Source: Candidatus Kaiserbacteria bacterium CG10_big_fil_rev_8_21_14_0_10_47_16 (GTDB lineage: Bacteria; Patescibacteriota; Minisyncoccia; Phycocordibacterales; UBA918). From it: a stretch of 64,000 nt of DNA. A program made the position numbers and the translations under genes. The stretch lies in assembly GCA_002773395.1 (NCBI GenBank), contig PFBI01000004.1, forward strand, positions 12,615 to 76,614. Direction: 5' to 3'. Below are positions 1-64,000 of the stretch, one piece after another. The stretch's first letter is position 1, and every line of letters begins with the position of its first letter. The notes beneath the pieces were generated by a model. The model was given only the letters and a program-made list of their open reading frames with translations, did no database searches and was not told where the DNA came from.

Positions 1-165
1 ACCGCGCATATCAACAGGGGGTATGACGATATTATTGATACAATGGAGATATCGTTCTGGGTTATTCCGTGGAAGCTTGCAGGAGTAACGTTTGGTATCA
101 TCTTTATCATTCTCTATACCATTCGTACGTTCTTTAAAAGGTTTGAATTCAAACGGAAAGACTAG
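1..165 (+). CDS. 3' end of a CDS that begins upstream of the window; hydrophobic C-terminus (…GVTFGIIFIILYTIRTFFKRFEFKRKD*), membrane protein of unknown function
   Basis: Frame 1 is open from position 1 to the stop at 163-165. No recognisable motif. Confidence 0.3.
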   Translation, partial: TAHINRGYDDIIDTMEISFWVIPWKLAGVTFGIIFIILYTIRTFFKRFEFKRKD

Positions 166-186
166 CGGAATACATACGCTTTCACT

Positions 187-960
187 ATGTTTAATACACG
201 TACCATATATTCAGCAATGGTCGTATCAGCACTCTGTACGCCCTTTATCGTATTTCTGTTTCAAGGTGTATCGGCACAGGTGATGGGGAGTACTAATTAC
301 CGTATTGAAAGCGACAGCATTAACGTTGGTGGTGGGTACGCAAGTTCTACAAACTACCAACTTGAATCAACTGCCGGAGAAATTGCGACAGGCGAGTCGG
401 CAAGTAGTAATTACAAATTGAAGGCGGGGTATCAGCAGATGCATGAGGTGTATCTTGCAATGTCTCCGGCAGCGGACGTGACCATGTCTCCAAATATTGG
501 CGGTATCACGGGAGGTACTGCAAATGGTTCGACGACGGTCGCTGTGACTACGGACAGTGCTGCAGGATACACACTCACCATTTTTGCATCGGGAAGTCCT
601 GCCATGCAGAGCGGTGTAAATACGATTGCTGATTACACTCCGTCTGGCGCAGCGCCGGATTATACGTTTACAACAGGAGCAACTGATTCACACTTCGGGT
701 ATTCACCGTATGGCCCTGATACCGTACAGCGATTTTTAGATGACGGTGCATCGCTCTGCAACACAGGTAGTAGTAATGGCACGGCGACCTGCTGGGATGG
801 CCTCTCGACAAGTGATGCAACGATTGCGTCTGCGGGAAGTGCCAATCACCCTAATGGAGCAACCACAACAATTTACTTTCGGCTTGGTATCGGCGGTTCT
901 GTGGGGCAGCCTGAAGGCGTATACGTTGCAACGACAACGCTCACTGCACTTGCATTATGA
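187..960 (+). CDS. Secreted protein with N-terminal signal peptide and a repeated STNY[RQ][IL]ES motif; unknown function, likely cell surface
   Basis: Signal-peptide-like N-terminus (…FLFQGVSAQV). Three copies of an STNYxxES-type motif. Its 3' end overlaps the next gene by 4 bp (ATGA), suggesting an operon. Confidence 0.55.
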   Translation: MFNTRTIYSAMVVSALCTPFIVFLFQGVSAQVMGSTNYRIESDSINVGGGYASSTNYQLESTAGEIATGESASSNYKLKAGYQQMHEVYLAMSPAADVTMSPNIGGITGGTANGSTTVAVTTDSAAGYTLTIFASGSPAMQSGVNTIADYTPSGAAPDYTFTTGATDSHFGYSPYGPDTVQRFLDDGASLCNTGSSNGTATCWDGLSTSDATIASAGSANHPNGATTTIYFRLGIGGSVGQPEGVYVATTTLTALAL

Positions 961-2501
961 TTTCTTTCGCATACAAACTCCTGACATACTGTGTGATCGC
1001 GAGTTTGCTGCTGCCAACTGGGGTGTTTGCTGCTACTGATTCTTTTAATATTCATGCCACCGTTACTGGGGTTGCAGATGCAACCGCGCCAAGTATTCCG
1101 ACCGGACTCACGGCGACGGCAGTATCGGTTTCAGCAATAAATCTCTCGTGGACTGCGTCAACTGATAATGTCAGTGTAACGGGGTATCAGGTCTTTCGAG
1201 ATAGTATTCAGATTGCGACGAGTTCAGGTACCACATATTCTGATACTGGACTTGCGACAAGTACTGCATATACATATTTTGTAAAAGCGTTTGATGCCGC
1301 CGGCAATATTTCAGCAGCATCAAATAGTGATAATGCAACAACGTTTTCTCCGCCTGCGGTAAACCCTGGAGGTGTTTCAAGTGGGAGCGTCGGTATCTAT
1401 ATTGTTTCTATTGAAGTTATTCCGGGGTCAACCACTGCAGTCGTCCACTGGCGGACATCGGTCCCTACACGTTCAGTATTTGAGTGGGGGAAGACGACGT
1501 CATATGAGATTGGGAGGAGTGTCGCGGAAGCACTTTCCTCTGACCACCGTGCGTACATCACTGATCTGCTTCCGGGTACAGAATATAAATTTCGTATCAC
1601 AGGGCAAAACAGTGCGGGCGTCTCAAGAATCTTGACCGCAGATTCGTTTGTCACACTCATCGGTCCTGATGTATCAGCGCCATCAAACGTTCGAGATTTA
1701 CGTGCGGTTGCGGCGGGGAAAAATATTGTACTCACGTGGATTAATCCAAATGATCCTGATTTTGACCATGTACGCGTGCTTGGAAATGATCGTTGGTATC
1801 CGGGTGATACCGCCGACGGTGCGCTTATATATGAAGGTAATAAAGAGCGCACGATTGATATCGGTGCAGTAGTGCCAGGGACAACGAAGTACTACACCGT
1901 TTTCTCATATGATGAAAACGGAAATACCTCCTCGGGAGCCATCGTTGCGCTTATGATTGATGAAGACGGCACGGTTCATATTGTTGATTTTGATGCAGGT
2001 TCATTTACCGAAGTTCCGGCAGGGATATCGCTTGCGGATATACAGTTTATTCAAGACAACCGCATCATCGTACCTATCGGCGGAACCATCTCGCTTGATG
2101 GATCGCGAGCACTCCTCGTTGTGCTTCCGTACAATAGTGTTCCCGAGCATCTCAAGAGTATTTTAATGACTATTAAAAGTAACGACGGGACTGATGCTTC
2201 GTTTTCATTCCTTCTCCGCGTGAATGAAAATAAAACTGCCTATACCGCCGCTGTTGCAGCATTTGGAATATCAGGAGCATTTCCGTTCTCAGTCTCATTG
2301 ATTGATTACAAAGTAAAGCAAATTGGGAGAGTCGAAGGCATTCTTGCCTCACGCATCCTTCCGTCCGACAATGCTTCCATGTGGTCGTTGTTCAATAGTA
2401 TGGGGTACTTCCCGTATTTCATTCTTTTCCTCGTTGTCCTTCTTGTTATCGCGCGTAGACTCATACGGGGTCCCAAATTAGAACGTGTGGAGAATACATA
2501 A
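957..2501 (+). CDS. Fibronectin type III domain surface protein with a C-terminal transmembrane anchor
   Basis: Signal peptide. FN3-like segment (…LSWTASTDNVSVTGYQVFRD…YTYFVKAFDAAGNIS…). C-terminal hydrophobic helix followed by RRLIRG. Confidence 0.65.
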   Translation: MISFAYKLLTYCVIASLLLPTGVFAATDSFNIHATVTGVADATAPSIPTGLTATAVSVSAINLSWTASTDNVSVTGYQVFRDSIQIATSSGTTYSDTGLATSTAYTYFVKAFDAAGNISAASNSDNATTFSPPAVNPGGVSSGSVGIYIVSIEVIPGSTTAVVHWRTSVPTRSVFEWGKTTSYEIGRSVAEALSSDHRAYITDLLPGTEYKFRITGQNSAGVSRILTADSFVTLIGPDVSAPSNVRDLRAVAAGKNIVLTWINPNDPDFDHVRVLGNDRWYPGDTADGALIYEGNKERTIDIGAVVPGTTKYYTVFSYDENGNTSSGAIVALMIDEDGTVHIVDFDAGSFTEVPAGISLADIQFIQDNRIIVPIGGTISLDGSRALLVVLPYNSVPEHLKSILMTIKSNDGTDASFSFLLRVNENKTAYTAAVAAFGISGAFPFSVSLIDYKVKQIGRVEGILASRILPSDNASMWSLFNSMGYFPYFILFLVVLLVIARRLIRGPKLERVENT

Positions 2502-2537
2502 ACCGAGGAGTGGGGGGTGATGATACACTAGGTACAT

Positions 2538-3587
2538 ATGAAAAAAACACGTGTTGCCATCAATGGCTTTGGACGCATTGGAAGAACATTTTTCCGTATG
2601 GCCGCAGGTCATCCTGATTTTGATATTGTCGCAGTGAATGATCTTGGTGACATTGAAAATCTTGCATACCTTCTCACGTACGATACTGCGTATGGACGAA
2701 GTCCTCACGACATCAAAGTCACTGGAGGCAAACTGGTAGTGAACGGATCAGAGATTGAATTTTTAAGTGAACGTGAGCCGAGCAATCTGCCGTGGGAGAA
2801 ACTCGGTGTTGATATTGTTATTGAATCAACGGGATTCTTTACAAGTTATGAAGCATCAAAGGCTCACCTGAAAGCAGGCGCGAAGCGTGTGGTGATTAGC
2901 GCGCCAGTCAAAGATGATCCAGAGGCAGCAGGAGTAACGGGCGCGACAGTACTGATGGGGGTAAACGACAGTGTTCTTGGTGAGGACTGTCAGATAAGTT
3001 CAAATGCATCGTGTACAACGAATGCCACGAGCCCACTTGTCGCTATCTTAAAAAAATCTATTGGCATTGAAAAGGCGGTACTCAATACCGTACATGCGTA
3101 CACCGCGACACAAGCACTTATCGACGCGCCGAGCAAAAAAGATTTTCGAAAGGGAAGGAGTGCTGCTCAAAATATTATCCCAAGCTCAACAGGAGCTGCT
3201 GTTGCGACCACGAAAGCCCATACTGATCTTGCGGGAAATTTCGATGGTATTGCTATGCGCGTCCCGGTTTCAGTCGGATCAATTGTTGATCTTACATTTA
3301 TTGCATCGAAAGATACGACGGTAGAAGAGGTGAATGCTGCACTACGCGCAGCAGCTGCAACACCGGCATGGAGCCCACTCTTTGCAGTTACGGAAGAGCC
3401 GATCGTATCGTCCGATATTATTGGCGCACAGTTTGCAGCGATTGCCGACCTCTCATTTACACGAGTAGTGGGAGGAAACCTCGTGAAGGTACTTGCGTGG
3501 TATGACAATGAAACGAGTTATACCAGTACGCTCGTCCAGCATGTCGCTTCAATTGCAAAGTTTTTTCAGAGACAAGAAAAAAATTAG
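2538..3587 (+). CDS. gap: Glyceraldehyde-3-phosphate dehydrogenase, type I
   Basis: N-terminal INGFGRIGR Rossmann motif. Active-site ASCTTN present. 349 aa. Confidence 0.93.
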   Translation: MKKTRVAINGFGRIGRTFFRMAAGHPDFDIVAVNDLGDIENLAYLLTYDTAYGRSPHDIKVTGGKLVVNGSEIEFLSEREPSNLPWEKLGVDIVIESTGFFTSYEASKAHLKAGAKRVVISAPVKDDPEAAGVTGATVLMGVNDSVLGEDCQISSNASCTTNATSPLVAILKKSIGIEKAVLNTVHAYTATQALIDAPSKKDFRKGRSAAQNIIPSSTGAAVATTKAHTDLAGNFDGIAMRVPVSVGSIVDLTFIASKDTTVEEVNAALRAAAATPAWSPLFAVTEEPIVSSDIIGAQFAAIADLSFTRVVGGNLVKVLAWYDNETSYTSTLVQHVASIAKFFQRQEKN

Positions 3588-3588
3588 T

Positions 3589-4032
3589 ATGAAAATATAC
3601 TTTGCAGCTGATCATGCAGGTTTTGAATTAAAAGAGGTACTGCGTGCGTTTGTGCGCGATGAACTCGGCTATGAGACCGAGGACTGCGGTGCGTTTGCAA
3701 AGGATATCGACGATGATTATCCAGATTTCGTTCGTGTTGCAGCAGAGAAAGTGGCAGGAGAGGATGAAGGAATGGGGATTATCCTCGGTGGCTCAGGACA
3801 GGGAGAAGCAATCGCTGCGAACCGCACCAAAGGAGTGCGTGCTGCTGTGTACTATGGCGGTCCTGAAGAAATCGTGACTCTTTCTCGTGAGCATAACGAT
3901 GCAAATATGCTTTCGCTTGGAGCACGATTTATGAATGCTGATACTGCAAAAGAAGTTGTACGTCTATGGCTTGCTACAGAATTTTCAGGAGATGAGCGAC
4001 ATATACGTCGTCTACAAAAAGTGGATGACTAA
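3589..4032 (+). CDS. rpiB: Ribose-5-phosphate isomerase B
   Basis: MKIYFAADHAGFELKE… is typical of the RpiB/LacAB family. Start chosen at the ATG 2 nt after the gap stop; the tracked ORF extends further upstream in the same frame. Confidence 0.88.
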   Translation: MKIYFAADHAGFELKEVLRAFVRDELGYETEDCGAFAKDIDDDYPDFVRVAAEKVAGEDEGMGIILGGSGQGEAIAANRTKGVRAAVYYGGPEEIVTLSREHNDANMLSLGARFMNADTAKEVVRLWLATEFSGDERHIRRLQKVDD

Positions 4033-4056
4033 ACATCGTCGCAGAAAGGTGATGGT

Positions 4057-4641
4057 ATGATATATAAAACGACACAACGTATGTTCTCTACACACACAAA
4101 AATGCTCGAAAAGAAAAAAGGGTTTACACTCATCGAACTCCTTGTGGTGATTGCGATTATTGGGATCTTAGCATCGGTTGCGCTTGCGTCACTCAGTCGG
4201 GCTCGTGAGAATTCGCGCAATGCTGCGCGTGTCTCACAGCTGCAAGAATATATTAAAGCGCTCAACCTTTCGTACTCGAATGTGGGCGCGTACCCAATGT
4301 GGGGGTCAGGATCGACAGGGTCTCTCATCTGTCTTGGTGACTACGGCGACGATCGTTGTTGGCAGACAAATTCAAACCCTGCAGGCTCTGCTGCAGAGCG
4401 TTCGGTGATAGCAGATGCACTTGTACCATCCTTCTTTGGGATGCTTCCTATGGGAGAAACAACGGTATTTGGAGGGGGATCAAGTCCAACCTATGAAGGA
4501 ATGACCTACCAACACCTCAATTACGGAAGAGGGTACCAGATTCAGTACTTTATGGAAGGAAACGGACAAAACTGTTTACTTACGAATACCACATCGTCTG
4601 ATGTTGGCGCTGATACACTTTGTGTATATACCTCATCCTAA
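4057..4641 (+). CDS. Type IV prepilin-like protein (N-terminal cleavage/methylation domain)
   Basis: Leader then G|FTLIELLVVIAIIGILAS, a class III signal peptide with Glu at +5. AGGTGA ribosome-binding site upstream of the ATG at 4057. Confidence 0.7.
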   Translation: MIYKTTQRMFSTHTKMLEKKKGFTLIELLVVIAIIGILASVALASLSRARENSRNAARVSQLQEYIKALNLSYSNVGAYPMWGSGSTGSLICLGDYGDDRCWQTNSNPAGSAAERSVIADALVPSFFGMLPMGETTVFGGGSSPTYEGMTYQHLNYGRGYQIQYFMEGNGQNCLLTNTTSSDVGADTLCVYTSS

Positions 4642-4674
4642 TACACTCGCGGCGTATTACCGCGTACGCATACT

Positions 4675-5331
4675 ATGATCATACCGGCAATTATTCCAAC
4701 ATCGCGCCACGCACTTGATTCGCAGCTTGATGCGGTCTCTTCTGTTGCACGCCAAGTGCAAGTTGATATTGTTGACGGTATTTTTGCAACCCCGACGTCG
4801 TGGCCGTATATTTGCGAAGATGTAGCGGGGGCACTTGTAGGACTGGATTTTCGCAGTACCGCTGTTGAGCTCGATCTTATGGTGAAGGATCCAGAAGGTA
4901 CACTCGATATGTGGCTTGCGACACATCCTGCAAAAATGGTGGTGCACGTCGAGAGTACGAATAACCTCAATCGTGTTATCGAGCATGCCAATCGGCATGC
5001 GTATCAACTTGGGCTCGCGTTTAATAATGATACAAGTCTTGATGTGCTCGCGGTTCTCGATCGTCGGTCGTTTGATTATGTGCAACTCATGGGGATTGCG
5101 ACCATTGGGACTCAGGGTCAACCCTTTGACGAGCGTGTTATTGATCGGATTCTTTTTTTGAAAAAGACGTACCCCGATCTTCCAATACAAATTGATGGAA
5201 GTGTAAATATGGAAACTATTTCAAAGCTGCGGCGAGCGGGAGCAGATCTACTCGTCGCAGGGTCAGCAATCTTTGCGGATCCATACCCAGAGAACGCGTA
5301 CCGAGCACTTGCAGAACGAGCGATGTTATAA
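4675..5331 (+). CDS. rpe: Ribulose-phosphate 3-epimerase-like TIM-barrel protein
   Basis: Blockwise similarity to Rpe: IIPAII~IAPSIL, VQVDIVDGIF~VHFDVMDNH, LDLMVKDP~DVHLMVKP, and C-terminal DGSV…AGADLLVAGSAIF. Confidence 0.75.
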   Translation: MIIPAIIPTSRHALDSQLDAVSSVARQVQVDIVDGIFATPTSWPYICEDVAGALVGLDFRSTAVELDLMVKDPEGTLDMWLATHPAKMVVHVESTNNLNRVIEHANRHAYQLGLAFNNDTSLDVLAVLDRRSFDYVQLMGIATIGTQGQPFDERVIDRILFLKKTYPDLPIQIDGSVNMETISKLRRAGADLLVAGSAIFADPYPENAYRALAERAML

Positions 5332-5396
5332 GCGGTGATATTTCTTTACACAGACGAAAGACAGTGTGCCTGCAGGCTGCGGTATACTGATACAGT

Positions 5397-6293
5397 ATGC
5401 GATATCTCAACGACTCTGAAATTCAGAACCTAGAAATAAAAGCGAATAGTATTCGTGAGAGTATTATCGAAATGCTCATTGAAGCGGGAAGTGGTCACAC
5501 CGCGGGGCCACTTGGTATGGCGGATATTTTTACACTCCTTTACTTCGAGGTACTCAGGCATAATCCGAAGGATCCGCTATGGGTAGATCGAGATAGACTC
5601 GTTCTCTCAAACGGTCACATTTGTCCGGTGATGTACGCAGCAATGGCGCATGTAGGATATTTTCCTGTTGAAGAACTTCTTACGTTGCGAAAGTTTGGTT
5701 CACGACTGCAGGGACATCCTCATCGAGAACTGCTTCCGGGGCTTGAAACAAGTTCGGGCCCACTTGGGTCAGGTCTCTCGCAAGCCATCGGCATGGCACT
5801 CGCTGAGCGTATGGAGAATCCCTACTCTTCAAAATATTTTTATTGCATTGTCGGTGATGGGGAACTACAGGAAGGACAGATATGGGAAGCAGCGCTTCTT
5901 GCAGGAAAAGAACAACTCCACAATTTAATTGTGATTGTCGACCGCAACGGTATTCAAATTGATGGATACACGAAAGACGTCATGCCGATGGAACCATTGG
6001 TAGAAAAATTTGAATCTTTTAATTTTGATGTACAGGAGGTTGACGGTCACAATATTCGGAGCGTGAACGACGCTATCGGAAAGGCTCAGGCGGTATATGG
6101 CCAGCCGTCAGTTATTATTGCGCACACAATTCCTGCGAAAGGAGTTGATGTGTTTGAGCGAGATTTTAGATGGCACGGAAATCCTCCAGGGAAAGGGCCT
6201 GAAGATCGTGTTCCGAAAGACAAACAGGGAGAGGTTGCACTTCAGCGGCTTCACTCACTCGCAGGAGCTATTATTCCGTCTGATCGTTCGTAA
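5397..6293 (+). CDS. Transketolase, N-terminal (thiamine-diphosphate-binding) subunit of a split enzyme
   Basis: GSGHTAGPLG and GDGELQEG motifs. 298 aa, immediately followed by the C-terminal subunit. Confidence 0.88.
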   Translation: MRYLNDSEIQNLEIKANSIRESIIEMLIEAGSGHTAGPLGMADIFTLLYFEVLRHNPKDPLWVDRDRLVLSNGHICPVMYAAMAHVGYFPVEELLTLRKFGSRLQGHPHRELLPGLETSSGPLGSGLSQAIGMALAERMENPYSSKYFYCIVGDGELQEGQIWEAALLAGKEQLHNLIVIVDRNGIQIDGYTKDVMPMEPLVEKFESFNFDVQEVDGHNIRSVNDAIGKAQAVYGQPSVIIAHTIPAKGVDVFERDFRWHGNPPGKGPEDRVPKDKQGEVALQRLHSLAGAIIPSDRS

Positions 6294-6296
6294 TAT

Positions 6297-7283
6297 ATGA
6301 TGCCACAACACATTAATCCAAATATATTTAACGACACCGTTGAGCGAGTGCCAAACCGTAATGGTTTTGGTGAAGGGCTGAAAGCTGCAGGAGAGGTCGA
6401 GAAGAACGTTGTCGCACTCTGCTCCGACCTTACTGAGTCAACAAAGGTTTCAGATTTTGCGACTGCATTTCCTGAACGTTATTTTGAAATGGGTATTTGT
6501 GAACAATCGATGGCGTCAGTTGCATCGGGGATGGCTGCGATGGGGAAGATTCCATTCATTGCCTCGTACGCGATGTTTTCACCAGGAAGAAACTGGGAAC
6601 AGATTCGTACTACTATTGCCTACAACGGTGCGAATGTAAAAATAATCGGAGCGCACGCGGGTGTTTCTGTTGGTCCTGACGGTGCAACGCATCAAGCAAT
6701 TGAAGATATTGCACTGATGCGAACGATTCCTCGAATGGTTGTCATAGCTCCGTGCGATAGTAATGAAGCAAAGAAAGCGACGATGGCTGCCGCCACGTAT
6801 GATGGTCCGGTGTACATCCGTCTTGCACGTGAGAAGACACCTGTCGTCACGACGTCTGGGTCGCCGTTTACCATCGGTAAAGCAGAAATATATTTAGAGC
6901 GAAACAAAGACCATGCAAAGAAGATAGGTATTATTGCGAGCGGTACTATCCTGCACGGCGCTATGACCGCTGCACACGCATTAAACGAACAGGGAATTGG
7001 CGTCTCGGTTATGAATCTTGCGACTATTAAACCGCTTGATACAGAAGCAATCCTTGCGTTTGCAAAGGATCACGATGCGCTCGTAACTGTCGAAGAACAC
7101 CAAGTTGCAGGAGGTATGGGAAGTGCGGTCGCGGAGTATCTTTCGGAAGTATACCCAACGCGAGTCGTGCGACTCGGAGTACACGATCGGTTTGGTCAAT
7201 CGGGGACACCGGAAGAGCTCGTTGCTTACTATGGGATGGATGAAAAGGAGATTACCAAAACGGTACACGCTCTTGTGGATTGA
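6297..7283 (+). CDS. Transketolase, C-terminal (pyrimidine-binding) subunit of a split enzyme
   Basis: …FPERYFEMGICEQSMASVASGMA… plus a transketolase C-terminal domain. Confidence 0.88.
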   Translation: MMPQHINPNIFNDTVERVPNRNGFGEGLKAAGEVEKNVVALCSDLTESTKVSDFATAFPERYFEMGICEQSMASVASGMAAMGKIPFIASYAMFSPGRNWEQIRTTIAYNGANVKIIGAHAGVSVGPDGATHQAIEDIALMRTIPRMVVIAPCDSNEAKKATMAAATYDGPVYIRLAREKTPVVTTSGSPFTIGKAEIYLERNKDHAKKIGIIASGTILHGAMTAAHALNEQGIGVSVMNLATIKPLDTEAILAFAKDHDALVTVEEHQVAGGMGSAVAEYLSEVYPTRVVRLGVHDRFGQSGTPEELVAYYGMDEKEITKTVHALVD

Positions 7284-7327
7284 TGTTTTGCATTACGAAG
7301 CATATGTGTAATGCTACATCTATACGT

Positions 7328-7855
7328 ATGTATACTATTTTAAAAGAAAGAAAACAGACAGGATTTACACTCATTGAACTTCTTGTGGTTATTGCCATTA
7401 TTGGGATCTTGGCATCGATTGCGCTTGCATCACTTAATACAGCGCGAGAAAAAGCACAGAACACAAACTATTTAAGCCAAATCGATGCCTACCAGAAGGT
7501 GTTTGAGCTGTATTATTCAGACAATGGATTTTACCCAAAGAGTGGCGTGAGTGCGACTGGTGCAGAATATTGTCTCGGTGAGGGGTATCCGAATGGTACG
7601 TGTTGGCATAATACCGGCACCGGACGGTCTGAAAATTCAACCTTTAACACAGCCTTGAAACAATACATTTCAGCGCTCCCTATTCCTGCCGTTATAAATC
7701 CCTCAGCTTCTCTACAAGGAGCAATCTATAAACACCTCAACTCCGGCGGCGGATATGATGTCCAGTATTTCCTTGCTGGGAATAATCAAAACTGTGGGAA
7801 GGGTACCTTCATTTCAAATATTTCAGGGAACACGCGGTGTCAGATTATAAAGTAG
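7328..7855 (+). CDS. Type IV prepilin-like protein (second copy). Start uncertain; the ORF is open from 7280
   Basis: …KQTG|FTLIELLVVIAIIGILASIALASL, a class III signal peptide. Confidence 0.65.
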   Translation: MYTILKERKQTGFTLIELLVVIAIIGILASIALASLNTAREKAQNTNYLSQIDAYQKVFELYYSDNGFYPKSGVSATGAEYCLGEGYPNGTCWHNTGTGRSENSTFNTALKQYISALPIPAVINPSASLQGAIYKHLNSGGGYDVQYFLAGNNQNCGKGTFISNISGNTRCQIIK

Positions 7856-7880
7856 GATACTTGATACTCGTGCACAGTAA

Positions 7881-7911
7881 AATCTAACGGCGCGTGCCGT
7901 TAGATTTTTTT
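7881..7911. terminator. Bidirectional rho-independent terminator between the pilin gene and the convergent kinase gene
   Basis: Hairpin aatctaacggc/gccgttagatt followed by TTTTTTT. Overlaps the last codons (…PKKI) of the minus-strand kinase. Confidence 0.6.
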
Positions 7912-8901
7912 AGGCACGTATGTCTTCGGAGCCTTCGCAAGAAAGTCCGTCAGCTCTTCTATAGTGAGTAGTCCGGCCTGCGCCCCGATTTTTTGTACGA
8001 CAGACATTGAGTTTATCGGTCCCCACGCAAGCGCAGTTTTCACATCGTTTCCGAGCGCGAGTGCTGCGGTGAAGGTTGAGGAAAAGGAGTCTCCAGCGCC
8101 GGTACGATCAACCGGTGGCGCAGGATCGGGGTACATTGGCATGAACCACACGGTCTCTCCATCAAGCGCGAATGCACCATTTGGTCCATCGGTAATGACG
8201 GGAATCTTTGGTCCGAGCGCACGAATACTGCGGAGGAGTGATGGAATGTCAGTTTCATCAGAACCGAGAATCTGTTGCGCCTCTTCTTTATTACAAAAAA
8301 AGATTTCAGTGACCGCATAGAGATCTTTAAGCGCTTCGTATCCAAGGCGGATTTGGAATGTGCCCGGTTGGAAGACGAGCTTCGTTTCTTTGTTGGCAGC
8401 AACATAGGTTGCGATGTCATGATGAAATTGCACACCGTTCTCGCCAATAGATGAGAAATAAATATATCGCGGCGGATTTTCAAAATCAGGAAGAATGTAC
8501 GGATACTCCTCGTGTTTAATGAGGATAGTACGCTCTGCACCGTACCTTAGTACGTAGTGATAGTTAGTGAGCTTTTGCTCGTGTATCTTTACGAAGTCAG
8601 TATCGACACCTTCAGTGCGGAGCGCGTCGAGACAGTCCTTGCCGTTGCGATCATGGCCGAGATTGGTTGCGAGTGCACTCTTAAGTCCGAGACGCTTTGC
8701 GGCAACGGCGGCGTTTGGAGCATTCCCTACAGCATTTACCACCGTGACGTCTTCGTACGGAAGCTTTTCACCAAAGTTCATCGAAAGTTGGCAAGGTTTA
8801 CCGTCGATGTCGCATACGACGGTCGCATCTTTCTGTGAAAGTTGGATAAACGCGTCAATGGTAATATCTCCAATCGAAATAAAGTCGTATTCATGTGTCA
8901 T
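7900..8901 (-). CDS. PfkB-family carbohydrate kinase (ribokinase-like)
   Basis: C-terminal GAGDSFSSTFTAAL motif. ATG at 8901; the tracked ORF extends to an alternative GTG at 8919. Confidence 0.8.
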   Translation of the reverse strand: MTHEYDFISIGDITIDAFIQLSQKDATVVCDIDGKPCQLSMNFGEKLPYEDVTVVNAVGNAPNAAVAAKRLGLKSALATNLGHDRNGKDCLDALRTEGVDTDFVKIHEQKLTNYHYVLRYGAERTILIKHEEYPYILPDFENPPRYIYFSSIGENGVQFHHDIATYVAANKETKLVFQPGTFQIRLGYEALKDLYAVTEIFFCNKEEAQQILGSDETDIPSLLRSIRALGPKIPVITDGPNGAFALDGETVWFMPMYPDPAPPVDRTGAGDSFSSTFTAALALGNDVKTALAWGPINSMSVVQKIGAQAGLLTIEELTDFLAKAPKTYVPKKI

Positions 8902-8970
8902 ATAGGCAAAGTATACCACTGCCGCGGCGTGGTATTATTTGGGTATTAACACGATAACCACGATGAGAAC

Positions 8971-9939
8971 ATGGCATCAATTTACGTAACACGAAAAATC
9001 CCAACTGCAGGTATTACGCTTCTTGAAGAAGCAGGACACGACGTTGTCGTAAGCGCGAAAGACGGAGTACTGACAAAAGAAGAGCTTTTGCAGGCACTCG
9101 GAGAGAAAGAATATGACGCAGTCCTCTCGCTCCTTACTGATTCTGTAGATGGAGAAGTCTTTGATGCAGCTGCAAGCGCAAAGATTTTTGCAAACTATGC
9201 TGTTGGATTTAACAACATTGATCTTGATGCCGCGAAAGAGCGTGGAATTACTATTACGAACACGCCGGGCGTACTGACTGATACAGTGGCAGAGTATGCG
9301 TTTTCTCTGATGCTCGCCGTCACGAAGCGTATCGCAGAAGGTGACCGATTTACACGAAAGGGAGAATATGAAGGTTGGGCGCCTGAGCTGCTCCTCGGCA
9401 GCGATATGAAAGGCAAGACACTTGGCATCCTCGGTGCGGGACGTATTGGATCTGGTGTTGCCGTGCGCGCACAGAAAGGTCTCGGCATGAAAGTTATCTA
9501 TTACGATATCAAAGAGAACGAAGATCTTGAAAAAGAAATTGAGTGTACATTCCGCGCAAGTGTAGAAGAGGTGCTCAAAGAAGCAGATGTGGTTTCGGTA
9601 CACGTACCACTCCTTGATTCAACGCATCATTTGATAAATGCAGAGCGGCTCGCAATGATGAAGCCGTCAGCGTATTTGATTAATACATCCCGCGGACCAG
9701 TTATTGATGAGGCGGCATTGGTGGAAGCGTTGAAGAATGGTGTCATCCGTGGCGCAGGACTCGATGTATTTGAGAACGAGCCGAGGCTTGCAGCAGGGCT
9801 GAGTTCGCTTGAGAATGTAGTTATTACACCGCATATTGCTTCTGCAAGTGATGAAACACGTGAAAAAATGGCTACGATAGCTGCACAAAACATTATCGAT
9901 TTCCTTGCAGGGAAGAAACCTGAAAACGCGGTTGCGTAG
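8971..9939 (+). CDS. D-isomer-specific 2-hydroxyacid dehydrogenase (glycerate dehydrogenase / hydroxypyruvate reductase-like)
   Basis: GILGAGRIGSGVA NAD-binding motif. …NTSRGPVIDEAAL…GAGLDVFENEP. Confidence 0.85.
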   Translation: MASIYVTRKIPTAGITLLEEAGHDVVVSAKDGVLTKEELLQALGEKEYDAVLSLLTDSVDGEVFDAAASAKIFANYAVGFNNIDLDAAKERGITITNTPGVLTDTVAEYAFSLMLAVTKRIAEGDRFTRKGEYEGWAPELLLGSDMKGKTLGILGAGRIGSGVAVRAQKGLGMKVIYYDIKENEDLEKEIECTFRASVEEVLKEADVVSVHVPLLDSTHHLINAERLAMMKPSAYLINTSRGPVIDEAALVEALKNGVIRGAGLDVFENEPRLAAGLSSLENVVITPHIASASDETREKMATIAAQNIIDFLAGKKPENAVA

Positions 9940-10015
9940 GGAACTGGCCTCCCGCCCACATGTGCATTTTTTAAAATGTGTGGTATGGTAGTTGCCACAC
10001 TAATGACACATATAT

Positions 10016-10657
10016 ATGACAGTTACACTTAACGTAGAAAAACGCGAGATCAAAGGGAAAAAGCTCGTAGGACTCCGCAAAGCGGGGAAGCTTCCTGCTG
10101 TGGTTTATGGTCCAAAGGAAGAGGCGACTACTATCGCGCTCGATAAAGCAACGTTTGAAAAAATCTTTCGTGAAGCAGGTGAATCAACGATCATCACACT
10201 TACCGGAGTAGGTGAAGATAAGGAGGTGCTTGTGCACGATGTTGCGTTCGATGCAGCAAAGGGCGGAGCCATCCACGTTGACTTCTACGCTATTGAACGT
10301 GGCAAAGAACTCACACTCGATGTTGCACTTGAATTCGTTGGTGAAGCACCGGCAGTAAAGCTCGGAGGTTCACTTACGAAGGTACTCCATGAGGTAGAAG
10401 TAACGTGTCGTCCAAACGCACTTCCAAAACATCTCATTATTGATGTGTCATCTCTCGTTGATTTTGGATCGTCTGTTCATGTACGTGACATCGTTGTTCC
10501 TGAAGGAGTCAAGATTGAAAATGATCCTGAAGAAATGATTGCACTCGTACAAGAGGTGAAAGAAGAGGCAGAAGAAGCACCAGCAGAAATTGATATGGAT
10601 GCAATTGCTGTTGAAGAAAAGGGCAAGAAAGAGGAAGATTCTGAAGAAGGGGAGTAA
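10016..10657 (+). CDS. rplY: 50S ribosomal protein L25 / general stress protein Ctc
   Basis: …KLPAVVYGPKEE…VHDVAFDAAKGGAIHVDFY… with an acidic C-terminal tail. Confidence 0.85.
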   Translation: MTVTLNVEKREIKGKKLVGLRKAGKLPAVVYGPKEEATTIALDKATFEKIFREAGESTIITLTGVGEDKEVLVHDVAFDAAKGGAIHVDFYAIERGKELTLDVALEFVGEAPAVKLGGSLTKVLHEVEVTCRPNALPKHLIIDVSSLVDFGSSVHVRDIVVPEGVKIENDPEEMIALVQEVKEEAEEAPAEIDMDAIAVEEKGKKEEDSEEGE

Positions 10658-10671
10658 TATCCACATATCAG

Positions 10672-10706
10672 ACACAAAACCCGCGGTATACCGCGGGTTT
10701 TGTGTC
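10672..10706 (+). terminator. Terminator-like perfect hairpin after rplY
   Basis: acacaaaacccgcgg-tata-ccgcgggttttgtgt, a 15-bp stem. Confidence 0.55.
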
Positions 10707-10752
10707 TATAGGCAATCTTCCTGAGCTGGTATAATACTTGGTACACATCGGT

Positions 10753-12126
10753 ATGAAAAAATTCTTTAGCCTCGGCGCCCTCATTGTATTTCTTTCGGTA
10801 AGTCTCGTGCACGTTACATTTGCTGCAGAGACGGAAGCAGAAATGCGTGCTGCGCTTGAAAAGCAACTCTCGGCATACGAAGAGCTTATTAAACAACAAC
10901 AAGCGCTCGTGCAAGGTAAGCAGTCAGAACGACAATCGCTTGAGCGTGACCTCGATCTTATTAATGCACAAATTAAAAAAGCACGTCTTGGTATCCAAGC
11001 GCGTGAACTTGCGATTTCACAAATTGATAATCAGATTGAAGACAAAGTCGGCGTCATTGGGGACCTTACCGAAAGTTTAGAGAAGCAACGTCAATCACTT
11101 GGGCAACTCTTACGTCAAACACAAGAAATTGACGACTACTCACTGATAGAAATGATTTTGAGTAATCAGAGCCTTTCAGAATTCTTTGATGACTTGGAAA
11201 ACTTCCAATCAATTAAATCTTCACTCAACGGTTCTCTCGAGACGGTAAAAGTCACGCGTACCGATACTGAGGAACAGAAAGCGTCCCTTGAAGAGAAGCA
11301 GATTTCAGAGGAGAAGTTGAAGCGACTTCAGGAACAGGAAAAAGCAAATATCGAAGATCAAGAAGCCCAGAAAGCTGAGGTACTTACAGTCACAAAGGGT
11401 GAAGAAGCAAAATATCAGGCACTCTTGCAGCAATCACAAAAAAGCGCAGCGCAAATTAGAGCGCAGCTCTTCGAGGTTTCTGGAGGTGGTGGTGCTATCC
11501 CGTTCCCGGACGCGGTTGCGTTTGCACAGGTTGCAAGTCAGAAGACCGGCGTTTCTGCAGCGCTCATTCTTGCAATCCTTGAACAAGAATCAGCGTATGG
11601 TGCAAATATCGGATCGTGTACCGCGACCGAAATTGTGTACGGTAAGCAAGTGATGCATCCAGATCGCGATCAATCAATCTTCCTTGCACTTGCCACGGAG
11701 CTCGGCTTTGATGTGAATACACAACCAATTTCATGTCCATGGATTCGAAGCGGGGAACGTATCGGATGGGGAGGAGCCATGGGGCCGTCGCAGTTTATTC
11801 CGAGCACGTGGGCATACTACGGAGGAATTGTTGGGTCTGGTACGAGTTATCACTATGATAAAAACAGCGATTACATTCGTAAGTTGACGGGGAAGGATAA
11901 GGCATCGAGCCCATTCAATAATCAGGATGCCTTCATGGCGACCGGACTTCTTATGCGAGACAACGGAGGCGCCGGCGGAACATATAATGCAGAATGGACA
12001 GCGGCAATTCGATATTTTGCAGGGTGGAATGGTCCATCAAACTCAATTAATTATCCATACGGGGATAATGTGATGAAGCGTCGCGCGCGTCTTGAAGGTG
12101 AAATCAAGGTTCTCCAAGGAGGATAG
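10753..12126 (+). CDS. Secreted coiled-coil protein with a C-terminal lytic transglycosylase (MltB/SLT-like) domain
   Basis: Signal peptide, ~250 aa of heptad-like Q/E/K-rich sequence, then …ILEQESAYG…GAMGPSQFIPSTW…. Start taken at MKKFF; the ORF is open from 10738. Confidence 0.65.
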   Translation: MKKFFSLGALIVFLSVSLVHVTFAAETEAEMRAALEKQLSAYEELIKQQQALVQGKQSERQSLERDLDLINAQIKKARLGIQARELAISQIDNQIEDKVGVIGDLTESLEKQRQSLGQLLRQTQEIDDYSLIEMILSNQSLSEFFDDLENFQSIKSSLNGSLETVKVTRTDTEEQKASLEEKQISEEKLKRLQEQEKANIEDQEAQKAEVLTVTKGEEAKYQALLQQSQKSAAQIRAQLFEVSGGGGAIPFPDAVAFAQVASQKTGVSAALILAILEQESAYGANIGSCTATEIVYGKQVMHPDRDQSIFLALATELGFDVNTQPISCPWIRSGERIGWGGAMGPSQFIPSTWAYYGGIVGSGTSYHYDKNSDYIRKLTGKDKASSPFNNQDAFMATGLLMRDNGGAGGTYNAEWTAAIRYFAGWNGPSNSINYPYGDNVMKRRARLEGEIKVLQGG

Positions 12127-12179
12127 TCTTCACCGAGTACTCACTATGGTACTCTTAAGAGAGAGAAAGGAGATTGATC

Positions 12180-12326
12180 ATGACGGAAGAACAGAAGGCA
12201 CAGATGTGTCCTGTGATGACGCTCATGACAGCAGCTATGGAGCAGCAAGAGCGCTTCGACGCACTGACGGCAGGATTTACTGAAATGTGGCTCAGGAGCT
12301 ACTTTCGGTTCTGGATTCCAAAATAA
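12180..12326 (+). CDS. Small hypothetical protein (48 aa; MTEEQKAQMCPVMTLMTAAMEQQERFDALTAGFTEMWLRSYFRFWIPK)
   Basis: AAAGGAG ribosome-binding site 7 nt upstream, and a hairpin terminator downstream. Below the ORF-track length cutoff. No family recognised. Confidence 0.3.
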   Translation: MTEEQKAQMCPVMTLMTAAMEQQERFDALTAGFTEMWLRSYFRFWIPK

Positions 12327-12333
12327 GGAGAAT

Positions 12334-12365
12334 GCGGCGGCTGCCTTTGGGCAGCCGCCTTTCCT
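12334..12365 (+). terminator. Hairpin terminator candidate
   Basis: gcggctgcc-tttg-ggcagccgc followed by cTTTCC. Confidence 0.45.
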
Positions 12366-12405
12366 ATGAGAGTTGCCAAACCGAGAGTTTTTGGTATAGT
12401 ACTGC

Positions 12406-12593
12406 GACCTGACTCGTATTACATCATACGTATTACTATCAGAAGAAACGTATTTCGCTATGACGTCACGCCATTTTGGGCTGCAACATTTAATGGCTCG
12501 ATCTCTCTGAACATATGTTCAGTTCGATCTCCGCCAAAATGTCTCGCTCCAAAATGTCATGACTTTGTATAGCGATGTAATACGAGTCAGGTC
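12406..12593. repeat. Perfect 20-nt inverted repeat: gacctgactcgtattacatc at 12406-12425 and its reverse complement at 12574-12593. It encloses 148 nt containing internal palindromes. The right arm ends 6 nt before the rpmE ATG
   Basis: Read directly from the sequence. Internal perfect palindrome ctgaacatatgttcag (12505-12520). Direct repeat ccaaaatgtc twice. Confidence 0.8.
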
Positions 12594-12599
12594 TCGACT

Positions 12600-12869
12600 A
12601 TGAAAAAAGATATTCACCCAGAAAATTACCGCATGGTCATCTTCCACGACAACTCGTCTGGAGAGCGATTTCTTATTGGTTCAGCTATTGAGTCTACAGA
12701 AACCGAAAAGTGGACTGACGGTAACGAGTACTCAGTGGTACGTGTAGACGTCTCAAGTGCGTCACATCCGTTTTATACAGGACAAGAAAAGGTAATGGAC
12801 ACTGCCGGTCGCGTAGAACGCTTCAAGGCCCGTCAGCAGAAGGCAGGAGGACGCAAAGCAAAAGCGTAA
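12600..12869 (+). CDS. rpmE: 50S ribosomal protein L31, non-zinc (type B, no CxxC) form
   Basis: [10 protein letters not shown]…HPFYTGQ. No cysteine motif. Confidence 0.88.
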
Positions 12870-12875
12870 CGACGA

Positions 12876-12911
12876 AAAACCCCACGCGCCGTTTCGGCGC
12901 GTGGGGTTTTT
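12876..12911 (+). terminator. Rho-independent terminator after rpmE
   Basis: aaaaaccccacgcgccg-tttc-ggcgcgtggggttttt. Confidence 0.8.
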
Positions 12912-12940
12912 CTATGCCATGCTACAATGCGGTCATATTT

Positions 12941-13918
12941 ATGGAATTTTTAGAAGAAAAACTACAAGAATTTCGCGATAATCAGAAAACGCAGTTTTTG
13001 GTGTCGCAATTTGATCTTCTTGCAACAAAGCGTGCTGAAGTTGCGCTCATGCGTGAGGATGCATCTATGCGTGAACTTGCTGAAGAAGAGTTAAAAGAGA
13101 TTGATACCGAACTTGAGCGTCAGTACACAGAAATGGAGACCATTATTGAGAATGCGCGGGAAGAAGATGTAAAGCCGTATGGTGTCATTCTCGAAATTCG
13201 TGCAGGAGCAGGAGGGGAGGAGGCGGCACTCTTTGCAGAAGAACTTGCGCAGATGTATATAAAGTATGCAGAGCTGCAGGGATGGAAAACGACAATCATT
13301 GCAGAATCTCGGGCTGCCCAAGGAGGATACAAAGAAGGAGTTGTCGAGATACTCGGGAGCAGTGTTTATGATGCACTCCGCTATGAGACCGGCGTACACC
13401 GCGTACAACGGATTCCTGTCACCGAGAAGCAGGGACGTATTCACACGTCGACAGCATCAGTAGCGGTGCTCCCAATGCGTAAGAAGCCGACGGTAGACAT
13501 TAAACCAGACGATATTGAAATGGAGTTTTCACGCGCCGGAGGTGCAGGAGGACAGAATGTGAACAAGGTGGAATCTGCGGTACGATTGGTGCACCGCCCA
13601 ACAGGTATTGACGTACGTTCACAGGCAGAGCGCTCACAGCTCAAAAACCGTGAACGAGCGATGAGTCTTCTTATTGCCAAGCTTGAAATGCTTCACGAGG
13701 AAGAGGAAGCGAAGAAGTATGCTGCAGTTCGGAAAGAACAGATTGGCACAGGTGACCGATCGGAAAAGATCCGCACTTACAACTTTCCACAAAGTCGAAT
13801 TACCGATCATCGAATTAAGGAGTCGTGGCATAATATGGAGGAAGTAATGGCCGGAAAGCTTGATGATATTATCGCTGCACTCAAAGTGGCAGCGAGCGGA
13901 AGCGTTGCAGAATTATGA
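12941..13918 (+). CDS. prfA: Peptide chain release factor 1
   Basis: GGQ motif ([18 protein letters not shown]). PVT tripeptide ([14 protein letters not shown]) indicates RF1 rather than RF2. Start at MEFLEE; the ORF is open from 12914, overlapping the terminator. Confidence 0.88.
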
Positions 13919-13972
13919 GTCGTATGGTAGCATCTCGGGCAACGAGCGCCTGTGCGCTTTTTTAATACAATT

Positions 13973-14716
13973 ATGTCAACAGAAATTAAACAGAACCTTA
14001 TTGACCGACTTTTCAAGGCCGGAGCACACTTCGGATTTGGAAAAAGTCGCCGTCACCCAACATCGGCACCGTACCTTTTTGGTACAAAGCAGGGAACTGA
14101 TATCTTCGATCTTGAGAAGACCAGTGACCTTATTGCAGACGCTAAATCAGTTCTCGAGGAAGCAGGACGGAAAGGAGAGACCGTTCTCTTCGTTGGAACA
14201 AAGGATGAAGTATCTGCACTCGTGAAAGCAACTGCTGAAGCGGTTGATATGCCATATGTGACAAACCGATGGATTGGAGGAATGTTGACTAACTTCTCTG
14301 AAATCAAAAAGCGTATCGCGCGACTACTCGACCTCACTGCACAGGGTGAATCGGGAGAACTTGAACGAAAGTACACAAAGAAAGAACGAGTGATGATCGG
14401 TCGTGAACTCACAAAGCTCACACACAATTTTGGTGGTATTAAGACCGTTGATCGTACACCAAACCTTATGGTTGTAGTGGACCCACGACACGATGCAATT
14501 GCAGTACGTGAAGCAAATGAACTCGATGTTCCAACGGTCGCTATCACGAGCTCAGATGCAAACCTTGCAGTGGTCACGCATCCAATTCTTGTAAACGATG
14601 CACTCCGAAGCAGTGTTGCTCTGGTTCTCAAAGAACTTGCAGATTCATACGCAAAGGGCCGTAGCGAATACGTACCTCCTGCGCCAGCTGCGAAGCGAGA
14701 ATTCCGATCACGATAG
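13973..14716 (+). CDS. rpsB: 30S ribosomal protein S2
   Basis: …LFKAGAHFGFGKSRRHPTSAPYLFG…. Confidence 0.9.
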   Translation: MSTEIKQNLIDRLFKAGAHFGFGKSRRHPTSAPYLFGTKQGTDIFDLEKTSDLIADAKSVLEEAGRKGETVLFVGTKDEVSALVKATAEAVDMPYVTNRWIGGMLTNFSEIKKRIARLLDLTAQGESGELERKYTKKERVMIGRELTKLTHNFGGIKTVDRTPNLMVVVDPRHDAIAVREANELDVPTVAITSSDANLAVVTHPILVNDALRSSVALVLKELADSYAKGRSEYVPPAPAAKREFRSR

Positions 14717-14749
14717 GAAGTTACCGTTGTTAGTTTAATTTGTTCTTTA

Positions 14750-15340
14750 TTGCATATGGAAATAACTTCAGCTCAACTTAAAGAATTACGAGACAAGACA
14801 GGCATCTCTGTGATGCAATGTAAAAAAGCACTTGAAGAAGCAGGTGGCGATATGGAAAAAGCACTCATTATCCTTCAGAAGAAGGGTGGGGAAGCTGCAT
14901 CAAAAAAATCTGACCGTGAACTCGGCTCAGGTACTATCGGATCATATGTACACAATACGGGTGAAGTTGCAGCACTGGTGAATCTTGCTTGTGAGACAGA
15001 CTTTGTTGCAAAGAATGAAGAGTTTATAAAACTTGCACGTGATATTGCAATGCATGTTGCTGCGCAAGCGCCACTCTATGTGACTCGTGAAGATGTTGAT
15101 GAAACAGCACTCACAAAAGCACGTGAAGTATTTAAAGTAGAAGTTGCCGACAAGCCAGCGGATATGCAAGAAAAAATTCTTGAAGGAAAGCTCAGTGCAT
15201 ACTTTAAAGACCGCATTCTCCTTGAACAGCCATTCATTAAGGATTCAGAAAAGACTATTAGTGATCTTATAAACAACGCCGTTCAGAAATTTGGTGAGAA
15301 TATCGCTATTGCAGAAGTACGTCGTGTTTCGGTAAAATAG
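14750..15340 (+). CDS. tsf: Elongation factor Ts (short form)
   Basis: …ITSAQLKELRDKTGISVMQCKKALEEAGGDMEKA… (UBA-like N-terminus). 196 aa. Confidence 0.85.
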   Translation: MHMEITSAQLKELRDKTGISVMQCKKALEEAGGDMEKALIILQKKGGEAASKKSDRELGSGTIGSYVHNTGEVAALVNLACETDFVAKNEEFIKLARDIAMHVAAQAPLYVTREDVDETALTKAREVFKVEVADKPADMQEKILEGKLSAYFKDRILLEQPFIKDSEKTISDLINNAVQKFGENIAIAEVRRVSVK

Positions 15341-15344
15341 ACTC

Positions 15345-15773
15345 ATGGTAGGACCACTCATCGGTATTGGTATAAGCGGGGTCAGCGTCGCTCTTTTTGC
15401 TGTGCTCTTTCGTATGGAACGTCGTCGCGGACAACGTTTCTTTGAAGAAGCGCGGACACAACTTGATCAACGAGTGTTCCAGATGTTTGCATACATTACA
15501 CGAATAAGCCGATATCTCGGTCGCGATGTTATTCGGCAAAGTATCCACTATGCGGTGCATGTCATACTTCGTGTGTTCCAGAGTTTTATTTCGTTTGTCC
15601 TCACACATGCAAATCGGTTGGAGCGGACCAATAAAGCGCTTGCACAGCGCGCGAAGCAGTTTGGTGAACCGCGTACGAAACTGGATGAACTCGAGGCGCA
15701 CAAGGAGGAAGTCGCTCTCTCTGAGGATGAACGAAAGGCACATAAAGAAGAGTCGATCGGTACACGGTTATAA
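15345..15773 (+). CDS. Hypothetical protein with N-terminal transmembrane segment
   Basis: ORF immediately follows tsf and is followed by a strong terminator. No motif recognised. Confidence 0.4.
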   Translation: MVGPLIGIGISGVSVALFAVLFRMERRRGQRFFEEARTQLDQRVFQMFAYITRISRYLGRDVIRQSIHYAVHVILRVFQSFISFVLTHANRLERTNKALAQRAKQFGEPRTKLDELEAHKEEVALSEDERKAHKEESIGTRL

Positions 15774-15808
15774 AAAATCACCGCTCCTATAGGAGCGGTG
15801 ATTTTTTA
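15773..15808. terminator. Bidirectional rho-independent terminator
   Basis: aaaaaatcaccgctcc-tata-ggagcggtgatttttt. Confidence 0.8.
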
Positions 15809-15826
15809 TAGACATGACCCTAACCT

Positions 15827-15903
15827 TGGAGCCGCCTCTCGGATTCGAACCGAGGACCTACGGTTTACAAAACCGTTGCTCTAACCAACTGAGCTAAGGC
15901 GGC
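15827..15903 (-). tRNA. tRNA-Thr (anticodon TGT), with encoded CCA
   Basis: Reverse complement reads GCCGCCTTAGCTCAGTTGGTTAGAGCAACGGTTTTGTAAACCGTAGGTCCTCGGTTCGAATCCGAGAGGCGGCTCCA. Folded by eye as a cloverleaf; anticodon loop TTTGTAA. Confidence 0.85.
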
Positions 15904-15940
15904 AGGTCACTACTGTTTTGCAACTCTGGCTGAGTGGTAG

Positions 15941-15960
15941 AGTTTTGTAAATTTACAAAA
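15941..15960. repeat. Perfect 20-nt palindrome gttttgtaaatttacaaaac
   Basis: Read directly. Sits next to a 12-bp hairpin (15961-15987) and contains TTTTGTAAA, which is shared with the tRNA-Thr anticodon loop. Confidence 0.7.
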
Positions 15961-15988
15961 CGTGAAGAAGTATCCCATACTTCGTCAC

Positions 15989-16013
15989 CTCTAACCAACT
16001 GAGCTAAGGCGGC
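15989..16013 (-). pseudogene. 25-nt exact copy of the 5' end (acceptor and D arm) of the neighbouring tRNA-Thr. Not a functional tRNA
   Basis: ctctaaccaactgagctaaggcggc at 15989-16013 is identical to 15879-15903. Downstream there is no T-arm and no pairing acceptor 3' strand. Confidence 0.55.
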
Positions 16014-16094
16014 AAACAAAAATGCGCATGAGCGCTCGGCTATTATGCCCAAAAAGGTCAGTAAATGCAAACTTCTTTTGAACGCCTCGACCCT

Positions 16095-16122
16095 TTGATT
16101 ATTTGGTAAATAACGCTATACT
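16095..16122 (+). promoter_or_regulatory. Candidate sigma70-like promoter: TTGATT, 16-nt spacer, TATACT, ending 6 nt before the ATG (possible leaderless transcript)
   Basis: Hexamers read by eye. No experimental basis. Confidence 0.3.
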
Positions 16123-16128
16123 CGCGCC

Positions 16129-17697
16129 ATGGACAGTGAGGAACATCTTTTAGAGTACGCACGTCGATCTGACTTCAATGTTGGTCGTGCGAGCGAGCTT
16201 ACCGGGAAAAACCGGCGGTTATATCGATTCCTTGAAATCGTTCCTGGAGCGGCGTCATGGACAACACTTATCGGTGTCGTACTCATGTCGATCTATGTTC
16301 CGTTCATCGCTGCGTACTTTATTATTGCGTTTGCGGTGTATTGGGTATTGAAAACTGCGTTCCTTTCATACCACCTTCGTCACAGTTGGAAACGACTCCG
16401 AAGTCACATGGCGATGGACTGGGGAAAAATGATAGAACGTTTTGAATATGGTCACCTGTATCAGGTTGTCATCCTTCCATTTTATAATGAGTCTGAAGAC
16501 GTTATTGAGGCAAGTCTTACGTCACTTGCTCAGACAAAGTACGACCTAAAAAACATGGTCATTGTACTGGGTGTTGAACGTCGCGCAGGAAAGAGTGCAA
16601 TGGATATTGCGGAGCGTATGAAAGCAAAATGGGCCGGTACGTTTGGATTCTTCCTTGTCTCAGAGCATCCTGATGACATTGTGGGCGAGATGGCTGGTAA
16701 AGGATCGAATGCTGCATGGGCTGCAGAAGAAGTCCGTACGAAGGTTCTCGATCCACATGGTATTCGCTACAATCACGCACTGGTATCGATTTTCGATATT
16801 GATACGGTGGTGTACCCCGACTACTTCAACTGCTTGGTGTGGCACTTTATGACAGCAGCGCGGCCACTCAAGAGTTCATTCCAACCAATTCCAATTTTTA
16901 ATAACAATATGTGGGATGCATCGACATTCTCGCGCGTTGTTGCGATGTCGAGTACATTTTGGGAAATGATTCAGCAGGAACGTCCGGAGCGTATGGCTAC
17001 GTTCTCTTCGCACTCGGTGAGTTTCCAAGCACTGTACGAAGTGGGATATTGGCAGCGCAACATGGTGAGTGAAGATTCTCGAATTTATTGGAACCTGCTC
17101 CTTGCAAACGATGGAGAGTATGACGTGGTCCCGCTGTCGTATCCCGTATCAATGGATGCAAACGCCGCTCCATCAATTTGGGGAACGATCAAAAATATTT
17201 ATAAACAACACCGACGATGGACGTATGGTGTCGAGAACTTTGTGTACATCGTGTATCACTTCACAAAGAACAAAAAGATCCCATTGAAACGTCGTCTCCT
17301 CATTACGCTCCAGCAAGCAGAAGGGTACTGGTCACTCGTTACCAACCCAATCATGCTCTTCATCATGGGATGGGCACCTCTCTTTTTTGGAGGTCGAGTA
17401 TTTCACGAATCGGTACTCTCGTACAACTTGCCGATCGTTGTTCGGAACCTGCTCATCGTTGCGATGTTTGGGTTGGTGGTCTCATCGATGATTTCGTTGA
17501 CACTTATTCCAACTCGTCCAGAAGGTAAAGGACGTTTTCATTATATTGTGATGGCGGTACAGTGGATTTTGGTGCCGGTAACGATGGTGGTCTTTAGTGC
17601 ATTACCGGGCCTTGATGCTCAGACGAGACTCATGTTTGGAAAATATATGGGATTTTGGGTTACACCGAAGCATCGAACGGATGGAGGAAAGAGTTAG
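16129..17697 (+). CDS. Family 2 glycosyltransferase, membrane-embedded processive type (cellulose/chitin-synthase-like)
   Basis: Multiple transmembrane segments flank a cytoplasmic GT2-like domain with a D,D,D pattern and a QHRRW (QxxRW) motif. Confidence 0.75.
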   Translation: MDSEEHLLEYARRSDFNVGRASELTGKNRRLYRFLEIVPGAASWTTLIGVVLMSIYVPFIAAYFIIAFAVYWVLKTAFLSYHLRHSWKRLRSHMAMDWGKMIERFEYGHLYQVVILPFYNESEDVIEASLTSLAQTKYDLKNMVIVLGVERRAGKSAMDIAERMKAKWAGTFGFFLVSEHPDDIVGEMAGKGSNAAWAAEEVRTKVLDPHGIRYNHALVSIFDIDTVVYPDYFNCLVWHFMTAARPLKSSFQPIPIFNNNMWDASTFSRVVAMSSTFWEMIQQERPERMATFSSHSVSFQALYEVGYWQRNMVSEDSRIYWNLLLANDGEYDVVPLSYPVSMDANAAPSIWGTIKNIYKQHRRWTYGVENFVYIVYHFTKNKKIPLKRRLLITLQQAEGYWSLVTNPIMLFIMGWAPLFFGGRVFHESVLSYNLPIVVRNLLIVAMFGLVVSSMISLTLIPTRPEGKGRFHYIVMAVQWILVPVTMVVFSALPGLDAQTRLMFGKYMGFWVTPKHRTDGGKS

Positions 17698-17702
17698 GTA
17701 CT

Positions 17703-17745
17703 AAAAATCCCCTCACAATTCTTTTGAATTGTGAGGGGATTTTTC
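17703..17745 (+). terminator. Rho-independent terminator after the GT2 gene
   Basis: aaaaatcccctcacaattc-tttt-gaattgtgaggggattttt. Confidence 0.8.
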
Positions 17746-17775
17746 AATCCTTTTATGCTAAAGTAGCCCTATATA

Positions 17776-18902
17776 TGGATGAATTACCGAGTGTTAAACC
17801 TCTTTCATTGCAGCGCCGTCGCTACCTCTCCTTTTTCCTTTTGGGGCTTTTTGTTCTCGGTCTACCATTCTTGTACCTCTATGCTACAGGATACCGTTTC
17901 AGTCTTGATGCAAACGGAACCTTCATAAGTACCGGAGGACTTTATGTGGCGGCAAAGCGTACGGGTGCAGAGATTTATATTGACAATCAACTCGTACGCG
18001 AGACACGTACCTTCCGTACAGCGTTTTATGCGCAAGGTCTTGAACCAGGGACACATCGAGTACATGTGCAGCGCGACGGGTATCACACATGGGTAAAAGA
18101 ACTTCCGGTATACGCACACGTCGTGACAGAAGCACAAGCATTCAACATTGCATTGGTACCTCAATTACGATTTGTCTCACCGTGGAAAAATAGTGTAGGA
18201 GACACCGTGCTCTTTGCGAGCTCAACACTTGCTGCATCGTCGACAAACACAGTCGTGGTACAAAAATCAAAAGACACGGCAAAGCTTATTTCTGATACAG
18301 AGTATGAAACATTGCTTGAACTTTTTTCAGGTGAAGCGCAAAAGACACCAACAACGGCATCACTTCCTGGGCGGGTAGGGGACTTACTCGGTGGCTCTGC
18401 AACAACGACTGCGACCACAACAAAAGAATCTAACAGCGTCCGCCTGTATCAACAGGGAGATGATGTCGCAGTTTCATGGACGAGTTCTCGAGAGAGCATG
18501 CCGTACTACTACTGTGCTGAAGAATTCGATCTTCTTGGAGACGTAGCGTCGGAAGTCCCGACTGCATCACCGGTAACCAAAAAAGCAGCCCTTGCACTGG
18601 CGGCGGATGTGACAACAGAAATGATTGGACCGGTTCAGTCGGTCTCGCAAGATGCATTATGTACGCCAGAAATTATTCTTGACCGAAGAGGGGAGACGGT
18701 GCGAGATTTTGATTTTTATCCGGGGAGCACTGACCTTGCCCTCCTTACACTTGATTCAGGAGTATACGTTGAAGAGTTCGACGGACGCGCGTGGCATAAC
18801 ATGCAACCTATTGTCTTAGGAAAAGGATTTCATGCACGAGTGCAAAATGGTCAGATTTATCTATACGACGGAAAACTTGTATATCAGGTTATAGTAGAGT
18901 AA
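17776..18902 (+). CDS. Membrane-anchored protein with a PEGA-like beta-sandwich segment; unknown function
   Basis: N-terminal transmembrane segment. …GTHRVHVQRDGYHTWVKELPVYAH… resembles PEGA. Start placed after the terminator; the tracked ORF start at 17655 is rejected. Confidence 0.45.
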
Positions 18903-18906
18903 TAGT

Positions 18907-19632
18907 ATGGACACACAGCACGGACACAAACATCCACTGTCGCAAATGATTGCAGAGATCAATAGTATTTTTGCCGAAATTGGATTTGTGTTTGCTGAAG
19001 GTCCAGAAGCCGAGACTGAATATTACAACTTTGACCAATTGAATGTCCCAAAGGATCACCCGTCACGAGACATGCAGGATACCTTCTGGTTTCGGAAAGA
19101 AGACGTGTCTGAGCCAACGGTACTCCGAACGCATACGTCACCCGTACAGGCTCGGTATATGGAGGCCAATGAGCCGCCAATTCGCGTTATTGTGCCTGGG
19201 AAGGTGTTTCGTAACGAAGCTACCGATGCGACGCATGAGGCGCAGTTTTACCAGCTTGAGGGGCTGTATGTCGACAAAGGCGTCAACATGGGGCACCTCA
19301 AAGGGACACTTGAGTATTTCTTCTCCAAATTCCTCGGTGGGGAGACAGAAGTACGGTTTCGTCCGAGTTTCTTTCCATTCGTGGAGCCGGGTGTAGAAGT
19401 GGATATGAAGGTCTCTTCTTCGAGTGGGAGCAAGCTTGCTGGCCGCTGGGTGGAAATTATGGGAGCAGGTATGGTGCACCCGAGTGTACTGAAGAATGCA
19501 GGAATTGATCCTGAAGTATATTCAGGGTTCGCATTCGGAATGGGAATTGATCGACTTGGCTTTATGAAATATGACCTCGATGATGTACGTAATCTCTACT
19601 CAGGTGACTTGCGTGTAATCAATCAATTTTAG
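18907..19632 (+). CDS. pheS: Phenylalanine--tRNA ligase alpha subunit (short form)
   Basis: …HPSRDMQDTFWF… class II motifs. 241 aa. Confidence 0.9.
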   Translation: MDTQHGHKHPLSQMIAEINSIFAEIGFVFAEGPEAETEYYNFDQLNVPKDHPSRDMQDTFWFRKEDVSEPTVLRTHTSPVQARYMEANEPPIRVIVPGKVFRNEATDATHEAQFYQLEGLYVDKGVNMGHLKGTLEYFFSKFLGGETEVRFRPSFFPFVEPGVEVDMKVSSSSGSKLAGRWVEIMGAGMVHPSVLKNAGIDPEVYSGFAFGMGIDRLGFMKYDLDDVRNLYSGDLRVINQF

Positions 19633-19911
19633 CCCGTTAGAGATAACACATGTCATTTTATGTCTACGTACTCAAAAGCAAACAAGATAATCGATTTTAT
19701 ACTGGCTGTACTAATAACCTACGAAAACGTTTTAATCAGCACAACAAAGGGCAGGTTACTGCAACAAAAAAGAGATTGCCAGTTGAACTTATTTATTATG
19801 AAATGTGCCATAATCAAGAGGATGCATACGCTCGTGAAGAGTATTTAAAAACAGGTATGGGTAAGCGATATATTAAAAACAGATTAAAAGGTTTTCTATC
19901 TCTAACGGGCT
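19631..19911. repeat. Perfect 15-nt inverted repeat: agcccgttagagata at 19631-19645 and tatctctaacgggct at 19897-19911. It exactly brackets the GIY-YIG ORF
   Basis: Read directly. The left arm overlaps the pheS stop codon; the right arm encodes the C-terminus of the GIY-YIG protein. Confidence 0.8.
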
Positions 19912-19913
19912 GA
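19650..19913 (+). CDS. GIY-YIG nuclease superfamily protein (small stand-alone YhbQ/UPF0213-like)
   Basis: FYVYVLKS…DNRFYTGCTNNLRKRFNQHN is a GIY-YIG core. AT-rich compared with its flanks. Confidence 0.8.
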   Translation: MSFYVYVLKSKQDNRFYTGCTNNLRKRFNQHNKGQVTATKKRLPVELIYYEMCHNQEDAYAREEYLKTGMGKRYIKNRLKGFLSLTG

Positions 19914-19915
19914 AT

Positions 19916-21832
19916 ATGAAGGTAGTTTACGATTGGTTAGAAGAATATCTCGGAGAGAATGCACCTAGTTCTGAAAAGGTTGCGGATCTTTTGACATTTC
20001 ATGCATTTGAAATTGAAGGAACTGAAGTGAAAGGAGATCATACTGTTATCGATGTGGACGTACTTCCAAACCGCGCAGCGGATTGTCTCTCACACCGAGG
20101 TATTGCTCGGGAGATAGCATCAATTACAGGGGTGCCACTTGCCCACGATCCGCTCACGGTTCGTCCAGAGCTTCCTACTACAGATAAATTGGTAGCGACA
20201 ATCACAAATCCTGAACATTGTTCGCGGCTCACACTCGCCCTTATGGAAGGGGTCACTATTGGCGATTCACCGGAGTGGCTCAAGAGTCGACTGCAGGCAC
20301 TTGGTCAACGATCAATCAACAATGTTGTTGATGCCACCAACTACGTGATGCTCTCGCTTGGTCAGCCGCTTCATGCGTATGATGCAGCGAAGTGGCAAGA
20401 AAAAGACGGTACATATCATGTTGGTGTTCGTGCTGCCGCAGCCGGCGAGACGATCACGGTGCTTACAGGAGAAACATATGAGCTGACACCGCGGGCACAG
20501 CTTATTGTAGATACAACGAATGATGCGCCAGCAAGTATTGCGGGAATTAAAGGAGGAACCTATGCAGAGATTGGTAAAGAGACGACGACCATTATTCTTG
20601 AAGCTGCACATTTTAATCCGTCTGTGACGCGTGTCGCATCGCAGTTTTTAAAACTACAGACAGATGCATCAAAGCGATTTGAAAATGATCTCTCGCCTGA
20701 GCTTACCCCGTACGCACTTGATGCTGTCGTGAAACTTATTACAGATATCGCAGGAGGAACACTTGTTGGAATTACCGATACATACCCGATGGCGCGGTCA
20801 CAATCGCGCGTTGCAGTGACTGAAGCGAAGACGAACGCGCTTCTCGGACTCTCACTTACGCGAGAGGAGATGAAAGATATTTTGGTTCGTATTGGCGCGA
20901 CGGTTGAGGAAACTAAAGAGGGCTTTGTAGCAGTTGGCCCATGGGAACGAAACGATTTGGATATCGAAGAAGATTTTATTGAAGAGATTGGACGCATTTA
21001 TGGGTATGAGCACGTAGCACCTATTGTGCCGGAACAGATATTACTAAAAGAAATTAATGCTCGTCATTACTATAGCGAACGTGTCCGTGAGGTACTTATT
21101 GGTCTTGGATTCTTTGAAGTCATTACCTCATCATTTCGAAAGAAAGATGAAATCAGATTACAGAACGCACTTGCGAGTGATAAAGAATACCTTCGCTCAT
21201 CATTGAAAAAGAATATTATCGAGGTACTCGATAAAAATATTCCACTCGTCGACGTACTTGGTGTGCGAGACATTCGTGTATTTGAAATTGGTACGGTGTT
21301 CAGTAAAGGAGATGGGGGAGTGACAGAGCGGTTCTCACTTGCGTTTGGCGCTCGTACTCGACAAGATGGTTATAATCCAAAGGACGATGCTGTCCTCACG
21401 GAAGCAATGAGTGTGCTTGAGAAAGACCTTGGAGTATCGCTTGGTACACAGATTGAGAAAGGTGTCGTAGAAATCGCCTTTACCGAGCTCATAACACAGC
21501 TACCACAACCGACTGTATACGAACCACAACCTGTGGGAGCAGAGATACAGTACAAAGCATTTTCTCAATACCCGCACATCGCGCGTGATATTGCGCTCTG
21601 GGTATCTGAGGGAACAACCGCTGCAGATGTGATTGCGGTCTTACAAAAAGAAGCAGGAGATCTCTGTGTACGGATTACACTCTTCGATGAATTTACCAAA
21701 GATGGACGAACGTCATTTGCATTCCGCTTGGTGTTCCAGTCATATGAAAAAACGCTCGCAAGCGAAGAGGTAGATACGATTATGGAAAAAATATACGCTG
21801 CAGTAAAGGGAAACGATTGGGAGGTGCGATAA
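19916..21832 (+). CDS. pheT: Phenylalanine--tRNA ligase beta subunit (short form, 638 aa)
   Basis: N-terminus MKVVYDWLEEYL…, B3/4 and B5 domains, and a C-terminal anticodon-binding-like region. Confidence 0.88.
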   Translation: MKVVYDWLEEYLGENAPSSEKVADLLTFHAFEIEGTEVKGDHTVIDVDVLPNRAADCLSHRGIAREIASITGVPLAHDPLTVRPELPTTDKLVATITNPEHCSRLTLALMEGVTIGDSPEWLKSRLQALGQRSINNVVDATNYVMLSLGQPLHAYDAAKWQEKDGTYHVGVRAAAAGETITVLTGETYELTPRAQLIVDTTNDAPASIAGIKGGTYAEIGKETTTIILEAAHFNPSVTRVASQFLKLQTDASKRFENDLSPELTPYALDAVVKLITDIAGGTLVGITDTYPMARSQSRVAVTEAKTNALLGLSLTREEMKDILVRIGATVEETKEGFVAVGPWERNDLDIEEDFIEEIGRIYGYEHVAPIVPEQILLKEINARHYYSERVREVLIGLGFFEVITSSFRKKDEIRLQNALASDKEYLRSSLKKNIIEVLDKNIPLVDVLGVRDIRVFEIGTVFSKGDGGVTERFSLAFGARTRQDGYNPKDDAVLTEAMSVLEKDLGVSLGTQIEKGVVEIAFTELITQLPQPTVYEPQPVGAEIQYKAFSQYPHIARDIALWVSEGTTAADVIAVLQKEAGDLCVRITLFDEFTKDGRTSFAFRLVFQSYEKTLASEEVDTIMEKIYAAVKGNDWEVR

Positions 21833-21834
21833 TA

Positions 21835-21868
21835 AAAAGACCGGAAGCAAAGCTTCCGGTCTTTTTTC
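21835..21868. terminator. Bidirectional rho-independent terminator (pheT / cysS convergent)
   Basis: aaaaagaccggaagc-aa-agcttccggtctttttt. Confidence 0.85.
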
Positions 21869-21869
21869 A

Positions 21870-23321
21870 TTACACCTTCGAGACGCGGGCTCCCTGTGGA
21901 GAATCTTCGACCGTGTAGCCTTGGAGATTTAATGCTTCACGGAGTCTGTCTGCTTCGGCAAAGTCTTTATTTTTGCGTGCAGTCTCACGTTCTTCAAGGA
22001 GCTTTTTAATATCATCGGGAATATCTTCTGCTTCAATGACGCCGAGTGCTCGTGCTGCCACATCGGAAGCATCGGAAAGTCCGAGGCCGAGTACGATATC
22101 AAATTCACGAAGTGTTGCGACTTTATCTTTCGATATGACGGTCGTGTCTTTTACTAATTCCCACATGAGTGCAATCGCCTTCGGGGTATCAAGGTCATCG
22201 TTAATTGCCGTAAGGAATTTCACTTTGTACCCGTGGTTGATTTCACCGCTTTCATTTTTCCATTCTTCAAAGATGTACCGCTTGAGACGGAAGAGTGCTT
22301 GGCGCGCTCCGTCGAGTGCTTCAAAGGTAAAATTCATCGGTGAGCGATAGTGTCCTGTGAGAAGCCAATATCGGTAACTTTCAGGCGAGTATCCACGATC
22401 CTCAAGACCGGAGAGACGAATTCCGTTTCCGAGCGATTTCGCAATCTTCGTGTCGTTGACACTGATGTGTGCATTGTGGAGCCAATAGTGCACAAACGGT
22501 TTTTTTGTAATGGCTTCTGCTTGCGCAATTTCCCCGTTGTGGTGGGTATACTTCAGATCTTCACCACCTGTGTGGATATCAATCTGTTTTCCAAGTGTTG
22601 CGAATGCCATCGCAGTACACTCGATATGCCACCCCGGGAATCCCTTACCCCATTTACTATCCCATCCGAGCATGCCTTTTTTCCAAAGTGCGAAGTCTGC
22701 AGGGTGATGCTTTTCTGGGTTTATTTCGACACGTGCACCATCTTTGAGTTTGGTGATATCAACATTTCCAAGCACGCCGTATTCTGGAAACTTTGTGACA
22801 TCAAAATACACGCCATCAGAAATTTCGTACGCGTAGCCTTTGTCCATGAGTGTGGTAATAAGAACGATCTGTTCCTGCACGTAGTCGCTTGCGGGAGTGT
22901 AGTAGGTTGGAGGAATATTACGAAAACGAAGGTTGTCATCCTTGAAGGATTGCATGTAGATCTCTGCAACGTCGCGCATTGCGGCAAGGGTAATAGGCTT
23001 GCCGTCACGCTTGAGCGCTTTCATCATTTTGTCCTCACCTTCGTCACCGTCATCAGTGAGGTGACCGAAGTCAGTAAAATTGATGGTGTGATGAACGGTG
23101 AATCCTTGGTACTGCAACGCACGCTTTGTAATGTCAGGGAGAAGGTATGCACGGAGGTTACCGATATGAATATGATCGTACACGGTCGGTCCACATGAGT
23201 ACATAGAAACAACGCCTTTCTGAAGTGGTACAAAAGGTTCCTTTTTTCCTGAGGCAGTATTGTAGAGAGAGAGGGCCGTCGCTTGAGCTGAGTCTTTTTC
23301 TTTTCTGAAGAGGCCAAACAT
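21870..23321 (-). CDS. cysS: Cysteine--tRNA ligase
   Basis: HIGN (HIGH variant) in …GPTVYDHIHIGNLRAYL…, KIAKS (KMSKS variant), and Zn-binding Cys residues. Confidence 0.9.
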   Translation of the reverse strand: MFGLFRKEKDSAQATALSLYNTASGKKEPFVPLQKGVVSMYSCGPTVYDHIHIGNLRAYLLPDITKRALQYQGFTVHHTINFTDFGHLTDDGDEGEDKMMKALKRDGKPITLAAMRDVAEIYMQSFKDDNLRFRNIPPTYYTPASDYVQEQIVLITTLMDKGYAYEISDGVYFDVTKFPEYGVLGNVDITKLKDGARVEINPEKHHPADFALWKKGMLGWDSKWGKGFPGWHIECTAMAFATLGKQIDIHTGGEDLKYTHHNGEIAQAEAITKKPFVHYWLHNAHISVNDTKIAKSLGNGIRLSGLEDRGYSPESYRYWLLTGHYRSPMNFTFEALDGARQALFRLKRYIFEEWKNESGEINHGYKVKFLTAINDDLDTPKAIALMWELVKDTTVISKDKVATLREFDIVLGLGLSDASDVAARALGVIEAEDIPDDIKKLLEERETARKNKDFAEADRLREALNLQGYTVEDSPQGARVSKV

Positions 23322-23356
23322 AGGGCTTTAGTGTATCAGATATGGATAAACCTGCA

Positions 23357-24307
23357 TTACATCCACTTCTTATACTTGAAGAATCCAAAGAAACCGATAG
23401 TGACGACTGTCATGATTCCCACAATAATCCAGAAATCGTTCGGGTGCCCAAGAATCGGTGTGTGGGTTGTGTTCATACCGAACATAGAGGTGAAGAGTGA
23501 GAGTGGGAAGGTGATAAACGCCATGATGGTAAGGACGGTCATGATCTGGTTTTGCTTTGTGGTGAGAAGCGCAAAGTTTGTCTCACGCAATTCTTCAAAA
23601 GCTTCAAAGAGACTGTGCGTTCTGGTGGTGAGCATTTCTCCGTGCAGAATTTCTTCAGCAAGTCCGAGCGATACAGATTCTCCAAAACATTCTTCAACTT
23701 CGTCTTCAAGTGAGGCGAAGACACGCTCATGGGTTTTGAGCACTTGTCTGAAAGTAAGCACGCGCCGACTTGTTTTTGAAATGACGAAGACCAATTCTTT
23801 CTCGCGGTTATCAAACATTTCACGTTGGATGTCGTTCATCTTTGATTCGAGGTAGTCGAGCTTGGTATCCAGTGCGTTGTAGAGCGTGCGAAGGAGTGCA
23901 AAGAAAAGGTGAGCTCCTGTCGCATGTTTATTTGTTTTATAGAGGGTCCCGATGACCTCGAACTCTCGCTTAAACTGATCGATTGCGCCCATGTCTTCGT
24001 ATCGTACAGAGATAAGCGCATGCTTCGTAATGAGGAATTTGAGCTCATGTGCGCGCTCAATATCTTCCCGTTTTACAATAGGAAAATCCATGGTCACCTT
24101 GATGACGCCTTGTATAGAAAGTGCTCGAGACTGCGGTACAGGCGCAGCGAGATCTCCGAGGAGGGAAGGAGGAAGTTGGTATGTTTCAAGAAGCGCGCGC
24201 ACTTCGTCGGGCGTTGGATTAAGAACATCTACCCATGTGAGGGTACCTTGTGTATAGGTCTCTATCATGTCGTAACTCATTTTAGCATGACGTTTCCGCA
24301 TATACAC
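23357..24307 (-). CDS. corA: Magnesium/cobalt transporter CorA
   Basis: C-terminal two transmembrane segments with a GMN motif (…FGMNTTHTP…). Start could be the internal ATG at 24280. Confidence 0.85.
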   Translation of the reverse strand: MYMRKRHAKMSYDMIETYTQGTLTWVDVLNPTPDEVRALLETYQLPPSLLGDLAAPVPQSRALSIQGVIKVTMDFPIVKREDIERAHELKFLITKHALISVRYEDMGAIDQFKREFEVIGTLYKTNKHATGAHLFFALLRTLYNALDTKLDYLESKMNDIQREMFDNREKELVFVISKTSRRVLTFRQVLKTHERVFASLEDEVEECFGESVSLGLAEEILHGEMLTTRTHSLFEAFEELRETNFALLTTKQNQIMTVLTIMAFITFPLSLFTSMFGMNTTHTPILGHPNDFWIIVGIMTVVTIGFFGFFKYKKWM

Positions 24308-24326
24308 AGTTTTAGTATGACAACAA

Positions 24327-25634
24327 ATGTGTAATAATGCCCTCTATATGAGACTACAAGATGATATGAACGGACCTTCGCACGATCAGGATCAGGAAGA
24401 GATGGGACTCACCCTGTATCAGTCGAAGCTCCCGCTTCTTGGCATTGGACTTGCAATCCTTCTTGCTTCAGCATCATTTTTCTCAGGACTCCAACTTGGC
24501 TCAGGTATGAGTATGCAGGCGAGTGTCAGTTCACTCTTTTACGGTGAAAAGAATACTCCACCCGAAGACGTTGATCTCACCGAATTTTGGCAGGTGTGGC
24601 ATTCACTTGATAAAAAGTTCGTGAGTAGTCACGCGGACGCGCTCCCTACAGACGAACAGCGCATTGAAGGTGCGATTCGTGGCCTTGTCTCTTCATACAG
24701 TGATCCATACACCGTTTTCTTCCCACCGGAAGAATCGTCTGCATTCCAAGAAGATATCTCAGGAAACTTCAGTGGTGTTGGAATGGAAGTAGGAATGCGT
24801 GAAAGTATCATTACGGTCATCGCACCGCTCCCCGACAGTCCCGCAGAGAAAGCAGGTATTCGTTCTGGAGATCAGGTCATCCGTATTGACGACACTTCAA
24901 CAGAAGGTATGACGGTGGATGAAGCGGTAAAGCTCATTCGTGGAGAAAAAGGGACTACCGTAAACCTCACCGTGGTACGAAAGGATTCGTCTGAAGTGGT
25001 CGCAATCTCAGTGGTCCGTGACACTATCGTGGTACCGACAATAGATACTGAAGTGCACGGTGATACCTTCGTCATCAAGCTCTACAGCTTCAATGCACTC
25101 GCAGAAGCAGAAATGCAGCAAGCGCTCCGCACTTACGTCGGAAGTGGAACACATAAAATCGTACTCGATCTCCGCGGTAACCCAGGAGGGTATCTCCAGA
25201 GCGCGGTTGAGATAGCCAGTTACTTCCTCCCAGCGGGGCAAGTGGTTGTCCGTGAAAGCTACGGCGAGTCATACAAGGAAGATGTGTACCGAAGTAGTGG
25301 CAAAACACTCGGTTCGTACGCACCACAGAAGATGGTGGTACTGGTTGATGGCGGCTCAGCATCAGCATCTGAAATTCTCGCAGGCGCTCTGCAAGAACAC
25401 GGCGTCGCAACACTCATTGGCGAGCAAACATTTGGAAAAGGTTCGGTACAAGAGCTTATCGATATCGGAACAAAGTCATCACTGAAGGTCACGATCGCTC
25501 GCTGGCTCACACCAGATGGCGTCTCAATCTCAGACAAAGGACTCTCGCCAGATACGACCGTCACTCGTACTCCAGAGCAATACCTTGCTGGCGAAGATCC
25601 ACAAATGGACGCAGCGCTCAAATTCCTTCAATAA
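24327..25634 (+). CDS. ctpA: Carboxyl-terminal processing protease (S41 family) with a PDZ domain
   Basis: N-terminal transmembrane segment. PDZ segment (…GIRSGDQVIRIDD…). S41 catalytic region …DGGSASASEILAGALQ…. Confidence 0.85.
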   Translation: MCNNALYMRLQDDMNGPSHDQDQEEMGLTLYQSKLPLLGIGLAILLASASFFSGLQLGSGMSMQASVSSLFYGEKNTPPEDVDLTEFWQVWHSLDKKFVSSHADALPTDEQRIEGAIRGLVSSYSDPYTVFFPPEESSAFQEDISGNFSGVGMEVGMRESIITVIAPLPDSPAEKAGIRSGDQVIRIDDTSTEGMTVDEAVKLIRGEKGTTVNLTVVRKDSSEVVAISVVRDTIVVPTIDTEVHGDTFVIKLYSFNALAEAEMQQALRTYVGSGTHKIVLDLRGNPGGYLQSAVEIASYFLPAGQVVVRESYGESYKEDVYRSSGKTLGSYAPQKMVVLVDGGSASASEILAGALQEHGVATLIGEQTFGKGSVQELIDIGTKSSLKVTIARWLTPDGVSISDKGLSPDTTVTRTPEQYLAGEDPQMDAALKFLQ

Positions 25635-25640
25635 AATAAA

Positions 25641-25678
25641 AAGAAAACCCCGTGTCAAAGACACGGGGTTTTCTTTTT
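25641..25678. terminator. Bidirectional rho-independent terminator
   Basis: aagaaaaccccgtgtc-aaag-acacggggttttcttttt. Confidence 0.85.
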
Positions 25679-26390
25679 ATAATCCAATTTGTTTGAGAAA
25701 TTCTTTCAGCTCGGCATCTTTGATGATGCGATATTGTGCTGGCTTCATGTCACCAACTGCAAGATTTAAAATTCGTACACGCTTCAATTGCTGTACTTGG
25801 TATCCGAGTCCTGCGCACATACGACGGATCTGGTGCTTCTTACCTTCAGTGAGTGTGATGCGACACCGCGCTGGTCCTGTCTTTTCAACTTGTGCTGGTT
25901 TTGTAAAATATCGTTCAATGCGCATACCAGATTGTATGGTGCGTAAAAACTGATTTGTGATGGGCTTGTCGACGGTCACCTCATACGTGCGTTCGTGGGC
26001 ATGCTCAGGGTTGAGAAGTCGGTCAGTGATGCGACCGTCATCAGTCATAATCATGAGACCTTCAGAGTCTTTATCGAGCCGGCCAATAGGGAAGAGTCCG
26101 GTGAGATTGTAGTCTTCTTTGAGGCGCATGAGAATATCAGTCTCACCTTCAGCAGGAGAGTGGGTAATGACGCCACGTGGTTTGTTGTACACAATGTAGC
26201 GGTATTCTTTATGTTTACTGCGCACATCTACGGTATCGTCTTTGGCAATTTGCTGTCCAAGTGTTGCACGAACACCATTTATAAACACCTTACCCGTTTC
26301 AATGAGTGTGTCAGCACCGCGTCTTGTTGAGAGACCTTTGTGCGCGAGATATTTGTTTATTCGCATGGGAAATTGGAGGTCTTCGTTCAT
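25677..26390 (-). CDS. rRNA pseudouridine synthase (RsuA/RluB family) with an N-terminal S4 domain
   Basis: MRINKYLAHKGLSTRRGADTLI… (S4). …IGRLDKDSEGLMIMTDDG… (catalytic Asp). Confidence 0.8.
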   Translation of the reverse strand: MNEDLQFPMRINKYLAHKGLSTRRGADTLIETGKVFINGVRATLGQQIAKDDTVDVRSKHKEYRYIVYNKPRGVITHSPAEGETDILMRLKEDYNLTGLFPIGRLDKDSEGLMIMTDDGRITDRLLNPEHAHERTYEVTVDKPITNQFLRTIQSGMRIERYFTKPAQVEKTGPARCRITLTEGKKHQIRRMCAGLGYQVQQLKRVRILNLAVGDMKPAQYRIIKDAELKEFLKQIGL

Positions 26391-26431
26391 AGTTTTGATT
26401 TGAGCCGTAATTGTGCTATGCTTTTGAAATT

Positions 26432-27688
26432 ATGTCAAATCAAAAGGAGTTTTACGACGTTATCGTCATCGGCGGAGGTCCTGCCGGAATGATGGCAGCG
26501 GGTCGAGCAGCAGAGCGCGGAAAGCGTGTGCTTCTTCTTGAGAAAAACCGAACACTCGGTCGCAAGCTCGGTATCACGGGCGGCGGTCGCTGCAATATTG
26601 CAAATGCAGAAGAAAATGTTCGTGAGCTCCTCTCATTCTATGGAGATGCAGAACCGTTTCTGTACTCACCGTTTTCACAGTTCGGTATGAAGGACACTTT
26701 TACCTTTTTTGAATCACGAGGGTTGCCACTTGTCGTTGAAGCCAAAAAACGTGCCTTCCCAGCAACGCAAGATGCGCTCGATGTCGTGCGTGTGATGAAA
26801 GAATATGTCATGGCGCACAATGTCACCATTCGTACGGGGGTTCGCGTTGATGGATTTATTCAAGACGCAGGAAAGATCATTGGTGTGAAAACAAACGGAG
26901 GAGTATTTGCGGGGCGTACGTTCATGCTTGCAACGGGAGGGAACTCACGTCCTGAAACAGGCTCAACGGGTGAAGGAATTTCATGGCTCTCAACTCTTGG
27001 TCACACCGTACACAATTCAAATCCAGATATTGTGCCTCTCATTGCGCTTGAAGATTGGGTAAAGAAACTTTCGGGTACGTCACTTTCATTTATGAAGATT
27101 ACGTTTTCTGACATGGAAGAAAATAAAGAGACTCGATTTTCACGAACAGGGAAAATTCTCTTCACACACTTTGGTGTTTCGGGTCCACTGATTCTCAATA
27201 GTGCGAAAGAGGTAAAGAAGCTTCTTGCTGCAGGCCCCGTACGTGCGTACATCGACTTATATCCAGATACCGAAGTAGGTACGGTACGAAACCGCGTACT
27301 TGGTGTATTTGAACAAAACAAAAACAAAGACTTCAAAAACATCCTCAAAGGCCTCGTGCCAGCAGGAATGACAGAAGCAGTACTTTCGCTCCTTCCTGCG
27401 CAGGTTGCTGAGAAGAAGGTGCACAGCATTACGAAAGAAGAGCGCCTATTCCTCTCTGATCTTCTCAAGGCGATGCCGCTGACCATTTCGGGCACGATGG
27501 GCTACGAATGGGCGGTGGTGTCTGATGGCGGCGTTGATCTCGCTGAGATTGATACAAAGACTATGCGCTCAAAGAAGCACGGCAATCTCTTTGTGATCGG
27601 CGATGCGCTTCACGTGAGCCGTCCATCGGGCGGGTACTCACTTCAGCTCTGTTGGACAACTGGCTACGTTGCTGGAAGTGCGGTGTAG
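26432..27688 (+). CDS. FAD-dependent flavoprotein, HI0933/BaiN family
   Basis: YDVIVIGGGPAGMMAA dinucleotide-binding motif. ~420 aa HI0933-like. Confidence 0.8.
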   Translation: MSNQKEFYDVIVIGGGPAGMMAAGRAAERGKRVLLLEKNRTLGRKLGITGGGRCNIANAEENVRELLSFYGDAEPFLYSPFSQFGMKDTFTFFESRGLPLVVEAKKRAFPATQDALDVVRVMKEYVMAHNVTIRTGVRVDGFIQDAGKIIGVKTNGGVFAGRTFMLATGGNSRPETGSTGEGISWLSTLGHTVHNSNPDIVPLIALEDWVKKLSGTSLSFMKITFSDMEENKETRFSRTGKILFTHFGVSGPLILNSAKEVKKLLAAGPVRAYIDLYPDTEVGTVRNRVLGVFEQNKNKDFKNILKGLVPAGMTEAVLSLLPAQVAEKKVHSITKEERLFLSDLLKAMPLTISGTMGYEWAVVSDGGVDLAEIDTKTMRSKKHGNLFVIGDALHVSRPSGGYSLQLCWTTGYVAGSAV

Positions 27689-27701
27689 TAGACTATAGAA
27701 T

Positions 27702-28334
27702 ATGTTTAATCGATTTTTTAGAGAATTAGAAGGAAAGAAGCTTACGTTTTTTACGATGGTTTTTGGTGTTGTGCTCCTTACGTACGGCGTGCTTTATGTC
27801 ATTGATTTTATTCCAGAGAGTCCTGAGACTGCGTCAAGTACACCGAGTGCCGCGACCGCAGCAAATGAAGCGCCAGTCATTCGTGCCGGTGTTGATGCGA
27901 CTCCTGATAAAATTATTTTCGATACATTGGGTAAAGAAGTGAATATTCTCAATCCAGAATCAGCGGATATTCCTACACTCGATAGTGCACTTCTTTCAGG
28001 CGTTGTGCGTCATCCAGAATCAGCAGACCTTCTCCAAGACGGTACCGTATTTCTCTTTGGTCACTCAAGTGGACTTCCGAACGTCATCAATAAAAACTTC
28101 CAAGCATTCAACGGTATTCAAAATTTGAAGTGGGGAGATAAGATTCGTATTCAATCATCTGACTTCGAGTACGTGTATCGTGTTGACCGTGTGTATGAGG
28201 CGAAGGCGAGTACGGCCGAGGTATCACTGGTCGCTGGGACAGCAACACTTGCGCTCGCAACGTGTAACTCATTCGGAAGTAAAGACGATCGCTTTGTGGT
28301 GGAAGCAACCCTCGTTGATTCGTACCCGCTCTAG
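27702..28334 (+). CDS. Sortase-family transpeptidase (membrane-anchored)
   Basis: N-terminal transmembrane segment. FLFGHSS (His), ATLALATCNSFG (TLxTC Cys) and a downstream Arg (DRFVVEA), in sortase order. Confidence 0.6.
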   Translation: MFNRFFRELEGKKLTFFTMVFGVVLLTYGVLYVIDFIPESPETASSTPSAATAANEAPVIRAGVDATPDKIIFDTLGKEVNILNPESADIPTLDSALLSGVVRHPESADLLQDGTVFLFGHSSGLPNVINKNFQAFNGIQNLKWGDKIRIQSSDFEYVYRVDRVYEAKASTAEVSLVAGTATLALATCNSFGSKDDRFVVEATLVDSYPL

Positions 28335-31300
28335 TCTCCGCCATCAGAAAGCCGTTTTACCTTCTCAAGCGCAATAGTTGGTTCGTCGTTACGGATTGAG
28401 AGACGGCCTTTAATAGCCACACACGTACCTGGTATAAGAAGCTCTTTGTACGTGTGGTATGTCTCGGGGAACGCGACCATTTCGATAGAATCTTTTTGAT
28501 CAGCGAGCGCAATAAATGCCATTCGGTCACCTTTCTTGGTAAGCAGTTCTTTCACCGTTTCAATAATACCGGCAGTGACAACTGGAATACCGTTGCGATT
28601 ATCACTGCGGACATCAGTAATTGAAGAACGCTTTTTAAGTTCAGCCGCAAAGTTGTCGAGCGGGTGACCCGATACATAAATACCGAGCAACTCCTTTTCC
28701 CAAATAAGTTTTTCCATTGAGCTTGCAGGTTCGGTCGGGTTCAGACTGAGCTCATGGAACGTGGAGTCTGCAATACCACCAAAGAGCGAATCTTGCGCAG
28801 ACTCTTTGCCGCTCGCGTGTTCTTTGTTGTATGCGAGCATTGTATCGAGATTGCCAAACATGATGCCGCGTTCTGCGAATCGATCGAAGGCACCGACTTT
28901 GATGAGTGACTCAAGAGATTTTTTGTTGAGGTTTTTGTCAGTGACGCGCGTGAGGAAATCCGAAAGGGAGGTATAGGGGCCGTTTGCCTTTCGTTCGGTA
29001 ATGATTGCTTCGGCAACGCCCGCACCGAAGTTTTTGACCGTCGTGAGTCCAAAGCGAATCTTTGCCTCGATGCCATCCTTCGCTGGTACAACGGAGAAGT
29101 CGGCGAAACTTTCGTTGATGTCTGGGGGGAGTACTTCAATACCCATGCGCTCACACTCGTGGATGATTTCAGAAATCTTCTCAGTGTCTCCTGAGTCAGC
29201 AGTGAGTACAGAAGACATGTATGGGGCAGGGTAGTTTGCCTTCATATAGGCGGTCTGATAGGCAACGCGGCCATAGCTCGCAGCGTGGGCTTTGTTAAAT
29301 CCGTAGGCGGCAAATGGTTCGATAAGTTTCCAGAGTTTTTCACCAACTTTCGGAGATATCTTTCCGTGGTCCCGGAAACCATCAAGAAGCTTTTGTCGTT
29401 CAGCTTCCATCACTTCAGGAATCTTCTTTCCCATCGCTTTACGAAGCATGTCGGCTTCAAGCCATGAGTATCCGGCGAGTTCGCGTGAAATCATGAGTAC
29501 GTCATCCTGATACGTCACCACACCGTATGAACGATCGAGAATCTTTGTGAGGCGAGGGTCGAGGTAGGTGATGAGGTTTGCGTTGTGCTTACGCTCAATG
29601 TATTGCGGAATAGATTCCATCGGTCCGGGCCGATAGAGTGCAACCATCGCGTTGATGTCGTGGATGGTCGTCGGTTTTAGTTGGCGCAAGAACGCCGTCA
29701 TACCCGAACCATTGAGCTGGAAGAGTCCCATCGTTTCACCACGGGCGAGCATGTCGAATGTGTTTTGGTCATCAGTTGGAACGTTTTCAATATCAACGTC
29801 AATGTTATGAATTGCTTTTACCCGGGTTACCGCGTCGGCGAGGATGGCGAGGTTTTTGATACCGAGGAAGTCAAACTTAAGAAGCCCAACGCCGTCCTCG
29901 CCGACGCTGTGCATCTCGTACTGTGTGATGAGTTTACCCGTTTTGCTATCGGGTTGTACCGGTACAAATTCAGAAAGTGGTTCTGGCGCAATCACCACAC
30001 CTGCAGCGTGCACACCAACATGGCGTACACGCCCTTCGATTTTTTTCGCAAGGTCGATGACCGCGCGAACGTCAGAATCATTTTTATACTCTTTCGCAAG
30101 ATCGGGTTCAATCTCGAGCGCTCGGGTAATGGTCATGGGGAACCCCTGACTTCCCATAGGAATGAGCTTCGCGATTTTGTCGCCGACTGCGTAGGGTTGC
30201 CCGAGTGCACGTGCGACATCGCGCACTGCAGCGCGTGCCATCATTGTTCCGAAGGTGCCAATCTGCGCAACTCTATCCTCGCCGTACTTTTCTTTAGCGT
30301 ACGCAATAATCTCGTCACGACGGTTATCGGCGTAGTCCATGTCGATGTCCGGAGCGGATGGTCGCTCAGGATTGAGGAATCGTTCAAAGGGGAGATTGTA
30401 TTCAAGCGGGTCTACATTGGTAATACCGAGAACGTAAGTGGTGAGTGACCCCGCAACAGATCCTCGAATGGTGGTGAGGATTTTACGCTCGCGCGCCTCA
30501 CGAATAAGATCGCCCACCACGAGGAAGTATTTCGCGTAGCCCTTCATTTTAATAATGTCGAGCTCGTAGTTGAGGCGATCTTTTACAACAGCATCATCAA
30601 GTGACATGCCGCGCCATAGGGCGCCTTTTTCTGCAAGAAAACGGAGTTCATCGTCTGGCTCGCGACCACTTTCAATAATGTAGTTCGGGAAGTACCACGT
30701 CTTACCTGGCTCCATGTGTACGTTACATTCGTCAGCAATTTTTACCGTGTTCGCAACTGCTTCAGGAGTATCCGCAAAAAGCTCTTTGATTTGTTCTGTG
30801 GTGAGGAAAGAGAAATCTTCGTGTTCGTCGTCAATTTCAATACTTTCTACGACGCCACCACTTTGAATCTTGAGCATCGCCTCACGCGCGAGGTAATCGT
30901 CTTTATTCAAATAATACACATCATGCGCAGCAACGAGTGGGGTACCTGATTTTTCTGCAAGATCAATTATCTTTTTTTGGAGAGACTCGTGGTCGAGGAT
31001 TTCTGGGTGGTGTGTAATTTCAAGGTAGCAATCTTTTCCAAAAACACTTCTATACCAGTCGAGTGATGCACCCGCTTTCTCATCATCTCCGTCTTTCAGA
31101 GCCAAGACAGGCTCTCCTGAAAACGAAGGAATAATACAGATGAGATCATTGTGAAATTCCTTTAAGAGATCGTGGTCGATACGTGGCCGATAGTAAAATC
31201 CGTTTACGTAACTCTCGGTTACTATTTTGATCAGATTTTTGTAGCCTTCGTTTGTCTTGGCAAGCAGAATGACTCGTCCGCGAGGTTTATCGATACCGGC

Positions 31301-31570
31301 GTCCTTATCGAGTCGTGTACGTGGTGCAAGATACGCATCCACGCCGATGATCGGCTTCACGCCTTCTTTGGTGCATGCTTTATAAAAATCAATTGCGCCG
31401 TAGAGGCCGCCGGCGTCAGTGAGGGCGAGCGCGTGCATTCCATTTTCCTTTGCACGTGCTGCAAGCTCCTTTGGCTTCGGAAGCGCTGAGAGTAGGGAAT
31501 AGTGAGAGTGCACATGGAGGTGTACAAAATCTCCCTTCGGCATTTCAGTCTTTTGCTCGGTATCAGCCAT
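28331..31570 (-). CDS. dnaE: DNA polymerase III alpha subunit
   Basis: PHP domain HLHVHSHYSLL…, polymerase core, OB fold. ~1080 aa. Start at MADTEQK; the ORF is open to 31591. Confidence 0.92.
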   Translation of the reverse strand: MADTEQKTEMPKGDFVHLHVHSHYSLLSALPKPKELAARAKENGMHALALTDAGGLYGAIDFYKACTKEGVKPIIGVDAYLAPRTRLDKDAGIDKPRGRVILLAKTNEGYKNLIKIVTESYVNGFYYRPRIDHDLLKEFHNDLICIIPSFSGEPVLALKDGDDEKAGASLDWYRSVFGKDCYLEITHHPEILDHESLQKKIIDLAEKSGTPLVAAHDVYYLNKDDYLAREAMLKIQSGGVVESIEIDDEHEDFSFLTTEQIKELFADTPEAVANTVKIADECNVHMEPGKTWYFPNYIIESGREPDDELRFLAEKGALWRGMSLDDAVVKDRLNYELDIIKMKGYAKYFLVVGDLIREARERKILTTIRGSVAGSLTTYVLGITNVDPLEYNLPFERFLNPERPSAPDIDMDYADNRRDEIIAYAKEKYGEDRVAQIGTFGTMMARAAVRDVARALGQPYAVGDKIAKLIPMGSQGFPMTITRALEIEPDLAKEYKNDSDVRAVIDLAKKIEGRVRHVGVHAAGVVIAPEPLSEFVPVQPDSKTGKLITQYEMHSVGEDGVGLLKFDFLGIKNLAILADAVTRVKAIHNIDVDIENVPTDDQNTFDMLARGETMGLFQLNGSGMTAFLRQLKPTTIHDINAMVALYRPGPMESIPQYIERKHNANLITYLDPRLTKILDRSYGVVTYQDDVLMISRELAGYSWLEADMLRKAMGKKIPEVMEAERQKLLDGFRDHGKISPKVGEKLWKLIEPFAAYGFNKAHAASYGRVAYQTAYMKANYPAPYMSSVLTADSGDTEKISEIIHECERMGIEVLPPDINESFADFSVVPAKDGIEAKIRFGLTTVKNFGAGVAEAIITERKANGPYTSLSDFLTRVTDKNLNKKSLESLIKVGAFDRFAERGIMFGNLDTMLAYNKEHASGKESAQDSLFGGIADSTFHELSLNPTEPASSMEKLIWEKELLGIYVSGHPLDNFAAELKKRSSITDVRSDNRNGIPVVTAGIIETVKELLTKKGDRMAFIALADQKDSIEMVAFPETYHTYKELLIPGTCVAIKGRLSIRNDEPTIALEKVKRLSDGGD

Positions 31571-31742
31571 AGTGACCCCAGTATACCCCACGACTAACTT
31601 TTAGTCAGTTTATATCGCTATAAGTATAGCTTTTATAAAAAACACTCGATTCATAAGAAATATAAGTTTTTTTCGCAACGTCGACAAAGTCGACAGACTC
31701 AAAGTTAGTGTTGGGGTATAGCAAATCGGGTACAATGACTAT

Positions 31743-32342
31743 ATGCACAGATGGATTGTTGGAATAGACGAGGCCGGCAGAGGCCCCTTAGCCGGCCCCG
31801 TTGCCGTTGGAGTGGTTAAAGTACCTCATGATTTTGATTGGGGGAGGATCCCTGGGGTGAATGACTCAAAGAAGCTTTCGCATAAAAATCGCGAAGCGAT
31901 TTTTATGCTCACAGAGGAGCTCCAAAAAGAAGGTGCACTTACGTATTCGGTAAAGATGACGAGCGCACCTATGATTGATCGGATTGGGATCGTACCGTCA
32001 GTACGACGTTCCATTGCAAGCGCGCTTCGCGCGCTCGCACCAGATACTAAGACAACGTCAATCAAGCTCGATGGCCTACTGTCTGCACCCGAAGAATTTA
32101 TATATCAAGAAACTATTGTCGGCGGCGATGGAAAGGAGAAGGTCATCGGACTTGCGTCCATTATGGCGAAGGTGACAAGGGATCGGTATATGGAACGGCT
32201 CGCAAAGAAACAAGAAGCGGTGTGCTATGGCTTTGACCTGCACAAAGGCTACGGGACCAAAGCCCACTTGGATGCCATCCGTACGCACGGTCTGCTTGAG
32301 GGAGTACACCGCGTCAGTTATTGCAGGAATATACAACGGTAA
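31743..32342 (+). CDS. rnhB: Ribonuclease HII
   Basis: …IVGIDEAGRGPLAGPV…. Confidence 0.9.
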   Translation: MHRWIVGIDEAGRGPLAGPVAVGVVKVPHDFDWGRIPGVNDSKKLSHKNREAIFMLTEELQKEGALTYSVKMTSAPMIDRIGIVPSVRRSIASALRALAPDTKTTSIKLDGLLSAPEEFIYQETIVGGDGKEKVIGLASIMAKVTRDRYMERLAKKQEAVCYGFDLHKGYGTKAHLDAIRTHGLLEGVHRVSYCRNIQR

Positions 32343-32388
32343 AAATGTGTGGTAGAATACAGTCGCTGCTCACCAGGGGGTTTGCAGT

Positions 32389-32410
32389 AAACGCCAAAGA
32401 GGCGTTTTTT
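32389..32410 (+). terminator. Weak hairpin plus T-tract after rnhB
   Basis: aaacgcc-aaagag-ggcgtttttt. Confidence 0.5.
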
Positions 32411-32438
32411 AGTTCTTGAGGAGAAAGAAGAGGGGTCT

Positions 32439-32732
32439 ATGACCTTCGAAGAAAGTGACCATCACGCAGTTGATCTGATGAGTCAGACTACCATGAAGGA
32501 TCCTGTCTGCGAGGCCAACATGCAGCGGTCCATTAAGGACTGCGGTGCTTGCCGCGGCTGTTTCCACCGTGTCGGCGTCGGGCGTGACGGAAAGTATGCT
32601 CTCGTCGTCATCTGTGACGTCAAGGGCCATATTTCACCCGAGGGCGAATGCTCTTCGCGGAAAGCGGGCGAGCGCACCATCGGCGCGCATACCCATGTCC
32701 CGTCCAGCTTCTCTGAAGAATTGGCGGCCTGA
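32439..32732 (+). CDS. Small cysteine-rich hypothetical protein (97 aa) with a CGACRGC cluster
   Basis: GAGGAG-like ribosome-binding site upstream, and a terminator downstream. Six Cys residues including CxxCxxC. No family recognised. Confidence 0.35.
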   Translation: MTFEESDHHAVDLMSQTTMKDPVCEANMQRSIKDCGACRGCFHRVGVGRDGKYALVVICDVKGHISPEGECSSRKAGERTIGAHTHVPSSFSEELAA

Positions 32733-32782
32733 CCATCCTCGGTGCCTGATAGCTAGAGGCACTGAAACTACCCTCAACTCGA

Positions 32783-32815
32783 CCTCCGGTTCATGGCCAT
32801 GAACCGGAGGTTTTT
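32783..32815 (+). terminator. Rho-independent terminator
   Basis: cctccggttcatg-gc-catgaaccggagg followed by TTTTT. Confidence 0.8.
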
Positions 32816-32859
32816 CTTATATTGCAAAAACAAGCTAATTCTGTTATAGTCTCGCCACT

Positions 32860-33210
32860 ATGGTAATTCGAATGCGACATACGCGGTCTCACACAAAGAA
32901 CCGCCGTTCACACCACGCCTTGAAAGCGGTACCGCTTTCAGTGTGTAGTAACTGTGGGGCACATCATCGCCCACACCACATGTGTCTTGATTGTGGTTTT
33001 TATAACGGACGTCAGGTGATGGATCTCAGTACAGAAAAAGCAAAGCGTGAAGCACGCATGCAAGCAAAGCGTGAGATGATCAAAGGTGAAGGATCTATTC
33101 CACAACCAGAGAAAAACGAAGTTTCAGAACCAGTAGCAGAAGATACAACAAAGACCGAAACAAAGGCAAAAAAGACTACGAAGAAGAAGCCGGCGAAAAA
33201 GGTTGAGTAA
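32860..33210 (+). CDS. rpmF: 50S ribosomal protein L32 (zinc-ribbon form) with a Lys-rich C-terminal extension
   Basis: …RRSHHALKAV…CSNCG…CLDCGFY… then a K/T/E-rich tail. Total 116 aa. Confidence 0.8.
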   Translation: MVIRMRHTRSHTKNRRSHHALKAVPLSVCSNCGAHHRPHHMCLDCGFYNGRQVMDLSTEKAKREARMQAKREMIKGEGSIPQPEKNEVSEPVAEDTTKTETKAKKTTKKKPAKKVE

Positions 33211-33220
33211 CCCTATCCCC

Positions 33221-33246
33221 AAAATTCCCGCTCTGCGGGATTTTTG
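33221..33246 (+). terminator. Hairpin plus T-tract after rpmF
   Basis: aaaattcccgc-tct-gcgggatttttg. Confidence 0.6.
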
Positions 33247-33304
33247 TATATACTGTTCTGGTAGTATCAGTATAGTAATAGTTTAGTACTTTCAGTTCAT
33301 TTCC

Positions 33305-34207
33305 ATGGCAAACCGACATCTTTCACGATCTATCGTCTTACAATCACTCTTTGAGTGGGATTTAAATAATATCGGGAAGAAGGACATGGACGAAGTACTC
33401 GACCGCAACGTTGCTGAGTTCGCACCCAACAATAGCGATACGCCATTTATGGGGAAGCTGCTCGACGGCATTCTCGCGAAACAAACTGAAATTGATCTCG
33501 TTATTGAAAAGGCTGCACCTGAGTGGCCAATTGATCGCATCTCTCCGGTCGATCGAAATATTCTGCGACTCGGTCTCTACGAGTTGCTCTTTGCTGACCG
33601 CAAGGAAGTACCGGCAAAAGTTGCTATCAATGAAGCGATTGAACTTGCGAAGCAGTTCGGTGGTGATAATTCGAGCAAGTTTGTAAACGGAGTACTTGGC
33701 GCGGTATACAAAGAAATAGGGGAACCGGGGAAGGATGAAACTTCAAAGCGAAAAAAGAAAGAAATTCCGTTTGACGAAATGCCAATCGAACGACTCGTTG
33801 GCGCGGTCGTGTACTCCATTAATGCAGAAGGAGATATGTATCTCGCGCTCGTGCATGATATCTTCGGGCACTGGACGCTCTCAAAGGGTGGTATTGAAGA
33901 AGGTGAAGATGTACAAAAAGGTGTACAGCGAAAAATAAAAGAAGAGATCGGACTTGATATCACGGTAGAATCTGAGCTTGGCAACAATGAATACGTAGCT
34001 TCACATCCTGAAAAAGGGAAGGTACGAAAGCAGGTACACTACTTCCTTGGGCAATCACCGTATTCAGAAATCAAACTTGAACAAAAGGGAGGTCTTGATG
34101 ATGCACAGTGGTTTAAGGTAGCAGATATCCTTGAACTTAATTTCTACGAAGACATTCTACCGATTGTGACGAAGGCAATCACCATGCTGGTCTCCAAAAG
34201 TCGCTAA
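33305..34207 (+). CDS. nusB: Transcription antitermination factor NusB fused to a C-terminal NUDIX hydrolase domain
   Basis: N-terminal ~150 aa NusB-like (…SRSIVLQSLFEWD…RISPVDRNILRLGLYELLF…). C-terminal half carries a canonical Nudix box GGIEEGEDVQKGVQRKIKEEIGL (Gx5Ex7REUxEExGU). Confidence 0.75.
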   Translation: MANRHLSRSIVLQSLFEWDLNNIGKKDMDEVLDRNVAEFAPNNSDTPFMGKLLDGILAKQTEIDLVIEKAAPEWPIDRISPVDRNILRLGLYELLFADRKEVPAKVAINEAIELAKQFGGDNSSKFVNGVLGAVYKEIGEPGKDETSKRKKKEIPFDEMPIERLVGAVVYSINAEGDMYLALVHDIFGHWTLSKGGIEEGEDVQKGVQRKIKEEIGLDITVESELGNNEYVASHPEKGKVRKQVHYFLGQSPYSEIKLEQKGGLDDAQWFKVADILELNFYEDILPIVTKAITMLVSKSR

Positions 34208-34245
34208 ATGTACATTTTTAATCTTTATGGTACTGTAGCCCCCAT

Positions 34246-34962
34246 ATGACGCAATCACATGAAATGGCGGGAGTTGATTTTGCAAAACTGGAGTCAATCC
34301 TTGGTATCAGTTTTACAGAAAAGAACCACCTGCTTACTGCAGTCACGCATCGGTCTTATTTAAACGAGCACCGAGAAGCGACGCAGGAACACAACGAACG
34401 ATATGAATTTCTCGGTGACGCAGTTCTCGAACTCGTTATTACAGATTTTCTCTTTGCGAAGTACCCAGAGAAGCCAGAAGGCGAACTCACCGCAATTCGT
34501 GCCGCCCTCGTAAATACCAATTCACTCGCAGACGCATCATCGCGTCTTGGTATTAATGAATTCCTCCTTCTCTCAAAAGGTGAAGCAAAGGATATGGGGC
34601 GTGCACGTCAGTACATTCTTGCGAATACATTCGAATCGATTATTGGCGCACTCTATCTCGATCAGGGATACGAAAAGGCAGGAGAGTTCATCGCGTCACA
34701 ACTCTTTGACCTCACCGATGAAATTGTGAAAAAGCGCCTCTGGCAAGATGCAAAGAGTCGTTTCCAAGAACTATCACAAGAGCACGTGGGAATTACACCA
34801 AACTATCAAACACTCGGACAAGAAGGACCTGACCACGATCGCACCTTTACTATTGGAGTATTTCTCGGAGAGAAGAAAATTGCGGAAGGAAGTGGCCGCG
34901 CAAAACAAGAGGCTGAACAAGACGCTGCAGAGAAAGCCCTTGCAGTGAAAGGCTGGGGTTAA
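34246..34962 (+). CDS. rnc: Ribonuclease III
   Basis: ERYEFLGDAVLE signature, plus a C-terminal dsRBD. Confidence 0.9.
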   Translation: MTQSHEMAGVDFAKLESILGISFTEKNHLLTAVTHRSYLNEHREATQEHNERYEFLGDAVLELVITDFLFAKYPEKPEGELTAIRAALVNTNSLADASSRLGINEFLLLSKGEAKDMGRARQYILANTFESIIGALYLDQGYEKAGEFIASQLFDLTDEIVKKRLWQDAKSRFQELSQEHVGITPNYQTLGQEGPDHDRTFTIGVFLGEKKIAEGSGRAKQEAEQDAAEKALAVKGWG

Positions 34963-34997
34963 TACCTGTAGCGCGCACAAACCACATGCTATAGTTA

Positions 34998-35543
34998 GTG
35001 CATATGTTTTTACGTCTGCGACCACGTGGCTTCACACTCGTTGAGCTCCTTGTAGTACTTGCAGTTATTGCAGTACTCAGTGGGGTGGTGATGGCGAGTG
35101 TCATTCAAGCGCGTCAATCAGCGCAAGATAAACAACGCGTTGCATCTCTCGAGCAACTCAGCCTCTCGCTCGAGGTCTATAAGCAGGCATATGGATCGTA
35201 TCCATTTTCATGTAATGGAACGGGAGTTATGGGAGGTCACGGATCAAACTTCGGCACCTGTACCTCAAACTATATCCAAGGGATGACCAGTATCATTACG
35301 CTTCCCGTAGACCCAAATACGACTGCAGACGGATACCGCTATATCTCAAACGGCACCAGCTACCGACTTGAGTCGTACAACGCACTCCAGAGTAAAACGC
35401 TTTCACCAACTGATGATTACCATGCATGCGCCGCATCGTGCAGTAGTGGCGTCTGTGCGACGTCAGGAGGGCAGTATACGAACGCAAAGACACAGAAGAC
35501 ACTCGCAATTTGGAAAGGCACCACCTATCAGTGTAGTCAATAA
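34998..35543 (+). CDS. Type IV prepilin-like protein (third copy)
   Basis: …RPRG|FTLVELLVVLAVIAVLSGV…. Confidence 0.65.
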   Translation: MHMFLRLRPRGFTLVELLVVLAVIAVLSGVVMASVIQARQSAQDKQRVASLEQLSLSLEVYKQAYGSYPFSCNGTGVMGGHGSNFGTCTSNYIQGMTSIITLPVDPNTTADGYRYISNGTSYRLESYNALQSKTLSPTDDYHACAASCSSGVCATSGGQYTNAKTQKTLAIWKGTTYQCSQ

Positions 35544-35555
35544 TTTTACGTAGGG

Positions 35556-37823
35556 ATGTATCTTAAGGAGCTTACGATCAATGGATTCAAATCGTTCGCC
35601 AAGAAGGGCGAGCTTGAGTTCTCTGCGCCCATTACTGCAATCGTCGGTCCGAATGGTTCGGGGAAGTCGAACGTTGCAGAAGCGTTTCGGTTTGTACTCG
35701 GTGAGCAATCTCCATCGAAGATGCGTGGAAAAAAGGGCGAGGATCTTATCTGGAGTGGTTCAGAGAGTTCGTCGCGTTCCAACCGCGCGGTCGTTGCTAT
35801 CACGCTCAACAACGAGCAGAAAATATTTCCACTCGATTTTAATGAAATTACCATTGAGCGTGCAGTGAACCGTGATGGGAGTAATGAGTACAGTATCAAC
35901 GGGTCACGCGCCCGCCTTCGCGATGTGCAGGAGATTCTCGCTGCCGCGAACATTGGATCAACGGGTCACCATATTATCTCGCAAGGAGAAGCCGATCGTA
36001 TTCTCTCTGCAAATCCACGCGAGCGCCGTGAAATGATTGAGGACGCACTCGGCCTGAAGGTCTATCAATACAAAAAGCAGGAGAGTGAGAAGAAACTCAA
36101 AAAGACGGTAGAAAATATTGCACAGGTTGAGTCGCTTCGCAGGGAGGTTGCGCCGCATTTGAAGTTTCTTGAGAAGCAGGTAAAGAAGATGGAAAAGGCA
36201 CTTGAGTTGCAGGAAGAACTTAAGGTGTTTTATGCAGCATATTTAAAGCGAGAAGACGTATATCTCACGCATAACACAGAACGGTTAACTCGCGAGAAGC
36301 ACGCTCCGGAAGCACGACAAAAAGAACTTACCGAAAAACTCGCTGAAGCAAAGGCACAGCTCGCAAAGGCAACACAAGATGATAAGCGTGACGCACTCAT
36401 TGCACTCGAACGCGATATTTCTTCAGTACGCACCGAACGGCAAGAGATTATGCGTGAGAGTGGGAAGCTCGAAGGGCAGATTAGTTTTATTGAGCGTTCG
36501 CTTGCGGAAGCAAAGCGACAAAGTGCGGAGGTTGTAGAATCACCAATTCCGTATACTGAGTTTGCTCGCGCAGCAGAATCAGTTGAGAGAGCTGTCTCTG
36601 CTGCCGCAGAGAGCACTGACGTTTCGCTCCTGCAGCGTACGCTTCGTGATGTGCTCGGTACTATCAAAACGCTCCTCGTACGCGAATTTGCAGAAACAAA
36701 GCCACAGACTGAACGAGAAGAAGCAGAACTCCAGTCGCTCCAATCAGCACGCGCAGCATTTGAAGAAAAGCAGAAAGCTATTGAAGCACGCGAATCGGAA
36801 CTTCAGAATAAATACGAACTCCTCCGAACGTCTATTGAAGAAGAACACTCTCTGAGTCGAGACGCTGAGCGTGCGGTGTTTGAAATCATGAACGAACAAC
36901 GCGAGATCGAGCATACGCTTTCTCGTATAGCCTCTCTGCTCCATACGCTCTCACGCGACAGAGAAGAGTTTACGCGAGAGGTACAAGAAGCAATTGCGCT
37001 CATCCGTAGTAGTGCAAAAGACTACCAGAGTAAACCAGTATTAGATGCGCACGGCGCTGTGGTTTCAGAAGACGAAATGATAAACGAAGATCGAGATGTG
37101 CAGCGTGATCGACGGCGAACGCTTGAGAAGATGAAAATCAGACTTGAAGAACTTGGTGCAGGTGAAGCAGACGATGTGTTGAAGGAATATAAAGACGTAA
37201 AAGAACGTGATGAGTTTTTGGTACACGAAGTCACCGACCTTACCGATTCGGTTGCAAAGCTCGAGTCGCTTATCGCTGATCTTACTGAACAGCTGAATAA
37301 GGAATTTGTAATAGGTATTGAAAAGATCGATGCTGAGTTCAATCGGTTCTTTATGCTTATGTTCGGAGGTGGTATGGCAAAGTTGCTTCGCGTGAAGCCG
37401 AAGGTTCGTCGAAAGAGTGTGGACGGTGAAGAGGAAGATACTGATGATGAATCCGAAGAAGACGTTGAAGAGGGAATTGAGATCGATGTAAAACTTCCAA
37501 ACAAACGCGTTCGAGGCCTCGATATGCTTTCAGGTGGGGAACGTGCACTGACGAGTATTGCGCTTATTTTTGCGATGAGTCAGGTCAACCCACCGCTCTT
37601 TGTTATTCTTGATGAGACTGATGCTGCACTCGATGAAGCAAATAGCCGCCGGTACGGCGACATGATTTCAGAGCTGGGGAAACGATCACAACTTATTTTA
37701 ATTACGCACAACCGTGAGACGATGGGACGAGCGGGCGTGCTCTACGGAGTGACGATGGGAGGGGACGGCATGTCGAGACTTCTTTCGGTCAAATTTGAAG
37801 AAGCACTCGCGGTCGCAAAGTAG
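35556..37823 (+). CDS. smc: Chromosome segregation ATPase SMC (short 755-aa form)
   Basis: Walker A GPNGSGKSN. Coiled-coil middle. LSGGERALTSIALIFA signature. Walker B/D-loop ILDETDAALD. rnc upstream and scpB in the window support a canonical condensin. Confidence 0.8.
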   Translation: MYLKELTINGFKSFAKKGELEFSAPITAIVGPNGSGKSNVAEAFRFVLGEQSPSKMRGKKGEDLIWSGSESSSRSNRAVVAITLNNEQKIFPLDFNEITIERAVNRDGSNEYSINGSRARLRDVQEILAAANIGSTGHHIISQGEADRILSANPRERREMIEDALGLKVYQYKKQESEKKLKKTVENIAQVESLRREVAPHLKFLEKQVKKMEKALELQEELKVFYAAYLKREDVYLTHNTERLTREKHAPEARQKELTEKLAEAKAQLAKATQDDKRDALIALERDISSVRTERQEIMRESGKLEGQISFIERSLAEAKRQSAEVVESPIPYTEFARAAESVERAVSAAAESTDVSLLQRTLRDVLGTIKTLLVREFAETKPQTEREEAELQSLQSARAAFEEKQKAIEARESELQNKYELLRTSIEEEHSLSRDAERAVFEIMNEQREIEHTLSRIASLLHTLSRDREEFTREVQEAIALIRSSAKDYQSKPVLDAHGAVVSEDEMINEDRDVQRDRRRTLEKMKIRLEELGAGEADDVLKEYKDVKERDEFLVHEVTDLTDSVAKLESLIADLTEQLNKEFVIGIEKIDAEFNRFFMLMFGGGMAKLLRVKPKVRRKSVDGEEEDTDDESEEDVEEGIEIDVKLPNKRVRGLDMLSGGERALTSIALIFAMSQVNPPLFVILDETDAALDEANSRRYGDMISELGKRSQLILITHNRETMGRAGVLYGVTMGGDGMSRLLSVKFEEALAVAK

Positions 37824-37970
37824 TATTACGAATGCAGGGAAGCGGTAGACGCTTCTTGTAGCATTGCGAAGAGTTGTTCGGTACGTGTTTCTCCGCGCAC
37901 TTCTTTTTTTGTACGAGTGTATGCCTCCATACTAGTAATGACGCAGGAGAGAAAACATTCTTACATATGA

Positions 37971-38025
37971 GAAAAGCCCGATCGTGTGCGTAGTGTGTTG
38001 ACTACGTATACGTATCGGGCTTTTC
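37971..38025. terminator. Compound hairpin between convergent smc and the downstream minus-strand gene
   Basis: aaaagcccgat … atcgggctttt arms with a structured loop. Modest T-tract. Confidence 0.45.
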
Positions 38026-38026
38026 A

Positions 38027-38302
38027 TCATCGCGCCAGTGCACATAACGCACACTCCTCTTCTTCTACAGGAACAATACCTGCAAAGCTCACCTGCGGCT
38101 CTACAAGCCGCAGAATTCGCTTAGGAGAAACGATGCTCGGATCAAAGCGTATGTGTCCAATAATGGCACCATTGGGTTCAGTAAAGAAGTGAAGCACTTC
38201 GATACCGTTCGCACGCAATATCCGTTGTATCGCACGTTTGGTGATATCGTTTCTCCGAAAGCCGATGATGACGACTTGGTGGAGTTTGTTCATTCCTCTC
38301 AC
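38027..38302 (-). CDS. Small hypothetical alpha/beta protein (possible PII-like or YhbY-like fold)
   Basis: …VVIIGFRRNDITKRAIQRILRANGIEV… pattern. Assignment tentative. Confidence 0.3.
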   Translation of the reverse strand: MRGMNKLHQVVIIGFRRNDITKRAIQRILRANGIEVLHFFTEPNGAIIGHIRFDPSIVSPKRILRLVEPQVSFAGIVPVEEEECALCALAR

Positions 38303-38335
38303 CTCCTTTCTGAATTGATTTTAGCAGGAAATAGT

Positions 38336-40264
38336 TTAACTGGATAGAAGCTCGAAATCGAGTTCTCGGTTTTGGATATCTGCCCTGGTGAGCTTGACGC
38401 GGATGCTGTCTCCGAGTGTATAAATCTTGCCGGTACGTTGGCCTTTGATGCGATACTTACTCGCCTGATGCTCAAAGAAATCAGTCTTGAGACTTGCGAG
38501 ACGGATCATACCTTCTGCCTTTGATTCCACATCTTCCACGTAAATACCCCAGTCGGTGACGCCGGTAATGGTTGCGTTAAACTCTTGTCCAACACGGTCT
38601 GCCATGTACTCGACTTGTTTGAATTTGATTGAGTCGCGTTCTGCGCGTACGGCAGTCATTTCGCGTTCTGAGGACTGGATAGAAAGCTTCTCGTACTTCG
38701 CGATCTCTTTGCCACTAATTGGTGAGTGATCGATGTTGCGACGGAGGAGTCGGTGCACCATAAGGTCAGGATACCGACGAATTGGTGACGTAAAGTGTGT
38801 GTAGTGTTTGAAGGCGAGACCGAAGTGACCGATGTTTTTGGTTGAGTACACTGCTTTTGCCATCGAACGAATGGTTGCCGTTTTAATAAGATTTTCTTCT
38901 GGTACACCGGTTACTTCTTTGAGCAGTTTATTGAGACTCTTTCCGCTCACAATACCTTTTTGAGTTTCGAGGTCGTATCCGAGTGCGCGGAGGAATATAG
39001 CAAGTTCTTCAATTTTGTCTGGATCAGGAAGATCGTGGATACGATAGACAAAAGCCGCATCGCGACCCTTCGCCTTTGCGAGCGCATAAATATGCTCGGA
39101 CACCTTTCGGTTGGCAAGAAGCATAAAATCTTCAATCATGAGCATTGTTTCGGTACGGACCTTTGTATATGCACGAATCGGTTTGCCTGTTTCATCAAGT
39201 TCGAACTTTACTTCTGGCTGCTCAAAGGCGATCGCACCGTTTGTATATCGCTTGCGACGAAGAATACGCCCAATACTCATAAGGGTATTGAGTTCATCAA
39301 GATGTACGCCCGCTTGCTTGTCGAGCACTTCCTGCGCGTCTTCGTAGCTGAAGCGCTTATCTGAATGGATGATGGTCTGGCCGTACCATTCTTGTTCAAT
39401 ATGGCCATCTGCAGTCATTTCAAAAACTGCAGAAAAGGCGAGCCGGTCTTCATTCGGACGAAGTGAACAGAGATCATTTGAAAGTACTTCTGGGAGCATC
39501 GGAATCACGCGATCCACAAGGTAAATTGAAGTACCACGTTCACGCGCTTCAACATCGATAACTTCGTTCTCACGAACATAGTGCGAGACATCGGCAATAT
39601 GGATACCGATTTGGAAGTTTCCGTTTGGAAGCGTATCAAACGAAATCGCATCGTCGAAGTCTTTTGCATCCGCAGGGTCGATGGTCATTGTGGTTGCGCT
39701 GCGCATGTCGCGACGCTTTGGATCTTGTTCTGCATCTTTAAAAATTTGGTCTTTCGTCTCGTAGAGTTTTTGGGCAGCTTCTTGCACTGGTTCAGGAAAG
39801 TTCTTTGAAAATCCGCCACCACGAATGATGGCCTGCATCTCAGTTTCGTGGTCTCCCGCCGGGCCGAGCACTTCAGTGATTTCTCCCGCAGGATCTTCCT
39901 CAGGACTTTTCCACGAAGTGACCTTCACGACGATTTTCATACCCTCATGAATGTCTGTTGCATTGGTGAGAAGGGGTCGTACGTGAATCCGCTTGTTGTC
40001 AGGAATGAGATGCCATCCATCTGCTTTCTTGAGAGCGAGCCCAATGAGCTCGTCGTGCTTTGGTTTGATCACGCGAGTGACCTTTGCCATGTGGCGGCCT
40101 TCACTGTTCTTTCCGAGGAGTTCAACCTCAACAAGATCGCCATCGAGCGCGAAGCCAAGGGCTTCGCGCTCGATCACTGCGTCCTCTTCTTCATCGGGAA
40201 GGGCAAAAAAACCCGTGCCTTTCCCACGGATCATAATGATGCCCTCGTGTGTAGTTGTAGCCAT
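38336..40264 (-). CDS. rnr: Ribonuclease R (RNB family 3'-5' exoribonuclease) with a C-terminal S1 domain
   Basis: Cold-shock-like N-terminus. RNB domain (…DFDDAISFD…). C-terminal S1 (…GVTDWGIYVED…). Start at MATTTHEG; the tracked ORF's extra 115 N-terminal residues are rejected. Confidence 0.85.
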   Translation of the reverse strand: MATTTHEGIIMIRGKGTGFFALPDEEEDAVIEREALGFALDGDLVEVELLGKNSEGRHMAKVTRVIKPKHDELIGLALKKADGWHLIPDNKRIHVRPLLTNATDIHEGMKIVVKVTSWKSPEEDPAGEITEVLGPAGDHETEMQAIIRGGGFSKNFPEPVQEAAQKLYETKDQIFKDAEQDPKRRDMRSATTMTIDPADAKDFDDAISFDTLPNGNFQIGIHIADVSHYVRENEVIDVEARERGTSIYLVDRVIPMLPEVLSNDLCSLRPNEDRLAFSAVFEMTADGHIEQEWYGQTIIHSDKRFSYEDAQEVLDKQAGVHLDELNTLMSIGRILRRKRYTNGAIAFEQPEVKFELDETGKPIRAYTKVRTETMLMIEDFMLLANRKVSEHIYALAKAKGRDAAFVYRIHDLPDPDKIEELAIFLRALGYDLETQKGIVSGKSLNKLLKEVTGVPEENLIKTATIRSMAKAVYSTKNIGHFGLAFKHYTHFTSPIRRYPDLMVHRLLRRNIDHSPISGKEIAKYEKLSIQSSEREMTAVRAERDSIKFKQVEYMADRVGQEFNATITGVTDWGIYVEDVESKAEGMIRLASLKTDFFEHQASKYRIKGQRTGKIYTLGDSIRVKLTRADIQNRELDFELLSS

Positions 40265-40328
40265 GGGCGGAGTATAACAGTCATGAGGCATATTGACCAT
40301 ATGGTTACAATCTGTTACAGTTTCGGCC

Positions 40329-40853
40329 ATGCTAAAAATGCGATTACAAAGAACAGGTCGGAAGAATGATGCGTCATTTCGTGTTGTGGTAACTGACTCA
40401 CGTCGCGGTCCAAAAAGCGGCAAACACGTAGATCTTCTTGGTTCATACAATCCAAAAATGAACAATGTACAGATCGACGGAGAAAAGGCTAAGTCTTGGA
40501 TCGCAAAGGGAGTACAGGTATCTGATACGGTACACAATCTTCTCGTAGGCCAAAAGGTTATTGAGGGGAAGAAGATTAACGTTCTCCCACGAAAATCTCC
40601 TGTTATCAACGAAGCAAAGGTGAAGGCAGAAGCAGAAGCTGCAGCTGCAAAGGAGGCGAAGGAAGCCGCTGAAAAAGCGGCAGCCGAAGCACCAGCTGAA
40701 GAAGCTGCACCTGAAGCTGATGTTCCTGCAGAAGCAGAGACAGAAGCTACACCAGAGGAAGCACCAGTAGAAGCAGAAGCTCCAGTAGAACCTGAAGCAG
40801 AAGCAGTTACTGAGGAAGCTCCTGCACCAGAGGCTGAAGAGCCAAAGGCGTAG
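40329..40853 (+). CDS. rpsP: 30S ribosomal protein S16 with an ~85-aa Ala/Glu/Pro-rich C-terminal extension
   Basis: MLKMRLQRTGRKNDASFRVVVTDSRR… then a low-complexity AEAP-type tail. Confidence 0.85.
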   Translation: MLKMRLQRTGRKNDASFRVVVTDSRRGPKSGKHVDLLGSYNPKMNNVQIDGEKAKSWIAKGVQVSDTVHNLLVGQKVIEGKKINVLPRKSPVINEAKVKAEAEAAAAKEAKEAAEKAAAEAPAEEAAPEADVPAEAETEATPEEAPVEAEAPVEPEAEAVTEEAPAPEAEEPKA

Positions 40854-40898
40854 GCAAAAACGAAATTATAAAACAGCGCGATTGTTACAATCGCGCTG

Positions 40899-40927
40899 TT
40901 GACGTTTATGGGTACCTCTCGTACTAT
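40899..40927 (+). promoter_or_regulatory. Candidate sigma70-like promoter: TTGACG, 17-nt spacer, TACTAT
   Basis: Hexamers read by eye, upstream of the KH gene. Confidence 0.3.
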
Positions 40928-40991
40928 TTAGAGAGCACGATACTGAAGTCAGCTATCTGCCGCTTAACAGTTAGTTCTAAACACACCTTGT

Positions 40992-41348
40992 ATGCAAGAA
41001 GATCAGCAATTTCTCGAAGCACTTGTAAAAGCACTCGTTGACCATCCAGAAAGTGTAAAGATCAATCGCACCGTTGATGAAATGGGTGTTCTCCTTACCC
41101 TCGACGTTCATGCGGAAGACATGGGAAAGATTATTGGTCGCAGTGGTAATACCGCAAAGGCGATCCGTACACTTCTCCGTGTTGTCGGTATGAAGCACGA
41201 TGCACGCGTAAATCTTAAGATCAATGAACCAGAAGGAGGGAAGGGCATGATGGGTACTATGGCAGGGAGTGACTCTACTGATATGGATGCGGAAGTGGCG
41301 CCACAGCCTAAGTCACTCGACGAGGCTATCGACGACTTGAAGATCTAA
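40992..41348 (+). CDS. KH-domain RNA-binding protein (YlqC/UPF0109-like)
   Basis: …GKIIGRSGNTAKAIRTLL… GxxG KH loop. Canonical position after rpsP. Confidence 0.75.
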   Translation: MQEDQQFLEALVKALVDHPESVKINRTVDEMGVLLTLDVHAEDMGKIIGRSGNTAKAIRTLLRVVGMKHDARVNLKINEPEGGKGMMGTMAGSDSTDMDAEVAPQPKSLDEAIDDLKI

Positions 41349-41483
41349 AACTGGAAAATTTCTTTGTCGCACATCAAAATTTTTTGTTCACCGTACGATT
41401 TGTACGACTCACAAAAAATTTCTCGTGCTTCGCGAACTTTCCTCAGTTTTTGACTTCAAGTGGGAAGATAAAAAAAGAAAAAA

Positions 41484-41510
41484 CCGCGGACTACCGTCCG
41501 CGGCGTTTTC
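41484..41510 (+). terminator. Hairpin plus short T-tract between the KH gene and the NADAR gene
   Basis: ccgcggac-tacc-gtccgcgg followed by cgTTTTc. Confidence 0.45.
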
Positions 41511-41526
41511 TGATACTATAAAAGCG

Positions 41527-41961
41527 ATGCTGCAATTGGAACCAATTAATTTTGCTGAGCATAGATTTCACTATCTTGCACCTTTCTCTGCACATGAGAT
41601 AGAGATCGATGGCGTGATATATAAAACGGCAGAGCATGCGTATCAAGCGCTTCGGGTGATTCCTGAAGCCCGTCATAGAATTATTGCGGCACGAAGTCCA
41701 CTAGATGCATGGCGAGAAGGGCAGAAGTGTAAGGAAAATAATGAAGTGCTTCTGGATTATGATAAAGATGCACTTATGGAACAAATCTTCCGCGCCAAGC
41801 TCAAGCAACATGATGATGTGAAGCAAGTACTCATAGAGTCCGGCGAAAGAGGTTTATTGAAGTTGCATGGGTCAGATTATTATTGGGGCACAGGTGCAGA
41901 TGGTTCTGGAAAAAACAGAATGGGTAAAATTTGGATGAAACTTAGAGAAGAAATTAAATAA
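41527..41961 (+). CDS. NADAR (YbiA/DUF1768) family protein
   Basis: …FHYLAPFSAHEIEIDGVIYKTAEHAYQALRV… matches the NADAR core (F..FSNF…DG..Y.T.EH.FQA). Start at MLQLEP; the ORF is open from 41425 across the hairpin. Confidence 0.6.
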   Translation: MLQLEPINFAEHRFHYLAPFSAHEIEIDGVIYKTAEHAYQALRVIPEARHRIIAARSPLDAWREGQKCKENNEVLLDYDKDALMEQIFRAKLKQHDDVKQVLIESGERGLLKLHGSDYYWGTGADGSGKNRMGKIWMKLREEIK

Positions 41962-41962
41962 T

Positions 41963-42634
41963 ATGAACTTTCACGTAATCACACTGTTTCCAGATATTTG
42001 CAAAGCGTACACAGACGCGGGTGTGTTAGGGCGTGCGCAGAAGACTGAGAAAGGGAAAGGAGCAAAAGTGCGTGGAAAGAAAATTGCTGTTGCGTATTAC
42101 AACCCGCGCGACTACACAAAAGACAAACACAATAAAGTAGACGAGCGTCCGTACGGCGGCGGTCCAGGCATGGTGATGCAAGCTGCACCAATTCTGAAAG
42201 CAGTCGAGAAAGCAGTTGGAAAAAAGAATCCGAAAGAAGTGAAGGTGCTTATTATGGCACCGCGCGGAAAAAAGTTTGATACCGCGATGGCAAAGAAGCT
42301 TGCGAAAAGCTACAAACACCTCGTACTCATCTCTGGTCGCTACGAAGGTATTGATGCGCGTGTAAAGAAGATTTTGAAAGCCGAAGAGATTTCGGTAGGA
42401 GACTATGTGCTCACAGGAGGCGAGCTCCCGGCACTTTCTATTATCGACTCTGTCGCGCGGCAAGTGGAAGGAGTGCTCGGTACCTACGAATCACTCGAGG
42501 AAAGTCGTATTTCAAGCGGAGAAATGTACACTCGTCCCGAAATCCTCGAATATAAGGGCAAGAAACACAAAGTCCCTAAAGTCCTCGTAGAAGGAAACCA
42601 TAAGGAAATAGAGAAATGGCGAAGTGGTAAATAG
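41963..42634 (+). CDS. trmD: tRNA (guanine37-N1)-methyltransferase
   Basis: MNFHVITLFPD…, SPOUT knot region …GGELPALSIIDSV…. Confidence 0.9.
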   Translation: MNFHVITLFPDICKAYTDAGVLGRAQKTEKGKGAKVRGKKIAVAYYNPRDYTKDKHNKVDERPYGGGPGMVMQAAPILKAVEKAVGKKNPKEVKVLIMAPRGKKFDTAMAKKLAKSYKHLVLISGRYEGIDARVKKILKAEEISVGDYVLTGGELPALSIIDSVARQVEGVLGTYESLEESRISSGEMYTRPEILEYKGKKHKVPKVLVEGNHKEIEKWRSGK

Positions 42635-42636
42635 TT

Positions 42637-43248
42637 ATGCATATTCAACCACATGATCATACTGGGGCAGCAACGGTAGCGTACGTGCTTAACTCTAAAT
42701 TTTCCAAGGAAGGCGTTGCAGCCATCTCAAAATTACATCAGGAGATATCAAAATATTTTGGAGAGCTCGCATGGTTGCTTCCATCGCAATCTTTGCACGT
42801 AACGCTTATGGATTGGATTGCGCCGTTTGTGCAATACGGTGAAGATCCTGACATACTTTTTAAAAAGCATGGTGAACGATATATCTCTGTTCTCGAAGAT
42901 ATCGTAAAGAAGGAGGGTCCGATATCTGTTCATTTTAACCAGATTAATATATCGCCGACCACTATATTTATTCAAGGCACTGATGATGGGGCATATCAGA
43001 GAATAAGAGAATCTTTTTTAATGAAAGCGGAGCTCCTCCCCGGTACTAAGCAGCCACCGAGCATTATTCATGCGTCCATCGCTCGATTTGTTGGTGTGGC
43101 AGATTTCCCTGAAGCTGAAGACTTTATTGCGACAGTCCCAGTCGATTTCGAAGAAAACATTGACGAGTTTCGCTTAGTACGAGAGACGATACTTCCTATG
43201 CAGGGATATGAAATACTCAGGACATTGCCACTACGTAGTAAAATTTGA
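42637..43248 (+). CDS. 2H phosphoesterase superfamily protein (LigT/ThpR-like RNA 2',3'-cyclic phosphodiesterase)
   Basis: Two H-x-[TS]-x motifs in the expected spacing: LHVTL and IHASIA. Confidence 0.6.
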   Translation: MHIQPHDHTGAATVAYVLNSKFSKEGVAAISKLHQEISKYFGELAWLLPSQSLHVTLMDWIAPFVQYGEDPDILFKKHGERYISVLEDIVKKEGPISVHFNQINISPTTIFIQGTDDGAYQRIRESFLMKAELLPGTKQPPSIIHASIARFVGVADFPEAEDFIATVPVDFEENIDEFRLVRETILPMQGYEILRTLPLRSKI

Positions 43249-43492
43249 CGGATTGGGGCTTATTTGGTACACTGCCGGCACGAAATTGGGGTCTTGGGAT
43301 GAGTTGCGGTTGAGGATTTATAAAATTTCGGCGTTCTTGGAAAATGAGTGGAGGCTCATTTTTTAACTTTTTTACTCACAATACGTGATGCAATTACAAG
43401 CCGATTAAGGTAGCGCAGTATTTTGTACGCATTTATAATGCGGAATTTTTTGTGTCTAGCTTTCTCACATTATTCACTAGTCGAATATCATA

Positions 43493-46400
43493 ATGGCAAA
43501 AGATACATCAAAGGGAACAGTGGCACCGACCGTTGGAATGCTTCCAAAGAAGTACTTCAAGAAATATCGACCACCACTCGTTGAGCTCCCGGATCTCATC
43601 CAGCCACAACGCGAATCATACAAGTGGTTTGTTGAGACTGCGCTTAAAGAAGTGTTTAAGGAATTTTCACCAATTTCAGACTACTCAGACAAAAAGTTTG
43701 AGCTCGTCTTTAAGAAGTACGAACTCGGGAAGGCAAAGTGCACCCCAGAGTTTGCAAAGGAAAATAAACTTACCTACGACGCACCACTCCGTGCGAGTGT
43801 TGTTCTTAAGAACAAGACGCTTGCCTCTGATAAGGAGCAGGAAATCTTTTTTGCCGATATTCCTGTCATGACTGATCACGGTACCTTCATCATCAACGGT
43901 GTTGAACGAGTTATTGTGCCGCAGCTCGCACGTTCGTACGGTATCTTCTTTACGACACAGGAACAGAAAGGACGCACATACTTTGGTGCGAAGATTATTC
44001 CCGCACGAGGTGCATGGGTAGAAATCGAATCTGAAGCCGATGGTGCGATCTATGTGAAGATTGACCGAAAGCGAAAGTTCCCCGTCACAGCACTCCTCCG
44101 CGTATTTGGTGTTGAGACTGAAAAGGAAATGCTTGCGCTCTTCAAGAAAATTCCTGGAGGTGAAGCATATCTCAAGACAACGCTTGAAAAAGACCCCGCA
44201 AAGACAACTGATGATGCGTTTATCGAAATCTACCGACGCCTCCGCGACGGTGATCTTGCGACAGTAGAAAATGCCCGTGAATTCATCGGGTCTATTTTCG
44301 CGTCTGCACGATACGATCTTTCAGAGATTGGACGCCATCACTTCAATGAACGATCAGGACGCCCAACAGACAAGAAGGCAACAGACGAGCGAACAGTATC
44401 ACTCGATGACCTCATCACGATTCTTGATCACATCATCGTGCACAACGCGACTCCAGGAGCAACGGCAGACGACATCGACCACCTCGGATTCCGCCGCGTA
44501 CGTTACTTTGGTGAAATGCTCCAACAGCGCGTTCGTGTGGGTCTTACTCGCATGAAGCGAAATATTCAGGACCGTATGTCTACGATTGAAGCAGAGACAT
44601 CACTTCCGATTCAACTCATCAACCCGCGTCCACTCCAGGCTGCGATTAAGGAATTCTTTACGACCAACCAGCTTTCACAGTTCATGCCACAGCAGAACAT
44701 TCTTGCTGAACTTGAAGGACTCCGAACACTCTCAGCGCTCGGTCCCGGTGGTCTTACACGAGAACGAGCAGGTTTTGAAGTACGTGACGTACACACAAGT
44801 CACTACGGACGCCTCTGCCCAATCCACACACCAGAAGGACCAAACATCGGTCTTATCCTTCGTCTTTCAATGTACTCACGGGTAAACCGATTCGGTATTA
44901 TCGAAACGCCGTACGCGAAGGTGGTGAAGGGAGTTGTTACTGGAGAAATCGTTTATCTTAACGCCCACGAAGAAGAAAAGTTTGCAATTGCACACGCAGC
45001 AACAAATGTTGACGACAGTGGCAAGATCATGCAAGACATTGTGGAAGCACGACGCGGTGGGGAACCACGTGCGATTGAAAAGAATGAAATTGATTTCATG
45101 GATGTTGCGACGAACCAAGCGTTCTCAGTCGCAACCTCAATGATTCCATTCCTTAACCACGACGATGCGAACCGTGCGCTCATGGGGTCAAACATGCAGA
45201 AGCAGGCGACACCATGTATCGTGCCAGAAGCACCACTTGTCGCAACAGGTATTGAAGAAATTGCAGCGCGAGACACTGGTCGCGTACTCTTTGCAAAGGA
45301 AGCAGGAGACGTTGTTGAAGCTGACGCAAAGCATGTTGTCGTAAAAGGAAAAGATGGAAAGAAGATCGAGTATCCACTCATCAGCTTCCAGCGAACCAAC
45401 GACTTCTCAGCCTTCTACCACCGTTGTGCGGTAACGGTAGGAGACAAACTCAAGCGAGGAGATCTTATTGCAGACACCTCATCAACTGATAACGGACAAA
45501 TGGCACTTGGGCAAAATGCACTCGTTGCCTTCATGAGTTGGAACGGAGCAAACTACGAAGACGCGATTATTATTTCAGAACGTCTCGTAAAGGATAGTAA
45601 GTTTGCAACGGTACACATGGACGAGCTTGAGGTGTCAGTACGTGATACAAAACTCGGCCCAGAAGTAACGACTCCAGACATTCCAAACGTATCAGAACAG
45701 AAACTCCGCAACCTTGATGAAAACGGAATCATCCGCATTGGTGCGGAAGTACGTACGGGAGATATTCTTGTCGGTAAAGTAACACCAAAAGGTGAAACAC
45801 AGCTTACGCCAGAAGAGCGCCTCCTCCGTTCTATCTTCGGAGAAAAGGCAAAGGATGTGAAAGACACATCACTCCGTCTTGAAGCAGGGAAGCGAGGTCG
45901 CGTTATTGGCGTGAAAATTTTCTCACGTGAAAATGGTGACCAACTCGAAAGCGGTGTTATCAAGCGAATCCACATTACCGTCGCGCAAGTTCGAAACGTT
46001 TCTGTGGGAGACAAGCTTGCGGGACGTCACGGTAACAAGGGAGTTATCTCACGTATTCTTCCTGAGGAAGATATGCCGTACACCGAAGACGGAAAGCCAA
46101 TTGATATTCTCCTTACACCGCTCGGAGTACCAAGTCGTATGAACCTCGGTCAGATTCTCGAGCTTCACCTTGGTATGGCTGCAAATACACTTGGCTACCA
46201 GGCAATCGTGCCACCGTTTGCAGGAGCAACAGAAGATGAAATCAAGGACGAGCTCGAAGCAGCAGGATTTGAACGTGACGGGAAGCTTTGGCTCCGTGAC
46301 GGTCGAACGGGCGAACAATTCGCACAGAAGACATCAGTCGGATACATGTACATCTTGAAACTCCACCACATGGTAGAGGACAAGATTCACATGCGTTCAA

Positions 46401-46720
46401 TTGGTCCGTACTCTCTTATTACCCAGCAGCCGCTCGGTGGTAAGGCGCAGGTTGGAGGTCAGCGATTTGGAGAAATGGAAGTGTGGGCACTTCTCGGATA
46501 CGGTGCTGCGTACACACTTCGTGAAATGCTCACGATTAAGTCTGACGATATCGTTGGTCGTAGTGCAGCATTTGACGCGATTGTGCGTGGTGAGCGTATT
46601 GCACACCCACATACGCCAGCAGCGTTCAACGTGCTTGTTAATCAGCTTCGTGGTCTTGCGCTTGATATCGATCTCAAGCGTGAGGATATGCCGCGCTTGC
46701 AGCGTCGAAGTCGCAATTAA
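43493..46720 (+). CDS. rpoB: DNA-directed RNA polymerase subunit beta
   Basis: 1075 aa with conserved Rpb2 blocks (…GRHGNKGV…, …GGQRFGEMEVWAL…). Confidence 0.95.
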   Translation: MAKDTSKGTVAPTVGMLPKKYFKKYRPPLVELPDLIQPQRESYKWFVETALKEVFKEFSPISDYSDKKFELVFKKYELGKAKCTPEFAKENKLTYDAPLRASVVLKNKTLASDKEQEIFFADIPVMTDHGTFIINGVERVIVPQLARSYGIFFTTQEQKGRTYFGAKIIPARGAWVEIESEADGAIYVKIDRKRKFPVTALLRVFGVETEKEMLALFKKIPGGEAYLKTTLEKDPAKTTDDAFIEIYRRLRDGDLATVENAREFIGSIFASARYDLSEIGRHHFNERSGRPTDKKATDERTVSLDDLITILDHIIVHNATPGATADDIDHLGFRRVRYFGEMLQQRVRVGLTRMKRNIQDRMSTIEAETSLPIQLINPRPLQAAIKEFFTTNQLSQFMPQQNILAELEGLRTLSALGPGGLTRERAGFEVRDVHTSHYGRLCPIHTPEGPNIGLILRLSMYSRVNRFGIIETPYAKVVKGVVTGEIVYLNAHEEEKFAIAHAATNVDDSGKIMQDIVEARRGGEPRAIEKNEIDFMDVATNQAFSVATSMIPFLNHDDANRALMGSNMQKQATPCIVPEAPLVATGIEEIAARDTGRVLFAKEAGDVVEADAKHVVVKGKDGKKIEYPLISFQRTNDFSAFYHRCAVTVGDKLKRGDLIADTSSTDNGQMALGQNALVAFMSWNGANYEDAIIISERLVKDSKFATVHMDELEVSVRDTKLGPEVTTPDIPNVSEQKLRNLDENGIIRIGAEVRTGDILVGKVTPKGETQLTPEERLLRSIFGEKAKDVKDTSLRLEAGKRGRVIGVKIFSRENGDQLESGVIKRIHITVAQVRNVSVGDKLAGRHGNKGVISRILPEEDMPYTEDGKPIDILLTPLGVPSRMNLGQILELHLGMAANTLGYQAIVPPFAGATEDEIKDELEAAGFERDGKLWLRDGRTGEQFAQKTSVGYMYILKLHHMVEDKIHMRSIGPYSLITQQPLGGKAQVGGQRFGEMEVWALLGYGAAYTLREMLTIKSDDIVGRSAAFDAIVRGERIAHPHTPAAFNVLVNQLRGLALDIDLKREDMPRLQRRSRN

Positions 46721-46746
46721 TAGCTTCAAGTAATCAATTCATCAAT

Positions 46747-50421
<3,675 letters not shown>

Positions 50422-50437
50422 ATCCCTACGTATTCGC

Positions 50438-50468
50438 AAAAAGCCGGTGTTTCTAACACCGGCTTTTT
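50438..50468 (+). terminator. Rho-independent terminator after rpoC
   Basis: aaaaagccggtg-tttctaa-caccggcttttt. Confidence 0.85.
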
Positions 50469-50501
50469 GCTATCGCAAGGGTCTGGTCGTATACTGGATA
50501 T

Positions 50502-50744
50502 ATGAAGGAACTCAAAGCAGGGCAGCGATACAGACACTTTCGTACACAAAATACGTATATTATTCTTGGTATCGGGCATCATACTGAGACGGTCGAAAAG
50601 TTGGTTATCTACCAAGGGGAATACGAAGACCCTAAGTTTGGTGTTCACCCAATTTGGGCTCGTCCGTACGAGATGTTTATTGAAGATGTAGAGGTTGAAG
50701 GGGAACCGGTAGAGCGATTTACACTCATTCAAGATATTGTATGA
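50502..50744 (+). CDS. DUF1653-family small protein
   Basis: …YRHFRTQNTYIILGIGHHTETVEKLVIYQ…WARPYEMFIEDVEV… resembles DUF1653 from memory. Confidence 0.55.
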   Translation: MKELKAGQRYRHFRTQNTYIILGIGHHTETVEKLVIYQGEYEDPKFGVHPIWARPYEMFIEDVEVEGEPVERFTLIQDIV

Positions 50745-51208
50745 GTAAAAAAGTAATGACCATTACTTTTTTGTATCAATCACCAAATATTTTACTTGGC
50801 ATGAAGAAGCGCGGATTTGGGGCAGGGAGGTGGAATGGGTTTGGCGGCAAGGTAGAGGAAGGAGAGTCAATTGAAGATACTGCACGAAGGGAAATATTTG
50901 AAGAAGCAGGAATACATGTTGGAACTCTAGATAAGAGAGGTATCCTCAATTTTACATTTGAACACAATGACGATCACATAGAGGCACACGTTTTTAATAC
51001 AAAAGATTTTGAAGGGGAAATAACAGAGAGTGAGGAAATGCGTCCACAGTGGTTTAAGGTTAGTGAAATTCCATTTACTGAGATGTGGAAGTCGGACACA
51101 ATCTGGCTACCGCTGTTCTTAGAGGGGAAACATTTCACCGGTAGCTTTCACTTCGATGAATCCCACACTGTTCTGATGCATGGGCTACAAGAGAATGCAC
51201 AATTATGA
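50741..51208 (+). CDS. NUDIX hydrolase (MutT-like)
   Basis: Nudix box GGKVEEGESIEDTARREIFEEAGI. Start overlaps the previous gene by 4 bp. Confidence 0.8.
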   Translation: MSKKVMTITFLYQSPNILLGMKKRGFGAGRWNGFGGKVEEGESIEDTARREIFEEAGIHVGTLDKRGILNFTFEHNDDHIEAHVFNTKDFEGEITESEEMRPQWFKVSEIPFTEMWKSDTIWLPLFLEGKHFTGSFHFDESHTVLMHGLQENAQL

Positions 51209-51582
51209 AATAAGCGTCGACTTCCCTAGAGCTAAAGCATTTTAGACAGGGAAGGGCATACTTGCCTATCAAGTATGAAATTCTTTTGACCGACAGTCTC
51301 CGGAAATGTATCGAAATAGAGATCGGAGAGAGTTCGTAGATATTAAAGAGAGAATAATTATGGAGACGAGGATCAACTCGGTACAAAGCCCAGCGCCTTA
51401 ACTGCAGGGAACCCCCTCATTGTATAATGTATAAGCGTCGCACAATATATCTTTTACGACCTATATATACATCTAAACAAAGCTCTGTACGCCTCTGTGA
51501 GGTTCCTTGATTGGTTGAGCCATAGTAAGAGTCCTGTGTGTACTACTATCTTTTATCAACGTAATCCTTAAATCGTAAAATA

Positions 51583-51615
51583 ACAAAAAGCTGCACATTT
51601 GTGCAGCTTTTTGTT
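51583..51615. terminator. Bidirectional rho-independent terminator
   Basis: aacaaaaagctgcaca-ttt-gtgcagctttttgtt. Confidence 0.8.
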
Positions 51616-51636
51616 ATTTTCTTTCTTGGTTTGAAT

Positions 51637-52254
51637 TTAGTAATTCAAAGAACCGCCCACTGATGTATCGAGATCTACGGATGCTCCAGCTCCTGTACCG
51701 GTTGCTTGTGTGCTACCAGTGACACTTGTATCGCTGTCTATAGATCCGCTGGTGTCTCCCCCACTCTGATTCATTTCTGCTGAGCTATCATTTTGCATGT
51801 TGGTATTCAATGATGCATCAATAGAAGTAATTATGTGAGCAAGCGTTGTTTCTGTACTTTCAGCATTTGTACGAATCTCGGCTTCAAGAGTATCAATTGA
51901 ACTCTGGAAGTTAGAGAATTCTGCTTGTGCTTTCGCATCAGCATCTACATATGCTGTAGTAAGGTCAGTACGGATACTCTCAAGCGTGCTAAGTGCGAGC
52001 GTAACATTTGCGTCGGCTCCTGCTTGGAGATTTGTACGGAGATCAACGAGACTTTGTCGTGCCTTTACCTTTGCGTCAGCGATACGAGCTTCGCTTTCTG
52101 CTTGCATCTCAGCTGTCGCTTCAGTGTCAGCAGACGGTTTTTGTTTCTCGTATACTTTGACTGCAGCAACGCCACCAATACCGAGGACTGCGATAATGAC
52201 AATAATGACGATAAGGCCGAGTCCTTGGTTGTGATTCTTATATGTTGTGTTCAT
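51637..52254 (-). CDS. Membrane-anchored Ala/Thr/Ser-rich low-complexity protein; unknown function
   Basis: N-terminal transmembrane segment (LGLIVIIVIIAVLGIGGV), then an A/E/T-rich region and a Ser/Thr/Gly-rich tail. Confidence 0.4.
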   Translation of the reverse strand: MNTTYKNHNQGLGLIVIIVIIAVLGIGGVAAVKVYEKQKPSADTEATAEMQAESEARIADAKVKARQSLVDLRTNLQAGADANVTLALSTLESIRTDLTTAYVDADAKAQAEFSNFQSSIDTLEAEIRTNAESTETTLAHIITSIDASLNTNMQNDSSAEMNQSGGDTSGSIDSDTSVTGSTQATGTGAGASVDLDTSVGGSLNY

Positions 52255-52311
52255 AATCCTGAATGTACGTTAATGTTGCTAAGTCGATAAATAATGATGA
52301 GCTTGTCGCGA

Positions 52312-52671
52312 TTAGACTTCGTCTTGTCGTGAAAGTTCTGAATGAGCCTCATATTTGGTTACCGGTCGAGTCATAAGAATGAGTCGTATGATTCCCCACG
52401 CGACGAACCAATATACCAATATAGCAAGTATGGTATTAAGTTCGAGCGCACTCCCTTCGAGTGTTGGTGTGCTGAATACAAACTGAAATGGGGCCACAAG
52501 AACACCGGAAATCGAGTATACAATTTGCGTGAACTGAGCGCCAGCATTTGCGCCAAAAAGACGCAAAATAAGACGAAGGATCAAGAGTGCCTCTACGACA
52601 CTGAATATGTACCATACGACGCGAGTCATTTGATACAGAGCCTTCTCTTGCGCATTAGGTAGTGTGTTCAT
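52312..52671 (-). CDS. Small integral membrane protein, YggT-like
   Basis: Two or three transmembrane segments. …VVEALLILRLILRLF… resembles YggT. Tentative. The ORF is open to 52701. Confidence 0.4.
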   Translation of the reverse strand: MNTLPNAQEKALYQMTRVVWYIFSVVEALLILRLILRLFGANAGAQFTQIVYSISGVLVAPFQFVFSTPTLEGSALELNTILAILVYWFVAWGIIRLILMTRPVTKYEAHSELSRQDEV

Positions 52672-52845
52672 AGATTCTGTGATGAATGAATAGTCTAACA
52701 ATGTTCGACGGTGAGTGGACGAGTATCGCGTACTCGTTGTACTCTACGTACCAGTATTCCATATAATCCATGAAGTCTTTATGAAGACCTCTTTCCCTGG
52801 TGTGAGAGATCTAATTAATAGAAAATCCTTAGTATGAGCCGTACT

Positions 52846-52868
52846 TTTCTTCATGATTTCTTCATGGC
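52846..52868. promoter_or_regulatory. Tandem direct repeat TTTCTTCATGA / TTTCTTCATGG with 11-nt periodicity, upstream of the response regulator gene. Candidate OmpR-family binding site
   Basis: Read directly. Related half-sites CATGAAG at 52769-52789 and the palindrome TTCATGAA at 54946-54953. Confidence 0.3.
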
Positions 52869-52940
52869 CAGCATGAGACTATACTAAGGTAACTGTCGTA
52901 AAAAGACTTTTTCAGCACCATTAAATTTTGAAATGTTCTT

Positions 52941-53612
52941 ATGAGAATTCTACTTATTGAAGATGAGGAAAAATTGGCACAGTCACTCATGCGTGGTCTG
53001 AGCAAGCGCGGATACGCGGTAGACCATCTCACCGAGGGTAAACCTGCTACAGAAAGACTCTCTTTGTACCGGAATGAGTACGATCTTGCGATACTCGACC
53101 TTACTCTTCCGGACACGGACGGATTTGCCGTGTGTAAAAACGTGCGAGATATGGGTGTTACCCTCCCTATTCTCGTGTTAACTGCTCGCTCAAGTGTAGA
53201 CGACAAAGTATCTCTCCTTCGAGCGGGTGCGGACGATTACATGGTGAAGCCGTTTGCCTTCCAAGAGCTTCTTGCTCGTATTCAGGCAATCATGCGTCGT
53301 CCAGAAGAAATTGTCCCTGACGAGCTTACCGTTGGAGAATTTACGCTCAACAAAACGACACATCGCGTATTTCGTGATGGTACTGAGCTTATTTTGACAC
53401 TCAAAGAGTTCATGCTACTTGAGTACTTCATGCGACACCCAAATCAAGTAATTAAGAGAGACGATGTACTCGACCATGCGTGGGAGTTTGACTTTTCGTC
53501 ATTGAGTAATATTGTTGATGTGCACGTTAAAAATCTACGTAAAAAAATTGGCAACGATGGAAATGAAATCATTAAAACAGTTCGCGGGGTGGGATATCAA
53601 TTTATGGCGTAG
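52941..53612 (+). CDS. OmpR-family response regulator (receiver plus winged-helix domain)
   Basis: MRILLIEDEEKLA…DLTLPDTDG…LTAR…DDYMVKPF, and a C-terminal wHTH. Confidence 0.9.
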   Translation: MRILLIEDEEKLAQSLMRGLSKRGYAVDHLTEGKPATERLSLYRNEYDLAILDLTLPDTDGFAVCKNVRDMGVTLPILVLTARSSVDDKVSLLRAGADDYMVKPFAFQELLARIQAIMRRPEEIVPDELTVGEFTLNKTTHRVFRDGTELILTLKEFMLLEYFMRHPNQVIKRDDVLDHAWEFDFSSLSNIVDVHVKNLRKKIGNDGNEIIKTVRGVGYQFMA

Positions 53613-54684
53613 ATACCAGAACGATTTATTCTTCCGTACGACGTGTCATATTATTGCCCTTCAGGTATTTTTAGCAGGTATTCTTGCTGCGGTATTCTGG
53701 TATTCTCTGCAGTATTTAGGACAGAACGTTGCTTCAAAGTCGCTCGATCAAATACAAATGATGTTGCTTGGTTCTCACACGACGCAGGCAGAATTCTCTG
53801 CAACAATTGAGGATGTTGCAAATACGCAGTTTTATCCAGCAGCAACAATCCTCATCGCGATCGCACTCTGCTTTGCATTTATTACTACATACATTGCACT
53901 CACCCCGACGAGGCGGTCACTTGAAAGAAAAAGGCGGTTTATCAATAACGTGGCTCATGAATTGCGCACTCCCCTTGCGGTTATTCGTACCAATACTGAA
54001 GTTGCACTTCTTGAAGAGAATATTCCACAACATATAGAGGGAGTTTTAAAAGATACGGTCGAGGAACTTGGTCGTATCTCGGGAATTATGGATAACCTCC
54101 TTACACTCAGTAGTATGATGCGTTTGACTGAAATGAAATTTAGCGATATTGATCTCCATACCGTGGTTGAGAATGCTCTCGAGACACTCGAACATTCACT
54201 TAAGAAACGAAATGTTACGGTGGAGATACAAGGAGATACTGAATTCGTTATTGGTAATACGATTGCACTTGAACAGGTTGTATTTAACTTGGTTAAGAAT
54301 GCTGCAAACCACAGTGACCCTGGCAGCACAGTCGTCGTCACTATAGCTGCTACACCATGGGGACATGTTGACGTGAGTATTACTGATACAGGAAGCGGAA
54401 TTGCCCCAGATGATCTGTATTATATATTTGAACCGTTCTATCGAGCACAAAAGACTCCGCGTCACCCCGGAAGCGGTCTCGGACTTGCTATCGTCAGTGA
54501 CATTGTTCGAGCACACCGCGGAAAAATTTCTGTGCAGAGTGCACTCAACGTTGGTACTACGGTCACGGTCTCCCTTCCCTGCGCAGTGAAAGATGTTCCA
54601 CCGGAAAAAACACAACATGAGATTGATCACCCAGAAATAAAGAAAGTTTCTGTCGATTACTCGAAGTCACTATTTCACGATTAG
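53557..54684 (+). CDS. Sensor histidine kinase (two transmembrane segments, HisKA, HATPase_c)
   Basis: H-box FINNVAHELRTPLAVI. N, G1 and G2 boxes (…DTGSGIAPDD…GSGLGLAIV…). Start is uncertain and overlaps the regulator gene end. Confidence 0.85.
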   Translation: MEMKSLKQFAGWDINLWRRYQNDLFFRTTCHIIALQVFLAGILAAVFWYSLQYLGQNVASKSLDQIQMMLLGSHTTQAEFSATIEDVANTQFYPAATILIAIALCFAFITTYIALTPTRRSLERKRRFINNVAHELRTPLAVIRTNTEVALLEENIPQHIEGVLKDTVEELGRISGIMDNLLTLSSMMRLTEMKFSDIDLHTVVENALETLEHSLKKRNVTVEIQGDTEFVIGNTIALEQVVFNLVKNAANHSDPGSTVVVTIAATPWGHVDVSITDTGSGIAPDDLYYIFEPFYRAQKTPRHPGSGLGLAIVSDIVRAHRGKISVQSALNVGTTVTVSLPCAVKDVPPEKTQHEIDHPEIKKVSVDYSKSLFHD

Positions 54685-54876
54685 ATAAATCAAAGAGAGG
54701 TTCACGTAACTCTCATCGCGTATCAGTATACTGAGTGAGTAGTCTGCTGCGCGCGGGCAGATGAGATGGTCGAACATCCGTTTTTGTTAGCGTAAATACA
54801 GCCATTACGTATGACACAACCGTGTATGAACGCACCGGTAGAATCTGTTCATAAAAAGTGTATACAAGCATAGTAA

Positions 54877-54918
54877 GGGGAGATTGCGGGCGCTTCGGCG
54901 TCGCAATCTCCCCTTTTT
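54877..54918 (+). terminator. Strong rho-independent terminator ~190 nt downstream of the kinase stop
   Basis: ggggagattgcg-(ggcgcttcggcgt)-cgcaatctcccc followed by TTTTT. Confidence 0.8.
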
Positions 54919-55027
54919 GCATCCGACATGAAGAAAAATATTTACTTCATGAAGAGTTCATCGACATTATGTTCTACTAGGAGAGTATTACTAGCGGCAT
55001 CCTAGATGTCTAATTCAATACATACCT

Positions 55028-55582
55028 ATGAACAAACTATATATGATTGGTGTAGGGATGGTAACACTTAGTTTGCCACTCACCTCACTTGCAGCAACGT
55101 ACTTTTATGTTGACACGAGTGGTGAAGTGCAAACTGTTGAAGCTTCAGATTCAACAGAGGCGCTTACCCTCTCTGCCCACGACCGAGCGGTACACAGTGG
55201 CGTTGCGATTGATCGAGGCGTTATTAACGAAGGAGATGTTGTACTCAGTGTCGCCCTCGGCACAAGTACCGATATTGGAAGTGGCCCGTATGTCTATCAA
55301 TATGTGAACACGAATGGAACGCTTAGTTCTGTCAGTGCTTCAAGTGCAGATATGGCACTCTCGCTCTCTGCGTACAATCGAGCTTCAAATAGTGGCGTTA
55401 TGCTCGTACGCGGAATGGGTGGATCAGTAGAAAATACTACGTATCCAACAGGTACCCTTTTCACGTATCAATACATCGATGTGAATGGAAACCTCCGATC
55501 TATTGAAGCAGCGAATGCGTCTCTTGCGATTACGCTCGCAACAAATCGAGATCCTCACAGTGGTGTGGTCTTCGTTAAGTAG
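55028..55582 (+). CDS. Secreted protein built from three ~55-aa tandem repeats
   Basis: Signal peptide. Repeats are Y[FVT]YQY[VI]…G.L.S[VI]…L[ST]L[SA]…R…[HN]SGV…. Confidence 0.55.
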   Translation: MNKLYMIGVGMVTLSLPLTSLAATYFYVDTSGEVQTVEASDSTEALTLSAHDRAVHSGVAIDRGVINEGDVVLSVALGTSTDIGSGPYVYQYVNTNGTLSSVSASSADMALSLSAYNRASNSGVMLVRGMGGSVENTTYPTGTLFTYQYIDVNGNLRSIEAANASLAITLATNRDPHSGVVFVK

Positions 55583-55612
55583 ATCTCACATACCTGTAAT
55601 CCGTGCAGGAAA

Positions 55613-55644
55613 TAAAAAACCGCTCCAAAATGGAGCGGTTTTTA
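55613..55644. terminator. Bidirectional rho-independent terminator
   Basis: aaaaaaccgctcca-aaa-tggagcggttttt. Confidence 0.85.
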
Positions 55645-55655
55645 TTGGCTACCTC

Positions 55656-56483
55656 TTACTGATAGTACTTCGCGCTATCGAGTATCTGAAGCGCTTCGTG
55701 TACTTGGTAAATTGCTTCAGCGGCATCATTATCAATAAGGGCTTCCTTAATATTTTGGAGGCGCTTATTTACCTTCGCTGCAGTATTTTCGTCCGGGTTC
55801 TCTCGCTTGATTGCCTTAAGGAGCACATCAAGTTGGTCGTTTACGTACGCCTGAAGTGTTTCTGCGTCAGTACCGGCAACGAAGACGAGTACGAATCCTT
55901 TGTACGTTTCGTTGATGCTTCGGAGTCGTTCTATTGCTGCATCATCAAGCGATTCGAGGTTTGGATTTTCTGCAATCTCGTTTTCTTGAAGTTCGAGAAT
56001 CACGGCTGCGTCATGGAGTGTCGTCATCGCTTCTCCCTGTGTGATGTTCTCATTTGTTTCGATGATAGAACGAAGATCATCCGTATTTCGTGCAAGTTGA
56101 TTCTGGATAACTTCCCGCGTTTTATCACTCATAGGCTTGTCAGGGTTGAGGCGTGTGAGTTCATCAAGACGTCGTTGCATGAGCTTGATTTGGTAGGCAG
56201 CCTTTTCGTGTGTTGAGACTTGCAAACCTTGCATTGCTGGCTCTACCACATTGACTTTGATGCCGTAAAAGATACTTCCTGGAATACTCCGTACTCCAAG
56301 AAAGCCAATGACAATAAGTACAATGATAACGACAAGTATCGCGAGGAGTACCTTCCGTAATCGGCCACCACTTCGAGGTGCGGTGTACATGCCATTCTGT
56401 GGGTCGTTCCCCGTTCCTGTTCCTGAGAATGCGCGTCGTATCTTTCCGATAATTCGCTCTACGATGTTTTGTCCGCTATTCAT
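55656..56483 (-). CDS. Membrane-anchored hypothetical protein with an extracytoplasmic alpha-helical domain
   Basis: Transmembrane segment (LLAILVVIIVLIVIGFLGV). Start at MNSGQN; the ORF is open to 56624. Confidence 0.45.
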   Translation of the reverse strand: MNSGQNIVERIIGKIRRAFSGTGTGNDPQNGMYTAPRSGGRLRKVLLAILVVIIVLIVIGFLGVRSIPGSIFYGIKVNVVEPAMQGLQVSTHEKAAYQIKLMQRRLDELTRLNPDKPMSDKTREVIQNQLARNTDDLRSIIETNENITQGEAMTTLHDAAVILELQENEIAENPNLESLDDAAIERLRSINETYKGFVLVFVAGTDAETLQAYVNDQLDVLLKAIKRENPDENTAAKVNKRLQNIKEALIDNDAAEAIYQVHEALQILDSAKYYQ

Positions 56484-56633
56484 AATTATAATTTTTTGTA
56501 TGTTAAAAGGTTTGCCCCGAAAGCCCAGCGAAGAGCTGGGCTTTCGATTCGGGTAAGTTCCTACGAGCGGTTGCTCGCATATATAGTGTAGCAATTTAGA
56601 GGCTTTTTGGTTAGGGGTATCCACACCTCAATT

Positions 56634-57944
56634 CTAGATCTTTGGAAGATAATCCAAGGGGTTGAGGTAAGCATTAAGCGCGGAGACTGGTGTCGTTGCC
56701 GCACCACAGCTCGTCACGCTCTTAAAATCGCTGAATTTGAGGACTTTAACCGCATCTGAGACAAGTACCGTAAAGTGGAGGTGAGGACCCGTACTGTACC
56801 CCGTATTGCCACTGTAGCCAATGACGTCACCAGTGTTCACGCGTTGTCCTGGAGATACTGAGATAGTACTCTGGTGGGCGTAGAGCGTTGAGAGGCCGTT
56901 TGCATGGTCAATGAGTGTCCATTTTCCATAGGAGTAGCATCCTGCTACAGAGTCGGTATTCCCCGTTGCGCGCACCGTACCTGAAAGTGGCGCGTATATC
57001 TTTGTTCCAACAGGAACCCCAAAGTCCATACCGTTGTGACCATTACCACTGTAGGCGCCACTTTTTGCAAACGCGGTATTGCCGAAGTATTGGGTGATAA
57101 TGATGTTGGTTAACGGCCAATTGAAGACAGCCGCACCTGCTTTTGGAATTGAACTCGGGTCGAGTATGTAACTGAGCTGCGATTCATAGTCACGAAGTTG
57201 TGCTGCGATTTTTTCAGCTGCTGCTTTTTGTTCAGCGAGTTGTGCTTGGTACGCAGCTTCTTGGCCTTTTGTTTTTGCAAGAAGTGTGGCCTTTGACGCC
57301 TTCGTACTCTTTAAAATTTCATTTTGACTTGAGTACTGATCTTTAAGTTGCACCAGCTCCCCACGTTTTGTCGTGTTCTCACCGCGTTGCGACTCGAGTA
57401 GATTTTTTGAATCAGAAAGTTGGGCAATGTTGGCACTCATTGCGCTACGTACTTGCATGAGTGTTTCGATGCTGTCCCAAAAGTCAGAAAGCTTTTTATG
57501 TTGGAGGAGTGTGACCATGAGCGGATCCTGATCGCTTTCATTGAGTCGTCGCACCATTTCTGCGATGGCGGCCTCGTCTTTTTGAATGGTCGATTGTGTG
57601 TCACCAATCTCAATAGTTAGTTTTGAAATTTGGAGATCCGTAGCACCGATCTTATTTTGTGTGTATGAAATATTAGCTTCAATATTTTTCCGTTCAAGCT
57701 CAAGCTTATTGATTGCGCTTTGGAGAGTGCTTTTCTCAGCCCCCACTTCTTGCAGTTGGCCTTCAAGTTTTGAAATCTGTTTTTGAATTTCAGCGAGACG
57801 ACTATTGCTTTCAGAAATTTGTGCCTGGAGTCGTTCTGCTTCGCTTTGCGCAAAAACATCCGTACTCTGGAGTATGAAGTACGGAAGTACCACGAGGGCA
57901 AAACCAATAAAGAAAGCTTGTATCCAATTTCTATGCGCTATCAT
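56634..57944 (-). CDS. Coiled-coil M23 peptidase (EnvC/murein DD-endopeptidase-like)
   Basis: N-terminal transmembrane/signal segment, ~250 aa coiled coil, then C-terminal M23 (…GMDFGVPVGTKIYAP…HLHFTV). Confidence 0.8.
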   Translation of the reverse strand: MIAHRNWIQAFFIGFALVVLPYFILQSTDVFAQSEAERLQAQISESNSRLAEIQKQISKLEGQLQEVGAEKSTLQSAINKLELERKNIEANISYTQNKIGATDLQISKLTIEIGDTQSTIQKDEAAIAEMVRRLNESDQDPLMVTLLQHKKLSDFWDSIETLMQVRSAMSANIAQLSDSKNLLESQRGENTTKRGELVQLKDQYSSQNEILKSTKASKATLLAKTKGQEAAYQAQLAEQKAAAEKIAAQLRDYESQLSYILDPSSIPKAGAAVFNWPLTNIIITQYFGNTAFAKSGAYSGNGHNGMDFGVPVGTKIYAPLSGTVRATGNTDSVAGCYSYGKWTLIDHANGLSTLYAHQSTISVSPGQRVNTGDVIGYSGNTGYSTGPHLHFTVLVSDAVKVLKFSDFKSVTSCGAATTPVSALNAYLNPLDYLPKI

Positions 57945-59305
57945 GCACTCAAAATTGTATCACACGCGTGCTGGACACGTTTGTATGACTCTGCAGTACC
58001 AATAATGTGAATAACGGTAAACGGGTCTGGTGAGCGCTCTTTTCCGGTGAGCGCAACACGAAGTGGCCACAAGACTTCCCCTTTTCCCACTTGTTCTGCA
58101 AAGGCAAAGATTGGCGCTTTCAGTGTCTCAAAATCACCATCTTCGGGTAATGTAGAGAGGATTTCAGCCACTTTTCGAAGCCGCGGCAAGGCATCTTTTG
58201 CAGAGTCATCATTTTTCCACGCAAGCATCTCCGCGGTCACCGCAGGTGTTTCAAATGCAAAGTCATACTCGCCCGCTTCTGCGTTCTCTACAATTTCTGA
58301 ACCGTGCGTAATACGTTCATGAATAGTTGGGAGAAGCTTTTGCAAACGGTCTTCAGAAAATTGTGATTTCTCAGAAACGATGGGTAATAACCATGGAGCC
58401 GCATATTCATAAAATGCAGCAGCGTCGAAGCCGCGGAGGTGTTCCTTATTGAACCATTTTAATTTTTCGATATCGAAAATTGCGCCACCTTTTTGTACAC
58501 CACCGAGGTCAAATTCTGCAGTGAGTTCTTCGAGTGAAAAAAGTTCTTGATCGGTCCCTGGATTCCAACCAAGAAGCGAAAGGTAATTGCCGAGTGCACT
58601 CGGAAGGTATCCGGCATCTTGGTAATCTTTCAGTGCAACAGCACCGTGTCGTTTTGAAAGTTTTGAACGGTCGGGTGCAAGAAGAAGCGGAAGGTGCGCG
58701 TATACCGGACGCACTGCACCGATTGCTTCTTGGATAAGAATTTGCCGCGGAGTATTTGAAATATGATCTTCCCCACGAATGACGTGCGTGACACCCATCT
58801 CATGGTCATCAACAACAACAGTAAAGTGGTAGAGCGCGTCATCAATAGATCGTGCAATCACAAAGTCACCAAGTTCAGTGGTATCAAACGTTACTTCACC
58901 GCGTACCTCGTCTTCAAATGTAATACTCTTCCCCGCGTTCTTTAAACGGATGACTTCAATTTCTGTCCCTGGTTCACGCCTACTCTCTTCTTTTGACACG
59001 TATGCCTTCTCCTCTGCAATCAGTGTCTCAAGATATTTTTTATATATGTCACCTCGTTCAGACTGACGATAAAAATCATCCCATTTCAGTCCAAGCCATG
59101 TGAGACCTTCAATAATTTCTTCTTCAAAAGCCGATGTACTTCGTTCTTTGTCAGTGTCTTCAATACGCATGATAAACGTACCTCCGTACTTCTGAGCGAA
59201 GATGTAGTTATAGAGTGCAGTGCGAGCGGTACCAATATGTAAATTTCCCGTTGGGCTCGGTGCCATGCGGACAACTATTTTTTTGTTTTCGTTGAATAGA
59301 TTCAT
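57941..59305 (-). CDS. gltX: Glutamate--tRNA ligase
   Basis: …RMAPSPTGNLHIGTARTALYNY… (HIGH), …KLSKRHG… (KMSKS). Start at MNLFNE; the ORF is open to 59377, overlapping murG. Confidence 0.9.
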   Translation of the reverse strand: MNLFNENKKIVVRMAPSPTGNLHIGTARTALYNYIFAQKYGGTFIMRIEDTDKERSTSAFEEEIIEGLTWLGLKWDDFYRQSERGDIYKKYLETLIAEEKAYVSKEESRREPGTEIEVIRLKNAGKSITFEDEVRGEVTFDTTELGDFVIARSIDDALYHFTVVVDDHEMGVTHVIRGEDHISNTPRQILIQEAIGAVRPVYAHLPLLLAPDRSKLSKRHGAVALKDYQDAGYLPSALGNYLSLLGWNPGTDQELFSLEELTAEFDLGGVQKGGAIFDIEKLKWFNKEHLRGFDAAAFYEYAAPWLLPIVSEKSQFSEDRLQKLLPTIHERITHGSEIVENAEAGEYDFAFETPAVTAEMLAWKNDDSAKDALPRLRKVAEILSTLPEDGDFETLKAPIFAFAEQVGKGEVLWPLRVALTGKERSPDPFTVIHIIGTAESYKRVQHACDTILSA

Positions 59306-59318
59306 ACAGTGATACTGA

Positions 59319-60440
59319 TTAGCTTCCGTGTTCTGCGCCAATGTTTGCAAGAATATCTGCAATCTTCGCCGCAGCATCTGCTGGCGCGAATCCTCGTGCT
59401 GCAGTACTCATATCTGTGTAGAGGGTCTGGTCGCCCATAATACGTCCAATTTCAGCCGTGAGCAACCCAGCGTGCAAGTTGCCTTCCTCAAGGACCGATG
59501 CTGCCCCAGAGCTTGCGTATGCGTACGCATTTGATCGCTGATCGTGACTAATCTCTTCAGGAATCGGAATAATAATCGATGGCTTTCCGTGGAGTGCGAT
59601 TTCAAAGATAACGGTGCTTCCTGCACGTGAAATCACAATAGCAGCTGCATTGTACGCCGTGCCAAGTGTTTCAGGGGTTAGGAATGCAATTGGATGGTAG
59701 TGCTGAAGAAGATTTTGATCGGTGATTAGTGTCTCTGCAGTGGTGACCACACTTGCGTGGTTTTGTTTTCCTGTTTGATGCACGACAACATAGTGTGGAA
59801 GGAGTTCTGCGAGTGATTCAAGGACGAGTGTATTTATCCGCTCAGCACCTTGTGAACCGCCGATGACGAGTATGAGCGGAACACTTCCATCGACACCGAG
59901 TGCAGCGATATCTTCTGGCGAACTTGGCGCGAGGAGTTGTTTACGGATGGGGATACCAGTGAGCGCAGTTTTTCCTTCTGGGAAAAACTGCGCGGCTTCT
60001 GCATACGAAATCGCAATGTATCGCGCAAAACGCTTTGCAAGTTTGTTTGCGCGACCGACAACTGCATCTGATTCGTGAATCACGATTGGGATACGGAGAA
60101 ATGCAGCCGCAAGTACCACGGGCACACTCGTGTACCCCCCTTTACTCATGACCACATCGGGATACACAATAAAAAGCTTCACGATCGCAACGAATGTCCC
60201 CCACAGCGCAATGACGGGACCTACAAATTTCAAGAAAGAAATATACCGCGGCACCTTCCCTGCGGGACAATAGCGGTATCGAATGTTGAGCGCAGTGAGC
60301 GCGTCAGCGTCGTATTTCTCTGGTCCAAAATAGTAGAGTTCTGCGTCAGGAGTTTTCTCCCTCACTGCCTCAGCAATAGCCATAAGCGGATAGAAGTGTC
60401 CGCCCGTTCCCCCACCAACAAGTGCAATACGAGTACTCAT
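59319..60440 (-). CDS. murG: UDP-N-acetylglucosamine--N-acetylmuramyl-(pentapeptide) pyrophosphoryl-undecaprenol N-acetylglucosamine transferase
   Basis: MSTRIALVGGGTGGHFYPLMAIAE… (GT28). Confidence 0.9.
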   Translation of the reverse strand: MSTRIALVGGGTGGHFYPLMAIAEAVREKTPDAELYYFGPEKYDADALTALNIRYRYCPAGKVPRYISFLKFVGPVIALWGTFVAIVKLFIVYPDVVMSKGGYTSVPVVLAAAFLRIPIVIHESDAVVGRANKLAKRFARYIAISYAEAAQFFPEGKTALTGIPIRKQLLAPSSPEDIAALGVDGSVPLILVIGGSQGAERINTLVLESLAELLPHYVVVHQTGKQNHASVVTTAETLITDQNLLQHYHPIAFLTPETLGTAYNAAAIVISRAGSTVIFEIALHGKPSIIIPIPEEISHDQRSNAYAYASSGAASVLEEGNLHAGLLTAEIGRIMGDQTLYTDMSTAARGFAPADAAAKIADILANIGAEHGS

Positions 60441-60460
60441 ACGCTTTTAGTTTAGCATGT

Positions 60461-61570
60461 TCACTTCGCGCTTCGCTTCTGGTACTTGGATACATTGAGC
60501 ACAATTCCCACTGAGCCAAGTGTCACAAGGAGCGCTGTTCCCCCGTGACTGATGAATGGAAGCGGGAGTCCGCCGAGTGGCGCGAGTGCAAGCATGGCGG
60601 CAATATTTAAAAATGCCTGCACCACAATGAGCGTGATAAATCCGATCACCAACAGCGTACCGAATAAATCAGGCGCGTGCGTGGCAATGCGGTACCCGCG
60701 GAAAGCGAATCCGCAAAATAAAATTACCAGAAGGAATGTTCCCAAGAAACCAAACTCTTCTGCGTACACCGCGAAGATAGAGTCACCAATCGGTTCAGGA
60801 AGGTACTCAAACTTTTGGATACTTTGTCCAAATCCTCGTCCAAATCCCCCACCCGATCCAACAGCAATGAGTGATTGGTGTACCTGATAACTCGCACCGA
60901 GCGGGTCACTGTCAGGATTCACAAACGTCGTGATGCGGTCCATCACGTACGGACGTGAGAACGCAAGAGCGGCAATGAGCGCAATCCCCGCAAGCCCCAT
61001 GAGGAGTACGTCGCGGAAGCGACCGCCAGCAGTCAGAAACATCGCAACGCCTGCAGCCGCCATCACAAGGAATGTATCAGTGTCTGGCTGCAGAAGCATG
61101 ATGATTCCCACTGCACCAACAAAACCAATAAACGGAAGTGTTCCGAGTTTAAAGGTATGTGCGTGTCGGTACATGCCCGAGAGCCACGTTGCCATATAGA
61201 TGACAAATCCAATCTTTAAAAATTCAGCTGGTTGGAAGGTGAAGGATCCAAACTGAAGCCAACGTACCGCGCCGCCGTGCGCAAATCCAAACCCAGGAAT
61301 AAACACAAGAAGCGTGAGCGCGAGCGTGAAGAGGAAAATATAAAACGCATATTGTCGCCAGAAGCGATAGTGAATGCTACTCATAAGAAAAAGAGCGGCA
61401 CCCCCACCGAGGATACCGAAGAAGAATTGACTGAGCGCCACTGACGAAAAACTTGCACCACTTCGAGCGAGGAGCCCGAGTGAAGCAGAAGAAAAAATCA
61501 TAAACCCGCCCACCACAAGGAGCGCCACTGTTCCGAGGAGAATACGGTCGAGAGTATGTTTTGTTGCCAT
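60461..61570 (-). CDS. ftsW: FtsW/RodA/SpoVE family peptidoglycan glycosyltransferase (SEDS)
   Basis: ~10 transmembrane segments with SEDS-like conserved loops. Lies in a murG-mraY context. Confidence 0.85.
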   Translation of the reverse strand: MATKHTLDRILLGTVALLVVGGFMIFSSASLGLLARSGASFSSVALSQFFFGILGGGAALFLMSSIHYRFWRQYAFYIFLFTLALTLLVFIPGFGFAHGGAVRWLQFGSFTFQPAEFLKIGFVIYMATWLSGMYRHAHTFKLGTLPFIGFVGAVGIIMLLQPDTDTFLVMAAAGVAMFLTAGGRFRDVLLMGLAGIALIAALAFSRPYVMDRITTFVNPDSDPLGASYQVHQSLIAVGSGGGFGRGFGQSIQKFEYLPEPIGDSIFAVYAEEFGFLGTFLLVILFCGFAFRGYRIATHAPDLFGTLLVIGFITLIVVQAFLNIAAMLALAPLGGLPLPFISHGGTALLVTLGSVGIVLNVSKYQKRSAK

Positions 61571-61579
61571 GGCAGTTAC

Positions 61580-62638
61580 TTATGCAACCGCAGCGATCGC
61601 AAGACCGACAACAGCGCACATGAGACTGATAATCCAGTATCGCATTGTCACCTTGTATGACGGCCAACCAATTGCTTCAAAGTGGTGATGCAGTGGTGCG
61701 ATGCGGAAGAATTTCTTGCCGAAGAATCGCTTCGATGCAACTTGGAGAATGTTGGAAAGTACGGTTGCAATGAGTGGAAGGCCGATGATAAAGAAGAGTG
61801 AAATACCATTTCCATCGCCGAGCGTATCGGTCATAAAGATAATAACCGAGAGCGCAAGCGTGAGCGCCATGGTCCCTGTCTCTGTCATCCAGAAACGCGC
61901 GGGCGGAATATTGAACCAAAGAAACGCGAGTGTTGATCCTGCAATGGTCGCAGAGAGTGCCGCAAGGTCGTACTGTTGTTGAAAGAATGCAACGCCCGCG
62001 TACGCAGAAAAGATAGATGCAAAGATGCCTCCTGAGAGACCGTCGATTCCGTCAATAACACCGCTCGCGTAGATAGCGTTCGTCATCAAAATGAAAAAGA
62101 GAATAATGAATGGTCCGAGGAAGAGCGTTCCGTCAAACGGAATACTGATAGAGTCGACACCGAGCTTTGTATAAAACCACCATGCAATGAGTCCAGAAAG
62201 AATCGAGACAAAGAGAATACGTGTACGCAGACGAATCCCCTTCCCGCTCTGCGTTACGTCGTAGTAATCATTGATGAATCCAACGAGCGCACCGATGACG
62301 AGTGTGGCGAGTGGGATCCATGTCTGTGAGCGACTGAAGAATGCGAGTGAGCCTATGGTTGAGTCAGGGAAAAATACTTTCGCAAGAAAGAGAAGTGCGA
62401 CGGTGATAAGTACGCTTCCCCAAATGACGATTCCGCCCATGCGTGGTGTCTTTGTTTCTTTTTCTTTGTGGAGTTGATTAAAGACTGCAGCGACGGTCCC
62501 ATCAAGCGCTGCCTTCCCTCCTTCTTTCTTCCACACTTTATATTTATAGAGATAGTGTGCAACGAGGGGTGTAATCAAAATACCGCTCACGAATGCGATT
62601 GCAGTAGGAATAAATATTTTTATGATTGTTGCTTCCAT
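61580..62638 (-). CDS. mraY: Phospho-N-acetylmuramoyl-pentapeptide-transferase
   Basis: Polytopic protein. …NAIYASGVIDGIDGLSGG… and a C-terminal HHHFE motif. Confidence 0.9.
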   Translation of the reverse strand: MEATIIKIFIPTAIAFVSGILITPLVAHYLYKYKVWKKEGGKAALDGTVAAVFNQLHKEKETKTPRMGGIVIWGSVLITVALLFLAKVFFPDSTIGSLAFFSRSQTWIPLATLVIGALVGFINDYYDVTQSGKGIRLRTRILFVSILSGLIAWWFYTKLGVDSISIPFDGTLFLGPFIILFFILMTNAIYASGVIDGIDGLSGGIFASIFSAYAGVAFFQQQYDLAALSATIAGSTLAFLWFNIPPARFWMTETGTMALTLALSVIIFMTDTLGDGNGISLFFIIGLPLIATVLSNILQVASKRFFGKKFFRIAPLHHHFEAIGWPSYKVTMRYWIISLMCAVVGLAIAAVA

Positions 62639-62642
62639 AGAA

Positions 62643-63674
62643 TTATTGTTCGTTTTGAAGGACTGCCGTTACCGCCGCTGCCGCAAGCTGCTTCACATCA
62701 TTAAAACGACCGTTCACCGACGATCCAAGAATCGCAATGACAACGGGATGATCGAGCCCCGCATCAAACGCGACGACGAGGTTTCCTCCTGCGAGTTCGG
62801 TGTACCCCGTCTTCGATGCGATGAGTCCGGGAATATTGGTCACTGCCTTATTTGTGTTCTCAGCGATGTGCGTTGCGCCCGCGGTGTTGGCCACAAGGGT
62901 GTGCGCAACTTTTGTTTCTTCGAGTACTGATGGATAGGTACTGATGAGGTACGTCATGAGCGTCGCCATATCCTTTGCGGAACCGTCTGCGCCACTCGTT
63001 GTTGTAGAGAGGTCGAGGCCTGTTGGATTACGGAAGGTAGTACTCGTAAGGCCAATTTCGCGCGCGCGGATATTCATTGCATCCACAAAGGTGAGCGCTT
63101 TGTCCCCTGAAGCAAATACCGAGCCTCCTGCAGCAGCAGCGAGTGCATACGCACCGTCGTTGGATGAATTGATGAGGGTGAGATCGAGAAGGTTCTGTGT
63201 AGTGAATGCTTCGTCTTTGCTAAAGCCGCTGTCACCGTCTTGCAGAATAGCGTCCATACCAACGTATACCGAACCATTCATATCGAGTAGTTCATGCGCG
63301 ACGAGCGCGGTCATGAGCTTTGTCACTGATGCGAGCGGAACTGTTGCATCAGCATTTTTGCTAAACAATACTTTGTCATCACGAACATCGTACACATACA
63401 CCGACCGTGCTTCGAGATTGATGTCGTCGAATGTCACACGACCTTCGGTCGACGCAGGTTGTTGCATCGCGCTGTCAATATCAGATGCACTACGTGTACG
63501 GGCATCACGTGCTTTCTCGAGAATGTCAGGGATGTAGGTAACACCAAAGATGAGAACGAGAATAGAAAGTGCGACGGTGAGTTCTCGGAATGCAGGAAAA
63601 CGACGTTGAAATGAAAAACGTTTCGGGGTTTCTTCTGGTTGCTGTGGTTGTTCGGGAATGTGTTGCTCTTCCAT
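62643..63674 (-). CDS. Serine-type D-Ala-D-Ala carboxypeptidase (S11/PBP5-like)
   Basis: N-terminal transmembrane segment. SxxK motif in …PLASVTKLMTALVAHE…. Confidence 0.75.
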   Translation of the reverse strand: MEEQHIPEQPQQPEETPKRFSFQRRFPAFRELTVALSILVLIFGVTYIPDILEKARDARTRSASDIDSAMQQPASTEGRVTFDDINLEARSVYVYDVRDDKVLFSKNADATVPLASVTKLMTALVAHELLDMNGSVYVGMDAILQDGDSGFSKDEAFTTQNLLDLTLINSSNDGAYALAAAAGGSVFASGDKALTFVDAMNIRAREIGLTSTTFRNPTGLDLSTTTSGADGSAKDMATLMTYLISTYPSVLEETKVAHTLVANTAGATHIAENTNKAVTNIPGLIASKTGYTELAGGNLVVAFDAGLDHPVVIAILGSSVNGRFNDVKQLAAAAVTAVLQNEQ

Positions 63675-63677
63675 ACG

Positions 63678-64000
63678 CTAGGTTGTTGCGAATACGTTAT
63701 CAGACTCCCCTTCCTCCACCGACTGTTGCTCGGATTCAAAAGTATCTAATGTATTCATAATATCTTCAAACTCGGGTAATTGCTCGCGTCTTTCAACACC
63801 GAGGTGTGCAAAGAGTTCGGGAGTGATCGCGTAATGGAATGACCGCGAGTCGTTTGGATTTGCGCGACGCTCCACCAAACCTCGGATAAGGAGGTTGCGG
63901 AGAATGAAGGTTGAGTTGACCCCGCGAATACGATCTATCTCAACTCGAGACAGCGGGCCACGGTAGAGTACGATTGCAAGGGTTTCTGCCCCAGCCTTCC
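63678..64000 (-). CDS. scpB: Segregation and condensation protein B, C-terminal part; the gene continues beyond the window end
   Basis: …GPLSRVEIDRIRGVNSTFILRNLLIRGLVERR… (wHTH), then an acidic tail. Confidence 0.7.
   Translation of the reverse strand, partial: KAGAETLAIVLYRGPLSRVEIDRIRGVNSTFILRNLLIRGLVERRANPNDSRSFHYAITPELFAHLGVERREQLPEFEDIMNTLDTFESEQQSVEEGESDNVFATT

Follow-up and report, generated by a model that had tools for sequence, protein, structure and literature searches.

The rpmE locus

The stretch of DNA that we analysed, which we call the window, covers 64,000 nucleotides of the genome of a Parcubacteria/Kaiserbacteria-like CPR bacterium. It contains rpmE, the gene encoding ribosomal protein L31, with a small open reading frame upstream and prfA downstream (Table 1). 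Between the promoter of rpmE and its start codon lies a 188-nt segment (12406-12593) that begins and ends with the two arms of a perfect inverted repeat, which enclose 148 nt. This segment, hereafter the element, is the subject of the present analysis.

Table 1. Coordinates of features at the rpmE locus, and of rnc, in the window
Feature	Coordinates	Strand	Description
48-aa ORF	12180-12326	+	upstream of rpmE; good SD
Intrinsic terminator of 48-aa ORF	12336-12359	+	10-bp GC-rich stem, 4-nt loop, TTT
rpmE promoter	12373-12400	+	-35 TTGCCA (12373-12378), 16-nt spacer, extended -10 TGgTATAGT (12392-12400)
CGAC, left copy of 4-nt direct repeat	12405-12408	.	read from the sequence
Left arm of perfect 20-nt inverted repeat	12406-12425	+	GACCTGACTCGTATTACATC; terminal inverted repeat (TIR) or 5' strand of closing stem
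Closing stem (predicted)	12406-12425 / 12574-12593	+	20 bp, 20/20 paired
Side hairpin (predicted)	12426-12454	+	10 pairs, at three-way junction (MFE and centroid structures); 29 nt, asymmetric
Palindrome	12426-12433		ATACGTAT; inside side hairpin
Long imperfect hairpin (predicted)	12457-12573	+	42 pairs, arms of about 56 nt
16-nt palindrome	12507-12522		CTGAACATATGTTCAG; apex of long imperfect hairpin
Right arm of perfect 20-nt inverted repeat	12574-12593	+	exact reverse complement of GACCTGACTCGTATTACATC
CGAC, right copy of 4-nt direct repeat	12595-12598	.	within the 6-nt spacer 12594-12599
rpmE	12600-12869	+	bL31, 89 aa, cysteine-free; PF01197, E = 8.5e-25
rpmE terminator	12874-12912
prfA	starts 12941		leaderless, 12 nt after TGcTACAAT box
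rnc (RNase III)	34246-34962	+	PF14622, PF00636, dsrm domain; ERYEFLGD signature; not part of the element

An earlier note on this DNA had identified the encoded L31 as the non-zinc type B form. This identification holds, given the lack of cysteine, the match to PF01197 and the name assigned by NCBI, 'type B 50S ribosomal protein L31'. The note's accompanying hint of conditional, zinc-related expression does not fit the locus. In this clade the type B L31 is the housekeeping rpmE, located beside prfA and behind an ordinary promoter that is common to relatives. For these reasons, and because no contiguous Zur-like palindrome is present, we rejected the idea that the gene is a Zur-regulated C- paralogue that serves as backup to a C+ copy. 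Words that resemble Zur half-sites do occur; they lie far apart and are the two strands of the hairpin described below, so that a Zur box was rejected as well.

The terminator that follows the 48-aa open reading frame closes the preceding transcription unit, and rpmE therefore needs a promoter of its own. The promoter listed in Table 1 is the sole sigma-70-like site in 12100-13000, with agreement at 10 of 12 positions plus the TG of the extended -10 box. Transcription is predicted from this promoter to start at about 12407, i.e., at one of the first two bases of the left arm. Apart from this promoter, the window has ten extended -10 motifs, five of which lie 7-12 nt before start codons, namely those of prfA, L32, S16, a pilin-like gene and an M23 peptidase. 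Leaderless expression is thus normal in this genome, which makes the rpmE promoter call credible.

Two further candidate signals were considered and rejected. The possible internal promoter TTTGTATAGC (12564-12573) is a -10 box that lacks the final T and has no -35 box, and the scanner made no call there. A 14-codon upstream open reading frame runs from an ATG at 12559 to a TGA at 12601 and overlaps rpmE in an AUGA, as might be expected of an arrangement for translational coupling. We judge it to be a chance occurrence, because rpmE begins with ATGAAA, such that any open +2 frame ends there, and because the frame has no SD.

Sequence and predicted fold of the element

The inverted repeat is present as the earlier note had reported it. 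When we shuffled the dinucleotides of the window, none of 100 shuffles gave two matches to the arms, even with 3 mismatches allowed. The right arm also ends 6 nt before the ATG of L31 (12593 as against 12600), and the two internal palindromes, CTGAACATATGTTCAG and ATACGTAT, are both present. The description of the CCAAAATGTC repeat as tandem stands only in part: there are two copies, at 12534-12543 and 12549-12558, but their starts are 15 nt apart and 5 nt separate them. A further word, CCAAAATG, is found three times in the long hairpin, at 12534, at 12549 and, as an inverted copy, at 12472. These inner palindromes and repeats are simply parts of one larger symmetry.

Five contigs, each from a different sample and drawn from two sources (JGI and ENA), carry the 188-nt segment without a single base difference. 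This excludes an assembly artefact. The element has no coding capacity: the only long open reading frame through it matches no Pfam family. A search with the translated element, meant also to catch copies annotated elsewhere as open reading frames, found no homologue among 5.8 billion protein clusters.

The earlier note had pointed to the potential for a very long closing stem in the RNA, and the folding bears this out. The element is predicted to form one branched hairpin or rod of 72 pairs, which is closed by the perfect 20-bp stem and lacks any large central bubble. The predicted free energy of the 188 nt is -81.4 kcal/mol, compared with a mean of -43 for dinucleotide shuffles (z = -9.2). 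Folding is equally strong on the opposite strand (z = -10.4), and 71 of the 72 pairs are Watson-Crick pairs, the remaining one being G-U. Such a predominance of Watson-Crick pairs, together with folding on both strands, would be expected of a palindrome in DNA rather than of a structure that evolved as RNA. An additional point concerns the distribution of the pairs, as all 20 of the outer positions are paired versus 42 of 56 in the inner arms. This difference indicates that the termini are specially conserved, in the manner of terminal inverted repeats.

It had been proposed that the closing stem occludes the translation start, like a riboswitch, thermosensor or protein-binding leader. The prediction argues against this proposal. 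The AUG and its 6-nt spacer are outside the stem, there is no Shine-Dalgarno sequence (the best SD-like word, AGG, is inside the stem), and the closing stem is predicted to be intact at 80 C. Since the stem is predicted to persist at this temperature and does not include the AUG, the hairpin cannot be a thermometer or a switch. Folding with the coding region included predicts a weak pairing between GACUAUG (12596-12602) and CAUGGUC (12631-12637).

Searches with Rfam models were also negative. There is no match in 12360-12600 at E-values up to 10, with the 6S and L31-leader models included, and nothing relevant was found in the loci of twelve relatives. In the whole window at gathering thresholds, the tRNA at 15830-15903 is the only match.

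Comparison of rpmE loci

We compared rpmE loci from GTDB genomes with those of assemblies chosen because their L31 proteins are the closest, which gave 31 Paceibacteria loci including that of the window. An extended -10 box is found in 29 of these 31 loci, and the distance from the -10 box to the ATG varies. It is 7-11 nt in 16 loci according to a regular expression, or in 18 when two cases found by inspection are included (L026 and the original ATG of L030). A distance of 18-26 nt occurs in 3 loci, 47-54 nt in 6 loci (a leader that we call type A) and 87-110 nt in 3 loci (type B). The window alone has 199 nt, and is the outlier among the 31 loci. On the basis of these distances, rpmE is predicted to be mostly leaderless in Paceibacteria.

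The closest relatives are the most informative. The cluster of proteins at 90% identity that contains this L31 has one other member (P0121), which is 93% identical and is encoded on eight contigs (L110-L117). The upstream region on these contigs reads TTGCCA-aatgtggcgtttttgg-TATAGT-actccggca-ATG and contains no hairpin. The contigs also carry, upstream of rpmE, the homologous small-ORF cassette with its terminator. L086 and L087, whose L31 is 87% identical, share this promoter and 9-nt spacer and likewise have no hairpin; in L086 the promoter comes directly after the upstream gene. The arrangement TTGCCA-16-TGGTATAGT is common to the window and its relatives L110 and L086. If positions 12406-12593 are removed from the window, what remains is TATAGT-actgctcgact-ATG, in which 11 nt separate the -10 box from the start codon, i.e., the leaderless layout of the clade. 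It should be kept in mind that this correspondence with the empty sites was read by eye; MAFFT wrongly placed the relatives' promoter at the right end of the element.

The hairpin is absent from all 30 other Paceibacteria rpmE loci, the two closest relatives included, and it resembles the type A and type B leaders in neither sequence nor shape. No orthologous rpmE leader has the structure, so the idea of a conserved leader, which the earlier note had suggested checking in the upstream regions of relatives, is not upheld; the note had itself named such an absence as grounds for refuting a regulatory leader. Because relatives express rpmE without the leader, the element is a lineage-specific insertion and not a conserved riboswitch. 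Two observations favour the alternative raised in the same note, namely insertion of an inverted-repeat element ahead of rpmE: the site is cleanly empty in both of the closest relatives, and the clade has a mostly leaderless layout. The insertion appears to postdate the split from the closest sampled relatives. It can be dated only loosely, however, because even these are just ~77% identical in DNA.

A probable MITE-like insertion

We think it probable, with moderate confidence, that 12406-12593 is a lineage-specific palindromic insertion of the MITE type at about position +1 of an ancestrally leaderless rpmE, and that it is probably co-transcribed with the gene. The -10 box and the AUG would have been roughly 9-11 nt apart when the insertion landed between them. 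Several traits of MITEs are found: perfect terminal inverted repeats, a length of 188 nt without coding content, and an empty site in L110-L117 and in L086/L087.

Other traits are less clear. The CGAC direct repeat could be a target-site duplication, but this assignment is ambiguous because it overlaps the end of the inverted repeat. Deleting one CGAC together with the 186 nt between the copies leaves actgcgact, which has 9 nt like the relatives' actccggca and is identical to it at 6 of 9 positions. The flanks of the element itself, actgc and tcgact, do not simply reconstitute actccggca. There is no TA target duplication at the element's flanks.

We also searched for further copies. No second copy occurs in the 64-kb window or in 20 kb of flanking sequence, which together make 84 kb out of at least 624 kb of genome, nor in approximately 0.6 Mb of other sequence, which comprised viral contigs, one metagenome contig and the rpmE loci of relatives. 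A scan of IMG/VR with 15-mers gave only 17 chance matches, each to a single arm, and distant-mode blastn against plasmid and phage collections gave no match. A scan of JGI metagenomes with the 18-nt terminus found one chance match, in a gpmI-like coding region; the contig from which the element comes was itself not recovered, and for this reason the scan is uninformative about the source genome. The MITE reading offered in the earlier note is sustained as regards insertion, given the empty sites; the 84 kb of genome searched contained no further copy. Its comparison with a GIY-YIG cassette (19623-19919) likewise holds for the presence of terminal inverted repeats that abut a start codon, but not for a common repeat sequence, since the repeats are unrelated.

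Given that a second copy was not found and that the target-site duplication is ambiguous, we use the term MITE-like in preference to MITE. By size and shape, the element would best be regarded as a palindromic insertion of the Correia or ERIC kind, without being a proven MITE.

Relation to known elements

The most instructive comparison is with the Correia elements of Neisseria (CREE or NEMIS), which are non-coding, about 100-160 bp long, have TIRs of about 26 bp, and are often located between a promoter and its gene (PMC2649163). When so located they are co-transcribed, and their hairpin is bound or cleaved by RNase III, such that downstream expression is altered (PMC2649163); the element described here is a candidate for such cleavage. 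Correia elements differ in their high copy number (100-250 per genome) and their insertion at TA, and they may carry IHF sites and promoter halves. Our element has one known copy, no TA duplication, a TIR of 20 bp and a CPR host. In view of the missing TA flanks, the single known copy and the non-Neisseria host, we rejected membership in the Correia family.

Similar considerations apply to ERIC/IRU, RUP and BOX elements. Like the element, they are imperfect palindromes of 100-200 bp that lie in transcribed intergenic regions and vary in presence or absence between related genomes. Such repeats affect mRNA structure and stability (reviews: PMC2229807, PMC3184786, PMC10969869). These are defined repeat families, however, and our element is known from one copy.

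A stable stem-loop in the 5' UTR of rpmE is also found in E. coli, where it is the autoregulatory leader of bL31 (PMC7297116). The E. coli operator is conserved in gamma-proteobacteria and separates an AU-rich enhancer from the SD. In contrast, the hairpin in the window is unconserved, approximately ten times more stable, has no SD and matches no Rfam family.

Intervening sequences (IVSs) of rRNA are a further point of reference. They are inserted hairpins with a long, near-perfect closing helix, and RNase III removes them without re-ligation of the flanks. The element resembles them in its near-perfect closing helix, which brings the flanks together, although removal by RNase III is hypothetical in our case and IVSs are located in rRNA helices.

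Predicted consequences for the rpmE mRNA

The old promoter is intact and is predicted to fire at about the point where the left arm begins, so that rpmE mRNA probably carries the element at its 5' end. The transcript would then start with the element, which would fold into a very stable, self-contained rod. A leader of 193 nt would replace the leaderless mRNA start, with its 5' end base-paired and with the AUG located 6 nt past the helix and not preceded by an SD. As the AUG would no longer be 5'-terminal, we infer that leaderless (5'-AUG) initiation is lost. To make L31, ribosomes would have to initiate internally, without an SD, on the A-rich start region, or else initiate after trimming of the 5' end.

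Two ribonucleases are of particular interest in this context. A paired 5' end protects an mRNA against 5'-dependent RNase J, and the paired end of the element would shield rpmE mRNA in this way. A perfect helix of 20 bp, or about two turns, is the classical minimal substrate of RNase III, which makes the closing stem a candidate cleavage site. Within the window we find both the uninterrupted 20-bp helix, as predicted for a transcript that is itself deduced from the promoter, and an rnc gene (Table 1). It is therefore plausible, on the strength of the modelled fold, that the element is an RNase III substrate. CPR genomes generally keep rnc, rnj and pnp, which encode RNase III, RNase J and PNPase (PMC12641178).

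Alternative explanations

The first alternative is that the hairpin is, or has become, a cis-regulatory leader of rpmE, either as an operator for feedback by L31 or through RNase III-dependent control. It is compatible with an origin by insertion, provided that the inserted element was later exapted. The precedent is E. coli, where bL31 represses its own gene by feedback through a stable stem-loop in the 5' UTR (PMC7297116). Moreover, other Paceibacteria have gained conserved structured leaders at this position (type A in 6 loci and type B in 3), and both types show some compensatory pairs; however, the hairpin has no sequence or shape in common with either type, occurs at none of the other 30 loci, those of the two closest relatives among them, and belongs to no Rfam family. 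One could also cite the fixation of the element, which is invariant in five samples, the presence of rnc, and the contrast between a perfect outer stem and inner arms that are 75% paired. Against this must be set the single G-U among 72 pairs, the position of the AUG outside the stem with no SD to mask, and a stability of about -80 kcal/mol that leaves no room for switching. Overall we consider a regulatory role unlikely, although worth bearing in mind.

A related and distinctly doubtful suggestion is that the element is a self-insulating leader similar to an IVS, and that the junction between the transcription start and the AUG of the ancestrally leaderless rpmE is a recurrent site in Paceibacteria at which hairpin leaders land or are selected. 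The closing helix would be kept because RNase III, or compaction of the RNA, clears the 188 nt and yields a short-leader rpmE mRNA. In this connection, at least four unrelated forms of leader occur at the rpmE junction: the element in the window, type A, type B, and an insertion in L030 that has a duplicated ATGA and a coupled upstream open reading frame. If the suggestion is true, a leaderless ribosomal-protein gene has repeatedly been converted to one with a structured leader, possibly for feedback control by L31.

It is also conceivable, but improbable in our view, that the palindrome arose locally, by a template switch in replication or by inverted duplication, and thus is neither mobile DNA nor part of a repeat family. 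This would account for the single known copy, for the lack of a clear target-site duplication, and for the fact that the whole segment is palindromic, rather than the ends alone. Yet no donor sequence from which an arm could have been copied is found nearby or in relatives, and the asymmetric 29-nt side hairpin breaks the symmetry. The decay of the palindrome is informative here too, since uniform decay would give 20/20 paired outer positions beside 75% inner pairing with a probability of only ~0.75^20 = 0.003.

Two other explanations have little to recommend them. A gene for a stable small RNA, such as a 6S-like rod or a retron-like msr/msd that is processed off the rpmE transcript, would suit the length of 188 nt, a promoter predicted to fire at the first base, a long closing stem formed by the two ends and a rod-like shape overall, but it is very hard to reconcile with the lack of an Rfam match at E up to 10 (6S models included), the absence of a large central bubble, the absence of the element at the rpmE locus of close relatives, and the lack of any adjacent reverse transcriptase or other partner gene.

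Finally, the nested palindromes might be DNA operators, either a LexA-type GAAC-N4-GTTC box at 12509-12520 or a Zur/Fur-type box for a zinc-independent L31. GAAC-N4-GTTC is the established LexA consensus of Gram-positive bacteria, and the apex GAACATATGTTC fits its core. We regard this explanation as scarcely credible: such boxes are not enriched in the window (3 found versus 1.5 expected, with 20 of 100 shuffles as high), the other two have no palindromic spacer, the site lies ~100 nt downstream of the predicted transcription start, and there is no contiguous Zur-like palindrome. In many bacteria type B L31 paralogues are regulated by Zur (PMC9825181), but relatives drive their type B rpmE from the same promoter without such a box.

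Implications

As a MITE-like palindromic insertion in a 5' UTR, the element is in itself of an ordinary kind. Palindromic elements of this sort are little described in this phylum, and the phrase 'miniature inverted-repeat' is absent from the eight top-ranked papers on CPR bacteria or Patescibacteria among those searched.

It is important to distinguish the element from the other leaders encountered in this comparison. Several Paceibacteria lineages carry different, undescribed structured leaders at the rpmE junction. In a search for new regulatory RNAs of L31, these leaders are stronger candidates than the hairpin in the window.

The interest of the insertion lies in its position. If the MITE-like element is transcribed as we infer, a leaderless ribosomal-protein mRNA has in effect been converted to one with a fully paired leader of 193 nt that has no SD, and the locus would constitute a natural experiment. 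In a CPR host that relies heavily on leaderless promoters, it becomes worth asking how the cell continues to produce L31.

Leaders of rpmE in other Paceibacteria

Two classes of leader were found among rpmE loci from other Paceibacteria, both differing from the hairpin that precedes rpmE, the gene for ribosomal protein L31, in the window. The first, type A, is 47-54 nt long in six loci and has a conserved 6-bp hairpin, GGTCGC...GTGGCC, whose loop contains CTAA and whose stem includes several G-U pairs and two compensatory pairs. It has no SD, and a scan of the relatives' loci with Rfam matched it to no family. We consider type A to be a candidate for a new L31 leader.

Type B leaders (87-110 nt in three loci) are conserved in their closing stem, GGTGTTCCC / GGGAACGCC, and in a GCTTATTATATTCC stretch; within these lies a variable hairpin that is nearly perfect. 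The same Rfam scan gave no match for this class. A short leader of 18 nt in a further locus, L088, is similar to the 5' part of the type B leader.

Hairpin elements and other repeats

A hairpin of about 120 nt is also inserted at the rpmE start in L030, a locus from another Paceibacterota MAG, and this insertion is independent of the 188-nt palindromic element in the window. It has an inverted repeat of 14 nt (ATCCCGTTAGAAAT / ATTTCTAATGGGAT), and both of its sides carry ATGA(A), a duplication of the start-codon region that resembles a target-site duplication. The former leaderless ATG now starts a uORF that runs through the insert; its stop codon, TAA, precedes the new ATG of rpmE by 5 nt. 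This arrangement would permit coupling by termination and reinitiation.

Within the window, an 87-aa GIY-YIG ORF (PF01541) is flanked by an inverted repeat of 23 nt (87%), with the pheS stop codon in its left arm and the pheT ATG in its right arm. The core of this repeat, CCCGTTAGAGAT, and the L030 terminal repeat agree at 11 of 12 positions, which hints that the GIY-YIG cassette and the rpmE insertion in L030 belong to a common element family. The GIY-YIG terminal repeat and the rpmE hairpin of the window are unrelated in sequence.

The rpmE element itself contains three copies of the octamer CCAAAATG, one of them inverted; these could represent a protein-binding subterminal repeat or mere hairpin symmetry. 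When the leader and coding region were folded jointly, the segment GACUAUG, in which the start codon of rpmE lies, was predicted to pair with CAUGGUC in codons 11-13, the upstream half of this stem being located in a spacer specific to the window. Numerous perfect hairpins of 16-21 nt also occur in the window, flanked by runs of A on one side and of T on the other, and these look like intergenic bidirectional intrinsic terminators.

In a scan of metagenome contigs for exact 18-mers, the element-bearing JGI contigs Ga0210043_1000005 and Ga0066639_10000796 were not recovered; the scanned contig set therefore excludes their samples.

Promoter context and apparently leaderless genes

The rpmE promoter is separated from the SLT-like gene by a small-gene cassette, consisting in the window of a terminator and a 48-aa ORF that has an AAAGGAG SD and matches no Pfam family. 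Of the two closest relatives, L110 encodes a 47-aa homologue of this ORF, and L086 is without the cassette, its rpmE promoter directly following the SLT-gene stop.

Apart from that of rpmE, the window has ten extended -10 motifs (TGnTA[TC]A[AG]T), five of which are positioned 7-12 nt upstream of a start codon. Leaderless mRNAs thus seem to be common in this CPR genome, with ribosomal-protein genes among them.

Locations of features in the window and in rpmE loci of other Paceibacteria (L-numbers)
Feature	Location	Remarks
Type A leader	L015, L016, L018, L021, L022, L024	roughly 50 nt before rpmE
Type B leader	L008:2414-2500; L010:2391-2500; L023:2392-2500	
Hairpin insertion at rpmE start	L030:1040-1190	
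GIY-YIG ORF	window 19623-19919	between pheS and pheT
Octamer copies	window 12472-12479, 12534-12541, 12549-12556	first copy inverted
Predicted start-codon stem	window 12596-12602 / 12631-12637	
A-run/T-run hairpins	window 10670-10707, 15769-15810, 17703-17744, 25636-25680, 50436-50470, 51577-51620	
Small-gene cassette	window 12127-12372; L110:2817-3070	
Extended -10 box before prfA	window 12920-12943	
Extended -10 box before L32	window 32842-32862	
Extended -10 box before pilin-like gene	window 34987-35006	
Extended -10 box before S16	window 40313-40331	
Extended -10 box before M23 peptidase	window 57962-57942	minus strand

Follow-up and report, generated by a model that had tools for sequence, protein, structure and literature searches.

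The pheS and pheT genes of the 64-kb window (the whole stretch of DNA that was analysed, 64,000 nucleotides) are separated by a small open reading frame (ORF) for a GIY-YIG nuclease, and all of these features lie on the + strand. The pheS gene (positions 18907–19632) encodes 241 amino acids that represent only the catalytic core (tRNA-synt_2d, PF01409; E = 8e-96), and pheT (19916–21832) encodes 638 amino acids carrying the Pfam domains B3_4, B5 and FDX-ACB. The nuclease ORF (19650–19913) encodes a single-domain protein of 87 amino acids (Pfam PF01541; E = 2e-17). An earlier note on this DNA had placed a GIY-YIG ORF of this length in the pheS-pheT gap, and all of its coordinates hold. Specifically, 17 nt separate the pheS stop codon from the ATG of the ORF, 2 nt separate its stop codon from the pheT ATG, and the ORF is more AT-rich than its flanks, with a GC content of 0.34 versus 0.49 for pheS and 0.46 for pheT. 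This low GC content reflects a protein rich in Lys, Asn and Tyr, and it persists at 5–17 points under the flanks in all 11 lineages compared, for which reason we rejected the idea that AT-richness marks a newly arrived gene.

The ORF is enclosed by a perfect 15-nt inverted repeat, AGCCCGTTAGAGATA at 19631–19645 and its exact complement at 19897–19911, just as the earlier note had described. These two sites are the only exact copies of the 15-mer in the 64-kb window, and they delimit a cassette (19631–19911, with a boundary uncertainty of roughly 2 nt) that is present there in one copy, with no mini-elements found in a search of the same 64 kb. By our own estimate, a perfect inverted pair of 15-mers would arise by chance within about 300 nt with an expectation of roughly 4e-5 (about 4.5e4 placements × 4^-15).

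Pairing between the two arms extends past the perfect repeat. The left arm, which is the 5′ strand of an outer helix (19628–19645), gains three more pairs, one of them U·G, down to position 19628. It contains the pheS stop codon TAG (19630–19632), a core sequence found throughout the family (CCCGTTAGAGAT) and an AGAGA stretch located 9–13 nt 5′ of the nuclease ATG. The right arm, which forms the 3′ strand (19897–19914), encodes LSLTG, the last five sense codons of the ORF, together with its TGA stop codon at 19911–19913. A separate 3-bp extension of the outer helix joins 19623–19625 with 19917–19919, the latter covering the UG of the pheT AUG. The longer repeat thus spans 23 nt with 87% complementarity (19623–19645 with 19897–19919) and therefore reaches the pheT ATG.

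A second inverted repeat, missed in the earlier note, lies entirely within the ORF. The 5′ strand of this inner helix (19723–19737, codons R-K-R-F-N) is 15 nt long and 93% complementary to the 3′ strand (19882–19896, codons R-L-K-G-F). Because the latter adjoins the right arm, the last 30 or so nucleotides of the cassette form an uninterrupted run of pairs with two segments that lie apart further upstream. For the window copy, both the minimum free energy fold and the centroid fold contain the two helices, whether the sequence is folded as RNA (z = -3.7) or as DNA, and these folds are stable.

Both helices are also maintained by compensatory change, and thus base pairing within one strand is under selection. 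For the outer helix, 98.6% of bases at its 14 pairs are paired across the family and eight pairs exhibit compensatory change (82 compensatory cells). No shuffled alignment out of 500 matches these values, and slid controls are only 29–43% paired. Similarly, the inner helix is 94.5% paired, covaries at synonymous sites and exhibits compensatory change in 9 of 12 pairs (138 compensatory cells; 0 of 500 shuffles match). RNAalifold, given 71 loci, predicts both helices unaided. The same set of loci reveals conservation of 1.00, 0.99 and 1.00 at the synonymous third positions of codons 84–86, compared with 0.55 outside the three helix regions. That the arm core is invariant even at synonymous sites points to a sequence-specific recognition that would go beyond the need for pairing. 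The coding sequence carries overlapping codes, in the form of two covarying helices that reach down to invariant synonymous sites. G·U pairs exceed A·C mismatches in the two helices combined (roughly 30 versus 13, or 16 versus 11 when one lineage-linked column is left out), an excess too small to choose between the two strands, or between RNA and DNA, as the folding species.

An Rfam scan of positions 19400–20150 at E ≤ 10 yielded no match to any known RNA family. A group I intron carrying a GIY-YIG ORF was also considered and rejected, since Rfam reveals no ribozyme core and the insert consists entirely of the ORF and its arms.

The 87-amino-acid protein scores 63.6 bits against PF01541, for which the curated cut-off is 22.6. 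Across 24 family members, residues Y6, Y17, H31, E63 and N77 never vary and R27 almost never does; the catalytic positions presumably correspond to Y6, Y17, R27, E75 and N90 of I-TevI. An AlphaFold model (pLDDT 91) predicts a β-β-α-β-α-α fold in which the catalytic domain and one C-terminal helix take up all 87 residues, and this helix (KRYIKNRLKRFLSLTG) is specific to the cassette nuclease subfamily. Foldseek matches the model to BH0048, SLX1, the N-terminal domain of UvrC and I-TevI, and the closest solved relatives by sequence are the UPF0213 protein BH0048 (E = 3e-9) and EF2693. The earlier assignment of the protein to the ‘YhbQ/UPF0213 kind’ is therefore apt, in that UPF0213 proteins are the nearest solved relatives by sequence and, along with SLX1, by fold. 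To our knowledge, UPF0213 genes have not been described as repeat-flanked or mobile. A search of NCBIfam with the nuclease returned no specific family. The cassette encodes no recognized transposase (DDE, HUH or serine/tyrosine recombinase), its sole ORF being the GIY-YIG nuclease.

Together, the ORF and the inverted repeat make up a single unit, which is a copy of a widespread and horizontally mobile mini-cassette. Approximately 80 distinct relatives combine an ORF that is 62–86% identical with the same arms, NCCCGTTAGAGAY upstream and RTCTCTAACGGGN coding for LSLTG, in a sample biased towards intact right arms because genome loci were retrieved with two peptide patterns, one of which includes FLSL. 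Their hosts belong to Patescibacteria, Omnitrophota, Planctomycetota, Elusimicrobiota and other phyla. The distance between the arms is about 260 nt in almost all of 84 distinct loci, and conservation of the arms extends to more than 70 loci from differing assemblies and phyla. More than 1,000 protein clusters match the ORF at 66–86% identity, and species-representative genomes contain at least 541 cassette copies.

The genes adjoining these copies are mutually unrelated, with 86 Pfam families represented in 49 downstream genes; one such site is the pgk/tpiA junction in Omnitrophota. Two near-identical copies at locus L091 differ by two substitutions and encode an identical protein, and their identity begins and ends at the arms. 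Other genomes carry tandem copies of the cassette or ORF-less mini-elements with the same termini. The pheS-end pattern had no match among viral contigs, and a tblastn search of plasmid records gave only three distant UPF0213-like matches, of which yazA of Bacillus subtilis is the sole annotated one. Small ORFs annotated as ‘GIY-YIG nuclease family protein’ occur scattered in the genomes of many uncultured bacteria, where they tend to be overlooked. Our findings suggest that one large subfamily of these small proteins constitutes a self-contained mobile unit.

Cassette copies occupy dozens of unrelated operons and almost invariably lie stop-to-start with the genes on either side. A co-oriented gene starts between -4 and +4 of the cassette stop codon in 59 of 83 copies, and the stop codon of the upstream gene lies in or at the left arm in 49 of the 83. 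Such stop-to-start insertion apparently leaves the host operon unbroken. The unit can sit between translationally coupled essential genes with no apparent harm, providing a stop codon on one side and recreating the context of a start codon on the other. A scan of the cassette region detected neither a terminator-like site nor a surplus of promoter-like sites, so the cassette is presumably expressed through operon read-through.

Some copies are flanked by a short direct repeat. Among the copies termed class A, 25 of 36 carry the same 4-mer on both sides (TGAA, TGAG, TGAT or TGGA), a value matched by none of 5,000 shuffles. When the ends of all loci are defined by maximal Watson–Crick extension, only 2-nt repeats are enriched (32 of 82 loci versus 14 expected). 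A uniform target-site duplication at all loci was consequently rejected, as other lengths are inconsistent and fixed ends give a clear 4-nt repeat in class A only. In copies of the window type, any repeat is limited to the dinucleotide TA/TG.

The sub-lineage of the window copy at the pheS/pheT junction has undergone gain and loss within related Patescibacteria, as revealed by its patchy occupancy, by empty sites, by one remnant and by a cassette tree that partly disagrees with the host tree. In a sample of 119 pheS ends from relatives, 115 are empty, 3 are occupied and 1 is a remnant from which the cassette was lost, leaving a solo arm behind. An empty locus (L134) and an occupied locus (L001) encode PheS proteins that are 97% identical and PheT proteins that are 92% identical; L011 and L163 form another close pair of occupied and empty sites. 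The empty junction reads ..caattcTAA gt ATG.. and the occupied junction reads ..caatttTAG CCCG..CGGGC TAA at ATG.., a comparison that fits an insert GCCC...GGGC (19632–19910) between TA and a TA/TG dinucleotide. All cassettes at pheS-pheT loci of the TAG type form one clade. The host of locus L005 groups with that of L011, whereas the L005 nuclease groups with the window copy and L001. Comparison of pheS-pheT junctions in relatives, which the earlier note had proposed, thus uncovered empty sites rather than lineage-wide synteny.

The pheS gene ends in TTT TAG at all TAG-type occupied loci read at the junction and mostly in TTC/TTT TAA at the nearest empty sites. The spacer before the pheT ATG is AT in nine of ten TAG-type loci (the exception, L038, has AGT), and spacers vary at the nearest empty sites. 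We found no co-conversion tracts beside the insert, as the flanks of occupied loci are host-like up to the stop and start codons.

Together these observations bear out the earlier proposal of a compact selfish or mobile GIY-YIG cassette with its own terminal inverted repeats: the same ORF and arms recur in dozens of unrelated contexts in several phyla, pheS-pheT junctions are empty in very close relatives, near-identical duplicates in one genome are bounded by the arms, and tandem copies, ORF-less mini-elements and one remnant exist. The same proposal envisaged a single landing in the operon, which gives way to membership in a clade specific to pheS-pheT.

The closest known system is that of the Ssn nucleases, which act site-specifically on single-stranded DNA and have hairpin repeats (NTS/SRM) flanking their genes. 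Ssn enzymes bind these hairpins, cut only single-stranded DNA, next to the hairpins (Chenal et al. 2025, PMC11893778), and remain active on a hairpin divided between two oligonucleotides (PMC11893778); their discoverers themselves noted an insertion sequence (IS)-like architecture (PMC11893778). Both systems comprise a single-domain GIY-YIG protein of about 90 amino acids (the Ssn family criterion is roughly 90–100, and the window protein has 87), with a gene that is bracketed by inverted-repeat sequence within a few nucleotides of its start and stop codons and that can lie in an operon (as at Ssn locus L219). In both cases, the genomes concerned also carry hairpin copies that lack the ORF.

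As a stand-in for SsnA of Neisseria meningitidis we used P0164, which was fetched with a consensus as bait and is a genuine Ssn member, as validated by the published NTS motif on both of its flanks. In this single comparison, the window protein is 42% identical to P0164 over 64 amino acids (E = 6e-14), an alignment that covers 74% of the window protein and 66% of P0164 and leaves the C-terminal third unaligned. Ssn membership is defined by a BLASTP E value below 1e-10 with at least 75% coverage to SsnA, or by cd10448 as the top CDD match. BLAST scores are equal for the UPF0213 protein YazA and the Ssn member (47 and 48 bits). The SRM pattern HGTCWY..YYVSBRH..WNVSBRG..RNCYNB has no match in the whole 64-kb window, whereas the control locus L219 has one match on each side of its gene.

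The cassette differs from Ssn loci in several further respects. Its single hairpin is divided into halves that enclose the gene, the right one being coding sequence, whereas an Ssn gene lies between two short hairpins that are each complete, and the arm CCCGTTAGAGAT falls outside the SRM pattern. Moreover, the cassette has a second, inner helix within its ORF, the C-terminal third of its protein is unrelated to Ssn, its insertion is stop-to-start and most of its hosts belong to Patescibacteria or to further uncultured phyla. The cassette would extend the Ssn principle of a nuclease and its hairpin to a split hairpin with a stem of 14 + 12 bp, and such units could yield new programmable tools for cutting single-stranded DNA.

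The cassette is real and mobile, and its mechanism we infer. The explanation we favour, with moderate confidence, is a mobile split-hairpin cassette that is recognized by its own nuclease and lives on read-through. If this model is correct, the sense strand, when single-stranded as lagging-strand template or during DNA uptake, would fold into the split hairpin and so place both ends of the element side by side. By analogy with Ssn, the folded ends would create a sequence- and structure-specific site for the nuclease of the element, and a cut at the base of the stem would cause the cassette to be copied or inserted at junctions of the TGAN or stop/start kind. A cassette carried on a read-through transcript would therefore adopt the same fold in mRNA. 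There, the pheS stop codon, inside the stem, would come within a few nucleotides of the AUG of pheT, and the ribosome-binding region of the nuclease would be buried. A ribosome completing pheS would then open the stem and expose the two start sites, preserving pheS-pheT coupling and keeping nuclease output low. As an alternative to a mobile element, the earlier note had suggested that long-range pairing in the mRNA loops out the ORF and thereby couples or decouples translation of pheS and pheT. The strong covariation and the location of the arms on stop and start codons are compatible with this suggestion, and both readings are probably true in part. Several points run against the favoured explanation: there is no candidate for the joining step, the SRM pattern is missing from the window and the C-terminal third of the protein is unlike Ssn, the window type has a TA/TG repeat at most, as opposed to the 4-nt repeat of class A, and the window contains one copy and no mini-elements. 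In addition, nuclease divergence follows that of the host genes within the pheS-pheT clade, the G·U excess is modest and the sample favours intact right arms.

A somewhat doubtful rival is a free-standing homing endonuclease that would cut double-stranded DNA at empty pheS-pheT junctions, its gene being copied by repair. The helices would then act only in mRNA, hiding the nuclease ribosome-binding site and bridging the pheS stop to the pheT start. Homing would account for the occupation of the same site in divergent hosts with identical junctions, for empty sites in close relatives and conflicting nuclease and host trees, and for arms located exactly on stop and start codons in a cassette co-oriented with its neighbours. 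Phage T4 offers precedents in mobE, which lies between nrdA and nrdB, and in the ribosome-binding-site hairpins of mobE, segB and I-TevI (PMC2988022, PMC2790892). Indeed, the seg and mob genes of T4-like phages, which encode free-standing homing endonucleases of the GIY-YIG/HNH type, resemble the cassette in being selfish nuclease genes between two conserved, functionally linked genes, in needing host read-through while RNA structure sequesters the ribosome-binding site, and in varying in presence among relatives (PMC2988022, PMC2790892). However, T4 genes lack terminal inverted repeats, target duplication and mini derivatives, and Seg has a DNA-binding domain and one long site, whereas the cassette protein is a bare catalytic domain and is associated with many unrelated sites. 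Seg and I-TevI enzymes read their long sites through this DNA-binding module. Beyond the catalytic-domain-only protein, homing is hard to reconcile with near-identical nucleases at dozens of unrelated sites, the 4-nt direct repeat on class-A copies and flanks that are host-like to the stop and start codons without co-conversion tracts. Also, ORF-less mini-elements keep their arms with no nuclease to regulate, and the arm core is invariant beyond what pairing needs.

We judge it improbable that the ORF is instead a domesticated host gene, in which a UPF0213/SLX1-like housekeeping or repair protein has joined the pheST operon and the helices provide translational control. The nearest solved relatives are indeed UPF0213 proteins and SLX1, and the protein is under strong purifying selection, with a mean identity (72%) that equals that of the PheS core and compares with 47% for PheT. 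Within the pheS-pheT clade, nuclease divergence also tracks that of PheS (r = 0.78) and PheT (r = 0.74). Such tracking and PheS-like conservation would also fit long vertical residence with a function useful to the host. Yet a domesticated gene would not be expected to be absent from 115 of 119 related pheS ends, near-identical relatives included, or to be lost from one locus with a solo arm left behind, and the cassette occurs in many operons and phyla, in multiple and tandem copies and as mini-elements. Annotators should be cautious about taking such ORFs for host repair genes or members of the pheST operon. That the inverted repeat is a functionless product of chance or assembly is extremely unlikely. 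Viewed at this single locus, the occurrence of the 15-mer at only two places in the window would allow it, but the small chance expectation given above speaks against it, as do compensatory changes in the repeat at more than 70 independent loci from differing assemblies and phyla, and the covariation of both helices refutes it.

Comparison with transposable elements offers a further perspective on the favoured mobile cassette. Among IS elements with MITE derivatives and the hairpin-ended single-stranded DNA transposons of the IS200/IS605 kind, one finds terminal inverted repeats, target duplication, mini copies and ends that fold in single-stranded DNA. The cassette likewise has terminal inverted repeats, a putative short target duplication in class A and non-autonomous mini copies. 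Unlike IS elements, it has no known transposase fold, its right repeat lies inside the ORF, its insertion is restricted to gene boundaries and its only protein is an 87-amino-acid hydrolytic nuclease, as GIY-YIG enzymes are hydrolytic. We know of no transposon with a GIY-YIG nuclease as its sole enzyme. We tentatively raise the possibility that the cassette represents an undescribed class of autonomous DNA element, one that would have an 87-amino-acid GIY-YIG nuclease as its sole protein and a split hairpin of single-stranded DNA as substrate, insert at TGAN stop/start sites with a 4-nt duplication, persist as an extra translationally coupled cistron and spawn ORF-less mini-elements in several phyla. 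In IS10, fold-back of a terminal repeat in a read-through transcript can block translation of the element’s own gene. The cassette resembles IS200/IS605 in ends that are predicted to fold in single-stranded DNA, and IS10 in a terminal repeat that, when read through, could block translation of its own gene.

The pheS, nuclease and pheT genes lie on the forward strand at 18907–19632 (stop codon TAG at 19630–19632), 19650–19913 and 19916–21832, respectively, and re-reading the sequence bears out the coordinates and spacing described in an earlier note on this DNA. Pfam assigns the three products to tRNA-synt_2d, GIY-YIG (E = 2e-17, in agreement with the family the note had named) and B3_4/B5/FDX-ACB. 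The 87-amino-acid ORF is bracketed by a perfect 15-nucleotide inverted repeat, likewise verified, with a left arm, AGCCCGTTAGAGATA, at 19631–19645 and its exact complement, the right arm, at 19897–19911. Neither arm has a further exact copy in the window, and by our own estimate the chance of such a perfect pair within 300 nucleotides is roughly 4e-5. The repeat extends less perfectly to 19623 and 19919, and therefore touches the pheT ATG. A second inverted repeat (19723–19737 with 19882–19896) adjoins the right arm. The ORF is also more AT-rich than its flanks, as had been claimed, with a GC content of 0.34 versus 0.49 for pheS and 0.46 for pheT. This low GC content is seen again in all 11 lineages compared, and thus is intrinsic to the ORF rather than a sign of recent arrival. 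Neither a terminator-like site nor an excess of promoter-like sites is seen in the cassette region. The window PheS has only 241 amino acids, comprising the catalytic core (Pfam profile positions 11–246), and PheT has 638; short forms of both are likewise called in all related loci.

Base pairing within the cassette is almost certainly under selection. When pairs are counted over 73 distinct loci, keeping the register of the arms fixed, the 14-base-pair outer helix is 98.6% paired, with 82 compensatory cells and two-sided changes at eight pairs. No shuffle out of 500 matches any of these measures, and slid controls are 29–43% paired. Compensatory pairs in the arms include GAGAT/ATCTC, GAGAC/GTCTC, GAGAA/TTCTC and GAGCT/AGCTC, and T-A, C-G and G-C all occur as the outermost pair. 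RNAalifold analysis of 71 full-length elements recovered this helix along with an inner helix corresponding to 19723–19737 paired with 19882–19896, in which codons around L-R-K-R-F pair with codons around L-K-R-F-L. The inner helix is 94.5% paired and has two-sided changes in 9 of 12 pairs and 138 compensatory cells, most of them at synonymous positions; these values were reached in none of 500 shuffles. Because the right arm abuts the inner helix, the last ~30 nucleotides pair continuously with two upstream segments ~77 nucleotides apart. Complementarity is therefore maintained both between the ends of the cassette and between two of its internal segments. G·U pairs are more numerous than A·C mismatches, albeit weakly, a margin too slight to favour an RNA over a DNA role.

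Folding of the window sequence, a check the earlier note had proposed, places both helices in the minimum free energy and centroid structures, for RNA and DNA alike (RNA, −72.4 kcal/mol, z = −3.7). Furthermore, the third positions of codons 84–86 are invariant across 71 loci, versus a mean identity of 0.55 elsewhere, so the arm core is constrained in sequence as well as in pairing. This constraint suggests that the core is recognized by a protein.

More than 1,000 close relatives of the protein were found, 66–86% identical and nearly all 86–87 amino acids long. Four of the five relatives checked for genomic context, one of them from Kaiserbacteria, lie between pheS and pheT with identical spacing, and the fifth (Omnitrophota, 70% identical) lies between pgk and tpiA; the same arms are present in all five. 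Scanning a single genome for each species with two peptide patterns yielded at least 541 copies, a sample that favours copies with an intact right arm because one pattern contains FLSL, synonymous positions staying free. The best 80 of these copies span many Patescibacteria classes, Omnitrophota, Elusimicrobiota, Planctomycetota, Thermodesulfobacteriota, Clostridia and Bdellovibrionales, and some genomes, several in number, carry two or three. Almost all of the 84 distinct loci have NCCCGTTAGAGAY a short, variable distance (0 to ~20 nucleotides) before the start codon, and their C-terminal LSLTG is encoded by RTCTCTAACGGGN.

The cassette sits stop-to-start with its neighbours. A co-oriented gene begins within a few nucleotides of the cassette stop in 59 of 83 distinct copies, through an ATGA start/stop overlap in 34 and 2 nucleotides downstream in 13. 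Similarly, a co-oriented upstream gene has its stop in or at the left arm in 49 of 83 copies, as TAG inside CCGTTAG in 13 and as an ATGA overlap in 12; both arrangements are present in 41 of 83. These neighbours are mutually unrelated, with 49 downstream genes spanning 86 Pfam families. The left ATGA of many copies shares the reading frame of the ORF, giving an MNPVRD N-terminus, and such copies appear, from their sequence, to borrow the start signals of the host gene and to return translation via the ATGA overlap. In two Omnitrophota loci (L018 and L029), cutting the cassette out at the repeat ends would bring the pgk frame in frame into the tpiA ATG without a stop; no empty site was found for this pgk–tpiA junction.

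At the pheS–pheT junction, the cassette has been both gained and lost. Searching by DNA pattern for pheS 3′ ends that encode GDLRxxxQF-stop gave 119 junctions, of which 115 are empty, 3 are occupied and 1 (L137) retains the left arm only; the comparison of junctions called for earlier thus recovers empty sites, including in close relatives of occupied loci. The pheT ATG of empty junctions is mostly within ~10 nucleotides of the pheS stop, and 1–3 nucleotides from it in 39 of the 73 that have a long pheT ORF. Occupied L001 and empty L134 share 97% PheS and 92% PheT identity, and occupied L011 and empty L163 share 97% and 83%. The junction reads ..caattcTAA gt ATG.. when empty versus ..caatttTAG CCCG...CGGGC TAA at ATG.. 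when occupied, indicating that the cassette brings a new pheS stop and that the old stop position now terminates the nuclease ORF. Flanks of occupied loci are host-specific as far as the stop and start codons. What L137 retains after the pheS TAG is a solo left arm, CCCGTTAGAGAT, and then ttaat leading to the pheT ATG, with neither an ORF nor a right arm. It looks like what a deletion of the cassette would leave behind; in L171, the closest relative of L137, the site is cleanly empty.

Nucleases of the TAG-type copies, in which the pheS stop lies within the left arm, all fall in one clade. A Saccharibacteria pheS–pheT copy with an ATGAA-type junction lies outside it and is an independent hit. 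Among members of the clade, the identity of the nuclease correlates with that of PheS (r = 0.78) and PheT (r = 0.74), and the nuclease matches the PheS core in conservation (72% versus 70%, with 47% for PheT). One locus, L005, is in clear conflict with the host tree: its host is closest to those of L011 and L021 (PheS 79%, PheT 53%), whereas its nuclease is nearest to those of the window and L001 (83–84% versus 74%).

The cassette is a unit, and very probably a mobile one. The two copies in L091 are two substitutions apart, with identity that begins at ATGA(R)TCCC and ends at GGGATGAAGC. Cassettes stand in tandem in L033, where the right-arm/left-arm junction (101–131) is a perfect local palindrome, as it also is in L067 (2464–2494), where a solo right arm adjoining the next cassette encodes the ..IPLTG* end of a host ORF. 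Approximately 14 ORF-less elements with termini CCCGTTAGAA...TTCTAACGGG and arms 30–110 nucleotides apart lie near full copies and co-occur with them in the same genomes (short palindromic examples in L027, L041, L043, L046, L059, L060, L068, L069, L081, L092, L096 and L115). Several have common internal ends (GCCGC...TCTGC) and GC-rich inner hairpins, and they are similar to MITEs or to the NTS repeats known from Ssn. One ORF-less element, in L181, sits immediately 3′ of a full pheS–pheT cassette and exactly on the pheT start codon, ~270–400 nucleotides past the pheS stop; its arm cores, ATGAATCCCGTTAGAAATTAAG...TTAATTTCTAATGGGATGAAAG, are separated by ~100 nucleotides, and TGAA is duplicated on either side. 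Among class A copies, whose outermost pair is T-A, an identical 4-mer (TGAA, TGAG, TGAT or TGGA) flanks both sides in 25 of 36, a count reached in none of 5,000 within-class shuffles. The arm-bounded duplicates, mini-elements and empty sites support the main reading of the earlier note, a mobile cassette with terminal inverted repeats.

How the fold might serve the element can be framed in two ways. The sense strand, folded as single-stranded DNA, would juxtapose both cassette ends and, after the Ssn example, could be the substrate of the encoded nuclease. We give this model an even chance; it would account for the invariant arm core, the arm-keeping mini-elements and the arm-bounded duplicates. 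The operon mRNA could take the same fold, in which the pheS UAG, lying in the stem, would come to sit beside the pheT AUG, and an AGAGA stretch upstream of the nuclease AUG would be buried. A ribosome terminating on pheS would then unwind the stem, making the two start sites accessible. This coupling, akin to the long-range mRNA stem that the note had offered instead, we rate slightly below even.

Among described systems, the Ssn family comes closest. Ssn proteins are ~94-amino-acid, single-domain GIY-YIG enzymes that bind NTS/SRM hairpin repeats flanking their own genes and cut adjacent single-stranded DNA; double-stranded DNA and RNA are uncut, and activity persists when the hairpin is divided over two oligonucleotides (PMC11893778). 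For comparison we used an Ssn-type protein, P0164, checked by its flanks: CGTCATTCCCGCGAAKGCGGGAATCCAK, which is the published NTS, lies on both sides of its gene. P0164 and the window protein are 42% identical over 64 amino acids, with the C-terminal third unaligned, and the SRM pattern is absent from the whole window. The P0164 gene (L219, 1469–1824) is inside an operon and overlaps the upstream atuA-ferredoxin gene by 8 nucleotides; one NTS hairpin ends 4 nucleotides before its ATG and the other begins 2 nucleotides past its stop, a geometry that closely resembles the one in the window.

The closest solved structures, judged by both sequence and fold, are those of the UPF0213 proteins BH0048 and EF2693, followed by SLX1, and Bacillus subtilis YazA scores the same against the window protein as the Ssn member P0164. 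The subfamily is thus a relative of both groups and, on the features testable here, is not assignable to Ssn. A further parallel comes from the free-standing T4 seg/mob genes, which also lie between conserved genes, such as mobE between nrdA and nrdB, and are kept down by hairpins that sequester the ribosome-binding site (PMC2988022, PMC2790892). Their enzymes have DNA-binding domains, and they lack terminal repeats. We would class the cassette either as an Ssn-like nuclease together with its cognate repeat or as a selfish nuclease gene of the free-standing kind, distinguished by its unusual split-hairpin architecture, coding-sequence covariation and operon-transparent mode of insertion.

A perfect 13-base-pair hairpin, AAAATCTAACGGC gcgt GCCGTTAGATTTT, lies at 7878–7909 between convergent ORFs at 7280–7855 (+) and 7900–8919 (−), and looks like a bidirectional terminator. 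It has a 9-nucleotide core in common with the cassette arms (CCGTTAGAT/ATCTAACGG), in the order right arm then left arm, as at a tandem junction, and the window has no other occurrence of the core 7-mers. The resemblance may mark a related solo hairpin or be coincidental.

Follow-up and report, generated by a model that had tools for sequence, protein, structure and literature searches.

The rpsP-KH-trmD region upstream of rpoB-rpoC in this Candidatus Parcubacteria (CPR) genome is probably a housekeeping cluster of a kind typical of Parcubacteria, in which two variable slots flank trmD and each slot carries one accessory hydrolase with a history of its own. The two hydrolases, a NADAR-family protein in slot 1 (KH-trmD) and a 2H phosphoesterase in slot 2 (trmD-rpoB), are most likely independent of each other. 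The cluster would thus read RNase R(-) / rpsP-KH / terminator / (slot 1)-trmD-(slot 2) / rpoB-rpoC. Within the 64-kb window (the whole stretch of DNA that was analysed), the genes rpsP, KH, NADAR, trmD, 2H and rpoB-rpoC follow one another on the + strand, and all of them were found where the original prediction had placed them, with NADAR between KH and trmD, 2H after trmD and the cluster upstream of rpoB (Table 1). The cluster has conserved borders: on the left RNase R, which is divergent from rpsP and similarly placed in most related loci, and on the right rpoB-rpoC, with rpoB after trmD in related loci. One nucleotide lies between the NADAR stop and the trmD ATG, and two lie between the trmD stop and the 2H ATG (TAG-TT-ATG), the latter as predicted. 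This spacing of the three genes is compatible with their co-expression, and there may be a functional link between them in this one species.

Table 1. Features of the cluster, with coordinates in the 64-kb window.
Feature	Position	Strand	Basis or remark
RNase R	38336..40264	-	Pfam RNB, OB_Dis3, CSD2, S1
rpsP (ribosomal protein S16)	40335..40853	+	TIGR00002 76.2 bits, PF00886 53.7 bits
13-bp hairpin 3' of rpsP, terminator-like	40872..40900		hairpin scan
KH-domain protein (KhpA/YlqC-like)	40992..41348	+	PF13083 76.2 bits
GC-rich hairpin CCGCGGAC-TACC-GTCCGCGG, then CGTTTTCT	41484..41503	+	hairpin scan
TGATACTAT, extended -10-like motif	41511..41519	+	7 nt upstream of NADAR ATG
NADAR	41527..41961 (ORF from 41425)	+	PF08719 75.9 bits, gathering score 35.1
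trmD (tRNA m1G37 methyltransferase)	41963..42634	+	NF000648 226.5 bits (cut-off 220), TIGR00088 224.6 bits
2H phosphoesterase, LigT/ThpR-like	42637..43248	+	two HxT/S motifs, fold match
rpoB-rpoC	43493..50421	+	rpoB from 43493, rpoC from 46747

Across 80 species-representative loci, the lineage norm is RNase R(-) / rpsP-KH-(slot)-trmD-(slot)-rpoB, with neither rimM nor rplS; in the related loci, ORFs were called by a simple longest-ORF procedure and NUDIX genes were scored partly by motif. That rimM and rplS are missing here had been pointed out from the sequence, and the observation holds for the whole 64-kb window. None of the 80 related loci shows either gene, as judged from the neighbours of trmD (KH, slot genes or rpoB), and RimM has been reported to be missing from most CPR genomes, being nearly absent (PMC6744442, PMC12641178). 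The absence of the two genes is thus typical of the lineage and no local peculiarity. The canonical rpsP-(KH)-rimM-trmD-rplS operon of E. coli and B. subtilis shares the order and strand of rpsP, KH and trmD, whereas the present cluster is without rimM and rplS, continues into rpoB-rpoC after trmD, and has a terminator-like hairpin that parts KH from the trmD unit, as is typical of the lineage.

The linkage between NADAR and trmD is strongly conserved, and of the two enzyme genes only NADAR is consistently tied to trmD in relatives, where it always follows KH and precedes trmD. Of 44 orthologous loci, 39 have trmD downstream of NADAR; in the remaining five, the contig breaks off within 1 kb. 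When both genes are directly adjacent, the gap is -4 to +5 nt (14 of 15 non-redundant loci). Because NADAR usually stops no more than 5 nt from the trmD start, the two genes are likely to share a transcript and to be coupled in translation, and the presence of NADAR in slot 1 would reflect vertical inheritance under strong conservation. Among the 51 loci with KH and trmD, slot 1 is empty in 29, carries a NUDIX motif in nine, NADAR in two and other genes in the remaining 11. Pfam searches of the slot 1 genes confirmed NUDIX, CYTH, HD_3/YfbR-like and Exo_endo_phos domains; the match to Nuc_deoxyrib_tr is weak. The slot NUDIX proteins, when typed with NCBIfam, all score far under the equivalog cut-offs, and the 64-kb window holds no orthologue of the slot NUDIX. 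In loci that carry both NADAR and NUDIX, the order is always NADAR, NUDIX, trmD. Given that slot 1 of relatives holds NUDIX, HD/YfbR-like, CYTH, EEP and Rcl-like genes, the role of NADAR would most likely lie in clearing or salvaging nucleotide compounds or derivatives of ADP-ribose, with constitutive expression along with trmD.

The region between KH and NADAR (41349-41526) is most likely non-coding. Its GC-rich hairpin and the CGTTTTCT that follows resemble an intrinsic terminator at the end of the rpsP-KH unit. After KH, 42 of 51 related loci have a hairpin with a T-run, although the stems differ in sequence, and in many NADAR-orthologue loci the hairpin starts ~44-48 nt upstream of the NADAR start. 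Moreover, the pattern TGnTAnnnT occurs 6-9 nt upstream of the start codon in most of 25 non-redundant NADAR-orthologue loci and, in close relatives, upstream of the first slot gene, whichever it is (NADAR, CYTH, NUDIX, HTH or trmD); its background frequency is 0.038 per 330 nt. The terminator-like hairpin and the extended -10-like motif upstream of the slot suggest a separate leaderless transcript, and we infer that TGATACTAT is the promoter of NADAR-trmD(-2H). Transcription would start just past the KH terminator, with the 5' end at or adjoining the NADAR ATG, which would make the transcript leaderless. Searched against Rfam at E<=1, the interval 40000-43700 gave two chance-level matches only, so the KH-NADAR spacer holds no known RNA element. 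The NADAR coding sequence most likely begins at ATG 41527 and encodes 144 aa, in agreement with the starts of homologues. Database gene calls place the start at GTG 41425 (178 aa), which is less likely, as the 34 extra residues overlap the conserved hairpin and -10-like motif and have no counterpart in homologues.

The NADAR protein belongs to the YbiA-like N-ribosyl hydrolase family and to a Parcubacteria clade of at least 120 sequence clusters. The profile search proposed as a check passes the PF08719 threshold (Table 1). The AlphaFold2 model (pLDDT 92.9) superimposes on YbiA (2b3w; 31% identity) with a TM score of 0.81 and on 8bau with 0.76, with no further Foldseek matches at E<=0.001. The score for TIGR02464, the YbiA equivalog (riboflavin-intermediate N-glycosidase), is 71.2 bits and thus marginally under the cut-off of 73.7. 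The ribose-positioning Glu (E43 in 8bau, E88 in E. coli C7), here E36 in the sequence TAEH, is kept by all 120 homologues, as are D117 and W120 of the ADP-ribose pocket, and 40 columns are invariant among 25 NADAR sequences. The catalytic residue that all characterised NADARs have in the last strand, i.e., Glu in YbiA, Asp in BC4488/DarT1-linked NADARs or His in phage NADARs, is absent. In alignments, the YbiA Glu and 8bau E125 correspond to K112, which closes the last strand of the model and is Lys in 120/120 homologues; more distant NADARs without trmD linkage keep Glu at this position. In addition, all 120 homologues have Arg (R43) where 8bau K50 / C7 K95 adjoins the ADP-ribose diphosphate, a conservative replacement. 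This pattern points to a K-type NADAR that would still be an N-ribosyl hydrolase, acting on ADP-ribose or phosphoribosyl compounds, but one whose substrate or mechanism has changed. The Lys substitution could also signify a loss of catalysis instead of an altered specificity.

Among known NADARs, E. coli YbiA and its subfamily (2b3w; TIGR02464) share with the present protein the fold, PF08719, a minimal "naked" domain of ~145 aa, the ribose-positioning Glu and the pocket Asp and Trp. The subfamily-defining last-strand Glu is replaced by K112, however, and the diphosphate-adjacent Lys by R43, and the genomic context is trmD here and riboflavin genes for YbiA. A precedent for a NADAR in a housekeeping translation/transcription operon with no adjacent toxin gene comes from E. 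coli, some strains of which encode stand-alone NADARs within rpsU-dnaG-rpoD (Cihlova et al. 2024, PMC11125620). They differ from the present NADAR in operon, phylum and active-site signature, and they have been demonstrated to act on guanine-ADP-ribose. The DarT1-NADAR (DarTG1) toxin-antitoxin and YarT-YbiA pairs have the NADAR superfamily hydrolase domain in common with it. In contrast to these pairs, there is no ADP-ribosyltransferase gene within the 64-kb window and no N-terminal DNA-binding extension, and Lys stands at the catalytic position where DarT1-linked NADAR has Asp. What NADARs do physiologically, apart from their part in toxin-antitoxin systems, is a recognised question in the field (PMC11125620).

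Turning to slot 2, both H-x-T/S motifs predicted for the 2H protein are present, LHVTL at residues 53-57 (H54-V-T56) and IHASIA at residues 144-149 (H145-A-S147). All of 18 homologues share H54, T56 and H145, and H54 and H145 remain unchanged in a set of 59 sequences. The family assignment is borne out by motif conservation, by the AlphaFold2 model (pLDDT 95.3) and by Foldseek, whose best matches are 1vdx, 1iuh, 5h7e and E. coli LigT (5ldm) with TM scores of 0.63-0.75; in Pfam it stays below threshold, where PF13563 scores 22.8 bits against a gathering threshold of 27 (E=1e-4) and PF02834 gives no match. Within the subfamily, PF13563 is matched by 50/59 members and PF02834 by 21/59 at E<=0.01. 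A sequence-profile search of the PDB with the 2H family gave nothing at E<=10, and the protein is therefore placed by fold comparison alone. The subfamily is small and divergent (388 representatives in 1.84 billion proteins), with the motifs LHxTLMDWxAP and TKxPPxIxHx[ST]I and with no informative domain fusions in its longer members. It resembles the LigT/ThpR 2',3'-cyclic phosphodiesterases in fold, in the two HxT/S motifs and in being a single domain of ~200 aa, but sequence identity to them is only 12-18%, and the resemblance is structural. By analogy, the 2H protein may hydrolyse 2',3'-cyclic phosphates.

The 2H gene looks like a species-specific single-gene insertion. It adjoins neither trmD nor NADAR in any of the 80 trmD-centred loci of related species or the 44 NADAR-orthologue loci, and the surroundings of seven 2H homologues are unrelated, lacking both NADAR and trmD; relatives may still carry the gene elsewhere in their genomes. 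Slot 2 of relatives has mixed content (DUF4870, SAICAR_synt-like, FolD, DUF5667 and Lnb_N). Without the 2H ORF, the trmD-rpoB spacer measures 246 nt, compared with ~200-330 nt in insert-free relatives, which is consistent with a clean gene insertion; 2H would have entered as a single unit directly past the trmD stop, in this species only. The GC content of NADAR and 2H is 0.42 versus 0.47-0.49 for their neighbours, and GC3 is lower too. Composition and codon usage give no clear signal of recent transfer, both genes lying within 1-1.5 SD of the window genes.

These neighbourhoods bear directly on the original prediction that NADAR and 2H form a dedicated module for ADP-ribose and RNA repair. 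In such a cooperative module, tied to trmD and servicing tRNA, KptA/Tpt1-type RNA repair could, for example, leave 2',3'-cyclic or ADP-ribose 1''-2'' cyclic phosphates for 2H to open, and NADAR would process the ADP-ribose products. NADAR, trmD and 2H are indeed co-directional with gaps of 1-2 nt, comparative genomics ties NADAR, 2H, Nudix and KptA into RNA-repair networks (PMC9503650), and NUDIX often adjoins NADAR in relatives. Nevertheless, the synteny proposed as a check of the pair is found in 0/124 related loci and in 0/7 contexts of 2H homologues, and the genes that relatives carry in slot 2 are unrelated. At the level of gene neighbourhoods this is the pattern, a lack of co-occurrence outside this genome, that the prediction itself had named as its refutation. 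Moreover, the Pfam annotation of the 64-kb window contains no DarT-like or other ADP-ribosyltransferase gene and no KptA/Tpt1, RNA ligase, RtcB or macrodomain gene. The cooperative module is thus already disfavoured by synteny, and we regard it as very improbable.

Other explanations concern NADAR by itself. NADAR might be an immunity enzyme resembling an orphan antitoxin, with 2H unrelated to it: co-expressed with translation genes to protect them, it would clear ADP-ribose that exogenous toxins add to bases of tRNA, rRNA or DNA, i.e., to guanine or cytosine. NADARs of several subfamilies reverse guanosine ADP-ribosylation on DNA and RNA (PMC11543638, PMC11833690, PMC12945103), a safeguarding role has been proposed for the NADARs of rpsU-dnaG-rpoD operons (PMC11125620), and the strict linkage here is to trmD, which encodes a guanine-modifying tRNA enzyme. 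However, the present protein has Lys at the position of D171 in E. coli C7 NADAR (= 8bau E125), whose mutation abolishes guanine de-ADP-ribosylation. Defence-system models are also unmatched, as a PADLOC scan of the NADAR and 2H proteins found nothing and the anti-phage NADAR model NF053876 (DS32) gave 52 bits against a cut-off of 240, and the occupants of the slot in sister species (NUDIX, HD, CYTH or none) are a better fit to metabolism. We consider an immunity function unlikely. The same substitution could alternatively mean that the K-type NADAR is catalytically dead and serves as a binding partner, e.g., as a TrmD accessory that binds ADP-ribose, nucleotides or RNA. The change of the catalytic acid or His to Lys in every homologue, the very tight spacing between the NADAR stop and the trmD start and the very high overall conservation are in line with such a function, whereas the invariance of E36, D117, W120 and R43 (for Lys) is what is expected of a working ligand site. 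Furthermore, many close relatives have trmD and no NADAR, which argues that TrmD does not need it; a dead binding partner is highly improbable. It is also improbable, if more far-reaching, that the K-type NADAR represents a fourth catalytic class with a substrate tied to TrmD chemistry. One possibility would then be removal of an N-ribosyl or ADP-ribosyl adduct from the tRNA guanine before m1G37 formation, an alternative being hydrolysis of a nucleoside by-product of methylation, and the KH-trmD slot would be a dedicated promoter-proximal leaderless site for interchangeable nucleotide/RNA-adduct clean-up enzymes.

Two independent additions to a lineage-typical cluster, the reading that we prefer, would make the apparent two-enzyme module a coincidence of two variable slots and advise caution in interpreting adjacency in compact CPR genomes. 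The large and tightly conserved NADAR clade, fixed beside trmD and altered in a subfamily-defining residue, offers a clean test of NADAR chemistry and substrate choice. In addition, the combination of terminator, extended -10 motif, leaderless start and recurrent nucleotide hydrolases may inform how salvage and clean-up enzymes are expressed in reduced genomes. In the left part of the cluster, ribosomal protein S16 has a long C-terminal tail rich in Ala/Glu/Pro, and the KH protein carries a C-terminal extension of ~40 aa.

The genes around trmD in the window (table) stand in an order that is typical of Candidatus Parcubacteria (CPR), the lineage to which this genome belongs. A TrmD scan with one genome per species gave 80 Parcubacteria/Paceibacteria loci, in which ORFs were called by a simple procedure and then matched to the window proteins. 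The order that recurs among them is RNase R (divergent)/rpsP-KH-(slot 1)-trmD-(slot 2)-rpoB, where the slots denote the positions between the KH gene and trmD and between trmD and rpoB. Neither rimM nor rplS was seen among the neighbours of trmD in the 80 loci, and RimM is reported to be missing from most CPR genomes (PMC6744442, PMC12641178). Hence, the absence of both genes, on which the original prediction was right, is not peculiar to this locus. The arrangement it described, with the NADAR gene before trmD and the 2H gene starting 2 nt after the trmD stop, agrees with the ORFs and their spacing; 1 nt separates the NADAR stop from the trmD ATG. Contigs of at least five different samples contain this same locus. 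S16 carries a low-complexity, Ala/Glu/Pro-rich C-terminal tail of ~80 residues (40610-40853), and the KH protein extends ~40 residues past its KhpA domain (41230-41348).

Features of the rpsP-trmD-rpoB region (window coordinates)
Feature	Position	Strand	Remark
RNase R gene			left of rpsP, divergent
rpsP	40335-40853	+	
KhpA-type KH gene	40992-41348	+	
Terminator-like GC-rich hairpin	41484-41503		after KH
Extended -10-like motif TGATACTAT	41511-41519		7 nt before ATG 41527
NADAR gene	41527-41961	+	ATG start; database calls start at GTG 41425
trmD	41963-42634	+	
2H phosphoesterase gene	42637-43248	+	
rpoB	43493-46720	+	followed by rpoC; 244-nt spacer after the 2H gene

The NADAR assignment is confirmed by a Pfam score of 75.9 bits (threshold 35.1) and by the fold, as the structure model (pLDDT 92.9) matches at E ≤ 0.001 only E. 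coli YbiA (TM 0.81) and a Phytophthora NADAR-ADP-ribose structure (TM 0.76). A search of metagenome contigs centred on NADAR yielded 44 orthologous loci (57-71% identity). In 39 of the 44, tblastn places trmD downstream, and the remaining five contigs stop within 1 kb; the KH gene lies upstream wherever the contig leaves room. Where a NUDIX gene is also present, the order is always NADAR-NUDIX-trmD, and in 14 of the 15 non-redundant loci where NADAR directly adjoins trmD, -4 to +5 nt separate the two. The best-supported reading is that this NADAR clade is ancient, conserved, and co-expressed with trmD.

The residue by which NADAR subfamilies are told apart lies in the last strand and is Glu in YbiA, Asp in enzymes linked to DarT1, and His in phage enzymes; its mutation abolishes guanine de-ADP-ribosylation (PMC11543638, PMC11125620, PMC12945103). 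In the window protein, by contrast, the residue aligned with this one in both YbiA and 8bau is Lys (K112), which in the model sits where the last short strand ends. The diphosphate-contacting Lys of NADARs is replaced by Arg (R43). Both residues occur in 120 of the 120 homologues listed (of at least 120), among which the equivalents of E43, D130, and W133 are retained; more distant NADARs without trmD linkage retain Glu. The NADAR literature examined makes no mention of a Lys class. Collectively, this supports the view that the K-type NADAR is a new variant whose chemistry or substrate has changed, with loss of catalysis as a rival explanation.

The 2H assignment is likewise secure, though the protein scores below the Pfam threshold (PF13563, 22.8 bits vs 27), because H54-x-T56 and H145-x-[ST] are kept across the family, the model is confident (pLDDT 95.3), and the closest structural matches are LigT/ThpR-type (1vdx, 1iuh, D. 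radiodurans CPDase 5h7e, YjcG, and E. coli LigT). The family profile had no match among PDB sequences. The subfamily is small: a search of 1.84 billion proteins gives 388 representatives at E ≤ 1e-3; 50 of 59 members scanned touch PF13563.

It was predicted that the two enzymes form a dedicated RNA or ADP-ribose repair module. However, the 2H gene is in none of the 124 related loci (80 trmD-centred and 44 NADAR-orthologue loci), and seven of its homologues (37-49% identity) stand in unrelated surroundings that lack NADAR and trmD alike. The pair is therefore not conserved, at least in gene neighbourhoods, an outcome that the original prediction itself had named as refuting it, and a cooperative module is unlikely. 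In relatives, slot 2 is either empty or holds a DUF4870, SAICAR-synthetase-like, FolD, DUF5667, or Lnb_N gene. Relatives with no insert typically have ~200-330 nt between trmD and rpoB; in the window, subtracting the 2H ORF leaves 246 nt, which marks a clean insertion of one gene. The best-supported model is that two independent accessory hydrolases fill two variable slots beside trmD, the LigT-like 2H enzyme in slot 2 having probably been inserted recently. Composition does not point decisively to recent transfer.

One 2H homologue (41% identity) lies in the locus L007 (6001-6621; also L008) directly after tuf-rpsJ, in the place expected for rplC, with a reverse transcriptase gene (RVT_1) behind it; this is the second translation gene cluster with an inserted member of the subfamily. 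The SAICAR-synthetase-like genes in slot 2 of two relatives (L015, 4760-5677; L098, 1787-2689) and FolD in that of a third (L016) are purine and one-carbon genes, which are unexpected in CPR genomes because these are generally held to have no de novo nucleotide synthesis.

In the 51 loci with both KH and trmD, slot 1 is empty in 29 and holds a NUDIX-motif gene in nine, NADAR in two, and other genes in 11. Pfam matches there are NUDIX, CYTH, HD_3/YfbR-like 5′-nucleotidase, and Exo_endo_phos, with a weak nucleoside 2-deoxyribosyltransferase-like match and one HTH protein, so small nucleotide hydrolases dominate. Given the NUDIX, HD, and CYTH genes found in this slot elsewhere, the probable role is in cleaning up or salvaging nucleotide or ADP-ribose-derived compounds. 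The main rival for NADAR is a guard against guanine-ADP-ribosylating toxins, as proposed earlier for NADARs of the rpsU-dnaG-rpoD operon (PMC11125620). Pfam annotation of the 64-kb window shows no ADP-ribosyltransferase, including the anticipated DarT-like partner, no KptA/Tpt1, no RNA ligase such as RtcB, and no macrodomain. Defence-system models match neither of the two proteins.

In 42 of the 51 loci, a GC-rich hairpin and its T-run lie 3′ of KH, the stem sequences varying with pairing preserved. Just past it, in most NADAR-orthologue loci, TGnTAnnnT stands 6-9 nt before the start codon; in close relatives it precedes, with a 6-nt gap, whichever gene is first (NADAR, CYTH, NUDIX, HTH, or trmD), against a background rate of 0.038 per 330 nt. 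The KH-NADAR spacer matches no known RNA family. Since hairpin and motif are conserved before the first slot gene, the arrangement suggests that the rpsP-KH transcript would end at a terminator after KH, and that a separate leaderless transcript would carry the slot gene(s), trmD, and, here, the 2H gene. The succession of hairpin, TGnTAnnnT, 6-7 nt, and start is seen at 41484-41529 and in the related loci L013-L015, L017, L019, L022, and L092-L134.

Elsewhere in the window, a 300-residue fusion protein (33305-34207) combines a full NusB domain (TIGR01951, 132 bits) with a NUDIX domain at its C-terminus, another NUDIX link to the transcription/translation machinery in this genome. Directly after rpoC (50502-51208) are a small DUF1653 gene and a gene for a 155-residue NUDIX protein, which is not orthologous to the slot 1 NUDIX proteins of relatives and whose best NCBIfam matches are MutT-like, all below cut-off. 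Between pheS and pheT is an 87-residue ORF with a GIY-YIG domain (~19650-19913), and three genes with type IV pilin-like N-terminal methylation motifs (N_methyl; 4057-4641, 7328-7855, and 34998-35543) are scattered among housekeeping genes.
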